Below the pieces are notes generated by a model that saw nothing but the letters and a program-made list of their open reading frames with translations, did no database searches and was not told where the DNA came from. A stretch of DNA of 63,487 nucleotides, the filler included, from Octopus bimaculoides (lineage: Eukaryota): NCBI RefSeq assembly GCF_001194135.2. It is 8 parts of 7 records of this genome, joined end to end, with 100 filler letters (N's around TTAATTAATTAA, not from the genome) between each part and the next. Parts side by side here need not be neighbours in the genome. Positions count along the whole stretch, not along the records: positions 1 to 6,136 come from NC_069009.1; 7 more parts are not named here. The stretch is one strand, 5' to 3'. This document shows positions 1-63,487 of the stretch, piece by piece. A program made the translations under genes and the position numbers. The stretch's first letter is position 1, and every line of letters starts with the position of its first letter.

Positions 1-327
1 TCCTCATCGACATCATTATCTTAAACATCACCCCCACAAACACCATCATCATCACTATCATCATCATCTTCATCATCATCACTACCACCACCTAGCATCC
101 TGATCAACTTGAACACTAAGTTAAAATCGTCCTCGCCCTCCAAATTATCATGCCATCACCACCATCACAAACATCACCACCAACATCACGACAACCAATG
201 CCATCATCATCATCATCATCTACTCCGTCGTCATCACCGTATACTTTCCTAATTTTTTTTGCATTATATTTTTTATATACATTACGAACCTGTATACGTT
301 TGTTCACGATGCACTTTTTTGTTACAG

Positions 328-399
328 AGAGTTGTCTAGAAATGCAATAGATGAATTAGAAGTTGGATCTTTTCAAAATCTTCCCAATTTAACGACTCT
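328..399 (+). CDS. LRR coding exon A (72 bp, phase 2-2): (L)ELSRNAIDELEVGSFQNLPNLTT(L)
   Basis: Acceptor tttttgttacAG at 326-327, donor GTAAGT at 400. Exactly 72 nt. Translation fits the extracellular LRR consensus LxLxxNxIxxLxxxxFxxLxxLxxL. Confidence 0.92.
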
Positions 400-1881
400 G
401 TAAGTTGCATTAGTTTTTTGATTCTCTTTTTTTCATAATATAATTCTAAACATTACCAACATCAGCCCCATCAGAAGCATTATAATACCTTCGTCATCAA
501 AACTCTCACAATATTTTCGTCTCCTCTGCCTCATCATCATATTCATCACTGCTTCAACACCTACCGAACATTATCAACATTATCATGAAGTTCATCATGA
601 NNNNNNNNNNNNNNNNNNNNNNNNNNNNNNNNNNNNNNNNNNNNNNNNNNNNNNNNNNNNNNNNNNNNNNNNNNNNNNNNNNNNNNNNNNNNNNNNNNNN
701 NNNNNNNNNNNNNNNNNNNNNNNNNNNNNNNNNNNNNNNNNNNNNNNNNNNNNNNNNNNNNNNNNNNNNNNNNNNNNNNNNNNNNNNNNNNNNNNNNNNN
801 NNNNNNNNNNNNNNNNNNNNNNNNNNNNNNNNNNNNNNNNNNNNNNNNNNNNNNNNNNNNNNNNNNNNNNNNNNNNNNNNNNNNNNNNNNNNNNNNNNNN
901 NNNNNNNNNNNNNNNNNNNNNNNNNNNNNNNNNNNNNNNNNNNNNNNNNNNNNNNNNNNNNNNNNNNNNNNNNNNNNNNNNNNNNNNNNNNNNNNNNNNN
1001 NNNNNNNNNNNNNNNNNNNNNNNNNNNNNNNNNNNNNNNNNNNNNNNNNNNNNNNNNNNNNNNNNNNNNNNNNNNNNNNNNNNNNNNNNNNNNNNNNNNN
1101 NNNNNNNNNNNNNNNNNNNNNNNNNNNNNNNNNNNNNNNNNNNNNNNNNNNNNNNNNNNNNNNNNNNNNNNNNNNNNNNNNNNNNNNNNNNNNNNNNNNN
1201 NNNNNNNNNNNNNNNNNNNNNNNNNNNNNNNNNNNNNNNNNNNNNNNNNNNNNNNNNNNNNNNNNNNNNNNNNNNNATCCTACATCTTTTTTTCTTGTTA
1301 TTGCTTTTATTCTTCTTTTTTATCTTCTTCTACTTCGTCTACCTTTTCTTCTCGGCCTCTAAAATTCCACCCCGCCAAGACACCCTTACCATAACTTAGG
1401 TCTTCATCCTTGTCTTCATTAACATCCCCATTCTCGTCATTCTTCTTCTTCTTCTACGTCGTCTTCTTCTTCCTCCTCTACTTTTCTACTTCTACATGTT
1501 TTTCTTCATCTTTGCCTGATTCTTCTTTATTAAATCCTTTTTTCTACTTATGCTTCTTCCACCTCCGATTCATCTTTTTCTTCTTCATCTTTTTCTTCTT
1601 CTTTTACACATACACAATCTGCAACGCCATCATCATCATCAATATCATATCCTTCATTGCAACAAAACCTGCAAATTTTTACAAAGAACAAAATTACGAA
1701 TATCACCTTATCATCAGCATCATAACAGCATACTCATCACTGCTCCATCCTACTCAACATTATCAACAACATCATCATGAATTTCATCATGATGTTAATT
1801 TACTTTTCATCTCTTCCATCATCCAATTCTTTGCGCACAAATGTGTTCAATAAATGTTCTTATCTCAATGTTATGTTCCAG

Positions 1882-1953
1882 ACATTTGCACAGTAATAAA
1901 ATTATGAAAATCAAAACAGAGACCTTCCGAAATCTTTCCACTTTAACAAATCT
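1882..1953 (+). CDS. LRR coding exon B (72 bp, phase 2-2): (L)HLHSNKIMKIKTETFRNLSTLTN(L)
   Basis: Acceptor ttatgttccAG at 1880-1881, donor GTAAGT at 1954. 72 nt, LRR consensus, same phase as exon A. Confidence 0.92.
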
Positions 1954-3641
1954 GTAAGTTGAATCAACCTACGTTTATAGTATTTCTTTGGCGATATCTT
2001 TCTAAACCTGTAATGTCTTTGTATAGATGCAATTTATAGTTTTGGAATGTAAGTGAATGTGAGTGTGAGCTCATTTGTGAGATGTGAGATATATGGGAAC
2101 GTGAAAGTTGCGGCGAAACATTTACTTCATGCATGTGTATATCTCTCTGTATGGATGAATTGCTGTGAGTGTATATGGGTATATTACATACGGTGTTTAA
2201 GTGAAGATCGGAGCTAAATAACATCCTTGAATAACACTTGTAGAATTATTTGTCGCAATAGATGATACATACGCTTAATTTTTTAAAATGTACTTTAACG
2301 GTTGTTGTTGTTTTTGTCGATCTTATTGTTGTTGTTGCTATTCTCCTTCACCTTCTTCTTCTTCTTCTTCTTCTTCTTCTTTTTCTTCTTTTTCACCTCC
2401 ACTTATTCTTTACCTCCATATAATTCTACATCTTTTTCTCCTTCTCTCCTGTATGTACTTCTAGCTCTTCCTCTTCTCCAGCTATTTCTTCTCCATCTTT
2501 TTCTTCTACTTCTTCCTATCCTCCTCCTCTTTCTTCTTCTTCTCCTTGTTGTTGTTGTTGTTCATCTTCTTTTTCTCCTACTTCTTCTTCATCATTCTTT
2601 TCTACATATTTTTCAACATCTTTTTCCCTGCTTGTAGTTCTATCCCATTTTTTCTCCTTTTNNNNNNNNNNNNNNNNNNNNNNNNNNNNNNNNNNNNNNN
2701 NNNNNNNNNNNNNNNNNNNNNNNNNNNNNNNNNNNNNNNNNNNNNNNNNNNNNNNNNNNNNNNNNNNNNNNNNNNNNNNNNNNNNNNNNNNNNNNNNNNN
2801 NNNNNNNNNNNNNNNNNNNNNNNNNNNNNNNNNNNNNNNNNNNNNNNNNNNNNNNNNNNNNNNNNNNNNNNNNNNNNNNNNNNNNNNNNNNNNNNNNNNN
2901 NNNNNNNNNNNNNNNNNNNNNNNNNNNNNNNNNNNNNNNNNNNNNNNNNNNNNNNNNNNNNNNNNNNNNNNNNNNNNNNNNNNNNNNNNNNNNNNNNNNN
3001 NNNNNNNNNNNNNNNNNNNNNNNNNNNNNNNNNNNNNNNNNNNNNNNNNNNNNNNNNNNNNNNNNNNNNNNNNNNNNNNNNNNNNNNNNNNNNNNNNNNN
3101 NNNNNNNNNNNNNNNNNNNNNNNCATATATAAATATCTCTAACCTTCCAACTCTTAATCATTCACTTTATTTCTTTGAAAATATTTCCAGCTACATAACT
3201 TCTTCACTATCACCATCGTCAAAATCATCATTGCCATAATTTCTCACATCAACATCATTATCATAAACACCACTACCACAAACACCATCATCATCTACAT
3301 CACCATCATCACCACCACCACCACCACCACCACAATCAGCATCATCATCAACATGAACATTAACACCAACATCCTCGTACTCCGAATTATCATCATATCC
3401 ATCACTAACATAACAAACATTGCAAACTAACACCACGACAATCACCACCACCACCACCACCAGCATCTGCATCCTCATCATCATCATCATCATCATAATC
3501 ATCATTATCATTACTGTCATCATCATCATCATCATCTACACCGCCATCTTCAGCGTTTACTTTCCTAAATGTTTAAGCATTATATTTTATATTTCATTAC
3601 GAACCTCTACACATTTTTTCACGGCTCACTTTTTGTTACAG

Positions 3642-3713
3642 AAATTTGTTTTATAATGTCATCAATGAAATAGAAGTTGGATCTTTTCAAAATCTCCACA
3701 GTTTAATGACCCT
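3642..3713 (+). CDS. LRR coding exon A' (72 bp): (L)NLFYNVINEIEVGSFQNLHSLMT(L)
   Basis: Acceptor tttttgttacAG at 3640-3641, donor GTAAGT at 3714. Paralogue of exon A, including its flanking intron sequence. Confidence 0.92.
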
Positions 3714-3896
3714 GTAAGTTGCATTAGTTTTTTTATTCTCTTTTATTGACAATATAATTCTAAACATTCAATGTCTTTCTATGCTTGCTTTTTTTCTCTG
3801 AAACTCCTTGACACACTATATACACTCAGTCGTTTTCCACAGGAATATGCAATTCTTTGTGAATATCTGAGGTGTGTGGAGACGTGTGTGTGCGTA

Positions 3897-3941
<45 letters not shown>

Positions 3942-4774
3942 ATAGCAGTGTCTGTGTTTATGTATGAGTGTCTGATAATTAATGTATATGATTCTGTGTA
4001 TATATGTACATAAGTCTGTCTTTCAGTATGAGTGAACGTACATGAGTGAAAGATTTCACTTGTATATCCTTTTGTATATTATTTTTTATGTTTACTTCTC
4101 GATCAACGCTGATTACCATTCATGGCTCTCCGTTCTAATTGTTTATTGTGAATTACATTCTTTATTTTTAAATTTTGCAACACCTTCCATGTCAGAGTAA
4201 TTTATTTTACGCTTTTCTANNNNNNNNNNNNNNNNNNNNNNNNNNNNNNNNNNNNNNNNNNNNNNNNNNNNNNNNNNNNNNNNNNNNNNNNNNNNNNNNN
4301 NNNNNNNNNNNNNNNNNNNNNNNNNNNNNNNNNNNNNNNNNNNNNNNNNNNNNNNNNNNNNNNNNNNNNNNNNNNNNNNNNNNNNNNNNNNNNNNNNNNN
4401 NNNNNNNNNNNNNNNNNNNNNNNNNNNNNNNNNNNNNNNNNNNNNNNNNNNNNNNNNNNNNNNNNNNNNNNNNNNNNNNNNNNNNNNNNNNNNNNNNNNN
4501 NNNNNNNNNNNNNNNNNNNNNNNNNNNNNNNNNNNNNNNNNNNNNNNNNNNNNNNNNNNNNNNNNNNNNNNNNNNNNNNNNNNNNNNNNNNNNNNNNNNN
4601 NNNNNNNNNNNNNNNNNNNNNNNNNNNNNNNNNNNNNNNNNNNNNNNNNNNNNNNNNNNNNNNNNNNNNNNNNNNNNNNNNNNNNNNNNNNNNNNNNNNN
4701 NNNNNNNNNNNNNNNNNNNNNNNNNNNNNNNNNNNNNNNNNNNNNNNNNNNNNNNNNNNNNNNNNAAAGACGCA

Positions 4775-5340
4775 TTAGAGTAGAACCACTCAGACGGGCC
4801 AGTTTCGCTACATTCCCACACCTTTCAGCAAATGTAATGGGGGCGGGGCATCGCTTCTTTCTCTGGCCTCATATTCTTTCCAAGTGAAATCTTCAGTAAT
4901 AGATTTATCAGTTCGACCTCGATAACGCCCAGAACCCCTCTAAGTACGTCATCGTAATTTTCCACCAGTAAATCTCTACGGAATTTGAAGTGTTGATACC
5001 CCACTGACCGATTTTTCCCACCAGCGAGTTCTTGGCAACATTCCAGATGTCAGTCACTCTGTCTAGGTTTCTTCCTGACCTCGGAGATGAGTTGGGAAAT
5101 TGCATGTTTGACAAACGGCGACTACAGATGTTCTCCGTTTAGGCAGAATATCTGGAGATATTGCATCCTCAGCGCATGTGTACGCATCATTAGCCACGGT
5201 GCGCCCATCCCTTCACATAGTGTGCTGGCAGCAGATGGACACCTCACCAAACGTACCTGTCCACAAAAATGTGAAGAGGAGGCGCTCCGACTTGGTGAGG
5301 TGTCAACGGACCACAATCTTCAAAACTGTCATGTTCATCA
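4775..5340 (-). mobile_element. Degenerate L1/Tx1-like non-LTR retrotransposon fragment (C-terminal part of ORF2)
   Basis: Minus-strand peptides across frameshifts (ERLLFTFLWTG..SICCQH, GMGAPWLMMRTHALRMQYL, GEHL*SPFVK) resemble the post-RT region of Tx1-like ORF2. Multiple stops. Confidence 0.55.
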
Positions 5341-5680
5341 CCAACAGAGAACAACACCACCAACATCAACATCAATATCATGTTCACCATCACAATAAAA
5401 CTTCTATTCACCATCATTATCAGAATAATCAACATTAACAACATCAGTCCCATCATCAGCATCATAACACCTTCGTCATCACAACTCTGACAATATTTTC
5501 TGCTCGTCTGCTTCATCATCATATTTATCAGTTTCCACACCTATCCGCCGTCATGAATCTCATCATGAGTGTAATCTACTTTTCATATCTTCTATCATCC
5601 AATTATTTAGACATAATATTAAATATTCTCTCACACATTTGTTCCATTATTGTTCTTTGTAACTCAATTTTATGTTGCAG

Positions 5681-5752
5681 GAATTTGGGTTTAAACGAAA
5701 TCAAAGAAATCAAAGCCGAACACTTCCAAAATCTGTCCAGTTTAACAAATCT
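5681..5752 (+). CDS. LRR coding exon B' (72 bp): (L)NLGLNEIKEIKAEHFQNLSSLTN(L)
   Basis: Acceptor ttttatgttgcAG at 5679-5680, donor GTAAGT at 5753. Paralogue of exon B, including its flanking intron sequence. Confidence 0.92.
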
Positions 5753-6180
5753 GTAAGTTGTATCAATCCTATTTTATATTATTTCGTTGACGATATCTTT
5801 ATAATTCTGTAATATCTTCCCGTACACATATTTAAGCTCCCACAATCGTCTTTCTATACTTGCGTTTTATTGTTCATGAAATTCTGTGAATGTGAGTGTG
5901 GGCCCATTTCTAAGATATTGGATGTATAAGAGCGTGTTACTTGAGGGTAAGAATTTAGTGCATGCTTGTGTATGCGGGCGTATTAACATCTGTGCACATT
6001 ACGCATGGTCTTTACTTCTACATAGAAACTAAGTAACATCCTTAGATAATCTTTGTAATCGCATCTTTAACCTCAGATGATTCATACGTTAATATATACT
6101 CATTTCTTGTTGTTGTTGCTTGTCCTCTTGTATACTNNNNNNNNNNNNNNNNNNNNNNNNNNNNNNNNNNNNNNNNNNNN

Positions 6181-6192
6181 TTAATTAATTAA
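6181..6192. other. Assembly linker TTAATTAATTAA inside 100-bp N gaps (also at ~11209, 37575, 48104, 51680, 55770, 60364)
   Basis: The same 12-mer is always embedded in N runs and encodes stops in all six frames, so it is a scaffolding artefact. Confidence 0.95.
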
Positions 6193-6328
6193 NNNNNNNN
6201 NNNNNNNNNNNNNNNNNNNNNNNNNNNNNNNNNNNNTCATTATCATGCACATAGTCATGATGTAAAGATAACGTTCATGTTGATGGTGATGCACTCGATA
6301 ATGTTAATGATGATGATGAAGACGAATA

Positions 6329-9300
6329 TGTTGTGATTGTTTAGGAGGTTCCCTGTGCTGCATGTGTTCATGATAATTGTCACGGACACATTCATTCACA
6401 CACCTGAAGGATTAGACGTATGGACTAGTCGAGGTAGGGTATTGGTTCAGAAGAGATGTCGATAGGAGAAGGTGTTTTGGATTCTCCAAAAGTACGTTAT
6501 GTGAACATATTGATTTTACCTCCCATTCGTTATCATGTATATTATATATATATCCAACGCTATTCAAGGATATAAAATTGGTGCCTAGTTATTCAAAGCG
6601 TACAACGGACGTTAGAAGATCTTCCTGATAAGAAATCAAAGAAATAATTCATTAAGGTGGAAGACTTATTGACTTGCGTGTTGCAGTCTCAACAGCAACA
6701 ACAGCAGTTACAACAACAGCTACAACAGCATCAACAAGAATAAAAACAGTCAGTGGAAGTAATTTTGAAGTAGTCTGAAAGCACTGTGGGTTCCTTCTCG
6801 TCAGACGGCGTAGTAAACTCAATTGGAGAATTTATTTATATCCCAGAAGAAGGCACCACTTTTCTGCCTATTTTAGAAGATACAAAGTAATCTTCAAGGA
6901 GAAAACTTTGATTGACGAGAAGACGGTGCAACTACTTTTAAGAAAGTTATCCACTGCCGAACACGAAAAATACTATAATTATATTTGTCGATGAAAGAAT
7001 TAAATTGTTATCGTGAAATTTGAGTGCAATATGTTCCCCCTTCAATACTCTTTGATGGTATTTAAATTTAGTTTAAAAAAAGATGATGANNNNNNNNNNN
7101 NNNNNNNNNNNNNNNNNNNNNNNNNNNNNNNNNNNNNNNNNNNNNNNNNNNNNNNNNNNNNNNNNNNNNNNNNNNNNNNNNNNNNNNNNNNNNNNNNNNN
7201 NNNNNNNNNNNNNNNNNNNNNNNNNNNNNNNNNNNNNNNNNNNNNNNNNNNNNNNNNNNNNNNNNNNNNNNNATTAACCCCAGATTCGTTCAAATGTCTA
7301 ATTTTTGCTTATGGGTTAAATGCAAGAAAAGATGCTGATATAGATTCCCGTATATTAACAAAATTAGAACAGGACCAAATATTAACTCTACAGGGAGTGG
7401 CCAATGAATGCCAGAGGATTATAAATTTAAAACATGGCGTGAATAAATTTGAAGAAACATGCATGTCTACCAGAAACGGATAAGAAACACGAAAAACGAA
7501 CGTCAACATCACACCCATGCTCTGGGCGCGAATGCCTAGAAGTAATTGTCCTTTTAGAAATTTCAGAAGTAATTTTCCTTTTAAAGATCATAAATGTTTT
7601 GTGTGTGGAAAAATCGGACATAAATGCTCACATTGTATTGTGAAACGAGAAATGGGTCAAGCAAATAGAATTCTAGAAAGAACGTATTCCAAGCGAGGCT
7701 GAGAAAAGAAAATTTGTATCCATAAATATGAATAATGTGACTATCAATTTACAATTGGATATCGGCATTGGTATCATGATAATTAATACAGATTCATGGA
7801 AAACAAATTAGGGAAACCTAGCTTAAAACCTGCGCGAAACGATAAGTGATGTTACATATTATGGAAAACTTTCAAAGCCAAAGTTGTTTGTGCTGAAATA
7901 AACAAATTTATTTGGAACAGACTGGATGAGAGCTGCCCATAAGTATTTCTGGGAAAAGGTGAATGGTTCTTCTGCCAGCACAGATAAGGAGTCCGAGAAT
8001 TTTAAAGAGAATTGACAAAATTATTTCCTGCAGTTTTTCTAATGACTTGGGTCTTTGCAACAAAACAGAGGCAAAGTTTCGAATGAAGCAAAAAGCTATA
8101 CTGATATTTAAACCAAAACAAATCTACGAAGAATTTGTTAGACTTCAAAATCTTTGCGGTATTGAAATAAATGATTACACAAAATGAGCCCCATCAACAC
8201 TCTATATCAAGAAATACAATAATAAAATTCGAGTAGGCGCTGATTTTTTAAAAGGAATAGACGAATGCCTGATACCATATAATTACCTGTTACCAAGTCC
8301 AGCGGAAATTTTCATATAGTTAAATGCAGGAAAATCTTTTTCAAAGTTGGACTTATCTGAGGCATATTTGCAAAGTAAAAGCCGATGAGGAATGTTCAAA
8401 CTTATTGGCAATAAATACCCATAAAAGGCTGTTTAAATTTAATCGACTCCCTTTTAGTATAACGGTAGCACCTGGCATTTTCCAACAAGTTATTAACATT
8501 ATTCTCGAATGTTCAGATTTCGCTGTCGCTTACCTTGTAAAAAGTGAATCTCATAGAAAGTGAATCTTGGCATCTGCATACTGAGCATGTTAAAAGATGT
8601 CTTCGAAAGAACAAAAGATTATGAGCTTAAGCTCAGCGAGGAAAAGTGTGAATTTCCATGCCAAGAATAAAATATCTAGGGCAGATTATTGTTGGAAATG
8701 GACGCAGACTAGACCCGTCTGAGATGAGTGCAAAATAAAATATGCCTCCCCGACAAACATTACAACGTTCCAAGCGTGTTTGGGGCTTGCAAATCACTAC
8801 CAGGTGTACATACCGAATATGCACGATTTAAGAGCAACTCTGAATAACTTCCTAAAAAAGACGTGAAGTGGAATTCGTCGGTCATACGCCAAAAAGATTC
8901 TGAAGAAACTAAAATGGTCTTAACGTAATAACTGTCGTTATCACATTTTCAGCCGAATTTAGAAATAGTAGTGGCAGCCGATGCTAGTCAAAGTGGTATT
9001 GGAGTGGAGATTTTACACAAATTTGAAGATGATAACCTGAGATCAATAGCTTATGCTTCGCGTTCATTATTGCTGGGTGATTTATGTTACATTGAAATAG
9101 AAAAATAGGTATTAGCCATCATATTTGCGGTAAAACTATTCCATAAATGTAAACATGGAAGAAGGTTCCGTTTGCAGACAGACCACCACCCATTATTGAC
9201 TGTGGATGAAAAAAATTGCATCCCCACACATACAGTCAAGAGATTGCAGCGCTGGGAAATGATCCTACTGAATTACGACTTCCAAAGGTAGTATTTGCTA

Positions 9301-9875
9301 TCGAAATGATTGGAACATGCAGATGGTTTGTCAAGTCAATACAAAAATACAGTGAACCATTAGAATTCACAGTGATAGTAGTGTCAAAAGCCAAAAATGA
9401 AATAAAATATATATTGTGCAGTATTGCGCGTAAATTGCCTGTGACATTGGAGGATATAAAAATGTAATGCGGAGATCGACGATTTTATCATGAAAGTGAA
9501 AATTAGTAAAATCAAAAGAAACAAATAAAAAATACATGTATCTGAAGGTAACACAGTTTCGAATTTGTATTCGAGATATGATAACGTGCTTGCGTATGCA
9601 CAGAAGGTCGTGATGCCTACCTCACTACAACGTCGAATGTTAAAGGAATTCCACACTGGGCCTCCAGGAATTTATAGAATGAAATCACTTATGAGGACTT
9701 ATGTGTAATGGTAATAAATGGATGTAGATAGTGTGAAGTCGGTAAATTGCTGCAGAAGTTGAGCTCTTGGTGCGCAATCGCCACGTATAACATTTCAACA
9801 TTTGCTCATGGTCCAGAATACACATTGTCTTCGCGGAACCGTTAAAACGATTATGTTATTTAATAGTGGCAGGTT
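6329..9875 (+). mobile_element. Decayed Ty3/Gypsy LTR retrotransposon (gag-protease-RT-RNaseH-partial integrase)
   Basis: Gln-rich gag start ~6660; LTPDSFKCLIFAYGL..RILTKLEQ; CCHC knuckle CFVCGKIGHKCSHC (~7595-7635); degraded protease LQLDIG; RT SKLDLSEAYLQVK..FNRLPF..APGIFQQ with the catalytic DD deleted; RNaseH VAADASQSGIG..AYASRSL..QTDHHPL; integrase KEFHTGPPG..RMKSLMR..WSRIH. Possible 5' LTR 6329-6578 (starts TG, followed by a TGG primer-binding-site-like motif); no 3' LTR seen. Confidence 0.92.
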
Positions 9876-9879
9876 TAAT

Positions 9880-10930
9880 TTTCTGCATAGCCCTAATACC
9901 TCGTACAAGTGAACTTAACAGAATAGGGTAGGGATATTAAACTGTCGACAATAGTGTCATCAATAGTATATGGATGACTTAAAACACTATGGCAAAGACG
10001 ATAACGAGCTTGACTACTATGTATTGTGAAAACATTCAGTGATGACATCGGGATAAAGTTTAGTCTTGGTAAATATGCCAAGGCCACTTTCTAGAAAAGG
10101 AAATTGAAGACCTCACATTCAGTGAGGTTGAATGTTGACACAGTCATAAAAGAACTCGAGCAGGAACAAACTTACAAATACCTGGGAAGAAATTAGGGCC
10201 CTCGAATTCAGCATGCTACTATGAAAGAGAAGATCAGAAGGAGTGTTACAGGAGAGTTCGAGCAGTCCTAAAGTCCGAGTTAAATGCACGTAACAACTGG
10301 ATTATGAATAAAATAAGGAAGATTGACAGGAAAATCCGTGAACTCCTGACTTGCTATACGATGCAGCACACAAAGGCAAACGTAGAAATCGTCTTTACCT
10401 ACCCGGTGCTCAAGCTTGATCGAATTTGAAATCTGCTACAAAACCACCACAATTGGATTGGCAATATATATTGAAACATGTAATAAGTGGATGTTAATGC
10501 TCGTTGAAAACCATGAAAGACGTAAGAAGCTATATTCTGTTATGAAGGAGAGCTAAATATTTTTAAGTGAGCTTATGCTTTATACCCAGGATGAACAGCA
10601 TGATGGAAGTGCAGCAACTGTTGTTGCAAAGAAGGCTACATCAATAGGAAAGCAAAGTGCTTTTAAACCATTGACTGATAGGTGGGAACAAAAAACCTTT
10701 GTATGGCAAATATGTGACCTGCAGCAAACAATTTGATGTAGACCAGAAACACACCCATCAGTGGCAACGGAACTCAGGGCTAAAGGCTGACAGTGAAGGA
10801 TTTATCTTGGCTGCTCAAGAGCAGGGCGTATTGACCCGGAGCTATCAAGCCATTGTGATGAATATGGTGTAGACCAAAATTGCCGATACTGCAACAATTG
10901 TATATGGAAACAGCTGTAGGAGTGCAATTT
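9880..10930 (+). mobile_element. R4/Dong-like non-LTR retrotransposon fragment (RT C-terminal half)
   Basis: FCIALIP..ELNR; YMDD at 9967-9978; KTFSDDIGIKFSLGKYAKATF; ELEQEQTYKYLG; RRVRAVLKSELNARN; GLKADSEGFILAAQEQ. Frameshifted and with stops. Clade assignment is by motif recall. Confidence 0.8.
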
Positions 10931-11264
10931 CATAACAAAAATTTGAATAACTTTAACTAAATATTTGTATGTCGTTTTGTCTATTTTCTTCCTTTTCTCT
11001 TTCATAAAGTTTATTAATTACCTATAGATATAAATGAAAACCTAATATGCTTAATTTTCACAGAACAGTGGTATAAACTGGAGAACTAGGATTCTATCAT
11101 CACTTAAAGGACTATATGTATGTATATATATATATATGTTTTATGTATATGCTCATGCATAAACNNNNNNNNNNNNNNNNNNNNNNNNNNNNNNNNNNNN
11201 NNNNNNNNTTAATTAATTAANNNNNNNNNNNNNNNNNNNNNNNNNNNNNNNNNNNNNNNNNNNN

Positions 11265-11311
<47 letters not shown>

Positions 11312-11774
11312 ATAATATTATTATAATATAATGTAATGTATATATGTATATATACACACATACATATGTATACATGTATGCATATATGGACATATATATT
11401 TAAATATTTCCACTAATGGAATGATTGATAACGTCGAAAGGTTTCGAAGTTCGATAAATCATTTTCCACTAAGGAATAATTTTACATACATACATGTATA
11501 CATACATACATACATACATACATACATACATACAAGCACACACATACATTCATACTTACATTTTTAGGTGCAGGCATAGAAACGTCCTGCACATACTTAA
11601 ATCCATTTATACATACATCTATACGTAGCCAGACATATATAATCAAACATATTTTCACACACACACACATTCATATATACATATACATGCATACAAACAT
11701 ACATACATATGTATATTATGCATACATACGTACGTAAATGTGAACACAAACATACCTACACACATTCATACATA

Positions 11775-11968
11775 CATCGCGTGTGTATCGTTGGCGATTT
11801 TCTTTCTCCGTCTTCCCTTCTTTTGGACTTTCCTCTATTTCTGAAGAAGAGCTTTGCTCGAAACGTTAAATCCTCTTTCCTTCATTTCCTGAGCGTCTGA
11901 TAATACAGTATTTGTACCATGTCCTCGCGTTATTGTTTTTTTCTTGTTTGTTCTTCTTTGTTTGGATT

Positions 11969-11975
<7 letters not shown>
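11775..11975 (+). mobile_element. Penelope-like element terminal (pLTR) fragment containing a hammerhead motif
   Basis: Contains the hammerhead core and a downstream gagcgt..aatac segment related to the repeats at 21550-21750 and 58285-58545. Confidence 0.6.
11837..11871 (+). ncRNA. Minimal type I hammerhead ribozyme motif
   Basis: ATTT-CTGAAGA-A-GAGC(TTT)GCTC-GAAAC-GTT-AAAT. Stem I attt/aaat, CUGANGA core, stem II GAGC/GCTC, GAAA box, loopless palindromic stem III (ACGU), NUH triplet GUU. Confidence 0.7.
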
Positions 11976-12009
<34 letters not shown>

Positions 12010-12087
12010 AATATTTCCACTAATGGAATGATTGATAACGTCGAAAGGTTTCGAAGTTCGATAAATCATTTTCCATTAAGGAATAAT

Positions 12088-12119
<32 letters not shown>

Positions 12120-12179
12120 CATACATACATACATACATTCATACTTACATTTTTAGGTGCAGGCATATATATATATACA

Positions 12180-12270
12180 CGGTAATCCCTCGACTATCGC
12201 GGGTGTTGCGTTCCAAAACCCGCCTCGATAGGTGAAAATCCGCGAAGTAGAAACGGTATTGTATTGTATA
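12180..12270 (+). mobile_element. Pogo/Tigger-like DNA transposon end
   Basis: cggtaatccctcgactatcgcggg..cgataggtgaaaatccgcgaagtag after a (TA)n run resembles pogo-type terminal inverted repeats (TIRs). The matching second TIR was not found. Confidence 0.55.
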
Positions 12271-13079
12271 TTTTTTAAAATTATTTTTATAATTTGTATA
12301 TATTTATTTTATTACGAAAGTAAAACTACACCACGAAGGAATCGACCTAAGCTTAAATAATCTTTTCTATTCTAGGCACAAGGCCCGAAACTTTTATGTG
12401 TATGCATTCATTCATGCATGGATACGCGAATATATCATCATTATCATTGTCGCTGTACCGATTACTGCGTATTTGGGTTTGCTGGTGTCATATTTCCGGC
12501 ATCCTGCATCTGATAAAGATTCCCTTCGCAAACAGCCAATTTTTCGCTGAACGAAACCACGGTTAACTTTCACTGACGGCAGACGACGGACGAAGTACTG
12601 CGAGTGAGAGGTAGGGGGGGGGGGGCATTTGAACGAAAAACTCCGGTGTATATTTAAGTGTATGCTTCCTATGTTATTTAAAATTACTGATAATTGATCG
12701 ATTGATTGGCTTCCAGCTTTTATTTATTCATTTATTTATTTATTTATTTATATATTTATATATTTATATATTTATTCGTCTATTTCTTTGTGTTCATTTA
12801 TGTTCGTTTATTTTCATTTATTTGTTGTTTTTTTATATCTTTTTTTTCTTCCCAGATATAAGACGATATGAGAAAATCTAAAGCAAAAAATCGATGAAGA
12901 AAATAAAGAAAATAACAACAAAAACAAGAACAACAAGCGGAAGAAGAGGGGGAAGAAGCGGGGGAGGCAGAAGAGGAAGATAAAGAACATGGAAATCAAG
13001 AGAGCCAGGCTGAAGAGCTGATTCTTGAAGTCGATATCGTCGTATATGTTAGCAACATGCGGCCAATCATGGGGCCAGC

Positions 13080-13630
13080 ATGTGGCTAACACGTGAGCAG
13101 CACGTGACCAATATATAGCCAGCATGTAAACCAATATGTGTTTAAAATGTGGCCTTTGTGCGACCAGTGTATGATTAGCATCTGACCATCACGTGACTAT
13201 CGTGTAACTACCGTGTGACCGACATATGACAACGACTTGACCAATAGCTGGTCATCACGTGACTAAACAGCATCTGGCCAACGCGTTATTGACAGTTGAC
13301 CAGTGTGTGACTATCATCTGCGTAGTATCTGGTCATCACGTGACCAGCACCTGACCAACGCGTTATCAGCAGCTGACCAGAGAGCGACCAACAACAACTT
13401 AGCAGTATCCGATCATCATGTGACCGATGTCTGACCAATGCGCTACCGACAACTGACCAAAGAGTGACCAAGATCTGAGCAGTATCTGATCATCACGTGA
13501 CCAACACCCGACCAGCACATTATCGACAGCTGACCAACATGCGTGGGTGTGGAGTGTGTGATCAGTTTCTAATTAGCATTTGGTCGCTGGGTGACTAGCG
13601 AGTGACCAACACGTGACCAGCATGTGACCA
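13080..13630. repeat. Degenerate ~80-bp tandem array rich in CACGTG E-boxes and TGACCA
   Basis: CACGTG at 13090, 13101, 13190, 13256, 13337, 13494 and 13610; CATGTG at 13417 and 13621. Core spacing is 81, 80 and 77 bp. Unit consensus is approximately gtatctg(g/a)tcatcacgtgacca..ctgaccaacgcgttatcgacagctgacca. Confidence 0.85.
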
Positions 13631-14241
13631 ACGCTAAAAACGGCGGGTAAGCAGCATGTGTCAGTTAGACTGCGATGTGAATACAATTAGCAAAGACAAG
13701 AAAATAGACACCTCTCGACTACCTCCACCCTGAAAATATAAACACCACCACCACCGCCACCTCCACCACCCTTCGCTTTTCTACTCCTGAAGAAATGAGG
13801 AAAAACAAACAAACAAACAAACAAGCAAACAGGAACTTGAAACAATTTAAGACCGAATTTAAACCAAGCTAAATAGAAGAAAAAAAAAACAACAAAAAAA
13901 CTACAAGCAAATAAATAAACCCAACAACNNNNNNNNNNNNNNNNNNNNNNNNNNNNNNNNNNNNNNNNNNNNNNNNNNNNNNNNNNNNNNNNNNNNNNNN
14001 NNNNNNNNNNNNNNNNNNNNNNNNNNNNNNNNNNNNNNNNNNNNNNNNNNNNNNNNNNNNNNNNNNNNNNNNNNNNNNNNNNNNNNNNNNNNNNNNNNNN
14101 NNNNNNNNNNNNAAAACTGAAACATCCATCTCAAAATACGCCATCGTCACGGTACAGGCCTCACCATCATAGACATCGGCGCCACCACCATAATCACTGC
14201 CATAGATACTAGCTGCAGCAGCATCAGTAAATACCACCGCC

Positions 14242-14281
<40 letters not shown>

Positions 14282-15836
14282 TATCAGTTCTGATATAACT
14301 TCTACGCCACCAAGCCACTACGACCACCACCTCTTAGCACTTTGTTATCATAGACGGCACACAGCCGTCCACCATTATCACTACCAACATAAACATCGTC
14401 GCCGTAGATACCATCATCATCAACGTCATTACAAAGTACCATCAGCTTTCAAACGGAAAAAAAGAAAACCAAAGCACCAGCCGTGGAACCTTACTACATC
14501 GCCACTGTCTCATCAGGCCTCATCTCCGCAGACTGCACTACCATTCCATCACAGTCGCTTTCACCAAGAACATTGCCATTGTAGATACCATCACCGTCAG
14601 TGCGAAACACTACTGGCTCAAACAAAACAAAACAAAACAAAAGCAACAAAACACGGCCCTGCTGCTGTAAACCCCTACACTACACCACAGAAGCGCCGCT
14701 GTGCTACGGGCTACACCAGCGCCACATACATATTAATGTGCATCAACACCACTGCTACAGATATCATAATCATAACAGCCACAGCAAAATTAAATGCATA
14801 AATAAATAAATAGTTATTGATAAATAAACAAAATAATTTTTTTAAAATGCATTTAAGTTCTACGAACACTAGAAAGAAAAACAAAATCTGTTCTGAATGA
14901 ATCGCAGCTTTAAACAGAAAATAAAAAAGCTATCAACAATAATAACAACAAAATATAGCAACCATTAACACTGTAACCACCACCACCACCACCAACAACA
15001 CCACCACCACCAACAGCAGCAGCAACAACAACAACAGCAACATCGCTTCTTCTTCTTTTTCTTCACTATAGATTTAGTTTCGTTGTAAGTTATTTCATCA
15101 TGGCAGCAGCTTGGCAGGCGCCATGATAGAATTTAGGACCCAAAGCGAATGCAACACTCGACGGGCAAAAAAAAACAAAAAAACAAACTGTTTTAGTTTG
15201 TAAATGTTAGAATAAAGAAGACTCAGGAATACACACAACACGCGTACACACCCACATACACACGCACGCATATAACACAGATACATACACATATTAGCAC
15301 ACCCACATACGTACAAAATACGCGCATATCCATAAAAACACACACACAAACATACGCACGTACAAAATCGCTCATATACATACAACCACACACACACCCA
15401 CACACATACAAACACACAGAAACATACTCATATATCATAGGGAATATTTTCTGTGTTTAAGGAAAATGGCATTGCATGTTTAAATTTCTAGAGATTTAAT
15501 TCATATTCTTTCATAAAATTCCTGATAAGCATTATAATAACAGCGGTGTTAATTATTGTTGTTATTATTATTATTGTTATTATTATTACACTGTTTTGCA
15601 TACTTTACACATTCATACATACCTTTACTTGGCTGAATGCAACGGTTTGCCTTGGCACTTGATAATATTGACTTATAAACTCAGAGAAATTTCATACGTT
15701 TCTTAAAGGAACTTTAAAAAAATACAAATCAAAATCACAACATACGCATACACACACATATACAGTTGCATGTGCACGCTCATACTTCTACCTACGTAGA
15801 GGTCTTTTATCTTATGGGCAGTTTATCACAACAGAT

Positions 15837-16472
15837 ATGGCTGCTAGTCATTTTACTCTTGATTCGGAACTACAGAAAGTGAAGCTGGCCATTCTGGGTG
15901 CTCCGGGCGTGGGTAAAACTTCGATAATCCAACAGTTTGTTTGCAGTCATTTCACGGAGGATTACGAACCAACAGAATCCAAGCAAGTCTACATACCGTC
16001 CGTCATTATCAACGATCATTTGTACGAACTGAAAATCATTGATTCTCCTTATATTCCGTACTTTCCAGTAAATTCTCTGTATGAATGGACAGATTTTCGC
16101 GGCTACGAGTTGCGCAGCGCCACAGCATACGTTCTAGTTTACGACATCACGTCGGAGGAAAGTTTTCAGTACATTAAATCGCTTCGGGAACAAATAATCG
16201 AGAGCAGGGACATGCAGGATGTTCCCATCTTCGTGGTTGGTAACAAGCACGACCAAGCCGAAGAGAGAGGCATGTCGAGGCGGGAAGTGGCAAATGTCGT
16301 TAAAAAACAGTGGAAGTGCGGCTACGTGGAGTGTTCAGCCAAATACAATTGGCACATTGTGCTCTTGTTTAAAGAGTTAATGAAAACAATTGACTATATA
16401 GATTACGGACATAAACCCACGGCGATTCGGGTACAGGACGCATTGCGGCGCAATAGGTGTGTCATCTTATGA
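15837..16472 (+). CDS. RASL10: Ras-like family member 10 (RASL10-like) small GTPase, 211 aa, uninterrupted CDS
   Basis: G1 GAPGVGKT, G4 NKHD, G5 SAK. RASL10 hallmarks PYFPVNSLYEW, WKCGYVECSAKYNWHIVLLFKEL and C-terminal ALRRNRCVIL (CAAX). Possible acceptor AG at 15833-15834 just before the ATG. Confidence 0.95.
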   Translation: MAASHFTLDSELQKVKLAILGAPGVGKTSIIQQFVCSHFTEDYEPTESKQVYIPSVIINDHLYELKIIDSPYIPYFPVNSLYEWTDFRGYELRSATAYVLVYDITSEESFQYIKSLREQIIESRDMQDVPIFVVGNKHDQAEERGMSRREVANVVKKQWKCGYVECSAKYNWHIVLLFKELMKTIDYIDYGHKPTAIRVQDALRRNRCVIL

Positions 16473-17177
16473 CACACTTTTTTTTATACTGGTTAAATTA
16501 TTTAATAATAATGTTTGATTAAAAAGTATAAAAAAACCCCCAAAAAACCAAATGTTGAAAATTTTGTTACATATGTTTATATAAAGACACAAAATTTAAT
16601 ATGTATGTACATATATATACATGCATGAGTATGAAAAAAAAAAGATATACAATAACAAATATATATATACATATATATATGTGTATATATATATACACAC
16701 ATAAAGCTATGGTTATATCAATATATATATATATATATAAGNNNNNNNNNNNNNNNNNNNNNNNNNNNNNNNNNNNNNNNNNNNNNNNNNNNNNNNNNNN
16801 NNNNNNNNNNNNNNNNNNNNNNNNNNNNNNNNNNNNNNNNTGTGTGTGTGTGTGTGTGTGTGTGTGTATGCATATATATATCTAAAAATGTATGTATATA
16901 TGTATGTATACGTTCATCCCATTCCATCTTCCTTCCACTATCATACATGGCATCTTTGTCCATTTTCATTTATTTATTTCTATACTTTCACACACATCCA
17001 CATCTACATTTACGCCTACACATGTAAATGTCTCTTAATGTATGTATGCATGTATGTGTGTATGTATGTATGTATGTAAGTATGTATGTATGTATGTATG
17101 TATGTGTGTAGTATGTGTGTGTATGTACGACTATTTGCGTATGCATATATGAATAAAAGTATCTAATTATCTGTCTG

Positions 17178-17260
<83 letters not shown>

Positions 17261-18093
17261 CTCCCTTTCTCTCTGTCTCTCTGCATATATATATATATAT
17301 ATATATATACGTGCATGTGTATACATATACGTATGTATGTCGTTATGTGTGTGTGTGTGTGTGTTTTCTTTCCAAGCTGTACATCATATTTATTTGCAGG
17401 ACCATTTCATAAGAAAGCAAACACAGAAACGAACAAAATGTATAAAAACAATCAATAAATAAATTAAAGAAACCAAATAAAATTATAGAATAAAAGCAAA
17501 GCAAATATATTTCTTGGCTTCCGTCTGAAGAAAATGAAAGAAGAATTCAAAATTTAAAAATAACCATGATGGCTGCTAACCCAGCATCGATAACATCGTT
17601 TCTAAAAGCCAGCAGTCGTCCCAGAATGGCCAGTATTTCTCTCTGTGGTGGCCACCACACAATCAGGAACGCCATCATCGCCCCGCTCCGCCACAGAGGT
17701 CACTCATGACTGGCTAGCATTGCTAAATTCACGGTAAGCATTCTCATTATCCATGTTCCGCCACAATCACGACCCGTTCTAGCAATGAGAAGGTTGTCTC
17801 AAATGGCAGACGATCGACAATCTAGCTTATGGCAAGTATCTTTAACGGTTTAAATGCTTCTAAAATTTTGGAAGAAAAGGTGGAAAAGAGACGTTAATAA
17901 GTGACTGAAGAGTCGAGATGATTTCATTTGCTATTCTATCTCATTAAAGACATTCACCCAACTTTGTTAAGTTCTCGACCAATAAATTATAAATTCCTAT
18001 TTGTGTCTCTTATTTATTTTTGTTCTTAATTCGATGACTGATGTTGTTGTCTTTATTTCTCTCTCCCCACACACCCTCTCCCATTTTCTCCCA

Positions 18094-18141
<48 letters not shown>

Positions 18142-19114
18142 CGCTCGCTCGGTCATTCTTTCTCATTATTTCTCACGTAAATATGTATAAAGGTGTGTAT
18201 GTATGTATTACGCCATTGTCTGGCTTCCAAATTAGTTCGTACACACACACACATATATATACATATGTGTATGTGTGTGTACATATGTATGAATTCACGT
18301 ACATATTAATATATATGTGTGTGTGTGTGTATATTAAGAAATCTATCTACACATACTCGCACACACACACAGACACAGACACAGACACACACACACATAC
18401 ATTTACATATGAAATATATTAAGCGTGTCGATAATAACTGGAATGTTTCCGCTGACGATATTTTATTTTTGAATTTCGAAAGCGTGAGGGCTTATATTTG
18501 ATTCATTTTTATCTGTTTTATTTAATTTTAGTTTTATTTAATTATTTAGTTTAATTATTTTGTTTCAGTTTTACACGGAAACGAAGAAATATATTTGAAC
18601 AAATTGCGTAAAGTGAAGGAAAGAAATGAGGAAGTATTGAAGAGTGGAAAGAAAGAAGAGATAGACGCGGAGGGGTAGAGACAGAGAAAGGGGATGAGAA
18701 GGTGGAGAAGGAGGAGGGAAGGGGGGGATAAGAGGAGAAGGAGGAGGAGAAAAAAACAGGTAAAAATCTGATGAAAGGTTAAAGGAAGGCGGAAAAGCAA
18801 TTTTAAAATTATAATGGCCACTGTTGGCGAAAAAATGTGTCCTACAAGTTCTGTCTAACAGAGGCACACTAGGTCAGAAATATAGGGGACAAAAAGGGAC
18901 CATACGCAGGTGTGACAGTGTTAAGACGTTTGTTTCCCAATCACATGATCTCCGGTTCAATCCCAATGCTTAGTATGGCAACTTAGCATTTTACCTGAGG
19001 TGCTAACAGTACTGTCAGTTTGTCGCCTTAATAATAATAATAATAATAGTAGTAGTAGTAGTAGTAGTAGTAATAATAATAATAATAATAAAAAAAAATA
19101 ATAATGATTGATAA

Positions 19115-19305
19115 TAGCTTCAAATTTTGGCTCAGGGACAGCTATTTCGGGGGAAAGGGGTTAAGTCGATTACATCGACCCTAGTACTCAACTGGTACTT
19201 ATTTTTTCGACTCCGAGAGGATGAAAGGCAAAGTGGATCTCAGCGGAATTTGAACTCAGAACGTAAAGACGGACGAAACGCCACTAAGCATTTTGTCAGG
19301 CGTGC
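19115..19305 (+). mobile_element. Dispersed short repeat, family C (SINE-like)
   Basis: gattacatcgacc..aactggtacttattt..gaggatgaaaggcaaagt..gaatttgaactcagaacgtaaag. Relatives at 50190, 56468 and 60160. Confidence 0.75.
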
Positions 19306-19552
19306 TTGTGTGTATACCCTCACAAACATACACATGCATATATACAAATGTATGTATGTCTGTAATGACGTATGTAGAATGTGCGTCTAATTTAGAAGAA
19401 ATTTAGAAGCGCAGTCTGTCGCCTTTCCAAATGTAATTAGAGGGGTTTTAATTACCGTTTCTAGCAGTTTGGCCGACCACATACCGGTTTGTCAAGTCAG
19501 CTGATTAGTATTTAGTGTTTTCAAGTGCGCAGATTCCATGCATGCATATCCG

Positions 19553-19707
19553 TACGCATGCGCATATCACAATGGTTATTAACTACTATAACTGTACACG
19601 ATAGATATTGCCGCGTATTCATTGCTGTCCCCATTCGCCGTAAGAAACAACTGTTGCCTAGCAACAAACGGGGTTAGCCATTTCATTACGCGCGTCAATT
19701 AGTGAGC
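19553..19707 (+). promoter_or_regulatory. Candidate promoter module: NRF1-like site plus RFX X-box
   Basis: TACGCATGCGCA at 19553-19564; GTTGCCTAGCAAC at 19653-19665; CpG-rich unique sequence; donor-like GTGAGC at 19702. Confidence 0.4.
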
Positions 19708-19773
19708 ATTTGTCTTTCTGTGCGTGTGTCCCTATGTGTGTGTATGTATGTGTGTGTGTGTGTGTCTGTGTCT

Positions 19774-19833
<60 letters not shown>

Positions 19834-20061
19834 NNNNNNNNNNNNNNNNNNNNNNNNNNNNNNNNNNNNNNNNNNNNNNNNNNNNNNNNNNNNNNNNNNN
19901 NNNNNNNNNNNNNNNNNNNNNNNNNNNNNNNNNNNNNNNNNNNNNNNNNNNNNNNNNNNNNNNNNNNNNNNNNNNNNNNNNNNNNNNCAGCAGACGCAGT
20001 ATTTAATCCCGAAAGCGATATCACAAGTTTTTTTTTTCCGATACTACAATTTATTTTCAGA

Positions 20062-20219
20062 CGTGGCTGTGTGATAAAAAAGCTTATTTCCGAACCACAT
20101 GGTTCCGATTTCAGTCCCATTGAGCGGTACGCGGCACCTTGGGCAAGTGTCTTCTACTACAGCCTAAGGCCGACCAAAGCTTTGTGAGTGGATGACAGAC
20201 GGAAACTGAAAAAAGCCCT

Positions 20220-20222
<3 letters not shown>
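20062..20222 (+). mobile_element. tRNA-derived SINE, family A
   Basis: A-box-like tggctgtgtg, degraded B box, body ggcaccttgggcaagtgtcttctacta..gacggaaactgaaa, (TA)n tail. Confidence 0.85.
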
Positions 20223-20230
<8 letters not shown>

Positions 20231-20254
<24 letters not shown>

Positions 20255-20555
20255 TCATTAAGAATGGAATGTCCGATTTTCTTAGGCACAAAGTTTGACA
20301 ATCGTTAACTCAAAAGTTTTATCATGACAATTCTTTGTTTTACAACATTGAAGAGTTACATCATCACTTTTCGAAATGCAATTCACGGTGTTTAATTATA
20401 TTGTGAGTTTTCTCTTGTAAATCAATTTTTGTGATTCCATGGATAGATCAAAGATTCGTGTTGTTTATGAATGTGAGTTCCTTCGAGGAGCCAGTGCATC
20501 CTAGACGGCTCGAAACATCAATGAGGTGTTTGGTGAAGATGTGGCGAATGAGCAC
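20231..20555 (+). mobile_element. Mariner transposon 5' fragment
   Basis: From the ATG at 20439: MDRSKIRVVYECEFLRGASAS*TARNINEVFGEDVANEHT, matching a mariner transposase N-terminal HTH. Confidence 0.8.
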
Positions 20556-20569
20556 ACTTTAATGCTTCA

Positions 20570-20765
20570 TTTGTTTCGTTCGTTAGACAGCGGCCATGCT
20601 GGTGCACCGCCTTGAAGAATTTTTAATCGAATGAATCGCTTCCAATACCCTTTCAGTTTTTCTTTTCTCTTGTTTTTAAAGACTCGTACTTGCTATATCT
20701 GTCTATTTTGCCGAACTGCTAAGTTGCGGGGACGTATACACACCAACACCGGTTGCCAAGTAGTA
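20570..20765 (-). mobile_element. SINE 3' module, family B
   Basis: Reverse complement of acgtccccgtaact..gcggttcggcaaaa..gcaccagcatggccgc, as at 29115, 39022 and 61705. Confidence 0.7.
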
Positions 20766-21141
20766 ACGGGTAACAAATACATGTAATCAACTAGCCGCTA
20801 CCCATCAAATGTTATACCTTGCTGCACCTGTAGTAAAAAGGATTATTATTGTTGTTGCTGTCGTTGTTAGCGCCCCTATTCAACCATCTTTCACCAAGTA
20901 GTACTATCATCAAAAATCATTTCGCCAAGGCTATCCCATCACTTCTTCTTCAGACATAGTATATCGAAGATTACATTATCCAATGTGCTCTTTCTCTTAA
21001 AATAAAAGAAATAGTCGGGTTTTGACATGACGATTTGGCTATACTTCTTAGCAGATCGAGCGACTGACAAGAAGCATTCGTGTTGGCTACTTTTAGCTTG
21101 ATATCTAGAAATGTTTGCTAAACGTCGATGTTCACTTCATG

Positions 21142-21343
21142 ACCGGAAGTCTGCTGTAACACACAATGTTTTCTCATGGAGATTCTGTAACCGGAAGGCA
21201 ACGGGAGGCTGTATTATATTTGCCTGTTATACGGTAACGAACTATCTAGACATCCTGTAATCGAAACCAATATCGATATTTAATCTCTAGGCCGGAAATC
21301 AATGCTGATGTTATACTGACTTGTACTATCGAGAACCGGAAGT
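21142..21343 (+). promoter_or_regulatory. Cluster of four ETS-type CCGGAA motifs
   Basis: ACCGGAAGT at 21142 and 21335, ACCGGAAGG at 21190, GCCGGAAAT at 21291, all on the same strand in unique sequence. Confidence 0.45.
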
Positions 21344-21549
21344 CATTGCAAATTGTAATTTTAATTTGCTACGGAACCAGAGTTTTCTGTCTGACAGAAT
21401 TTAAGTAGTAAGAAATGTCTAAAATATGATCTGGACACGATATTCAAAGTATTCAACATAATACAGTGATATTTGTACATATATAAATATATTGAGTATG
21501 CATGCGTGTATACATACATGCACCTACATATCTATACACACACTTGCAC

Positions 21550-21750
21550 ATCGCAATGATAGATCGCTGACCACTACACTTATATTTTTTTCTCCTTGTT
21601 TCTCTCCTTGTTTCTTTCTGTGTTCCTTTCAATTGAAGAGCGTAGGCTCGAAACGTCAAAGACTTTCTCTATTCACGAGCGTTAAACTAATACATCCATT
21701 TGTTGCTTACGCCACCTGTCTTCGTCTGTTGTTTTTTCGTAAATTCTCCC
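21550..21750 (+). mobile_element. Penelope-like terminal repeat with degenerate hammerhead (21626-21661)
   Basis: cttt-caattga-a-GAGC(gtag)GCTC-GAAAC-GTC-aaag. Stems and GUC triplet are intact, the CUGA box is mutated. Same family as 58285-58545. Confidence 0.6.
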
Positions 21751-22130
21751 ATATATATATATATATATATATNNNNNNNNNNNNNNNNNNNNNNNNNNNN
21801 NNNNNNNNNNNNNNNNNNNNNNNNNNNNNNNNNNNNNNNNNNNNNNNNNNNNNNNNNNNNNNNNNNNNNNNNNNNNNNNNNNNNNNNNNNNNNNNNNNNN
21901 NNNNNNNNNNNNNNNNNNNNNNNNNNNNNNNNNNNNNNNNNNNNNNNNNNNNNNNNNNNNNNNNNNNNNNNNNNNNNNNNNNNNNNNNNNNNNNNNNNNN
22001 NNNNNNNNNNNNNNNNNNNNNNNNNNNNNNNNNNNNNNNNNNNNNNNGTCACTTAATGACGTGTGTCATTCATGTCCTAATAATAATAATAATAATTATC
22101 ACTTTGATGGCATGAACTGCTCTCTTACTC

Positions 22131-22192
<62 letters not shown>

Positions 22193-22206
22193 TGATGATG
22201 ATGATG

Positions 22207-22262
<56 letters not shown>

Positions 22263-22857
22263 GATGATGATGATAATAATAATAATAATAATAATATAGA
22301 AAGAAAACAAGCACACGCACGCACGCACGCATGCGCGCACACGTACACGGACGCACGCACACACACACATACACATACACATTACTTGATTCTCTGTTTG
22401 AAGAATTTCTAATAAGAAATGTTTTATATGTTTTCTACTACATGGTACAATATTGTAACTCCTATCAGTTAATGAAACGTGTGTAATGGTGTATAAATAA
22501 GACTAAAAAATGTCCCAATCTCTTATATATATATATAACGGTGCGATTTAGAACATATATATTACTATAGCCAACAGCTGATATTTCGGCACCACAAACG
22601 CCCGTAAAAACATCAAATAAACCACACATATAAAAAAAAAGGCGGATAAGCATTTAAAATAAATTATATTAGATAAAGTTCTATCGTTTAGCTATGGCGT
22701 CTGTTTGTTCGTGACATGAAAATGTTCAAACAGGCTTTTTATTATTTAAAGCATTTCGCCAAATGACGAATGTGCGTGAAGTCAGCAGCTGTAAATAAGA
22801 GCTGCTTCTACTCTCTCTCCCTTTTATATCTCTCTTTTGTTTTATCTCTCTCTTTTG

Positions 22858-22894
<37 letters not shown>

Positions 22895-23040
22895 ACTGAC
22901 ACATACACATATACATGCAAAGTCACTCTCACATACACATATACACACGCACTCACATCGACGCATTTAAACGTTGCTGAGGAGCAGCTGTTCCGGTTTC
23001 CGTTCCTTCTCTGTGTAAATAGAGATCAGTCTCTCCATCC

Positions 23041-23089
<49 letters not shown>

Positions 23090-23260
23090 AATACATACAC
23101 GCACACACACGCACCTACACCGGTTGTCAAGCAGTGATGCGACAAACACACATAAAGACACGCACACATTGATACATACATACGTATATATATATATATA
23201 TATAATAATATTATTAGGGACAAAATCCAAAATTACAGGTAAAAAACTCAATTAAAATCA

Positions 23261-23300
<40 letters not shown>

Positions 23301-23301
23301 A

Positions 23302-23459
23302 CCATATTTTAACGTGTATCATCGTGTATAAGGAAATCTGTAATTTTCGGGGGCTTAATTTTGTAAGGGATTATAATACTATCCATTTATAAGAAACTCC
23401 CATATTTTTTTAACCTAATTTTTGACAAAAAAGGGTTCCTTATACACGTTAATATACAG
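23302..23459. mobile_element. 158-bp MITE (Tc1/mariner-pogo type)
   Basis: TA flanks at 23300-23301 and 23460-23461. TIRs CCATATTTTAACGTGTAT and (reverse complement) CTGTATATTAACGTGTAT match at 15 of 18 positions. Confidence 0.75.
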
Positions 23460-23482
23460 TATACACACACACACATATATAT

Positions 23483-23575
23483 GACGGGTTTCTTTAAGTT
23501 TCCGTCTACCAAATCCACTTACAAGGCTTTCGTGGGCTCAAGACTATAGTGAAAAGAACTTGCTCAAGGTGTCAC
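23483..23575 (-). mobile_element. SINE family A fragment
   Basis: Reverse complement of the family A body (tttccgtctaccaaatccac..acaaggcttt..ctatag..ttgctcaaggtgtcac). Confidence 0.75.
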
Positions 23576-23705
23576 CGAAACAAGTGAAAGATATACACAG
23601 CGGTAGTGGAGGTGGATGCGCTGTATGNNNNNNNNNNNNNNNNNNNNNNNNNNNNNNNNNNNNNNNNNNNNNNNNNNNNNNNNNNNNNNNNNNNNNNNNN
23701 NNNNN

Positions 23706-23757
<52 letters not shown>

Positions 23758-24153
23758 GTGTGGACGTGTGTCTACCAAATACGACTAAAATGTCAAACGG
23801 ATTGACTCAAGACAGCCATCAACAATCACGTTTAATTAACAGGCCGCCACTTTTCCAGCCGACCAAGTTCAACGATGGCACGTAATTAAAAGATATTTGA
23901 TAATTTCATTTGTGACTAGCAGCAACAACATTAATAATTTCCACATTAATGTCCGACTTATTATCACTCAACTCGCTTTATATTGTTACGTTGATCAATT
24001 TATATTTTATCCTCTTCTTCTTCTTCTTCTTTGTCGTCGTCTACTTTTCAGCTTATTGCTTTCGATGCCAAAATGGCATTTCCGCCTCTTCTTTTATTCT
24101 GCACACGTTCATTACCCCCTCTTGCTGCTGCTGCTGCTGTTGTTGTTGTTGTC

Positions 24154-24203
<50 letters not shown>

Positions 24204-24223
24204 CATTATTATCATTATTATTA

Positions 24224-24293
<70 letters not shown>

Positions 24294-24594
24294 CATCGTG
24301 TATGTGTGTGTGTTGTATTTCGTCCTTTTATATTACTCTCAGTGACTTGTTGCCAGTACAAGATTCATCATCATCATCGTCATCGTCATCGTCATCGTCA
24401 TCATCATCATCATCTTCATTAATATTATTATTATCATTGTCGTTGTTGTTCTTATTGTTGCTGTTGTTGTCGCCGTCGTTACTGCTGCTGTTGCTGCTGC
24501 TGTTGTCGTCTATGATGCTCTTCTTCTTCTCCTCCTCCTCCTCCTCCTCCTTCTTCTTCTTCTTCTTCTTCTTCTTCTTCTTCTTCTTCTTCTA

Positions 24595-24656
<62 letters not shown>

Positions 24657-24981
24657 CATTGTTGTTGTTGTTATTGTCCTCGATGTCTAGAGCTCTCGTG
24701 GCTAATAAAAGAAATTACTATTATTGTTGTTGTTTGGTTTTGTTGTCATTTTGTGTGTTGTATTTCGTCCTTTTATAAAGTCCCCAGTATGTTGGACCCT
24801 CGTGGCTAATAAAAGAAGTCATTAATTTTGTTGTTGCTATGGTGCCTTTGTGATTAAAAAAGCAATCATCGTCATCATTAGCGTCGTCATCATCAACATC
24901 ATCAACATCATCATCATCATCGTTGTCGTCGTGGTCGTCGCCACCATCATCAATATTCATAATATAATCGTCATCCTCACC

Positions 24982-25052
<71 letters not shown>

Positions 25053-26133
25053 CATCATCATCGCCGCCGCCGTCGTCGTCATCACCANNNNNNNNNNNNN
25101 NNNNNNNNNNNNNNNNNNNNNNNNNNNNNNNNNNNNNNNNNNNNNNNNNNNNNNNNNNNNNNNNNNNNNNNNNNNNNNNNNNNNNNNNNNNNNNNNNNNN
25201 NNNNNNNNNNNNNNNNNNNNNNNNNNNNNNNNNNNNNNNNNNNNNNNNNNNNNNNNNNNNNNNNNNNNNNNNNNNNNNNNNNNNNNNNNNNNNNNNNNNN
25301 NNNNNNNNNNNNNNNNNNNNNNNNNNNNNNNNNNNNNNNNNNNNNNNNNNNNNNNNNNNNNNNNNNNNNNNNNNNNNNNNNNNNNNNNNNNNNNNNNNNN
25401 NNNNNNNNNNNNNNNNNNNNNNNNNNNNNNNNNNNNNNNNNNNNNNNNNNNNNNNNNNNNNNNNNNNNNNNNNNNNNNNNNNNNNNNNNNNNNNNNNNNN
25501 NNNNNNNNNNNNNNNNNNNNNNNNNNNNNNNNNNNNNNNNNNNNNNNNNNNNNNNNNNNNNNNNNNNNNNNNNNNNNNNNNNNNNNNNNNNNNNNNNNNN
25601 NNNNNNNNNNNNNNNNNNNNNNNNNNNNNNNNNNNNNNNNNNNNNNNNNNNNNNNNNNNNNNNNNNNNNNNNATATATATATATATAATGAAGGGAAAAA
25701 GAGATATAGTAGAAAGCTTCTGACAATGCAGAAAGTTTTATAAAATCTTTATATTTCAGGCGCAAAGGTTTATCTTCAGAAGAAAGGCTCATCTTCAGGA
25801 GAAAAACGGTCCAGTTATGCAGGTTCTGTTAAGCCATGCAAATCCCAGGGATTTGAATATAAGAAAGCTGAGAAAGAAAAAAAAAACAGAATTCACGAAA
25901 TATATATATTTTCTAATCCAAAATGGAGACGATTATTGTTCTTCACTATTTCATTCATGAATAATTTTATACAAGTCTTGTCTAATTTAGAATCAGTTAT
26001 GTGTAATTTGGTTGAAAGGGGAAAGCTACCGAAACAATTGTTACTAATATTAGACTTATGTTATGCTGATATATTCATCCTCAGCTTTGTCTTGTATGAA
26101 TGTATGTATGTATGTATGTGTATATGTGTCTAT

Positions 26134-26174
<41 letters not shown>

Positions 26175-26857
26175 CATATAAATATTGGTAGACAGACAAA
26201 CATAGAGAGTTAGATAAATATATGTGAAACATGCGCACATATTACAGGCGTTAATGTATTTCATGAGGTAAGAAAGTAAAGCGAAAGTAGAAAGAAACAA
26301 AAATAGGACACGCCAACAAAAATAAATGCGATCATCAAAGCTTTGAAAAGGAGTTTTTAACTCGAAATATAAGGACTAATTAAATGTTTCTAAGCTAACA
26401 TATCTATAGAGCAGTTATATCATTNNNNNNNNNNNNNNNNNNNNNNNNNNNNNNNNNNNNNNNNNNNNNNNNNNNNNNNNNNNNNNNNNNNNNNNNNNNN
26501 NNNNNNNNNNNNNNNNNNNNNNNNNNNNNNNNNNNNNNNNNNNNNNNNNNNNNNNNNNNNNNNNNNNNNNNNNNNNNNNNNNNNNNNNNNNNNNNNNNNN
26601 NNNNNNNNNNNNNNNNNNNNNNNNNNNNNNNNNNNNNNNNNNNNNNNNNNNNNNNNNNNNNNNNNNNNNNNNNNNNNNNNNNNNNNNNNNNNNNNNNNNN
26701 NNNNNNNNNNNNNNNNNNNNNNNNNNNNNNNNNNNNNNNNNNNNNNNNNNNNNNNNNNNNNNNNNNNNNNNNNNNNNNNNNNNNNNNNNNNNNNNNNNNN
26801 NNNNNNNNNNNNNNNNNNNNNNNNNNNNNNNNNNNNNNNNNNNNNNNNNNNNNNNNN

Positions 26858-26891
<34 letters not shown>

Positions 26892-26920
26892 GTATATATA
26901 TGTATGTATATATATATATA

Positions 26921-26951
<31 letters not shown>

Positions 26952-27443
26952 GTATATATACGTGTCTATTTATGTTTGTATGTACGTAAGTATTCTTCTA
27001 AAACGATGATAAATCGATGAATATGAAAAGTTGTACAGATGGAAATGGAAAGAAAAAAAGAAAATAAATAAAACAATGAAAATAAAAAAACAAAAAAAAC
27101 AAAAACCAAAGTAAATAAGAAAGAAAGAAAGAAAGGAAGGAAGGAAGGAAGGAAGGAAGGAAGAAGGTAAGAATGAAAGACCTAATGGAATGCCTTTATT
27201 TACGACGCTGCTGTAATTGTTGTTACTATTGTGGGTGTTGTTGTTATTGTCATCGCTGTCGTTGCTGCTGCTGCTGCTGTTGTTGTTGTTGTTGCTGTTG
27301 TTGTTTACAACAGTCGGATCGATAGTGGTATTACTTTAAATGTTTGACTTCCATGTTTCGCTATTCTTCTTAGTCGACATGTCATTAACATTAACGATGG
27401 CACACCTTCTGAGACAGAGAGAGAGAGACTCAGAGAGAGAGCG

Positions 27444-27477
<34 letters not shown>

Positions 27478-27739
27478 AGAGAGGGAGACATACGTGTGTA
27501 GTGGGGAGTGGGAGGGGGGAAGAGTAGGGAGGAAGAGTGTGTGTGTGTGTGCATGTAAATGTGAGCAAGGCATACTTCTATGTTTCAATGTGCTTACATA
27601 CACACACACACATAAATATGCATATATACGCCTATACACACACAAACACATATATATACATATATTTATATATACATATATATGTATATATGTATATATA
27701 ATATGAAGTACGTAAATATCAAGTATATGATATATTCAG

Positions 27740-27800
<61 letters not shown>

Positions 27801-28903
27801 TATGCGTGTATGTGTGTGTTTGTGCGTAAGAATATGAATATATAAGTGCATTTGTGCGTATGTATGTATATATATATATTCATAAATGCAGATATATAGA
27901 TATATGTGCAAATGTGCATGTAAATGTATTTATCACACATGCAACGTTTCATATCTGAATAGAGTAATATATTAAATTGCTCTATCTGCATAACAATACA
28001 TACATACATANNNNNNNNNNNNNNNNNNNNNNNNNNNNNNNNNNNNNNNNNNNNNNNNNNNNNNNNNNNNNNNNNNNNNNNNNNNNNNNNNNNNNNNNNN
28101 NNNNNNNNNNNNNNNNNNNNNNNNNNNNNNNNNNNNNNNNNNNNNNNNNNNNNNNNNNNNNNNNNNNNNNNNNNNNNNNNNNNNNNNNNNNNNNNNNNNN
28201 NNNNNNNNNNNNNNNNNNNNNNNNNNNNNNNNNNNNNNNNNNNNNNNNNNNNNNNNNNNNNNNNNNNNNNNNNNNNNNNNNNNNNNNNNNNNNNNNNNNN
28301 NNNNNNNNNNNNNNNNNNNNNNNNNNNNNNNNNNNNNNNNNNNNNNNNNNNNNNNNNNNNNNNNNNNNNNNNNNNNNNNNNNNNNNNNNNNNNNNNNNNN
28401 NNNNNNNNNNNNNNNNNNNNNNNNNNNNNNNNNNNNNNNNNNNNNNNNNNNNNNNNNNNNNNNNNNNNNNNNNNNNNNNNNNNNNNNNNNNNNNNNNNNN
28501 NNNNNNNNNNNNNNNNNNNNNNNNNNNNNNNNNNNNNNNNNNNNNNNNNNNNNNNNNNNNNNNNNNNNNNNNNNNNNNNNNNNNNNNNNNNNNNNNNNNN
28601 NNNNNNNNNNNNNNNNNNNNNNNNNNNNNNNNNNNNNNNNNNNNNNNNNNNNNNNNNNNNNNNNNNNNNNNNNNNNNNNNNNNNNNNNNNNNNNNNNNNN
28701 NNNNNNNNNNNNNNNNNNNNNNNNNNNNNNNNNNNNNNNNNNNNNNNNNNNNNNNNNNNNNNNNNNNNNNNNNNNNNNNNNNNNNNNNNNNNNNNNNNNN
28801 NNNNNNNNNNNNNNNNNNNNNNNNNNNNNNNNNNNNNNNNNNNNNNNNNNNNNNNNNNNNNNNNNNNNNNNNNNNNATATAGTTGAGATGTGCATACATA
28901 TAC

Positions 28904-29066
28904 GGCGCAGGGGTGGCTGTGTGTTAAGTAGCTTGCTTCCCAACCACATGGTTCCAGGTTCAGTTCCACTGCGTGGCACCCTGGGCAAGTGTCTTCTACT
29001 ATAGCCTCGGCCCGACTAAAGCCTTGTGAGTGGATTTGGTAGACGGAAACTGAAAGAAGCCCGTTG

Positions 29067-29099
<33 letters not shown>

Positions 29100-29325
29100 G
29101 TATGCATGTATGTATTTGTGTGTCTGTGTTCATCGCTTTGACAGCCGATGTTGGTGTGCTTACGTCCCCGTAACTCAACGGTTCGACATAAGAGACCGAT
29201 AGAATAAGTACTAGGCTTACAAAGAATAAGTCCTGCGGTCGATTTGCTCGACTAAAGGTGGTGTTCCAGCATGGCCACAGTCAAATTATTGAAGCAAGTA
29301 AAAGAATAAAAGAATAAAAGAATAT
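28904..29325 (+). mobile_element. Well-preserved tRNA-derived SINE: family A head/body (28904-29066), microsatellite spacer, family B tail (29115-29325)
   Basis: ggcgcaggggTGGCTGTGTGtt (A box)..GGTTCAGTTC (B box)..gcaagtgtcttctactatagcc..gacggaaactgaaagaagcccg; tail ends in (AAAGAATA)n. Confidence 0.9.
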
Positions 29326-30149
29326 ACGTACATACACACACAGTCTTATACACACACGCACATATATATTTGCATATATTCATATATGTGTGTTTGTATG
29401 TGTCCTTGCGGAAGTGGGTGTGCGCCTGCGTGCGAATGAGCATTGTTGGTGTTCGTGATTGTGACCGTGTATATCTGCGTATGTATGTTCATACTTTCTC
29501 GCATGCTCGAGAGTGTGCGTGCGGGGTAAAGAGAACGAGAGAAAGAGAGAAAGAGAGAAAGAGAGAGAGTGTGTGGAAGGGGAGGAAACCTTTCTTTGAC
29601 ATCTATAGCTGCATCAGCCCAACGCAGAACAAACCAGAACCAGTCATTTCACATTAAAAGAAAGGAACTATTCCATTACACTCAAAGCAAGATAAAAAAA
29701 AGACCCCAAATAAAACCAAGCAAATAAAACATAAAAGCAAAAACAAAATACTTCCATGCATGGTCTTCATTCTTCGAATCACCATATTTAAATCTTCACG
29801 TGATCAAAATGTCAGAAATACATCAGAGTTAATAACAGCATGACAGCTTGAAAAAGGAGAGAAAAAAAATTACATTGGAGGAAAAGGTAAAGGAAATCTC
29901 TCGGTTGAAACAGTCAATTAGAAAATATGACCCCGGAAACAAATTCTTTTGACGGCCATTCGGTGTATTGTAATGCTGTTATTGGTGGCTTTGGAGATTT
30001 GGTTAGTTTTTAGTTTTGCTGGTGGTGTTGTTATGCTGGTGTGTAGTTGTTTGTCTACTCTTATTGTTAGTGCTTGTTTATATATACGCGTGTCTGTGTG
30101 TGCGTGCGTGTGTGTGTGTATGTATATATATATATGTGTGTGTGTGTAT

Positions 30150-30192
<43 letters not shown>

Positions 30193-31440
30193 NNNNNNNN
30201 NNNNNNNNNNNNNNNNNNNNNNNNNNNNNNNNNNNNNNNNNNNNNNNNNNNNNNNNNNNNNNNNNNNNNNNNNNNNNNNNNNNNNNNNNNNNNNNNNNNN
30301 NNNNNNNNNNNNNNNNNNNNNNNNNNNNNNNNNNNNNNNNNNNNNNNNNNNNNNNNNNNNNNNNNNNNNNNNNNNNNNNNNNNNNNNNNNNNNNNNNNNN
30401 NNNNNNNNNNNNNNNNNNNATATATATATATATATATTCACATACATATATTTATAGAGAGAGAGAGAGGAGAGATAGATAGATGATGTAGATACGGATA
30501 TATATGCACGCACACATACATATATATATAAGACGCGTGTATATATATCTATATGATTATGCATAAATGCATACATACACATACATATATATAAACACAT
30601 GTACATATATATATCATACATACATACATAATATATATCTATATACACGCACACAGGTGCACATACACACAGACACACACACATATGTATATATATATAT
30701 ATAACCAGGTTAATCTCGAGAGTGTATTCCGCATGTAAGAATATGCCTTGATAATGTTGTGTGTATGGTTACATTAATACAAATAGATCGATGAATGTAC
30801 GGGTGGATGGACGGGTGGATGGACGAATATATGAATGGAATGGGTATCTGGTAAGATGGGTGGATGGTAGATATATGGATATATTGATAAATATAACGGG
30901 CAGAGTCAATGTGATAACAGACGTATAGAAGAAATATCTATTAGAAAATTTTCACAAACATTCCTGTACACAAATACACATACACACGCACCCATAAGCG
31001 TGCATACCCATATATATACACTATATATATATATACACTATATATATATATATANNNNNNNNNNNNNNNNNNNNNNNNNNNNNNNNNNNNNNNNNNNNNN
31101 NNNNNNNNNNNNNNNNNNNNNNNNNNNNNNNNNNNNNNNNNNNNNNNNNNNNNNNNNNNNNNNNNNNNNNNNNNNNNNNNNNNNNNNNNNNNNNNNNNNN
31201 NNNNNNNNNNNNNNNNNNNNNNNNNNNNNNNNNNNNNNNNNNNNNNNNNNNNNNNNNNNNNNNNNNNNNNNNNNNNNNNNNNNNNNNNNNNNNNNNNNNN
31301 NNNNNNNNNNNNNNNNNNNNNNNNNNNNNNNNNNNNNNNNNNNNNNNNNNNNNNNNNNNNNNNNNNNNNNNNNNNNNNNNNNNNNNNNNNNNNNNNNNNN
31401 NNNNNNNNNNNNNNNNNNNNTATATATATATATATATATA

Positions 31441-31680
31441 TGTACAAAGTCTGATCAATAAGTATCTAGACTGTTGCCATAGTAACGAAGCTAAAGTACG
31501 CAGAGTGTGGTTACTTGGCAAGGATTGACCTTGAACTCTGCTGTGCATGAGCACTAGGTTTTAACGTTCTGTCACATCAAGAATCTTGAAGAAAGACAGA
31601 ATGGACTACACAGAACAGGAGGATACACATGGATGGAAGAGCGGCTGTGACGAAAGATTTCCAGACAATGGACATATTGC
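31441..31680 (+). mobile_element. Mariner-like terminal fragment
   Basis: After (TA)n: tacaaagtctgatcaataagtatc.., resembling mariner TIRs (TACGAGGTCTGATCAA(T/A)AAGT-type), followed by typical subterminal sequence. Confidence 0.55.
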
Positions 31681-31699
31681 TGTTTCTTTTTCTTTTTTT

Positions 31700-32044
31700 T
31701 TTTTCGTTTTTGCTTTTGTTCTTGTCTTCTCTTTCCTTAAACGAAGCCATTTTGCAACTAATATCACATCAACAAAATTCGTGTTTCTCGTATTGTAAGA
31801 ACAATAATAAACGAGTGAAGAGCGAACATACAGTGCGCGTGTTTATTTGGTAAGAAACAGAAAAATAATGACCGTCCCGAAAAATAACAAATCTCGCAAA
31901 ACAAATTTCATAAACGTAATTTTATATCCTTTGTTGTATATGTTTATTATTCCTCTTATGGTCGTTGTCAATCCCCTCCTTTTGTCTGTTGTAATTCAAC
32001 GTAATCTTCAATGCCTTGGTCCCTTGTTGCCAACAAAAGAAATC

Positions 32045-32100
<56 letters not shown>

Positions 32101-32108
32101 CATTTTTA

Positions 32109-32164
<56 letters not shown>

Positions 32165-32667
32165 TTATTATTGTCATTATCATTATTGTTCAGTAGTCTT
32201 ATTTTTATCACGTGCTTTCACTGTATTACCGAGGACAGCTCTGTATGCCTTGGGTATGTGTTGTGGTTTATTTTGGTGTAGCTATTTTCACTGTTATCAT
32301 CATCATCATCATCATCATTATTATTATTGTTGTTGTTATTATTATCATTATTATTGTTATTGTTATTTTTGGCTTTTGTTGTTGTCTTTATCGTCCGTAC
32401 ATCGAAGTAAGCCTGGCCAAGTAAGAAACGAAAACAAGCAAAGCGAATGCACAAACCAGTGCAAAATAAACCAAAGCAAATCAAAGCAAACTGTTCGAAA
32501 GCAAAGTTATTTGTAACCGTGACTAGTAAAAGGTCACATACGCATGCTCACAATATTACTGGTTCTTTTTCGTTTTCGTTTTTTCGTTTTCGTCTTCTCT
32601 TTCATCAAACGAAGCCATTTTGTAACTAATATCATATCAACAAAATTCGTGTTTCTCGTATTGTAAG
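31700..32667 (+). repeat. ~100-bp direct repeat (31700-31799 and 32565-32667)
   Basis: Both copies read gtcttctcttt..aaacgaagccattttg(c/t)aactaatatca(c/t)atcaacaaaattcgtgtttctcgtattgtaag. Confidence 0.9.
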
Positions 32668-33538
32668 CTGTATTCCCATTCTAGTTCTCGGCTGTTGTCC
32701 AATAGAAGTAATAACAACCAATAAATAATACAGATATCGGCCAACTCACGGGTTATTAATTATTACAAATGTTATTGATTTTTACTCTTACCTATTTATG
32801 TTAGCCTTTCTTTCCATTTTTGCTATTGTTACTCTTGCCGTTAATAATATTTGCTCTTCTCGTTTGTTCTGCATTTGATAAATCACGATTTGCTCGTCGT
32901 TGTCGAAAGCCGAGGCAAGGCAAAGCAAGGCAAAGCAAGGCAAAGCAAGGCAAAGCAAGGCAAAGCAAGGCAAGCAAAACAGGCAAAGTAAGTTGGCAGA
33001 CATTATTGAGCAGACGACAACGACATATCGAAATATCACTCTTACCCTCCTTCTTTCCTTTCATTTTTTTGTTTGTTCTTCCTCCCAGACTTATTCATAT
33101 ACCACACATATTCTCTCGCGTGCTCTCTCTCTCTCTCTTTGTGCGTGAAAATATATTACATATATCTCTTATTTAATCACCATTTCTTCATTATTGCACA
33201 TCCACTCCCTCACTCCTCCCCTTCCTCTTTCTTTCTCATAGTCCTCCTACTCCGACTATTCCCGCTCTCCCCCAGTTTCGCCATTACCACATTCTCTTCC
33301 GGTTTTGGTTGTAACTTTTCACTGCATTACGAATCTCACACAACGACACGTACACACACACATACATACACACACATACATACACACATACATACACACA
33401 CATACATACATACACATACATACACACACACACATTTGCTTATCTCCCTGCAACCGCATCCATTCACTTATGTACCCACATCACCACAAACACGAAACAT
33501 ACACGCGCACACACACACATAGACACTCACATAAACTC

Positions 33539-33616
<78 letters not shown>

Positions 33617-34742
33617 ATCATACAAACAATCACACATTTCTGGGTATATTCACCTTAGTATGCACACGAACGCAAACACGCCGACATAAATACCCATATA
33701 CACTCACACACACACACACATACACGTACACAAACACTCATACATTTTCGTCTCTCTTCAAACGATCATGTCGTCTGCGTTTAGCTAAGTTGCCTCTTCA
33801 CTCGTTGGTTCATTCTTATCACATGACCCTCCTGGTTATAAATTGTTGCATTTTTACGTTGTCTGCTTACACTAACTAACACAGTTTATAATTGGAATGC
33901 AGCTGAAGCTCAGACAATTGATTGTTAAGTGAAGGAGACCAGAAAGAGATATGGTTTATGCAGCAGAAAATGGAAGAATACGATTGGAGAATTGGATGAA
34001 ATACATTGTAATAAATACCATTAGCGCTGTATAAATCTTCCTGTGCTATAATAATCTTGTACGGCCATGAAATATAGATTTTTTTTAACATTGGCACACA
34101 ACCATGAAGTTATTTTGTAATGATGGTGAGGGTATAATCGATGAAAACGAACCTCCAGCTTGATATTTGAAAGGGCAAAAGTAAAAAGAACTGCATCTTT
34201 GTCTAGGCGGTTTGCAAAGAAAATAAGACATAAATACTCTGTGACCAGCAGTTTCGTGTAGTTGAATATAAAATTGCCCGGAACGAACAGATGTACCGAA
34301 AAGAGACACGTTTTATATCCTATATTGTATATCTTGCTATTCAGTTGGTTAAAACTATCTTAGGAGAAAGAAAAAACGTAGCTCAAAGAACTTGGCGTGG
34401 AATTATCATCCCACGAACATGAACATGGCGTATTAATAACGACGGTGTGTTATTTGATTAATGTGTGTGTGTATATTCTTTTATTCTTTTATTCTTTTAT
34501 TCCTTTACTTGTTTCAGCCGTTTGACTGAAGCACCGCCTTAAAGTAAGATTTAGGAACTAGATTTAGCCTTAAATGGGATATAATTCGGAGGGTGCAGCC
34601 TCATAGAGATAGTCGATATGGGTGCGAGCTTTGCTCTATGGAAATTTATGAGATTTTTAAGTACAGAGACTTATATATACATGTATATTTGTATATATAC
34701 GTCTCTGTCTGTCTGTCTGTGTATATATATATATATATATTT

Positions 34743-34781
<39 letters not shown>

Positions 34782-35461
34782 AGACGGGAGAGACAGAGAG
34801 ACAGGGTGGCTGGTTCAGTGATTTTTACTCTGGAATCTCTGCGGTTCCATGGCGGATTACTACTTCTTCACACAATTCAAAGTAGGTGAAACCACGCCTC
34901 ATCACTCTGCNNNNNNNNNNNNNNNNNNNNNNNNNNNNNNNNNNNNNNNNNNNNNNNNNNNNNNNNNNNNNNNNNNNNNNNNNNNNNNNNNNNNNNNNNN
35001 NNNNNNNNNNNNNNNNNNNNNNNNNNNNNNNNNNNNNNNNNNNNNNNNNNNNNNNNNNNNNNNNNNNNNNNNNNNNNNNNNNNNNNNNNNNNNNNNNNNN
35101 NNNNNNNNNNNNNNNNNNNNNNNNNNNNNNNNNNNNNNNNNNNNNNNNNNNNNNNNNNNNNNNNNNNNNNNNNNNNNNNNNNNNNNNNNNNNNNNNNNNN
35201 NNNNNNNNNNNNNNNNNNNNNNNNNNNNNNNNNNNNNNNNNNNNNNNNNNNNNNNNNNNNNNNNNNNNNNNNNNNNNNNNNNNNNNNNNNNNNNNNNNNN
35301 NNNNNNNNNNNNNNNNNNNNNNNNNNNNNNNNNNNNNNNNNNNNNNNNNNNNNNNNNNNNNNNNNNNNNNNNNNNNNNNNNNNNNNNNNNNNNNNNNNNN
35401 NNNNNNNNNNNNNNNNNNNNNNNNNNNNNNNNNNNNNNNNNNNNNNNNNNNNNNNNNNNNN

Positions 35462-35513
<52 letters not shown>

Positions 35514-36136
35514 GATGTCAGACATTGTCTTCTGTCTTGTTTAACGTATGCACTTAAATGTTCAAAGAATTTGAAGACTTGCCAGGAATATCAATTAATG
35601 TCCATGCCTTCTATATCAATAAAAGGCACGAACATCAACACCATTAAATACCCTCTTATTGACTTCAAGCAGAGACGACTTACCGAACTTTGTAACAACA
35701 ATGAACTACAAAGAAATCTTTGGAATCGAAACGTATCTGAAAGAAACAAAATCGTTGTTTAGACGGCAGAGTCTAAAAAGAAGCAGCAGTTACCGAAAAT
35801 AAATATTATCACCAGCGAGGAAAGCTAATTGAGCAGTCACCAAAAGATAATAATATACGAGCTATCAAAAAATGGGAGATGTAAAGCAGAAATCAAGAGA
35901 AATATTGGGGTAGCTTGGGGAATCGTTTGAAGGAGTAAAAAAAAAAAACATGTCGGTTATGTTAACTTGAAGAAATATTAATATCAAAATTCAGGAATAA
36001 AAAAAATGACTGAAATATTATGTATGGTCCACTGTAGACTATAGAAATGAAACATGGACAGAAAGAGAATTATTATTATTAAACTGATTACAAAGTCTTT
36101 GAGAAACGTGGGTATATATGTGGGGATACACACACA

Positions 36137-36176
<40 letters not shown>

Positions 36177-36670
36177 NNNNNNNNNNNNNNNNNNNNNNNN
36201 NNNNNNNNNNNNNNNNNNNNNNNNNNNNNNNNNNNNNNNNNNNNNNNNNNNNNNNNNNNNNNNNNNNNNNNNNNNNNNNNNNNNNNNNNNNNNNNNNNNN
36301 NNNNNNNNNNNNNNNNNNNNNNNNNNNNNNNNNNNNNNNNNNNNNNNNNNNNNNNNNNNNNNNNNNNNNNNNNNNNNNNNNNNNNNNNNNNNNNNNNNNN
36401 NNNNNNNNNNNNNNNNNNNNNNNNNNNNNNNNNNNNNNNNNNNNNNNNNNNNNNNNNNNNNNNNNNNNNNNNNNNNNNNNNNNNNNNNNNNNNNNNNNNN
36501 NNNNNNNNNNNNNNNNNNNNNNNNNNNNNNNNNNNNNNNNNNNNNNNNNNNNNNNNNNNNNNNNNNNTAAACATAAGAGCACCACAGCAAACCTCAGCAC
36601 ATACCCAAGGCGCACAGAGCTGCGCTCGGTAGTGAAGTGAAAGCACGTTATAAAAACAAAACTACTGAAC

Positions 36671-36672
<2 letters not shown>
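32186..36672. repeat. Inverted pair of one dispersed repeat (32186-32295 on +, 36567-36672 on -)
   Basis: Shared core ttgttcagtagt..acgtgctttcact..taccgag..cagctctgt..gccttgggtatgtg in opposite orientations. Confidence 0.85.
35520..36040 (+). mobile_element. Degenerate RTE-clade LINE RT fragment
   Basis: Peptides FKEFEDLPGISIN, KGTNINTIKY and RCKAEIKRNIGVAW resemble RTE RT subdomains around the (lost) YADD. Confidence 0.6.
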
Positions 36673-36741
<69 letters not shown>

Positions 36742-36769
36742 CGATGATGACGATGATGACGATGATGAC

Positions 36770-36815
<46 letters not shown>

Positions 36816-36832
36816 CGACAATGATGACGATT

Positions 36833-36890
<58 letters not shown>

Positions 36891-38283
36891 CTGTGATGCC
36901 AATAATAATAATACCAATAATAACTGTACTACGAACGGTAATTATATAAGTAAGACCAGCTGCAATAGACAGAAATATTTGCAGCAATCAGCTGCTATTA
37001 TCATTGGTGTGTTTCTTTGTAATTATTGTCTTCGTTCGTTAATTACGTCTTTCCGTTTTTGTTGGCGGAATGAGAATGATGATTATTGAATGTTATGAAT
37101 ATTTAATGAGTATGAAAATGTCAATGTTATTGATCACATCAGTAACAACAGCATCAACAACAGCGTCGTATATATACGCATACATGAAGTACATACAGTG
37201 CATACATAAACGCATACATAAAGTATACTTACAGAAACACGTGTTGGAATGGAATTTAATAAGAATAACACGGTAATAACGAAATTTTGATGATGCATGA
37301 TTCCCCCCTGTTCGCCTTACTTATATTCTTTCTATGGTGTATGAAATCCATTGAAGCATGCTATGGATTTACCTGTCGAGTGAAGAATATTTTAATTGTT
37401 TATCCTTAACAATTCTCTGTGTTCCTTATCTTTCGGTGTGGTTGCCCACATCTGCATTATATCACAGTATTAATAAGGTGCCTGCTCAGATTCCAAATCC
37501 CTATTTCTTTATATATATATACATATATATNNNNNNNNNNNNNNNNNNNNNNNNNNNNNNNNNNNNNNNNNNNNTTAATTAATTAANNNNNNNNNNNNNN
37601 NNNNNNNNNNNNNNNNNNNNNNNNNNNNNNTATATATATATATATATGCTGCTCGTGTACGGCAATCTGATTAGCATTATTTGCTAAATAAATATCTCGA
37701 CAAGACAACAGATGTAATGTATCGGCATTATTACGATAAGATCAGCCGAAGTAGGATATAATATCCCCTCTTCTTCCTGAAAGCCATGTGTACTGCTCGA
37801 TCTTTGACATATCATTCACAACGAAACATAAGTTATGTAAACGTGTTATTAAATAAATTAAAAAAATTAAGCTACTTAGATCTGTTCTGCATTGTACGTC
37901 ATTATTAGAAACGTTCTCTCTTATGAGTGGAACCAACATTAACCGCCATGTTTGATATGCCAGTCTAATACCATGTTCGAAATGTTCAAAATGCCACAGC
38001 TTGCACCATGTTTTAAATGTCATTGTGAACAACATGTATAAATGTCATAGGTAAGATACCCCCTCTCATGCAGATATTAATCATAAACCCATTGATATTA
38101 ATGTTCAGGCTATTTGTGTGAATGCCTTTTAAACAATTATTCATTAAGAGATATATTTGGAAGGTCATCCGTACGTAAGGATTCTTTTCCAGCGATTAAT
38201 TGAAAGTCGTTATACAACCGGTGTTTATTAAAGATGGGACGCTATAAAGAAATATTATCCTGAACGAAAACTTGAATTCATGA

Positions 38284-38448
38284 AGTGGCTGTGTGGCAAG
38301 AATCTTACTTCTGAGCTTCCCAGCCACATGGTTTCAAGTTCAGTCCCATTTAATGTCACCTTGAGCAAGTGTATTCTAATACAACTGCAGGCTGAATATT
38401 ACAACATTAGATGGATTCGGTATACGGAAACCGAAAGAAGACCGCCGT
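38284..38448 (+). mobile_element. SINE family A, diverged
   Basis: gtggctgtgtgg..ccacatggttt..gttcagtccc..caccttgagcaagtgt..acggaaaccgaaagaag. Confidence 0.75.
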
Positions 38449-39021
38449 ATATATANNNNNNNNNNNNNNNNNNNNNNNNNNNNNNNNNNNNNNNNNNNNN
38501 NNNNNNNNNNNNNNNNNNNNNNNNNNNNNNNNNNNNNNNNNNNNNNNNNNNNNNNNNNNNNNNNNNNNNNNNNNNNNNNNNNNNNNNNNNNNNNNNNNNN
38601 NNNNNNNNNNNNNNNNNNNNNNNNNNNNNNNNNNNNNNNNNNNNNNNNNNNNNNNNNNNNNNNNNNNNNNNNNNNNNNNNNNNNNNNNNNNNNNNNNNNN
38701 NNNNNNNNNNNNNNNNNNNNNNNNNNNNNNNNNNNNNNNNNNNNNNNNNNNNNNNNNNNNNNNNNNNNNNNNNNNNNNNNNNNNNNNNNNNNNNNNNNNN
38801 NNNNNNNNNNNNNNNNNNNNNNNNNNNNNNNNNNNNNNNNNNNNNNNNNNNNNNNNNNNNNNNNNNNNNNNNNNNNNNNNNNNNNNNNNNNNNNNNNNTA
38901 TATACATGTGTGTATGTATATATATATATACATGTGTGTATGTATATATATATATACATGTGTGTATGTATGTATATATATACATGTGTGTATTTATGTA
39001 TCTATATGTATGTGTGTGTTC

Positions 39022-39180
39022 GTGTGTGTAGCGGTTCGGCAAAAGACAGCGATACAGTAAGTACCATGCTTAGCAAATTTAAGTACTGGAGTCGATTCAT
39101 TTGCCTAAAAGTTGTTTATTTTCGGGAGGTGCACCAGCATGGCTACGATCTAATGATTCCAACAATTAAAAGAATAAAAA
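39022..39180 (+). mobile_element. SINE family B tail
   Basis: agcggttcggcaaaagac..gatacagtaagtacc..tactggagtcgattcat..ggtgcaccagcatggc..aaaagaataaaa. Confidence 0.75.
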
Positions 39181-39239
39181 AGAAAAGGAAGAATGTCAAG
39201 TGTGATAGAAATGTTACACAAGTAGCAATTTACTGCTTC

Positions 39240-40140
39240 TGATGCTGATAGCAACTCATATCCTGGAAATATTTGTTCTGAATATAAATATCAACCTACA
39301 GAATTCCTTTGGAAAAGAAACCAGTTACTCGTGCCTATTTCTTATTCAAGCGAATGGGAAGCAAAGTAAGCGTCGTCGGTTATCCATCGAGGGTCGACCT
39401 TCATTGTTTTTGTTCGGTAATGACCTTTGGCAGTCGTGCATGCGGCCAGTAAGGCTGACACTTGATCTGCAGTAGCAATTAGATCTGCTGCAGTTGAAGC
39501 TGACATCTCTTATGTGCTCCTTCGTGTTCTGTTTGTTGTTTCTTCTCAATGACTGGAACTATGAACATTTGCTGGCTGTTCCCTCCATGGCACCGCAAGG
39601 CCTTCTCCTCCTGGGTATTTGGGGAGGGGCCTCAGTCCTTCATATGTCTCCTCAGCACGTTACTGCTATTTCTGAATATAAATGATAACCTACATAATTC
39701 TTTGAAAGCAGAAACCACTTACTTATACTAATTATTTATTCCTTCGAATGGAAGGTAATAGCTATAGGTCCAACTTCATTGTTCTTTTTCAATAATCATC
39801 TCTGTCAGGTTCGCATATCTGCTACAAGACCTGTTCTTGTTCTTCAGCAGCGATTAGAAGTCCTGCGGGCGAACTTACTTGATGTAACTGAGCGGAGCAG
39901 TGACACCTCTCGTGTGCTCTTTCGTATTCTCTCTGTTGTTTCTCCTCAATGACAAGAATCACAAGCTTTGAAGATGGCTCCATTCATCGCACCGCAGAAC
40001 CCTCTCCTCTCAGGTGTCTGGAGAGATACCGGACTTCTTCATATGTCTTCAGCACATCCCCTATTAATTCCGAATATAATCTTTAACCTACAGAATTCTT
40101 TGGGAAAAGAAACCTCTTACTCATGCTTACATCTTTCGCC
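39240..40140 (-). repeat. Old ~396-bp tandem duplication (about 2.3 copies), possibly an RTE LINE 3' end
   Basis: Anchor acctaca(g/t)aattc at 39294, 39688 and 40086 (periods 394 and 398). Minus-strand peptide SFNCSRSNCYCRSSVSLTGRMHDC resembles the RTE C-terminal Cys/His motif (tentative). Confidence 0.75.
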
Positions 40141-40669
40141 GAACGCAATGCGATAAAGATTAATGACATTTAAACCCTACTTAAAGTTACATAAGTGCAT
40201 ACTGCAAATCTCTAGATCACATTTCCTACCATTAGTTGAACCAAATACTAATTTATATCTTTGCTACACGGATGACAACTCACAGACTGATTAACAGAGG
40301 ATATTGATTGCTGGTGTTTGATATAAATGAGTAGTATAATCTCCCTAAGTGTCTTTCAATTCAAAGTTATATGTAATGTCATGTTTTCCACTTTATCGAA
40401 CCCTTTTTAATCCAAAATCAGAAATTAATGTTTGCCTAAAATTGGGTTCGCTGAAAGTGACTTTGCTGGATAAGCTATCGATTGCATTATTGATGTTTCC
40501 ATCATTATTGATAGCTAAATGTGGATCGTTAAAAGATCCATAATGAAAATGAATTTGCTTTCTTAATTGGAGAAAGACAGCAGTAATGTTGGGAAACGGG
40601 AGGACGAGGAAGGGGACATGGCAACAGCAGTAATGTTGGGAAACATTTTGGATCTGAAGGAATAGGTGA

Positions 40670-40915
40670 GATGCTAAGGCGTTTGGCTAAGTAGTCAGGT
40701 TATTCGGCTCAGGATCGTAAGGTTGTACTTTCGATACCTGGCGACGCAATGTGTCCTTGAGCAAGGCACTTTATTTCACATTGCCCCAGTTCACTCAGCT
40801 GGCAAATTTGAGAAGTATCTGTATTCCAAAGAGTTAGTCTTGTGACATTCTGTGTCAGGTGAATATCCTTGAGAAGTACATAGCGTCTCTGATTGCATGC
40901 TCAGTCATTCGCACA
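40670..40915 (+). mobile_element. tRNA-derived SINE, family D
   Basis: tggctaagtag (A box), tttcgatacc (B box), central tgtgtccttgagcaaggcactttatttcacattgccccag, then ttgtgaca..tgctcag. Confidence 0.8.
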
Positions 40916-42372
40916 CTAATATATATATATATATATATTGGATTGATGCATAATCATCACAGCTTTTTTTTCAACAAATTTTATTCAACAAAAACAATGA
41001 AAACATGTAACAAAACATCTTTAGATGATTATTCCGAAATATATTCACTCTCTACTTCAATTATCGCTTACCATTTGCTTACCGTAAACGTCGGCTTGTC
41101 AATTCGCGTTCAAATATTAATATCTCACTAAAAGAGAAAATTCATGGCACCAGGGGAAGGAATTCAATACATAAACATAACATCGTTTATGTTTTTTTCA
41201 AGAATTTTATGCACAGTAATAGATTTTCTCCACGGAGTCCTATAAGGGTAACTATTGTTTTTAAGCGGGGTAAGATTACTAGGTTTAACAGGATGAAAAA
41301 GATTACCAGGTCTAACAGGATTAAAAAGAAACAACTGGAGGCAAAAAAAAATATGATATTAGTGTTGTGAATTGTAGTTATTCAACCGATTTATACTGAT
41401 ATCCACCTACAATTGTCATTCTACTATTTCTCAGTGCCGAATTGGCTATCATGGAGAGTTAGTGTGTAATTATCAATAATCACTGCCGTTTTTTTTTTAG
41501 ATGATGCAGCATAGCAACGCTCATCATTGTATTTGTTAGTATTGATGGATTAGTAGTTGTTCGTGTTGCAAGTTAACTTATTTTAAATGAATAATAAAAC
41601 AACGATGTTGACCTTGGCGTGATTCGAACTTATAGCATAAAGAGCCGGAGGATATACCACGAGCTAACTGTTTCCAACATTTCTATGGTTCTACCACCCT
41701 AAGGCTTTAAGACAATCCGCGTAGGTATGCCACTGATTTTTCAGAATATACTTAATCGATTATGTGCACCATAGTACTTGACGGCTGCGTTTTTTTAGCT
41801 GTCGGCAAAAACCAAAATCATAGTAGACATGGAAAATATTAATGCAGACTTTATTGGGCTATAACTAATTACCATAAATTATTTTGTCCGATTCTCTAGA
41901 CTGGTCCTCGCAATTAACGACTCTGATTGAAAATACAGCGATGAAATTAAATTTTTCAAATGGAAATTCAATCCAAGATGAAAGTCCTGTATTTCTAACC
42001 TACTTTATGAAATCATAGAAGTCTATAGCGCCTTGCTGAATTTAATTTCAGTATCAATTTTTTTTGGCTAATTACAGAAAATTACTAATGCTAATCCGAA
42101 ATAGTTAGGAATTAATTTCGTAAAAATGCCAGTTCGATGTAATAGGCTTCTATATTTTATTTTAACTATGGCAACTAGCCAACTAATGCACACAGCTAAC
42201 TCTAAAAGTACATTTAAAGATATTTTATAGAATTACAATTTAACATGTTCAACTGAAACTTAATATATATATNNNNNNNNNNNNNNNNNNNNNNNNNNNN
42301 NNNNNNNNNNNNNNNNNNNNNNNNNNNNNNNNNNNNNNNNNNNNNNNNNNNNNNNNNNNNNNNNNNNNNNNN

Positions 42373-42742
42373 TGTTGGCACTCCGTCGCTTACGACGTCG
42401 AGGGTTCCAGTTGATCCGATCAACGGAACAGCCTGCTCGTGAAATTAACGTGCAAGTGGCTGAGCTCTCCACAGGCACGTGTACCCTTAACGTAGTTCTC
42501 GGGGATATTCAGCGTGACACAGAGTGTGACAAGGCTGACCCTTTGAATTACAGGCACAACAGAAACAGGAAAGTTGTGGTGAAAGAGTACAGCAGAGTTT
42601 GCCACCAATCCCTTGCTGGAGCTTCGTGGAACTTTAGGAGTTTTCGCTCAATAAACACTCACAACGCCCGGTCTGGGAATCGAAACCGTGATCCAACGAC
42701 CACGAGTCCGCTGACTTAACCACTGAGCCATTGCGCCTCCAC
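42373..42742 (-). mobile_element. tRNA-derived SINE (family D-related), near full length
   Basis: Minus strand gtggaggcgcaaTGGCTCAGTGGttaag..GGTTTCGATTCC (A and B boxes); 3' end gaaccctcgacgtcgtaagcgacggagtgccaaca. Confidence 0.88.
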
Positions 42743-43079
42743 AGGAGATGATAATAGATAATATAGAACTTGCATATAACAAATTCTCACTTGCTCGCAA
42801 TCAAAACATATCTGTCTTCAGACGCTAAAATATTAATCTTCCTCTCGCGTTAAGTATTAAGCTTTCTCTCTGTCCTCCCCCCTCCCCTCTCTCTCTCTGT
42901 TCCATATTTAATTGTAGCCTGGTGACACAATATTAATATATGACGACAAGTAACAGATTGCCTGTCACAGCCGAACCGGGATCGCGTAGAGCTGTGTACA
43001 TTTACTTCAAATATATTCAAACGATGCGTAAATATCTCAATATTGCCATATTAGATACGTTCCCCTTTTCCTCCACATT

Positions 43080-44602
43080 CTTCCTCAACCTCCTGCTCTT
43101 TCCCCTTCTTCCCCATTTCTTCTTCTTTTTCTTCTTCTTTTACTCCCCATTTTCCCCTCTCCTCCTCTTCTTTCTCTCTTCTTCTTCTTCTTCTACATCT
43201 CCTCCTCCTCCTTCTTCTTCTCTTGCATCTCCTCCCCTCCTGCTACTCCTTTTTTCTACATCTTGTACTTCTAGAATGTTTTCCTCTTCTCTTACATCTT
43301 CCTCCCTTCCTCTTCTTTTTCTTCTGCCTCTTCCTTCTTCTTTTTCTCCTCCTCCTCCTCCTCATTATCATTATCACCATCATTACTGCTGTTGCCATGT
43401 CCCCTTCCTCGTCCTCCCATCCCCCCCCCTTATGTTCTTATTCCTACTAATACTACTTCTCGTACGTCTTCTACTTCTTCCACTCCCCTCCTTCCGCATT
43501 CCGTCAGTCTGGTGATGGCCATCAAAAGACCAAACAATTAATTATCACAGAGAATGGCGTTCAATTTTCATGGCTATTAAACATGGATGATCAACTGTGG
43601 CACCGCAAGCATCGGCGGTCGTGAAGCCGCTGCTAACGCCTCCGATAAGGGGGGAACTATATTTTGATGGCGATTACGATGGCGCTGTTGAAGATGATGA
43701 TGTGAATGATGTTGATGTTGATAATGACAGCGATGATGATAATGATGATGATTTTGATGCTGATTCTGATGATGATGACGGTGATGATGGCTATAAAAGG
43801 GATGACGACTACGACGATGCTGCTGCTGCTGCTGATGATGGTGATGGTGATGACGACGGTGATGACGATGTTGATGAAGGAAGAAGATATGATGAGGTGA
43901 TGAGTATTATGCTGACGACGGCGACGATGATGATGATGATGATGGCGACGGTGACGATGATGATGATGATGATAATGGTGGTGGTGGTGGTGGTGGCAGT
44001 GGTGGTGGTGGTGATGATGATGACGATGACGATGACGGTGACGATGATGCTGATAGTGGTGGTGTTGGTGATAGTGGTGGTTATAATGATGATAATGATG
44101 ATGAGGACGACGATGATGATGATAATGATGATGATGACAATGATGATGGTGATGATGATGAAATACGGAAAAATATGTCATCGGCAGAATTCTAAATAAG
44201 CGTGAATCGCGATGCTGCTGCACCAATTCCATTTACCAAAATTTCCGTTTATTTCAAATTTAACGTCAAAATCTCTTCCTGTGTTTTCTCCAGAGAAATA
44301 TACACAAACACTAAAAAAAATCATTTGTGCTTTAGAATGGATCCATAACTCAATAGATCCACATGTAGTGTTGTTGTTGTTGATGTTGTTGTCGCCATTA
44401 TCTCTGTTGCATATTTCCCAGCATATATTAACGCTCGCCAATGTAGTGGTGCATTCACAACGAATTGGTTTCACAGCAAACCGAAGGTACGGGTTTCGAA
44501 TTCACTAAGATGTGCAGTACATGATGGATGCGTCTTCTGATGTCTTTTCCTGTTGACAGGCTTTCTACCACCACCGCCACCACCAGATCCACAACCACCA
44601 CC

Positions 44603-44641
<39 letters not shown>

Positions 44642-45420
44642 GCTGCTGCTACTACTACTAATGCTACTACCACCACTACTACTACCACAGTTACTAATAC
44701 TACTACTGCTATTATTGCTACTAGTACTACTATTGCTGCTACTACTGATGATGATGATGATGAGGTGGAGGAGGAGGATGATGATGACGACGACGATGAG
44801 GAGGATGATGAGATGATGATGATGATGATGATTATGAAGATGATGACGAAGATAATGATGATAATAACGATGATTACGATGATGATGATGACGATGATTA
44901 GGATGATGATGAGGAGGATGACGATGATGATGATAATGATGACGATGATGATGTTGATGATGATGACGATGATAATGATGATGAGGATGTGGTTGATGAT
45001 AATGATCTTGATGATAATGATGAGGATGTTGATGATGACGACGACGATGGTGACTACAACCGAAATGAGGGCGATGAAAATGTTGAATATAATGACGAGG
45101 ATTATGATGATGATGATGAAGGCGACGATGACAACGATGACGTTGACGATGAAGGAGACGATGATGATAGCGACCACCGCAACGATGATGGTGATGAGGA
45201 GGAGGTGGAGGAGGGAGGGACGATGAAAAAGACGAGGAGGATCATGATATTCATGACGACGACAACGACGGTGTATTTTTATGTTCGTTATCATTAACAT
45301 CTTGTTGGCTGTGTTTACGACGTCAACAATAACAACAACAACAATGCTGACGTCGATAATGATGATGATGATGATGATGATGATAATGATGATGATGATG
45401 ATGATAATGATAACCATGTT
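43080..45420. repeat. Large compound trinucleotide low-complexity block: (CTT/CCT)n, (GAT/GGT)n, (ACT/ACC)n
   Basis: Direct inspection. This block generates the poly-D/M/T/I ORFs in the track. Confidence 0.95.
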
Positions 45421-46109
45421 TAAAGTTTCTCCACAATATGAGAGAATATGTCTCACGTAATTACTTGATTACATGTATGCATGTGTATGTGTGTGTATGC
45501 ATGTACGTACGTATGCATGTATGTATATATGCATGCATGAATGAATGTGTTATGTATATGTGTATCTTTGTATATAAATATGTATGTATTATGTATACAT
45601 GCATCTGTGTGGGGGTATGTATCCATGCATGCATGCATTGTGCATATATGTATGTATATACGTATGTATGCATCTGTGTGTATGCATGTATGTATATGTT
45701 TATCTCTGTATATATGTATTATGTATGTATCCGTGTGGGGGTATGTATGTATGTATGTATGTATGTATGTATGTGTGTATGTATGTTAAACGCATTCATG
45801 TATTCTTAAGCGTTCTCGTTTATATGTGTTTGTTTAATTGACGATGTACATGGGAAGATGTTGGTGCATTGTTACGCATTACGTTTATGCGTACGTATGA
45901 CTTGACTTGATATGTATGCTTTCGTGCATGTGTCTATATGCGTATATGTGTCTATGATTGTGTTTATATCTGTGCGTGTGAGTGTGTGTTTGCTGTACCG
46001 CTTAATTGCATATCTCAGTACAATGCGTACTTTATTAAACTCAAGTCTGTTTCCAAATGTATGCATGCTTATGTGTCTGTATGTGTATATATGTGTGTGT
46101 GTGTATATA

Positions 46110-46167
<58 letters not shown>

Positions 46168-46778
46168 GTTTTCTAATTATTAATGTATGCTCAGGAATAT
46201 GCCTGCATGAATCTGAACTCGTGTGTGTGTGTGTATTTGTGTATGTTTGTGCCTTCTATAACGCTTAATTGAATATATGTGTATTTGGCGTTCATTATTA
46301 AATTTGGGTCTGTTACAGAGCAAGTGTGTGTGAGTATGTGTGTGTGTGTAAATGTATGTAAGTACATATGTGTGTGTTTTTGTAATTACCGCAATATGCG
46401 TGGAAGTATGGCTGTATGAATGTATACTAGTGTCCACGTATGTTTGTGTATTTATGTGTATATGCTTGTGTCTGTGTGTGCATGTGTTAATGACTTTTAT
46501 ATTTAAAATTTATACTGTTTCCTTTCATTTAATTTTATTTACTTCACTTGTTTGTTTTGGGGTTTTTCTTTTCTTCGTTTCGTGGGAACAATTAAACATT
46601 TTAATAAGGATGTTTATGTGTGTGTATGTGTATTTATATAAACGCCTATGAGAAGTTTCTCGTTTAGAGGAGAATATGTATACACAAATTTACGTGCGCG
46701 CGGGTGTATTCGTACGAGTGTGTATGTGTGTATACATATATACACGGACACACACACATATATAGATATATATGTATG

Positions 46779-46835
<57 letters not shown>

Positions 46836-47225
46836 GGACACACACGCACATATAGATATATATGTATGTATGTATATATANNNNNNNNNNNNNNNNNNNN
46901 NNNNNNNNNNNNNNNNNNNNNNNNNNNNNNNNNNNNNNNNNNNNNNNNNNNNNNNNNNNNNNNNNNNNNNNNNNNNNNNNNNNNNNNNNNNNNNNNNNNN
47001 NNNNNNNNNNNNNNNNNNNNNNNNNNNNNNNNNNNNNNNNNNNNNNNNNNNNNNNNNNNNNNNNNNNNNNNNNNNNNNNNNNNNNNNNNNNNNNNNNNNN
47101 NNNNNNNNNNNNNNNNNNNNNNNNNNNNNNNNNNNNNNNNNNNNNNNNNNNNNNNNNNNNNNNNNNNNNNNNNNNNNNNNNNNNNNNNNNNNNNNNNNNN
47201 NNNNNNNNNNNNNNNNNNNNNNNNN

Positions 47226-47258
<33 letters not shown>

Positions 47259-48193
47259 CATTCATACAATTGCATAAACCTGTAAATGCATGTATACACA
47301 TATATATATACACGCATCTGTATATAAATATACATACCACCGACAAACACATGTGCCTGCGTATGTATGTGCATGCGTGTGTGTGTGTGTGTGTGCGTGT
47401 GCGTACGTATTTACGTTTGCGTTTACCAAAACAATTTTCCATTATTTTGTTATTAGAAAAACACACCGTAAACAATTTAAAACACATAAACGTAAATATA
47501 AACAAACACGTAATGGAAGAAGTACACATTAGCACATTTGATCAAAATGTTGTGCACACATACATGTACGCACATATATAAACGTATGCACACACGCACA
47601 TATATGCACACCTATATATACATACATGCACACATAGTAATAAACATACATGCAATCCTATATACACACAATCAAGCGTAAATGCATACAGATACATACA
47701 TATACCTGTACTGAGGAATCCTAATGGATTCAGATATTTAGGAACAAACACGGACAGCTTTCACACACATAAACAAACTCACAGACATACCTGTAGACAC
47801 ATGCTATATACACACAATGATGAATGTGCATAACCGCATACACGTAAAATTATATAGAAATGTAGCGTATATAGTCATATATGTATCTATACACGTTTTA
47901 AAAGCTAATTGATGTATAGGCACATTGAAATTGAAAAAAAAAATATCGAACGCTGTCAAACACAATGTTACTAATAAACTCAAGTGTGTATAAATACGTA
48001 CATTCAAATACATATACATACAAGCATACATACATGCATATATATATATATATATATATNNNNNNNNNNNNNNNNNNNNNNNNNNNNNNNNNNNNNNNNN
48101 NNNTTAATTAATTAANNNNNNNNNNNNNNNNNNNNNNNNNNNNNNNNNNNNNNNNNNNNGTATATATATACGTATACATATATACATATGTAT

Positions 48194-48349
48194 GCGACGG
48201 TATTCTTTCAGACTCCGTCTACCAAATCCATTCATAAAGTTTTGGTCGGCCCGAGGCTATTGTAGAAAGACACTCGCCCAAGGTACCACGCAGTGGGACC
48301 GAACCCGGAACGATGTTGTTTGGAAGCAAACTTCTTATCACACAGCCAT
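48194..48349 (-). mobile_element. SINE family A
   Basis: Reverse complement of the family A head and body (..ggtcggcccgaggcta..gcccaaggtaccacgcagtgggaccgaacccgg..cacacagccatgc). Confidence 0.85.
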
Positions 48350-48849
48350 GCATGTAAAGAAAGAAAAACTAATTTATTATAGACAAATCCCCATGAATAG
48401 CAAGTGCATCTTTTCAGATCTAACGAGTTCCATTTGTATTGTATTATAGTCCGGACATGAGGTCTGTTAGTCAACCGTATACTTCATACTCCTGTTGTGC
48501 ATATACGTTGTGAACTGTTCCAATTGGAAAATATCTTAAACTTAACTTTTCTAAGATTACATAACAACATTGTAAAGACGACGGGGGATTGAAGCAAGAT
48601 GATATCGAAAATAATGTATGTGTAAGGAATAACTTAGTTGAAAACGAAAAATGGACAATCAGCGAATGGGAATGATAAAAATTGCGGAAAAAAAACCAGA
48701 AGTAGAAATTCGAAAATATGATAAACTGTTAATGGGAAAAACCTTTGCGTTGTTGTTCACATATCATAATTAATGAGAGTCCCTTGCCAGAAGCAAAATC
48801 TGTATGCATGTATCTATATATGAATGTGTTTATCCCTCTCTCTCTCTCA

Positions 48850-48881
<32 letters not shown>

Positions 48882-49264
48882 NNNNNNNNNNNNNNNNNNN
48901 NNNNNNNNNNNNNNNNNNNNNNNNNNNNNNNNNNNNNNNNNNNNNNNNNNNNNNNNNNNNNNNNNNNNNNNNNNNNNNNNNNNNNNNNNNNNNNNNNNNN
49001 NNNNNNNNNNNNNNNNNNNNNNNNNNNNNNNNNNNNNNNNNNNNNNNNNNNNNNNNNNNNNNNNNNNNNNNNNNNNNNNNNNNNNNNNNNNNNNNNNNNN
49101 NNNNNNNNNNNNNNNNNNNNNNNNNNNNNNNNNNNNNNNNNNNNNNNNNNNNNNNNNNNNNNNNNNNNNNNNNNNNNNNNNNNNNNNNNNNNNNNNNNNN
49201 NNNNNNNNNNNNNNNNNNNNNNNNNNNNNNNNNNNNNNNNNNNNNNNNNNNNNNNNNNNNNNNN

Positions 49265-49331
<67 letters not shown>

Positions 49332-49948
49332 CACACATACACACGTATTATGTATTTGTTCGTAAGGCGTCAATAAGTAGTATTACCATGGATTTCTGGC
49401 TATATGCACACAATAGAAAAAATATTCCTCTCTATTGTGTTAAGATGTTTGCTGTTAGCAATATAACTCTATATCAACTAGCGGACATTGAAATATCATC
49501 TAATGGACCGTCGTTTACACGTTCACATATCGGGACTTCTCATTAATACGAATGTATAACCAAAATATAAAATAGAGTCAGTTACAAATCATATACTTGT
49601 AAATTTAATTGGATAAACGCAGTGTATTTATAATTTTTAAAAATGTAAATATGTACCACTTTTAAAAATAGAAATGAAAAATCTACAGGGACGATAACTG
49701 AGTTTTGCTTGGTATTATTGTTCACCGTTACAGAGAATTCGGTGACCAAGTCGTCATCACAGATTATCGAAGCATATGTAGTCTTGACTTGAAACGGTTT
49801 CTAAGAGACACGCTTTAACAAATACTAAGTGGTACCACAATTCCAGTGATCTACCAGTACATCTGACACCAACCTCGAAATTCTGGGGCCTCGTGCTATT
49901 GTTAGATAGTAATTGAACCTAAACTAGGTTCCTCTATTCTCTTTACAG

Positions 49949-50046
49949 GTTCTGTTTTCATTCCTCCTGGGTTTCGAGCAAGCCTCTCACCCAGTAAACC
50001 TAGTAGGGTTGCCACTTTAGTCGCCGACGACCCAACCACACAAAAG
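49949..50046 (+). other. Candidate orphan exon: (G)SVFIPPGFRASLSPSKPSRVATLVADDPTTQK
   Basis: Strong acceptor ttcctctattctctttacAG; only one open frame; donor-like AAG|GTTATA at 50047. No homology recognised. Confidence 0.3.
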
Positions 50047-50189
50047 GTTATACTGGATTCAATGTTACCAGTAACACTAATGAGAGATCATTCATGTGAC
50101 CTGACATTTAAAAGGATCCAACACCAAACCTAAAATACAATCCATTCTAGTTACATTTTTAGACAAATGTTATAATACAGGTTTCAAAT

Positions 50190-50335
50190 GTCGGGATTAG
50201 ACCAACAATTGCGGGGACGGAATATAAGTGTTAGACCGACACTAGTGCGCAAGTGGTACTTATTTTATTGGTCCCGAAAAACCTTCGGTTGAATTTGAAC
50301 TCAGAACATAAAGACGGTTGAATACGGTGCTAATA
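50190..50335 (+). mobile_element. Family C repeat, diverged
   Basis: aagtggtacttattttat..gaatttgaactcagaacataaagac. Confidence 0.65.
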
Positions 50336-50637
50336 TTAAGAACACTTGTATCCTTAGTGGGGTTTTTCATTTGTATAAAAGTGTAACTAGAATGGGATAT
50401 TTTTAGGTTTTATGTTGGACCCGTCGAAACAAGTGAATCTCTAGTTTTAGATATCAAATTTTCTTTTCGAAAATATTATGGAAATTTTTTCTGCACATTG
50501 AACAGACGTTTATACAAAAAGTTTGCATCACATATGCGAAGCTTTTGCGGACTGAGAAGATTACAAAATAGATTCTCCTGTCTTACAAAGGGAACTTTTG
50601 GTCTGTACACGCACGCACACACAGAGACACAGACACA

Positions 50638-50753
<116 letters not shown>

Positions 50754-51735
50754 CACACACATACATTTCCGGCACTGTGTTTGCTTTACCAAATTTAATC
50801 CAGAAGGCTTTAGTTAAAAAGTCGCAACACAAGGAGAAAACCAATGGGCTGCGTATTAAGATAAAACCCATAAGCATTTGCTTTAGAAAATAAATTTTGT
50901 ATGATAAAAGCTTTTCCTTGCAGCTACTACGTATGTTATTCACCATAGACTATAATACTGAGAGGTTTGTCTTTATCTCTCTCTCTCTTGTTTTATTCCA
51001 CTCTAAAATATTTTGAAAGGAATATAATTTCTCTCATTTCAATTCCTAACCGGTAAAGTACTTAAATTTGTGTGAGGACTTAAAAGTAAACAGTTACGAT
51101 AGTCTTTAGCGATTAAAATTATTACTATTAGAAGTAAACAGATAGCTAAACGGTTTCAAATTGAAAACATGAACTACCTCATGCACGTCTTTCATCTGCC
51201 TGTAATCTCTTGCCTCGTGATGTAAAAGCAGCTTCTTCTTCACGTTTCCTTACAAATATATGTCTTACAATTACAAAATATATATGTCATATTTTTTCAG
51301 AAATTATGAAAGTTGTCCGATCCCGTTCTACTTCTGTGAATGGGATCGGAGAATGGGGAAAAATATAATGTAGAAATATAACGAGAGAATGAGAATAGAG
51401 TGAATTATATATGGAAATATCTACAACGTTATGTAAAATTGTGTTAGACACACATTTTCCCAAAACGAAATTTACTATGGAAAAGCACAAACTTCTTACA
51501 CATTTCTGGAAATGGCTGAACTTCGCGACATCTCATTTTCACTTATTTGAAATGAACTTTGTTGTCTACTAACCAATGTTAATGAAATTTGTCAAACAAT
51601 TACATAGTGCATACATTTTCACACACACACACACANNNNNNNNNNNNNNNNNNNNNNNNNNNNNNNNNNNNNNNNNNNNTTAATTAATTAANNNNNNNNN
51701 NNNNNNNNNNNNNNNNNNNNNNNNNNNNNNNNNNN

Positions 51736-51771
<36 letters not shown>

Positions 51772-52280
51772 ATTATATACCATATATACAAACAACCTTA
51801 ATCAAAATATATATGTATGTAATGTATGATTGTCTTACAATTACAGAACACCTGGTAAGAGATAACTAAGTTAAGAATACAAAGACTAATTTCTTGGATA
51901 TTAATCATCCAGTCTTATGTGCTTCTCTTTCAATCATGTAAAATCTATAATCTCATTTCAACACTTGTTGCATTTTTAAGGCTTACATTATACCAACTGT
52001 TATGACAAGGAAACAATGTGCATAGTCCGAGTGTGCTAGTTGAAGTTGTTTTCTTTTCTACACGACACAAAATCTAACATGTTGTCATAGCAACTAGTAG
52101 ATCTGCCAGTTTTAATTTAGAATTCAACAGAGAATTGCGAAAAATCTGAATGGCTTAAATATCATGAAGCTGATTTAACTTCAGACACATTCATGCAACG
52201 TGTATATATAAACTTACACACACAGACAAACACACAAGCACACACATCTACACTCTCACACACACCCACTCACACACACA

Positions 52281-52319
<39 letters not shown>

Positions 52320-52404
52320 CTATATATATCTATATNNNNNNNNNNNNNNNNNNNNNNNNNNNNTATATATATATATATATTCAGAGTTTGTGTAAATCTA
52401 TATA

Positions 52405-52973
52405 GAATAAAGTTAAAACATATTCTGGTTTTCCCGTTTTTTATTATTGTATTTTTAAAAAAATTACAATGTTGAAAAATGTTAAACATTAAAAAAATAT
52501 TTTGTAATGTTCATAAAATTCAATTAGTTCGTTTATAGTTCGTAGTATTCATCAAATTTCAAAATGCATTTACATTACAGTCGAGTTCTTGACAACTATA
52601 GTAAAATGAATGACTTCTTCCTTTTTTCTTAGAAGACTCCAGCAAGTTGAATTTTTGGAATATGGTTTTGACTAATCCACATGCAGCTTAAACGTTATGT
52701 TTTCCCGGCCGTACCGATATTCCTGACATAGATCCCGCCTTTAATTTAACCAATTATATGTATAAAAAGGAAGAAGTCCGTCTTTTTACTATAGTTGTCA
52801 AGAACTCAAATGTCAGTTAGATACATTTTGAAATCTGATAATTACTACGAAGGTATGAAAGCGCTAATTGAACTTCTTGAGCATTACAGAATATTTTTTA
52901 ACGTTTAACATACTTCAATATTGCAAGAAAATGTGTTACATACAAAAACCAGACCATGTTTTAAACTTATTCA
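52405..52973. mobile_element. Foldback/MITE-like element with ~210-220-bp imperfect inverted arms
   Basis: Left arm ~52405-52626 is the reverse complement of right arm ~52764-52973. Near-perfect core gagttcttgacaactatagtaaaa / tttttactatagttgtcaagaactc; matches continue outwards (ttcgtagta, ttcaattag, atgttaaac, aaaacat..tctggtttt). Spacer ~135 bp. Confidence 0.85.
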
Positions 52974-53506
52974 ACTGATATATATCTAAGAAATGGAACA
53001 CAAAGCAATAAATGGAACACTTATAAATTCAATTCAATTTAAATATTTCATACAAATAATTTCAGTTAGAATATTTACTTATTTATGATTAAGCTCGCTC
53101 TTAAAAATCGTTTTCGAAAAGCCTTAGCAGTTATAAATATTTTCAATTGACATTTTTCGTGAAATATTGGAGGAGATATGTCGATCTGATGAAGCATCAT
53201 TACATATTTAAACGGATTTGATAATTTTTGAAAAACTTCGTTTCATTAATGAAGCGGAAACAGCTGTAATTTATGAGATGTGTCATTTGTTTGCACAACA
53301 TATTTAAACAGAATTAAATTTATAATTCTTCAATTTATTGTTTTGTTTTCCATTTCTTATTTATATTTATATATTAATAAACTGTATGTCTTTTGTTATC
53401 TATCCATTGGAGTAACATTGTCATTGATATAGGTCATATAAACCAGTAAATTCTTTGGATATTTGATAGCCCTTAGGTAAATTTTAGACGTAGTTACATT
53501 GATATG

Positions 53507-53568
<62 letters not shown>

Positions 53569-53639
53569 TGTGTGCGTGTGTGTGTGTGTGTGTGAGTGAG
53601 TGAGTGTGTGTAAAGAATGGTAGATAGATAAATACAAAG

Positions 53640-53670
<31 letters not shown>

Positions 53671-53720
53671 TATCCATGTATACTATGTGTGTGTTTGTCT
53701 GTGTCTCTATGTGTGAATGT

Positions 53721-54261
53721 GCTTTGACGCGTAAAAACGTAGAGAAAAAACACGTAGGTGTGTTCTAGTCATCCAGAATTGAGTTTCGACTGAATGAGCG
53801 TGGTTTAGTGTTTAATTGAAGAACTGATGATCGTAAGAATGTGGTTTCGATACCTGGACCGAGCAATGCATTATATTCCATTCCATGTTGATCCAGTTTA
53901 CCTGTGCGTGTGTGCGATGTGTGTTATAAATAGTTCGTGGTGTATACTCGAACACCCCAACATTATTTTCAAAGTTATTTTTTGCCTATTATATCCTGAT
54001 ATTAAGTCTTTTTCATTCCTCAATAACATGTCAACTTTGGAGAGTGTTATATATTCTTGCGATTATCTCATTGAACTGTTTCCGTAACATATTTTGGCGT
54101 ACCCTCTAAGTTCGGAGATAAGTTTAGTAAATCAAGAATATTTCTTGTATGGTATGCGATGTATCTATATATTTTTATATGTGTTAGTGTATGATATACA
54201 TACATACACGCACACACAGACATATACACACACACGCATACACACACACACAAGCACACAC

Positions 54262-54302
<41 letters not shown>

Positions 54303-54612
54303 NNNNNNNNNNNNNNNNNNNNNNNNNNNNNNNNNNNNNNNNNNNNNNNNNNNNNNNNNNNNNNNNNNNNNNNNNNNTATATATGTTCGTGTATATACAT
54401 ATATATATATACTGTGAAATAAAATTGATATGACACACCTGGTAATGGATAACACGTTTAGGAATATGACGTCTAATTTATTTGATCTTCTCGTTTCTAT
54501 TGCAACACCCCTTTCACATTTTTCAAGCACAGATTAAACAATTTGCTTTGACGCGTAGAAACGTAGAGACAAAACACGCAGGTGTGTTTTATTCGTTCAG
54601 AATTGATTTTGA
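53721..54612 (+). repeat. ~68-bp direct repeat (53721-53788 and 54545-54612)
   Basis: Both copies read gctttgacgcgta(a/g)aaacgtagaga(a/c)aaaacacg(t/c)aggtgtgtt..cagaattga. Confidence 0.85.
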
Positions 54613-55678
54613 AACAGTCGTTAACTTTCTAACAATGTAAGGCTCGTTATTTTTAATTGATATGTCAAAAAGAATATGTAAAATATACTTAACATCACAA
54701 AATTTGATTGAGACACACTTATACATTTAGACACAATATAATAAATAAAATCATTTTTCTTCTTTAGATGTCAAGGTGATAAAGATAATTTTTTTTGTTT
54801 CGTAAAACAATGACTATTACTTTGTGGTGTCTAGGAATAATCATTATCCTAGTATTATTAACGCACGCACTGGTTCAAAAACAAAACGAATATTACGTTA
54901 TTCTACATAAAGCAAAGAAAGCGCAATAAATTCACACTTGTTGGAATAAATATGCCACAATATTTAAATCTGCATGCTGTATCATTGTTTCACGCCCTTA
55001 AGTCTGGAATGATGTTTCTTTTTCTTCAGACGCTTAAATCAAATCCTATATTTTAATATATAGGATAAACCTTTAGTGGTTTACGCTTCAGGTGTCTGGA
55101 GACATTGTTTATGGTCCTAGGTAGTTTGGTTGTTCGACCTACCAAATACAACAGTTGATTCTCCTTCATGTCGAACCCTTATAATTAATAAGAAAGATAC
55201 CATTAAATAATATAGTTCTAAGCAATATAAAAAGGATTGCCATGGCCTCTGATCATATACACGCGCGTTTAGTTTTCTCCTAAGATTAAATGATGTTACC
55301 ATTATCACACAACGAAAATGAAATTATACGTTATATCCTTGCCAAAAGCGTACTTGTTACTTCCTTCATTTCAACAATTGCTTGGAACTTGTTTCTTGTG
55401 GTTTCATCAACGCAAGTGGACGACATAAAGACACAGCCAACTAGTGAAGCTCTCTTCGATTCAATGCAATGTTACTATTCTGGAATGCAGATATTGCAGT
55501 ATATCTGTTTGTGCATACTAACTCGATCAATAATGATTCGCCAAAGAGTGCTTATAGCTATGATGCTATGAAACAGTTATTCTCCTCAATAAATTAAGGA
55601 AGGTTTACAAATGCGTGTGAATGTGCAAGTGGGGGGTGTATACACACACACTTATGTATGCGTGAGTATGCATATGTA

Positions 55679-55725
<47 letters not shown>

Positions 55726-56093
55726 NNNNNNNNNNNNNNNNNNNNNNNNNNNNNNNNNNNNNNNNNNNNTTAATTAATTAANNNNNNNNNNNNNNNNNNN
55801 NNNNNNNNNNNNNNNNNNNNNNNNNTATATATATATACATATATAGTATATATGTATAGCGTCCCCTGTCTAATGCTAAGACATTGCGAAAGTGAAATTA
55901 ACTGCCATATTGGTTGGAAGATAATATCGCGTATGGAGGTGTTGTGTTTCAAAACGTGATTATGTCAGTGGTAGACGAAAATTTTCCAGCTAAGTTGCGG
56001 AGATATAAATACAACCGCAGACAGTACGACACACGGACACAAAGACACACACACACACACATACACACCACACACATACACACACAGTGGTAT

Positions 56094-56180
56094 ACGACAG
56101 GCTTCTTTCAGTTTCCGTCTGCAAATCCACTCACAAGGCTTTGCTCAGCCAGAGGCTATAGCAGAAGACACTTACTGAAG
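56094..56180 (-). mobile_element. SINE family A 3' fragment
   Basis: ggcttctttcagtttccgtct..aaatccactcacaaggcttt..gaggctatag..gaagacactt. Confidence 0.8.
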
Positions 56181-56217
56181 TTGTAATGCAGTGTGACTGT
56201 GCGTGTGCGTGTGTGCT

Positions 56218-56255
<38 letters not shown>

Positions 56256-56362
56256 TTTATGAACTCAATGGTACGGTGAATATAAAACAAAACCAAAACT
56301 ACTACTGCTGCTACTACTACTTCTATAACAACTGGAACAAATAATAATAAGAACAGCAACAA

Positions 56363-56464
<102 letters not shown>

Positions 56465-56467
56465 TGA

Positions 56468-56674
56468 TCCTTTCTACTAAAGGCACAAGGTCTGAAGTTT
56501 GGCGGAAGGGAATAGTCAATTACATCGACCCCAACTGGTACTTATTTTATAGATCCAGAAAGGATGAAAAGCAAAATCGACCTGGAGGGAATTCGAACTC
56601 AGAACGTAAAGTCGGACGAAATGCTGTTGAACATTTCCTCTGGAGTGCAAACAATTCTTCCAGCTCACCACCTA

Positions 56675-56734
<60 letters not shown>

Positions 56735-56881
56735 GCTGCTGCTGTCTTTCTTAGCCACGATGGCGTGAAATGTCCAATGATAATCGAAACCTCCCTTGCT
56801 CGAACTCAGAACGTAAAGTCGGAAGAAATGCTGTTGAACATTTCCTCTGGAGTGCAAACAATTCTTCCAGCTCACCACCTA

Positions 56882-56965
<84 letters not shown>

Positions 56966-57020
56966 CTTTCGTAGCCACGATGGCGTGAAATGTCCAATGA
57001 TAATCGAAACCCCCCTTGCT
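56468..57020 (+). repeat. Family C repeat (56468-56660) whose 3' part plus flank is tandemly duplicated (56593-56799 and 56800-57019)
   Basis: Two near-identical units tcgaactcagaacgtaaagtcgga..(TAC)n(TGC)n..gatggcgtgaaatgtccaatgataatcgaaacc..ccttgc. Confidence 0.9.
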
Positions 57021-58284
57021 CGTTTCCCGACGTATTTTACAAGCAAAGAGGTATTGGCCTTTGTTACACTCCTTTCCTATGTCTATTTCTTTTTCAGAAT
57101 GTAACCTATGTCCTCAGCCTCTCTTCCATGAAAGATGCTTAGAAAATTGCTGCAATTGAAATTATCGTTACCAGAAATATAATCATATTGTTTTCCGCTC
57201 AAGATTTTGTTTTACCTATTAGTTGAAACGGATGCACTTTTGTCGTCTGTTTTACACCTTTTTTTATAACACTGTATTAGAATGTTCCAGGAGTTGTTAA
57301 AGGATTTCTTTGATGGGATTTCGGTCGTATGCTATAGTCTCCAGCGCTTCTTCTTGCATTTCGAGAAGAGAATATATTGAATTACTAGGGTATGGCATTT
57401 TAAAAGACTTTTGTAACTACCTAAAAGGGAAACGGTTTATTTTCTATCCCAGCAATTGGGTAGAAATCTTTTGCCTAGAAAATGGAGGAGGAAAAAAATA
57501 CAACGTTTCTTTCATCAAATATATTGGAATAAATCCCAACATTTCGCAGATCTGTCTTGAAGACATCTGCACACTTGAACAGAAAGTAGTAGTTGTAATA
57601 GTAATAACAAGAACAAGAGCAATACGAACAACAGTAACAACAACAACAACAGCAACAATAATAAGAATTAAAATAATGTTAATAATAATCGTTGAACGAA
57701 TGTCAGAAAATAGCAACAGGAGATGAAAAAGTTGAATAAGGAGAAATAAGTTGACGGATGCATTAGAAACGAGAAAAAAATGACCCAAAGCCAAACATAT
57801 ACATATATGTGTGTGTATATGCGTGTGAATGTGTGTATATGTAAGTATGCATATATACACACAGAGGTATATGTATATAATATATATATATGATATATAA
57901 TAGGTAATATAAATCATATACATATATACATACACACACGCACATANNNNNNNNNNTATGTATATATATATATACATATATATATATACATATTTACGTA
58001 TACATAGAGATACAAACACACAGACACAGGCACAAACGCATGCACACATGTTATACATGTGTGTACGTTCTTATAAACATGTACACACACCTGTACATCA
58101 CATACACATGCATGTGTATGTGCATGTGTGTGTATGTATACCTGCGTTCATAAGAAAGGATGAACCAAGTGGGTGGATGTCATTTTGTCAAAATATATAT
58201 ACCGACATACAGATAGTCTTACACAAATATACATACATATATATATACACACATATATATATAGACATATATACACGCATATAT

Positions 58285-58545
58285 AGGGAGAATTCACCAA
58301 AAAAAAAGAAACAAACAAACAGACAAAAGATAAAGACAGGTGGTGTAGAAAACAAACAGACGTATTAGTATAACGCTCGGGAAGTGAAAAAGTTTTTAAT
58401 GTTTCGAGCCTACGCTCTTCTACAGAAAGGAACACTGAAAGAAACAAGGTGAGAAAAAAGGAAAGTGTAGTGGTTAGCGATCTATCATGGGCGAAATCAT
58501 GCGGTTGGGGGAGCAAACTTCTCACCACAAAGCCAGACCTGTGCT
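58285..58545 (-). mobile_element. Penelope-like terminal repeat with degenerate hammerhead (~58394-58429)
   Basis: Minus strand cttt-CTGTAGA-A-GAGC(gtag)GCTC-GAAAC-att-aaaa. Same family as 21550-21750, opposite orientation. Confidence 0.6.
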
Positions 58546-59434
58546 TATANNNNNNNNNNNNNNNNNNNNNNNNNNNNNNNNNNNNNNNNNNNNNNNNNNN
58601 NNNNNNNNNNNNNNNNNNNNNNNNNNNNNNNNNNNNNNNNNNNNNNNNNNNNNNNNNNNNNNNNNNNNNNNNNNNNNNNNNNNNNNNNNNNNNNNNNNNN
58701 NNNNNNNNNNNNNNNNNNNNNNNNNNNNNNNNNNNNNNNNNNNNNNNNNNNNNNNNNNNNNNNNNNNNNNNNNNNNNNNNNNNNNNNNNNNNNNNNNNNN
58801 NNNNNNNNNNNNNNNNNNNNNNNNNNNNNNNNNNNNNNNNNNNNNNNNNNNNNNNNNNNNNNNNNNNNNNNNNNNNNNNNNNNNNNNNNNNNNNNNNNNN
58901 NNNNNNNNNNNNNNNNNNNNNNNNNNNNNNNNNNNNNNNNNNNNNNNNNNNNNNNNNNNNNNNNNNNNNNNNNNNNNNNNNNNNNNNNNNNNNNNNNNNN
59001 NNNNNNNNNNNNNNNNNNNNNNNNNNNNNNNNNNNNNNNNNNNNNNNNNNNNNNNNNNNNNNNNNNNNNNNNNNNNNNNNNNNNNNNNNNNNNNNNNNNN
59101 NNNNNNNNNNNNNNNNNNNNNNNNNNNNNNNNNNNNNNNNNNNNNNNNNNNNNNNNNNNNNNNNNNNNNNNNNNNNNNNNNNNNNNNNNNNNNNNNNNNN
59201 NNNNNNNNNNNNNNNNNNNNNNNNNNNNNNNNNNNNNNNNNNNNNNNNNNNNNNNNNNNNNNNNNNNNNNNNNNNNNNNNNNNNNNNNNNNNNNNNNNNN
59301 NNNNNNNNNNNNNNNNNNNNNNNNNNNNNNNNNNNNNNNNNNNNNNNNNNNNNNNNNNNNNNNNNNNNNNNNNNNNNNNNNNNNNNNNNNNNNNNNNNNN
59401 NNNNNNNNNNNNNNNNNNNNNNNNTGTATATATA

Positions 59435-59499
<65 letters not shown>

Positions 59500-60159
59500 C
59501 TGTATGTATGTAAGTATGTATGTGTATGTGTGTGTGTGTGTGTTTGTGTATGCATGTGTGTGCGTGTTTGTATACGTGTGAAGTGTATGCATAATAGGAC
59601 GTTAAGCTGTAAACCATAACCCGTATTAGCGCATCATGATTAACCCGCAATTATCTGTGTTATATCACAGGACACCCACTCAGCAACGACCTCTTATTAT
59701 AGAGCAGAGACGGGTACGAGAACGGGGTGGGTGGTAGGCGGTGCAGGGATAATTACAGAGAAGAGTTCGGAATAGATGAATGAGAGGAGCTGGAAGAGGA
59801 GGAGACGTTGAAGGTGAGGTGGGAGGGCATTAGTCAACTATTAGAAGAGTAGGGGGAGTAGATGTGCTTCATTAGTAACATGGTATGACCGGTATATATA
59901 TAATAGTGATGGTGGTGGTGAAGGGGTGGTGTCACTGTTGTCGGTGGTGGTGTCGGTGATATTGGTGGTGTTGGTGTTGTTGGTGGGGGTGGTTTTCGTG
60001 TTAGCATGTGGGTGTCACGGATGGCGTCTTTTTTCGTGGTGTCGGTGGTTTTTCTCTGTTTTATAAGACAAAATATACAAGTATACGAAGTTTTAAAGTG
60101 TTTCGGTAGAAAACACACTAAATAAAACATAAAGAATGGCGCCTGCCAAATCAGAAAGG

Positions 60160-60319
60160 TCCGAATCATTAGCACGCCCGGCAAAATGCTTAACGCCATT
60201 TGGCATGTCTTTACGTTCTGAGTTCAAATTCTGCTGAGGTCGATTTTGCCTTTTATCCTGGGGCGATAAAATATTTTCCAGTTGAGCACTGGAGTCGATG
60301 CAATCAACTTACCCCTCCC
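60160..60319 (-). mobile_element. Family C repeat
   Basis: ctttacgttctgagttcaaattc..gaggtcgattttgcctttt, the reverse complement of family C. Confidence 0.75.
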
Positions 60320-61668
60320 NNNNNNNNNNNNNNNNNNNNNNNNNNNNNNNNNNNNNNNNNNNNTTAATTAATTAANNNNNNNNNNNNNNNNNNNNNNNNN
60401 NNNNNNNNNNNNNNNNNNNTTTTTTTTTTTTTCCTTCCTTCCCCCTCCCAAAAAGAAAAGCTCTACATTGTATTTGTCCCATCTTCGTTGAGCCCTGTGT
60501 GGCTAATAAAAGAAATGTATCTATCTATCCATCTATCTCTTTTTTAGTATTGCGGTCTACCTAATGGTGATCCCTGTTTCATGTGGCCCGGTTCTCGGAA
60601 GAGGTTGTTCTTGCTTGGACTGAAACCCATCAAGGTGGTGCTCCAGCATGGCCGCAGTCCAATACCAGAAACAAGGAAACGATCAAGGATCTTTTCTGTT
60701 TGGTTGCCAGTGGCTGCCAGCGTCAAATTTCTGTTCGAATTGATTTCATATTCAGTGTAAATGATACACTATTATAGGCTAATTAATGACGTGAAAGTAA
60801 TTATTGCTATAAATCAATAAATGATGAGTTATTAGTAATTAAAGTTTGAAAATTTTGGTAATTTTAACCAATCGTAAGCCACAGACACATTCATGGCTGT
60901 TTCGATAGTAAGAAGCGGAACATGAGAACTCTTTTGCCTGTCGCCATAGTAACAGTCTTTGAAAAGTCTTATATCTGCGAGGAAGCACGTGTTGACAAAT
61001 GTATTCTTTTATTCTTTTATTCTTTTATTCTTTTATTCTTTTATTCTTTTATTCTTTTATTCTTTTATTCTTTTACTTGTTTCAGGCATTTGACTGNNNN
61101 NNNNNNNNNNNNNNNNNNNNNNNNNNNNNNNNNNNNNNNNNNNNNNNNNNNNNNNNNNNNNNNNNNNNNNNNNNNNNNNNNNNNNNNNNNNNNNNNNNNN
61201 NNNNNNNNNNNNNNNNNNNNNNNNNNNNNNNNNNNNNNNNNNNNNNNNNNNNNNNNNNNNNNNNNNNNNNNNNNNNNNNNNNNNNNNNNNNNNNNNNNNN
61301 NNNNNNNNNNNNNNNNNNNNNNNNNNNNNNNNNNNNNNNNNNNNNNNNNNNNNNNNNNNNNNNNNNNNNNNNNNNNNNNNNNNNNNNNNNNNNNNNNNNN
61401 NNNNNNNNNNNNNNNNNNNNNNNNNNNNNNNNNNNNNNNNNNNNNNNNNNNNNNNNNNNNNNNNNNNNNNNNNNNNNNNNNNNNNNNNNNNNNNNNNNNN
61501 NNNNNNNNNNNNNNNNNNNNNNNNNNNNNNNNNNNNNNNNNNNNNNNNNNNNNNNNNNNNNNNNNNNNNNNNNNNNNNNNNNNNNNNNNNNNNNNNNNNN
61601 NNNNNNNNNNNNNNNNNNNNNNNNNNNNNNNNNNNNNNNNNNNNNNNNNNNNNNNNNNNNNNNNNNNN

Positions 61669-61702
<34 letters not shown>

Positions 61703-61704
61703 CA

Positions 61705-61910
61705 GTGTGTGTTTGTGCACCACCACTTGACAACTACTGTTGATGTTTTTACGTCCCCGTAACTAGCGGTTCAGCAAAAGAAACCGATAAAAAGGTAGCA
61801 CGCTTAAAAAGAAAAAACCCCAAAAAACTACTGGGATCGATTCATTCGACTGCAATTCCTCAAGGCGGTACCCCAGCATGGCCACAGTCCAACGACTGAA
61901 GCAAGATATA
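61705..61910 (+). mobile_element. SINE family B tail
   Basis: acgtccccgtaactagcggttcagcaaaagaaaccgata..actgggatcgattcattcgact..ggcggtaccccagcatggccacagtc. Confidence 0.8.
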
Positions 61911-62952
61911 TGAAAGATGAAAGGACGGTTTTGCAGGCTGTGTATTCCGACTTTCAGTTTGTTATGTTTTCGATTTTAAAAATAGAATCCAGCATTATTT
62001 ATGTTCACGTAGCACTTGACTAAAGCAGTTTATTATGAATAACATATGACAAGACTTAGTGACACAGTCATAACAAGCTGCTTGTTTCTGTCAAAATCAT
62101 TGGTCGGCGATAAATACGCAGTTAACATCCGGTTGTCCTGCCTTTGACCAGATCATGTTTATTGCTGATAATAATGGGAGATATGGATATGGAGGCGGTA
62201 GAGGTGGTAGTGGAGGTGGTGGTGGCGTTGGTGATTTATGAAGTAGTGGTGGTGGTGGTGATTTATGAAGTGGTGGTGGTGGTGGAGGTTATAGTGGTGG
62301 TGATGGTTTAGAAGGTAGTGTTGGGAGCGGTGTTGGGGATTTTGTGGTGGCGGCAGCAGTGGTGGTGGTGGTGGTAGTTTAGTTGGCGGTATTTGTGGTG
62401 GTGATGATTGATGGTAGTAGTAGCAATGGTGATGGTGATGATGTTGGTAGTGATGGTAGTGGTGGTAGTAGTGGTGGTAGTGATGGAAGTGGTGGCCCGG
62501 GTTATAGAGTGGTTCTTGAGTTTGGTTGCTTATCCTCAGGTCAGTTTCGCTTAATCAGAACACCGCTCTTGCACCGTCCAGCCGTGACCAGTACGTCTGA
62601 GTCATAAGTACAAGTATACATCTACGACTACCTTTTCTTTAGCTTACGGTGTTCTAGTATTTATAATTATACAAAACTATTTAGAAAGATAGACATACTG
62701 CGAGGACAATGGATATACTTTGTGGGGTCGACCTGTTATCGATATTCAACTCTCCACCGTACACAAAAGGTTAGAAGAGTCAAGTGGCAAAGACATAAAT
62801 CTGCGAGAAAAGTGCTGTTGAAATATGGGAAATTTGATGATTCAGGTTCGAATCTAATCTATGCCAAAATGAAGTACACTTCATATGTATTGTCATGCAT
62901 ATAGCTGCATGTCTAGATATGTGCATATATACTTAAATAATAAACAATACTG

Positions 62953-63032
62953 TTTTCGGTCCGGGGCTATAGTAGAAGACACTTTCCTAAGGTGCCCTGA
63001 ACGATATCAAGTTTCTTACCACACAGCCACGC
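62953..63032 (-). mobile_element. SINE family A, internally deleted
   Basis: ggtccggggctatagtagaagacactttcctaaggtgcc..cttaccacacagccacgc. Confidence 0.75.
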
Positions 63033-63038
63033 ATGTAG

Positions 63039-63069
<31 letters not shown>

Positions 63070-63094
63070 ATGTAGGGGCAGGCATGGCTGTGTA

Positions 63095-63162
<68 letters not shown>

Positions 63163-63180
63163 TATATATATATAACATAA

Positions 63181-63223
<43 letters not shown>

Positions 63224-63487
63224 TGTCTATATTTGTTTCCTTGTATTCAAATCCCACGTTAGTTACTGTGCCAATAAAAAGACACATTGAATGTCTGGGG
63301 ACAAGAGAACAGCTAGGAAGTGTTCCTGCCCCAATAGACGTTATCTGCGCAGCAGCGGACCTATCTTCTTTCACACAGATGAGGAGATTGTGTGTGTATG
63401 AGTGTATATGTGCACGTGAGAGTGTGCATGCTTGTGTGTGTGTGTGTGTTTGTGTGTGGTGTGTGTGTGTGTGTGTTTGTAGTATTT

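What the first reader, a model, noticed from the sequence alone, without database searches (positions are those of the whole stretch)
328..5752. Hidden modular LRR exon array with a hypervariable ligand face (A-B-A'-B' cassette duplication)
Seen: four 72-bp phase-2 symmetric exons, each encoding one 24-aa LRR, duplicated as a two-exon unit with the introns still alignable. The beta-strand motif xLxxN differs in all four (ELSRN, HLHSN, NLFYN, NLGLN), while the convex half (F[Q/R]NLxxL[T/M]xL) is conserved. A vs A' differ at 16 of 72 nt and 9 aa; B vs B' differ at 10 aa. By eye, the exons are no more conserved than the adjacent intron. Established: xxLxLxx positions form the concave ligand-binding face in VLR, TLR, plant LRR and LGR ectodomains; 72-bp phase-2 LRR exons occur in LGR/RXFP/GRL101-type GPCRs and Slit-like genes; symmetric exons can be skipped in frame. 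Inference: a receptor diversifying its binding surface by exon-cassette duplication and diversifying selection, possibly with combinatorial splicing (an immune or chemosensory candidate).
Basis: partly seen in the sequence, partly recalled or inferred. Interest (0 to 1): 0.78.

Follow-up and report, generated by a model that had tools for sequence, protein, structure and literature searches.

The report
Octopus one-repeat-per-exon LRR receptor array
The window holds four real 72-base exons, each coding one leucine-rich repeat, from a large octopus receptor-gene family linked to adhesion GPCRs; the layout is a known kind, and selection for a hypervariable binding face is not shown.

Summary
Four 72-nt exons (328-399, 1882-1953, 3642-3713, 5681-5752, + strand) have AG/GTAAGT splice sites. 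Each codes one 24-residue LRR and starts and ends in the same codon phase. All three assembly gaps lie in introns.

A profile of exon plus splice flanks, built only from annotated octopus genes, hits the window at exactly these four places (E 1e-17 to 3e-24). Those genes are LRR arrays of the Octopus-restricted "adhesion GPCR G6-like" family (LRR, GAIN/GPS, 7tm_2). That family has already been published as an octopus-specific expansion. An LGR/GRL101-type receptor is therefore unlikely.

Only part of the cassette claim survives:
- A and A' are mutual nearest neighbours.
- B and B' are not nearest neighbours at exon level.
- The two internal introns are not colinear.
- The block ending at gap 1 carries the upstream module of a B-type exon, so a fifth exon is probably hidden in that gap.

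Selection results:
- Scaffold residues are under purifying selection (p=0.009).
- Concave-face x codons differ at 11 of 12 positions, but dN/dS does not exceed 1.
- Ten control duplicate pairs and a site-wise count give about 0.7-1.0.

So diversifying selection is unproven, and combinatorial splicing cannot be tested here. I file this as a new member of a known kind, of modest interest.

The parts
328..399 (+). LRR exon A (E-type), 72 nt, phase-2 symmetric; peptide ELSRNAIDELEVGSFQNLPNLTT plus a split Leu codon
   Evidence: nhmmer E=1.4e-17. Acceptor ttttttgttacag, donor gtaagttg.
433..600 (+). Intron segment downstream of A that is really the 'upstream module' of a B-type exon. It ends in the motif CATGAAGTTCATCATGA (584-600) at the edge of gap 1.
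   Evidence: 79% identical to 5414-5568 (upstream of B') and 76% to 1699-1792 (upstream of B). In the window the motif otherwise occurs only 90 nt before B and 113 nt before B'.
601..1276 (+). Assembly gap 1 in an intron. A further B-type 72-nt LRR exon is predicted to start about 90-115 nt into it. This is an inference.
   Evidence: The estimated gap length of 676 nt has room for the rest of the upstream module, the exon and a downstream module.
1882..1953 (+). LRR exon B (K-type), 72 nt; peptide HLHSNKIMKIKTETFRNLSTLTN
   Evidence: E=2.6e-21. Nearest exons are L002_8201, L002_12447 and L002_76535 at 18 nt differences, against 22 to B'.
2662..3123 (+). Assembly gap 2, inside the B->A' intron. 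(CTT)n lies on its left and a (CAT)n-rich stretch on its right, the same order as the uninterrupted 1277-1800.
   Evidence: Nothing suggests an exon here.
3642..3713 (+). LRR exon A' (E-type), 72 nt; peptide NLFYNVINEIEVGSFQNLHSLMT. True duplicate partner of A.
   Evidence: E=1.7e-17. A and A' are mutual nearest neighbours: 16 nt differences, flanks 84% and 78% identical.
4220..4765 (+). Assembly gap 3, inside the A'->B' intron
   Evidence: The flanks say nothing about its content.
4766..5340 (.). GC-richer unique block (GC about 0.45) in the A'->B' intron, with no counterpart in the A-side intron. Probably an unclassified insertion.
   Evidence: No Pfam, tRNA or Rfam hit. Absent from L001-L004.
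5681..5752 (+). LRR exon B' (K-type), 72 nt; peptide NLGLNEIKEIKAEHFQNLSSLTN
   Evidence: E=2.6e-24. Nearest exons are L002_2012 and L002_20351 at 15 nt differences.
208..327 (+). Conserved upstream intron flank of A, paired with 3521-3641 upstream of A'
   Evidence: 82-84% identity.
1690..1881 (+). Conserved upstream intron flank of B, paired with 5480-5680 upstream of B'
   Evidence: The proximal 100-120 nt are 82% identical.
1954..2320 (+). Downstream intron module of B, alignable with 5753-6136 downstream of B'
   Evidence: Identity is 80-84% in the first 50-100 nt and 67% over about 350 nt.

Best explanation
The window is a stretch of the ectodomain-coding exon array of an octopus-lineage LRR gene. 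It belongs to the family whose LRR arrays are joined to GAIN/GPS/7tm_2 adhesion-GPCR modules. That family is the 'adhesion GPCR G6-like' cluster, published as octopus-specific expansion group 3.

Shown:
- Each 24-residue 'typical' LRR is one 72-nt exon flanked by phase-2 introns.
- The split codon is CT|N, which gives Leu whatever base the next exon supplies.
- Any exon unit can therefore be duplicated, lost or skipped without breaking the frame or the hydrophobic core.

Inferred:
- The array grew by tandem duplication of exon-plus-intron units. This was probably unequal crossing-over, helped by the (CAT)n/(CTT)n low-complexity intron DNA.
- A and A' are one such recent pair.
- B, B' and a probable third B-type exon hidden in gap 1 are older or more tangled relatives.

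After duplication, selection kept the solenoid scaffold (L, N, I, F positions). The solvent-exposed x positions of the concave strand and ascending loop changed at about the neutral rate. This is why the exons look no better conserved than their intron flanks. Those flanks are themselves probably constrained, because short exons in multi-kilobase introns need strong splice signals.

Whether this gene ends in a 7TM module cannot be seen in 6 kb. By analogy, the protein would be a cell-surface LRR recognition or adhesion module.
For: Exon anatomy and translation. LRR_8 E=4.7e-21. AF2 solenoid with pLDDT 96, strands straddling the exon junctions. Generic extracellular LRR fold (Nogo receptor, NGL, VLR, LGR5, Slit2), TM about 0.92.

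Family assignment:
- Best protein matches are four Octopus LRR proteins at 49-54% identity.
- In O. sinensis (L001) and O. bimaculoides (L002), every LRR of these proteins is also a 72-nt exon with the same stereotyped flanks.
- A profile built from those exons alone finds exactly the window's four.

Link to adhesion GPCRs:
- The C-terminal parts of these LRR proteins are up to 97-99% identical to proteins of the GAIN/GPS set (P0078 to P0178; P0154 to P0211).
- P0190 combines LRRNT, LRR_8 and 7tm_2.
- A 1088-aa O. sinensis product has LRR_8, GPS and 7tm_2.
- In L003 an LRR array lies 4.6 kb upstream of a GPS+7tm_2 gene on the same strand.
- All 48 homologues of the GAIN/GPS part are from Octopus.
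- Ritschard et al. 2019 (PMC6408891) describe this expansion, with LRRs in 5 of 22 members.

Multi-exon super-repeats occur in L002. The split codon is CT in 25 of 30 exons.

Selection:
- Scaffold and convex sites: nonsynonymous 9/80 against synonymous 8/22, p=0.009.
- Family-wide site counts: scaffold 0.05-0.3, x positions about 1.0.
- Control pairs: pN/pS 0.58-0.67.
Against: - No LRRNT, LRRCT, GAIN, GPS or 7TM exon is in the window, so the link to an adhesion GPCR is by family resemblance only.
- Many family gene models are LRR-only.
- The margin of the octopus proteins over unrelated LRR proteins is modest at protein level (91 against 80 bits). The stronger argument is the DNA-level exon-unit profile.
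- No database protein contains these exact exons, so expression is unproven.
- In this window the concave x codons are changed at 11 of 12 positions. Their nonsynonymous divergence (0.54-0.59) is 2-3 times the intron divergence. Plain neutral drift does not fully predict that.
Confidence: 0.68

Rival explanations
1. One reading: a receptor whose concave binding face is being actively diversified by cassette duplication plus positive selection, with the symmetric exons used combinatorially (skipped or mutually exclusive) to give a repertoire for immune or chemosensory recognition.
For: - In the two window pairs, 11 of 12 concave or ascending-loop x codons differ against 8 of 34 others (p=5e-5).
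- Nonsynonymous divergence there (0.54 and 0.59) exceeds alignable intron divergence (0.17 and 0.31; binomial p=0.0015 and 0.033).
- The first 36 nt of the exons are 58-69% identical, against 78-84% for the proximal flanks.
- Every exon is symmetric with a CT|N junction, so any combination stays in frame.
- Ritschard et al. report positive selection on some members of the expansion and expression in suckers, skin and axial nerve cord.
- Precedent exists in brown-algal ROCO LRR exons.
Against: - dN/dS does not exceed 1 against exonic synonymous change: 0.72 and 0.37 overall. The concave set against exon synonymous sites gives p=0.26 and 1.0.
- Splice-proximal intron is a poor neutral yardstick.
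- In 10 control duplicate pairs from related loci, the first exon half is more conserved than the flanks (85% against 77-81%, p=0.005). Concave pN/pS there is 0.67.
- A site-wise count over 30 exons gives no site significantly above 1.
- B and B' may not be corresponding exons. That would inflate their divergence.
- There are no transcript data.
Confidence: 0.17
2. The exons belong to a rhodopsin-class LRR receptor (LGR/RXFP/GRL101 type) or to a Slit-like gene, as the reader suggested on the basis of the exon size and phase.
For: - The best solved-structure sequence matches are LGR5 and LGR4 ectodomains (E=2.8e-34 summed over repeats).
- 72-nt phase-2 LRR exons are known from gonadotropin-receptor and Slit genes.
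Against: - The PDB ranking is not specific. IGFALS, TLR3, LRIG1, LRRC15 and Nogo receptor follow closely.
- The DNA-level exon-unit profile, including intron flanks, ties the window to octopus arrays whose partners carry GPS and 7tm_2, not 7tm_1.
- The names 'Slit homolog' and 'SLITRK4-like' on relatives are automatic labels on LRR-only fragments whose C-termini match the adhesion-GPCR family.
Confidence: 0.03
3. The array is a non-expressed or decaying by-product of local segmental duplication (pseudo-exons), and its fast change simply reflects loss of constraint.
For: - No protein in a 5.8-billion-sequence collection contains these exons.
- The exons are no more conserved than their introns.
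- Overall dN/dS is fairly high (0.37-0.72).
- The assembly here is poor.
Against: - All four exons keep an open frame, perfect AG/GTAAGT sites and every scaffold residue.
- Scaffold and convex codons show significantly fewer nonsynonymous than synonymous changes since duplication (p=0.009).
- The same dN/dS level is seen in annotated family members.
Confidence: 0.12

Closest known systems
Octopus-specific adhesion-GPCR expansion ('group 3' of Ritschard et al. 2019, PMC6408891; RefSeq 'adhesion G-protein coupled receptor G6-like', with LRR parts annotated separately as LRRC15-like, TLR5, Slit homolog 1-like or SLITRK4-like)
   Same: Same 24-residue LRR consensus. Same 72-nt phase-2 exon per repeat. 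Same stereotyped splice flanks (aactcaattttatgttacag | gtaagttg). Same multi-exon super-repeats and the same CAT-rich intron DNA. DNA identity of exon plus flanks is 75-81%.
   Different: The window's exons are in no annotated protein. No cap, GAIN, GPS or 7TM exon is visible in the 6 kb. A and A' form a subtype of their own, 25-31 nt from any L002 exon.
Brown-algal ROCO LRR exon arrays (Zambounis et al. 2012; Teng et al. 2024, PMC11378527)
   Same: One LRR per 72-bp phase-2 exon, intense tandem exon duplication or shuffling, and variable residues on the concave face. Alternative splicing was proposed there as a source of diversity.
   Different: Unrelated lineage and an intracellular LRR-ROC-COR protein. 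Positive selection at four concave sites was shown there by PAML; here it is not shown. This is a case of 'works like', not membership.
Vertebrate LGR / glycoprotein-hormone receptor and Slit genes
   Same: LRR ectodomain built from similar-sized in-phase (phase 2) single-repeat exons, thought to have arisen by exon duplication. LGR5 and LGR4 are the top solved-structure sequence matches.
   Different: Those are single conserved genes with fixed repeat numbers. They end in 7tm_1 (LGR) or EGF/LamG (Slit) modules. The window's relatives end in GAIN/GPS/7tm_2 and form a lineage-specific cluster.
Vertebrate ADGRA2/ADGRA3 (GPR124/GPR125), LRR-bearing adhesion GPCRs
   Same: N-terminal LRR domain followed by GAIN and 7tm_2. 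The Pfam GAIN_ADGRA3 model hits the octopus relatives.
   Different: ADGRA proteins have only a few LRRs plus Ig and HormR domains and are not expanded. Orthology was not tested.

Membership tests
Octopus LRR / adhesion-GPCR 'G6-like' expansion | 24-residue typical LRRs, each on a 72-nt phase-2 exon with the family's stereotyped acceptor and donor flanks | tested here: met
   An nhmmer profile built only from L001 and L002 exon units hits the four window exons at E 1.7e-17 to 2.6e-24 and nothing else.
Octopus LRR / adhesion-GPCR 'G6-like' expansion | Closest protein relatives are members of the family | tested here: met
   The top four BLASTP hits are Octopus P0078, P0151, P0154 and P0152 (49-54% identity, 83-91 bits). 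The next, unrelated LRR protein scores 80 bits, so the margin is modest.
Octopus LRR / adhesion-GPCR 'G6-like' expansion | GAIN/GPS and 7tm_2 modules downstream in the same gene | not testable with these tools
   The window ends 384 nt after exon B'. Relatives show the link, but many gene models are LRR-only.
Octopus LRR / adhesion-GPCR 'G6-like' expansion | LRRNT and LRRCT-like cysteine caps around the array | not testable with these tools
   None lies in the readable 4.4 kb. Exon scans on both strands found only the four internal repeats.
LGR / RXFP / GRL101-type rhodopsin-class LRR GPCRs | LRR ectodomain of single-repeat, in-phase exons | tested here: met
   The feature is shared with several unrelated families, so it does not discriminate.
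LGR / RXFP / GRL101-type rhodopsin-class LRR GPCRs | 7tm_1 transmembrane domain (with or without LDLa modules) in the same gene | not testable with these tools
   Not in the window. Relatives that share the exon unit carry 7tm_2 and GPS instead, which argues against membership.
Diversifying LRR recognition repertoires (VLR-like or ROCO-like logic) | dN/dS above 1 at concave-face x positions | tested here: inconclusive
   Window pairs: concave pN/pS is 1.7 for A/A' (8 nonsynonymous against 1 synonymous change) and 0.79 for B/B'. Neither is significant against synonymous sites, though both are significant against intron divergence. Controls give 0.67. Site-wise values are about 1.0-1.3, with no site significant.
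Diversifying LRR recognition repertoires (VLR-like or ROCO-like logic) | Combinatorial use of the repeat units (alternative splicing or somatic assembly) | not testable with these tools
   No transcript data. The geometry allows it: symmetric exons with a CT|N junction.
Two-exon cassette duplication (A-B to A'-B') | Both exon pairs are mutual nearest relatives, and the internal intron is colinear between the copies | tested here: not met
   A and A' are mutual nearest neighbours. B and B' are not: 22 nt apart, against 15-18 nt to L002 exons. The sequence downstream of A (433-600) matches the region upstream of B', and the rest of the two introns does not align.

The most novel reading that the evidence does not exclude
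The octopus LRR/adhesion-GPCR loci, this array included, might be a germline-encoded combinatorial recognition system. It would consist of dozens of interchangeable 72-nt exons with a frame-proof and Leu-proof CT|N junction. These would be spliced in varying combinations in sucker, skin and arm-nerve-cord cells, with the concave face under diversifying selection. That would be a Dscam-like or ROCO-like logic for chemotactile or self/non-self recognition, alongside the protocadherin expansion.
Probability: 0.1. Interest if true: 0.8.

Novelty: new member of a known kind. Interest (0 to 1): 0.3.

Why it matters
The window adds unannotated exons to a gene family that is one of the few octopus-specific receptor expansions. 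The family is reported to be expressed in suckers, skin and the axial nerve cord.

The analysis also shows why automatic annotation breaks these genes into pieces with misleading names such as TLR5, Slit and SLITRK. The exons are 72 nt long, sit in multi-kilobase repeat-rich introns, and can be exchanged without breaking the frame.

The exon geometry (phase-2 symmetric, CT|N junction, strand split across exons) makes duplication and skipping harmless. The family is therefore a sensible place to look for splice-generated receptor diversity in cephalopods. Nothing in this window shows that such diversity exists.

Tried and rejected
1. A word-indexed protein search with the spliced 96-aa peptide found nothing. 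The exhaustive phmmer search was dominated by giant multi-repeat proteins. It only became useful once hits were filtered by identity.
2. I tried to assign B and B' to the K2 and K1 exon subtypes of the three-exon super-repeat in L002. The distances are too close to support it: 18-19 against 21-27, and 15-20 against 17-21. I dropped this as evidence.
3. I looked for the window itself or an orthologue in four fetched octopus loci (L001-L004). Only paralogous matches at 85% identity or less turned up. Two further loci gave no DNA because the gene ranges are too long, and one protein was not on record.
4. The GC-rich block 4766-5340 has no Pfam domain in any long ORF, no tRNA-like head, no Rfam hit, no terminal repeats and no copies in L001-L004. 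It stays unclassified.
5. ORFs outside the four exons are translations of (CAT)n/(CTT)n low-complexity DNA or run through gaps. I rejected them as genes.
6. Structure comparison does not discriminate between LRR families.

Full report
**1. What is in the sequence**

The readable part of the window is four blocks: 1-600, 1277-2661, 3124-4219 and 4766-6136. Three gaps separate them.

Each block holds one 72-nt exon on the + strand: A 328-399, B 1882-1953, A' 3642-3713 and B' 5681-5752. Each follows a pyrimidine tract plus AG and is followed by GTAAGTTG. Each is open only in the frame 1 nt + 23 codons + 2 nt; the other two frames carry stops.

Spliced in order, the exons give ELSRNAIDELEVGSFQNLPNLTTL HLHSNKIMKIKTETFRNLSTLTNL NLFYNVINEIEVGSFQNLHSLMTL NLGLNEIKEIKAEHFQNLSSLTN. 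This matches Pfam LRR_8 at E=4.7e-21.

AlphaFold2 folds it as a confident LRR solenoid (pLDDT 96, pTM 0.87). The strands lie at residues 23-25, 47-49 and 71-73, so each straddles an exon junction. Structure search returns generic extracellular LRR proteins at TM about 0.92: Nogo receptor, NGL, VLR, LGR5 and Slit2.

A/A' differ at 16 nt and 9 aa; B/B' differ at 22 nt and 10 aa. No further exon-like unit exists on either strand of the readable sequence. Other ORFs are low-complexity or gap artefacts. There are no Rfam or tRNA hits.

**2. The gaps**

Every exon lies whole inside one block, and all three gaps fall in introns. Frame continuity therefore depends on splicing phase, not on gap length. 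All four exons share a strand, which fits the scaffold's orientation.

Adjacency is another matter.
- The first 47 nt downstream of A match the region downstream of A' (92% over the first 50 nt).
- From about 433 to the gap edge at 600, the sequence matches the region upstream of B-type exons instead. It is 79% identical to 5414-5568 (upstream of B') and 76% to 1699-1792 (upstream of B).
- The motif CATGAAnnTCATCATGA occurs on the + strand three times in the window: at 584 (the block's last bases), 90 nt before B, and 113 nt before B'.
- Related pieces of this module in L002 also precede LRR exon units.

I infer, with about two-thirds confidence, that a fifth B-type exon lies roughly 90-115 nt into gap 1. 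The estimated 676 nt would accommodate it. Gap 2 sits between (CTT)n and (CAT)n tracts, the same order seen uninterrupted in 1277-1800. Neither gap 2 nor gap 3 gives any hint of an exon.

**3. What family it is**

A word-indexed search with the spliced peptide found nothing, so no catalogued protein contains these exons. An exhaustive phmmer search gave thousands of LRR proteins. The most identical was Octopus sinensis XP_036369864.1, 'LRRC15-like'.

Searching from that protein brought in other Octopus LRR proteins. Their automatic names are TLR5 (O. bimaculoides), Slit homolog 1-like and SLITRK4-like. These are the window's four best BLASTP matches, at 49-54% identity. The margin over unrelated LRR proteins is modest.

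The DNA evidence is stronger.
- In the O. sinensis contig L001 and the O. bimaculoides chromosomal locus L002, every LRR of these proteins is a separate 72-nt exon. Introns are 0.7-6 kb, and the flanks are the same stereotyped sequences.
- The window's exons plus flanks align to many of these units at 75-81% identity.
- An nhmmer profile built only from the L001 and L002 units recovers exactly the four window exons, at E 1.7e-17 to 2.6e-24.

**4. The link to adhesion GPCRs**

- The non-LRR C-terminal parts of these proteins are up to 97-99% identical to Octopus proteins of the GAIN/GPS set. P0078 matches P0178 at 99%, and P0154 matches the 'adhesion GPCR G6-like' protein P0211 at 97%.
- Members of that set carry GPS, GAIN_ADGRA3 and 7tm_2 domains.
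- P0190 combines LRRNT, LRR_8 and 7tm_2.
- A 1088-aa O. sinensis product has LRR_8, GPS and 7tm_2.
- In L003, a four-unit LRR array lies 4.6 kb upstream of a GPS+7tm_2 gene on the same strand. In L004, LRR arrays are nested in an 82-kb GPS/7tm_2 gene model.
- All 48 homologues of the GAIN/GPS part at E<=1e-20 are from Octopus.

This is the octopus-specific adhesion-GPCR expansion of Ritschard et al. 2019 (PMC6408891). [quoted passage not shown]

The window itself cannot show a 7TM module of any class.

**5. The cassette claim**

A and A' are a clear pair. They are mutual nearest neighbours among 30 exons (16 nt apart, against 23 nt or more to any other exon). Their flanks are 84% and 78% identical.

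B and B' are both K-type units, and their proximal flanks are 82% and 84% identical. At exon level, however, each is closer to exons of L002 (15-18 nt) than to the other (22 nt).

Beyond the exon-proximal modules, the A->B and A'->B' introns are not colinear. The A' side carries about 1.65 kb that the A side lacks, including gap 3 and a GC-richer block at 4766-5340.

Multi-exon super-repeats of three or four exons are obvious in L002. Cassette-wise growth is thus a family habit. The window's true order is more likely A-[hidden]-B-A'-B' than a clean two-exon duplication.

**6. The selection claim**

Overall NG86 dN/dS is 0.72 for A/A' and 0.37 for B/B'.

I split the codons a priori into concave or ascending-loop x positions (LRR positions 5, 7, 8, 10, 12 and 13) and the rest.
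- x codons differ at 11 of 12 positions, against 8 of 34 for the rest (p=5e-5).
- Nonsynonymous divergence at the x positions is 0.54 and 0.59.
- The remaining codons show purifying selection: nonsynonymous 9/80 against synonymous 8/22, p=0.009. This argues that these are working coding exons.

The concave rate exceeds alignable intron divergence (0.17 and 0.31; p=0.0015 and 0.033). It does not exceed exonic synonymous divergence (p=0.26 and 1.0). Splice-proximal intron is probably constrained, so it is a weak neutral yardstick.

Two controls speak against a general diversifying regime.
- In ten duplicate exon pairs from L001 and L002, the first exon half is more conserved than the flanks (85% against 77-81%, p=0.005). 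pN/pS is 0.67 at concave sites and 0.58 elsewhere.
- A rough parsimony (SLAC-like) count over 30 exons gives scaffold sites 0.05-0.3 and x sites about 1.0-1.3. No site is significantly above 1.

The pattern is a constrained scaffold with x positions that look free to change, which is what LRR arrays generally show. 'Hypervariable under diversifying selection' is not established. The excess in this window's two pairs is suggestive at most, and B/B' may not be corresponding exons.

**7. How it most likely works**

Shown:
- The exon units are modular.
- The split codon is CT|N in 25 of 30 family exons, with A or G as the next base in 29 of 30. Any junction therefore restores Leu, or another hydrophobic residue, at LRR position 4.

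Inferred:
- Arrays grow and shrink by unequal crossing-over between the similar exon-plus-intron units. Strand-asymmetric (CAT)n/(CTT)n intron DNA may favour this.
- The product is the LRR recognition or adhesion part of a cell-surface protein, probably an adhesion GPCR.

Exon skipping would stay in frame. Whether it happens is unknown.

**8. Comparison with what is known, and verdict**

One-LRR-per-72-bp phase-2 exons with duplication or shuffling are already described. Examples are gonadotropin-receptor and LGR genes, Slit genes, human NLRs, and most similarly brown-algal ROCO genes. In the ROCO genes, concave-site positive selection and alternative splicing were reported. The octopus expansion itself is published.

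The finding is a real, unannotated member of a known kind. The receptor class is probably wrong. The cassette structure is oversimplified. The selection and splicing ideas remain untested hypotheses. Interest is modest.

Noticed in passing
window exons, nt 62-64 of each (389-391, 1943-1945, 3703-3705, 5742-5744); also all L001 and L002 LRR exons: The Leu at LRR position 1 is coded by TTA in 30 of 30 family exons, with no synonymous change at all. Other Leu positions use several codons. This may be an exonic splicing signal 9-11 nt from the donor.
   Followed up: partly
window 4766-5340: A GC-richer block (about 0.45 against about 0.33 around it) in the A'->B' intron, with no counterpart on the A side. 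It has no Pfam, tRNA or Rfam hit, no terminal repeats and no copy in L001-L004. Probably an unclassified insertion.
   Followed up: partly
window 1-230, 1600-1800, 3190-3560, 5340-5540 ((CAT)n-rich); 1277-1600 and 2281-2661 ((CTT)n-rich); L001 4200-4760: Strongly strand-asymmetric low-complexity intron DNA (GC skew down to -0.8). (CAT)n-type tracts lie upstream of the exons and (CTT)n tracts further upstream. L001 has a 30-nt CAT-rich minisatellite in the same position relative to an exon.
   Followed up: partly
window 3884-3938: A (GT)27 microsatellite in the intron downstream of A'.
   Followed up: no
window 584-600, 1776-1792, 5552-5568: The near-palindromic motif CATGAAnnTCATCATGA is specific in this window to the region about 90-115 nt upstream of B-type exons. 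It is not found in L002 at up to 3 mismatches.
   Followed up: partly
L003 1-22609; L004 10001-91698; L002 1-82390: Octopus LRR arrays are annotated piecemeal under misleading automatic names (TLR5, Slit homolog 1-like, SLITRK4-like, LRRC15-like). They lie directly upstream of, or nested within, GPS/7tm_2 gene models on the same strand. This suggests systematically fragmented gene models.
   Followed up: partly
proteins P0152, P0153, P0154, P0151 (relatives, not in the window): Between the LRR cap and the SEA-like region lies a Cys-rich module ending CC.GNLCN. By eye it resembles a Ly6/uPAR three-finger domain. No Pfam hit at E<=0.01 in P0152.
   Followed up: no
AF2 model of the spliced 96-aa peptide: The beta-strands (residues 23-25, 47-49, 71-73) straddle the exon junctions. 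Each concave-face strand is therefore built from the end of one exon, the split Leu codon and the start of the next. The binding face of one repeat is not contained in a single exon.
   Followed up: yes
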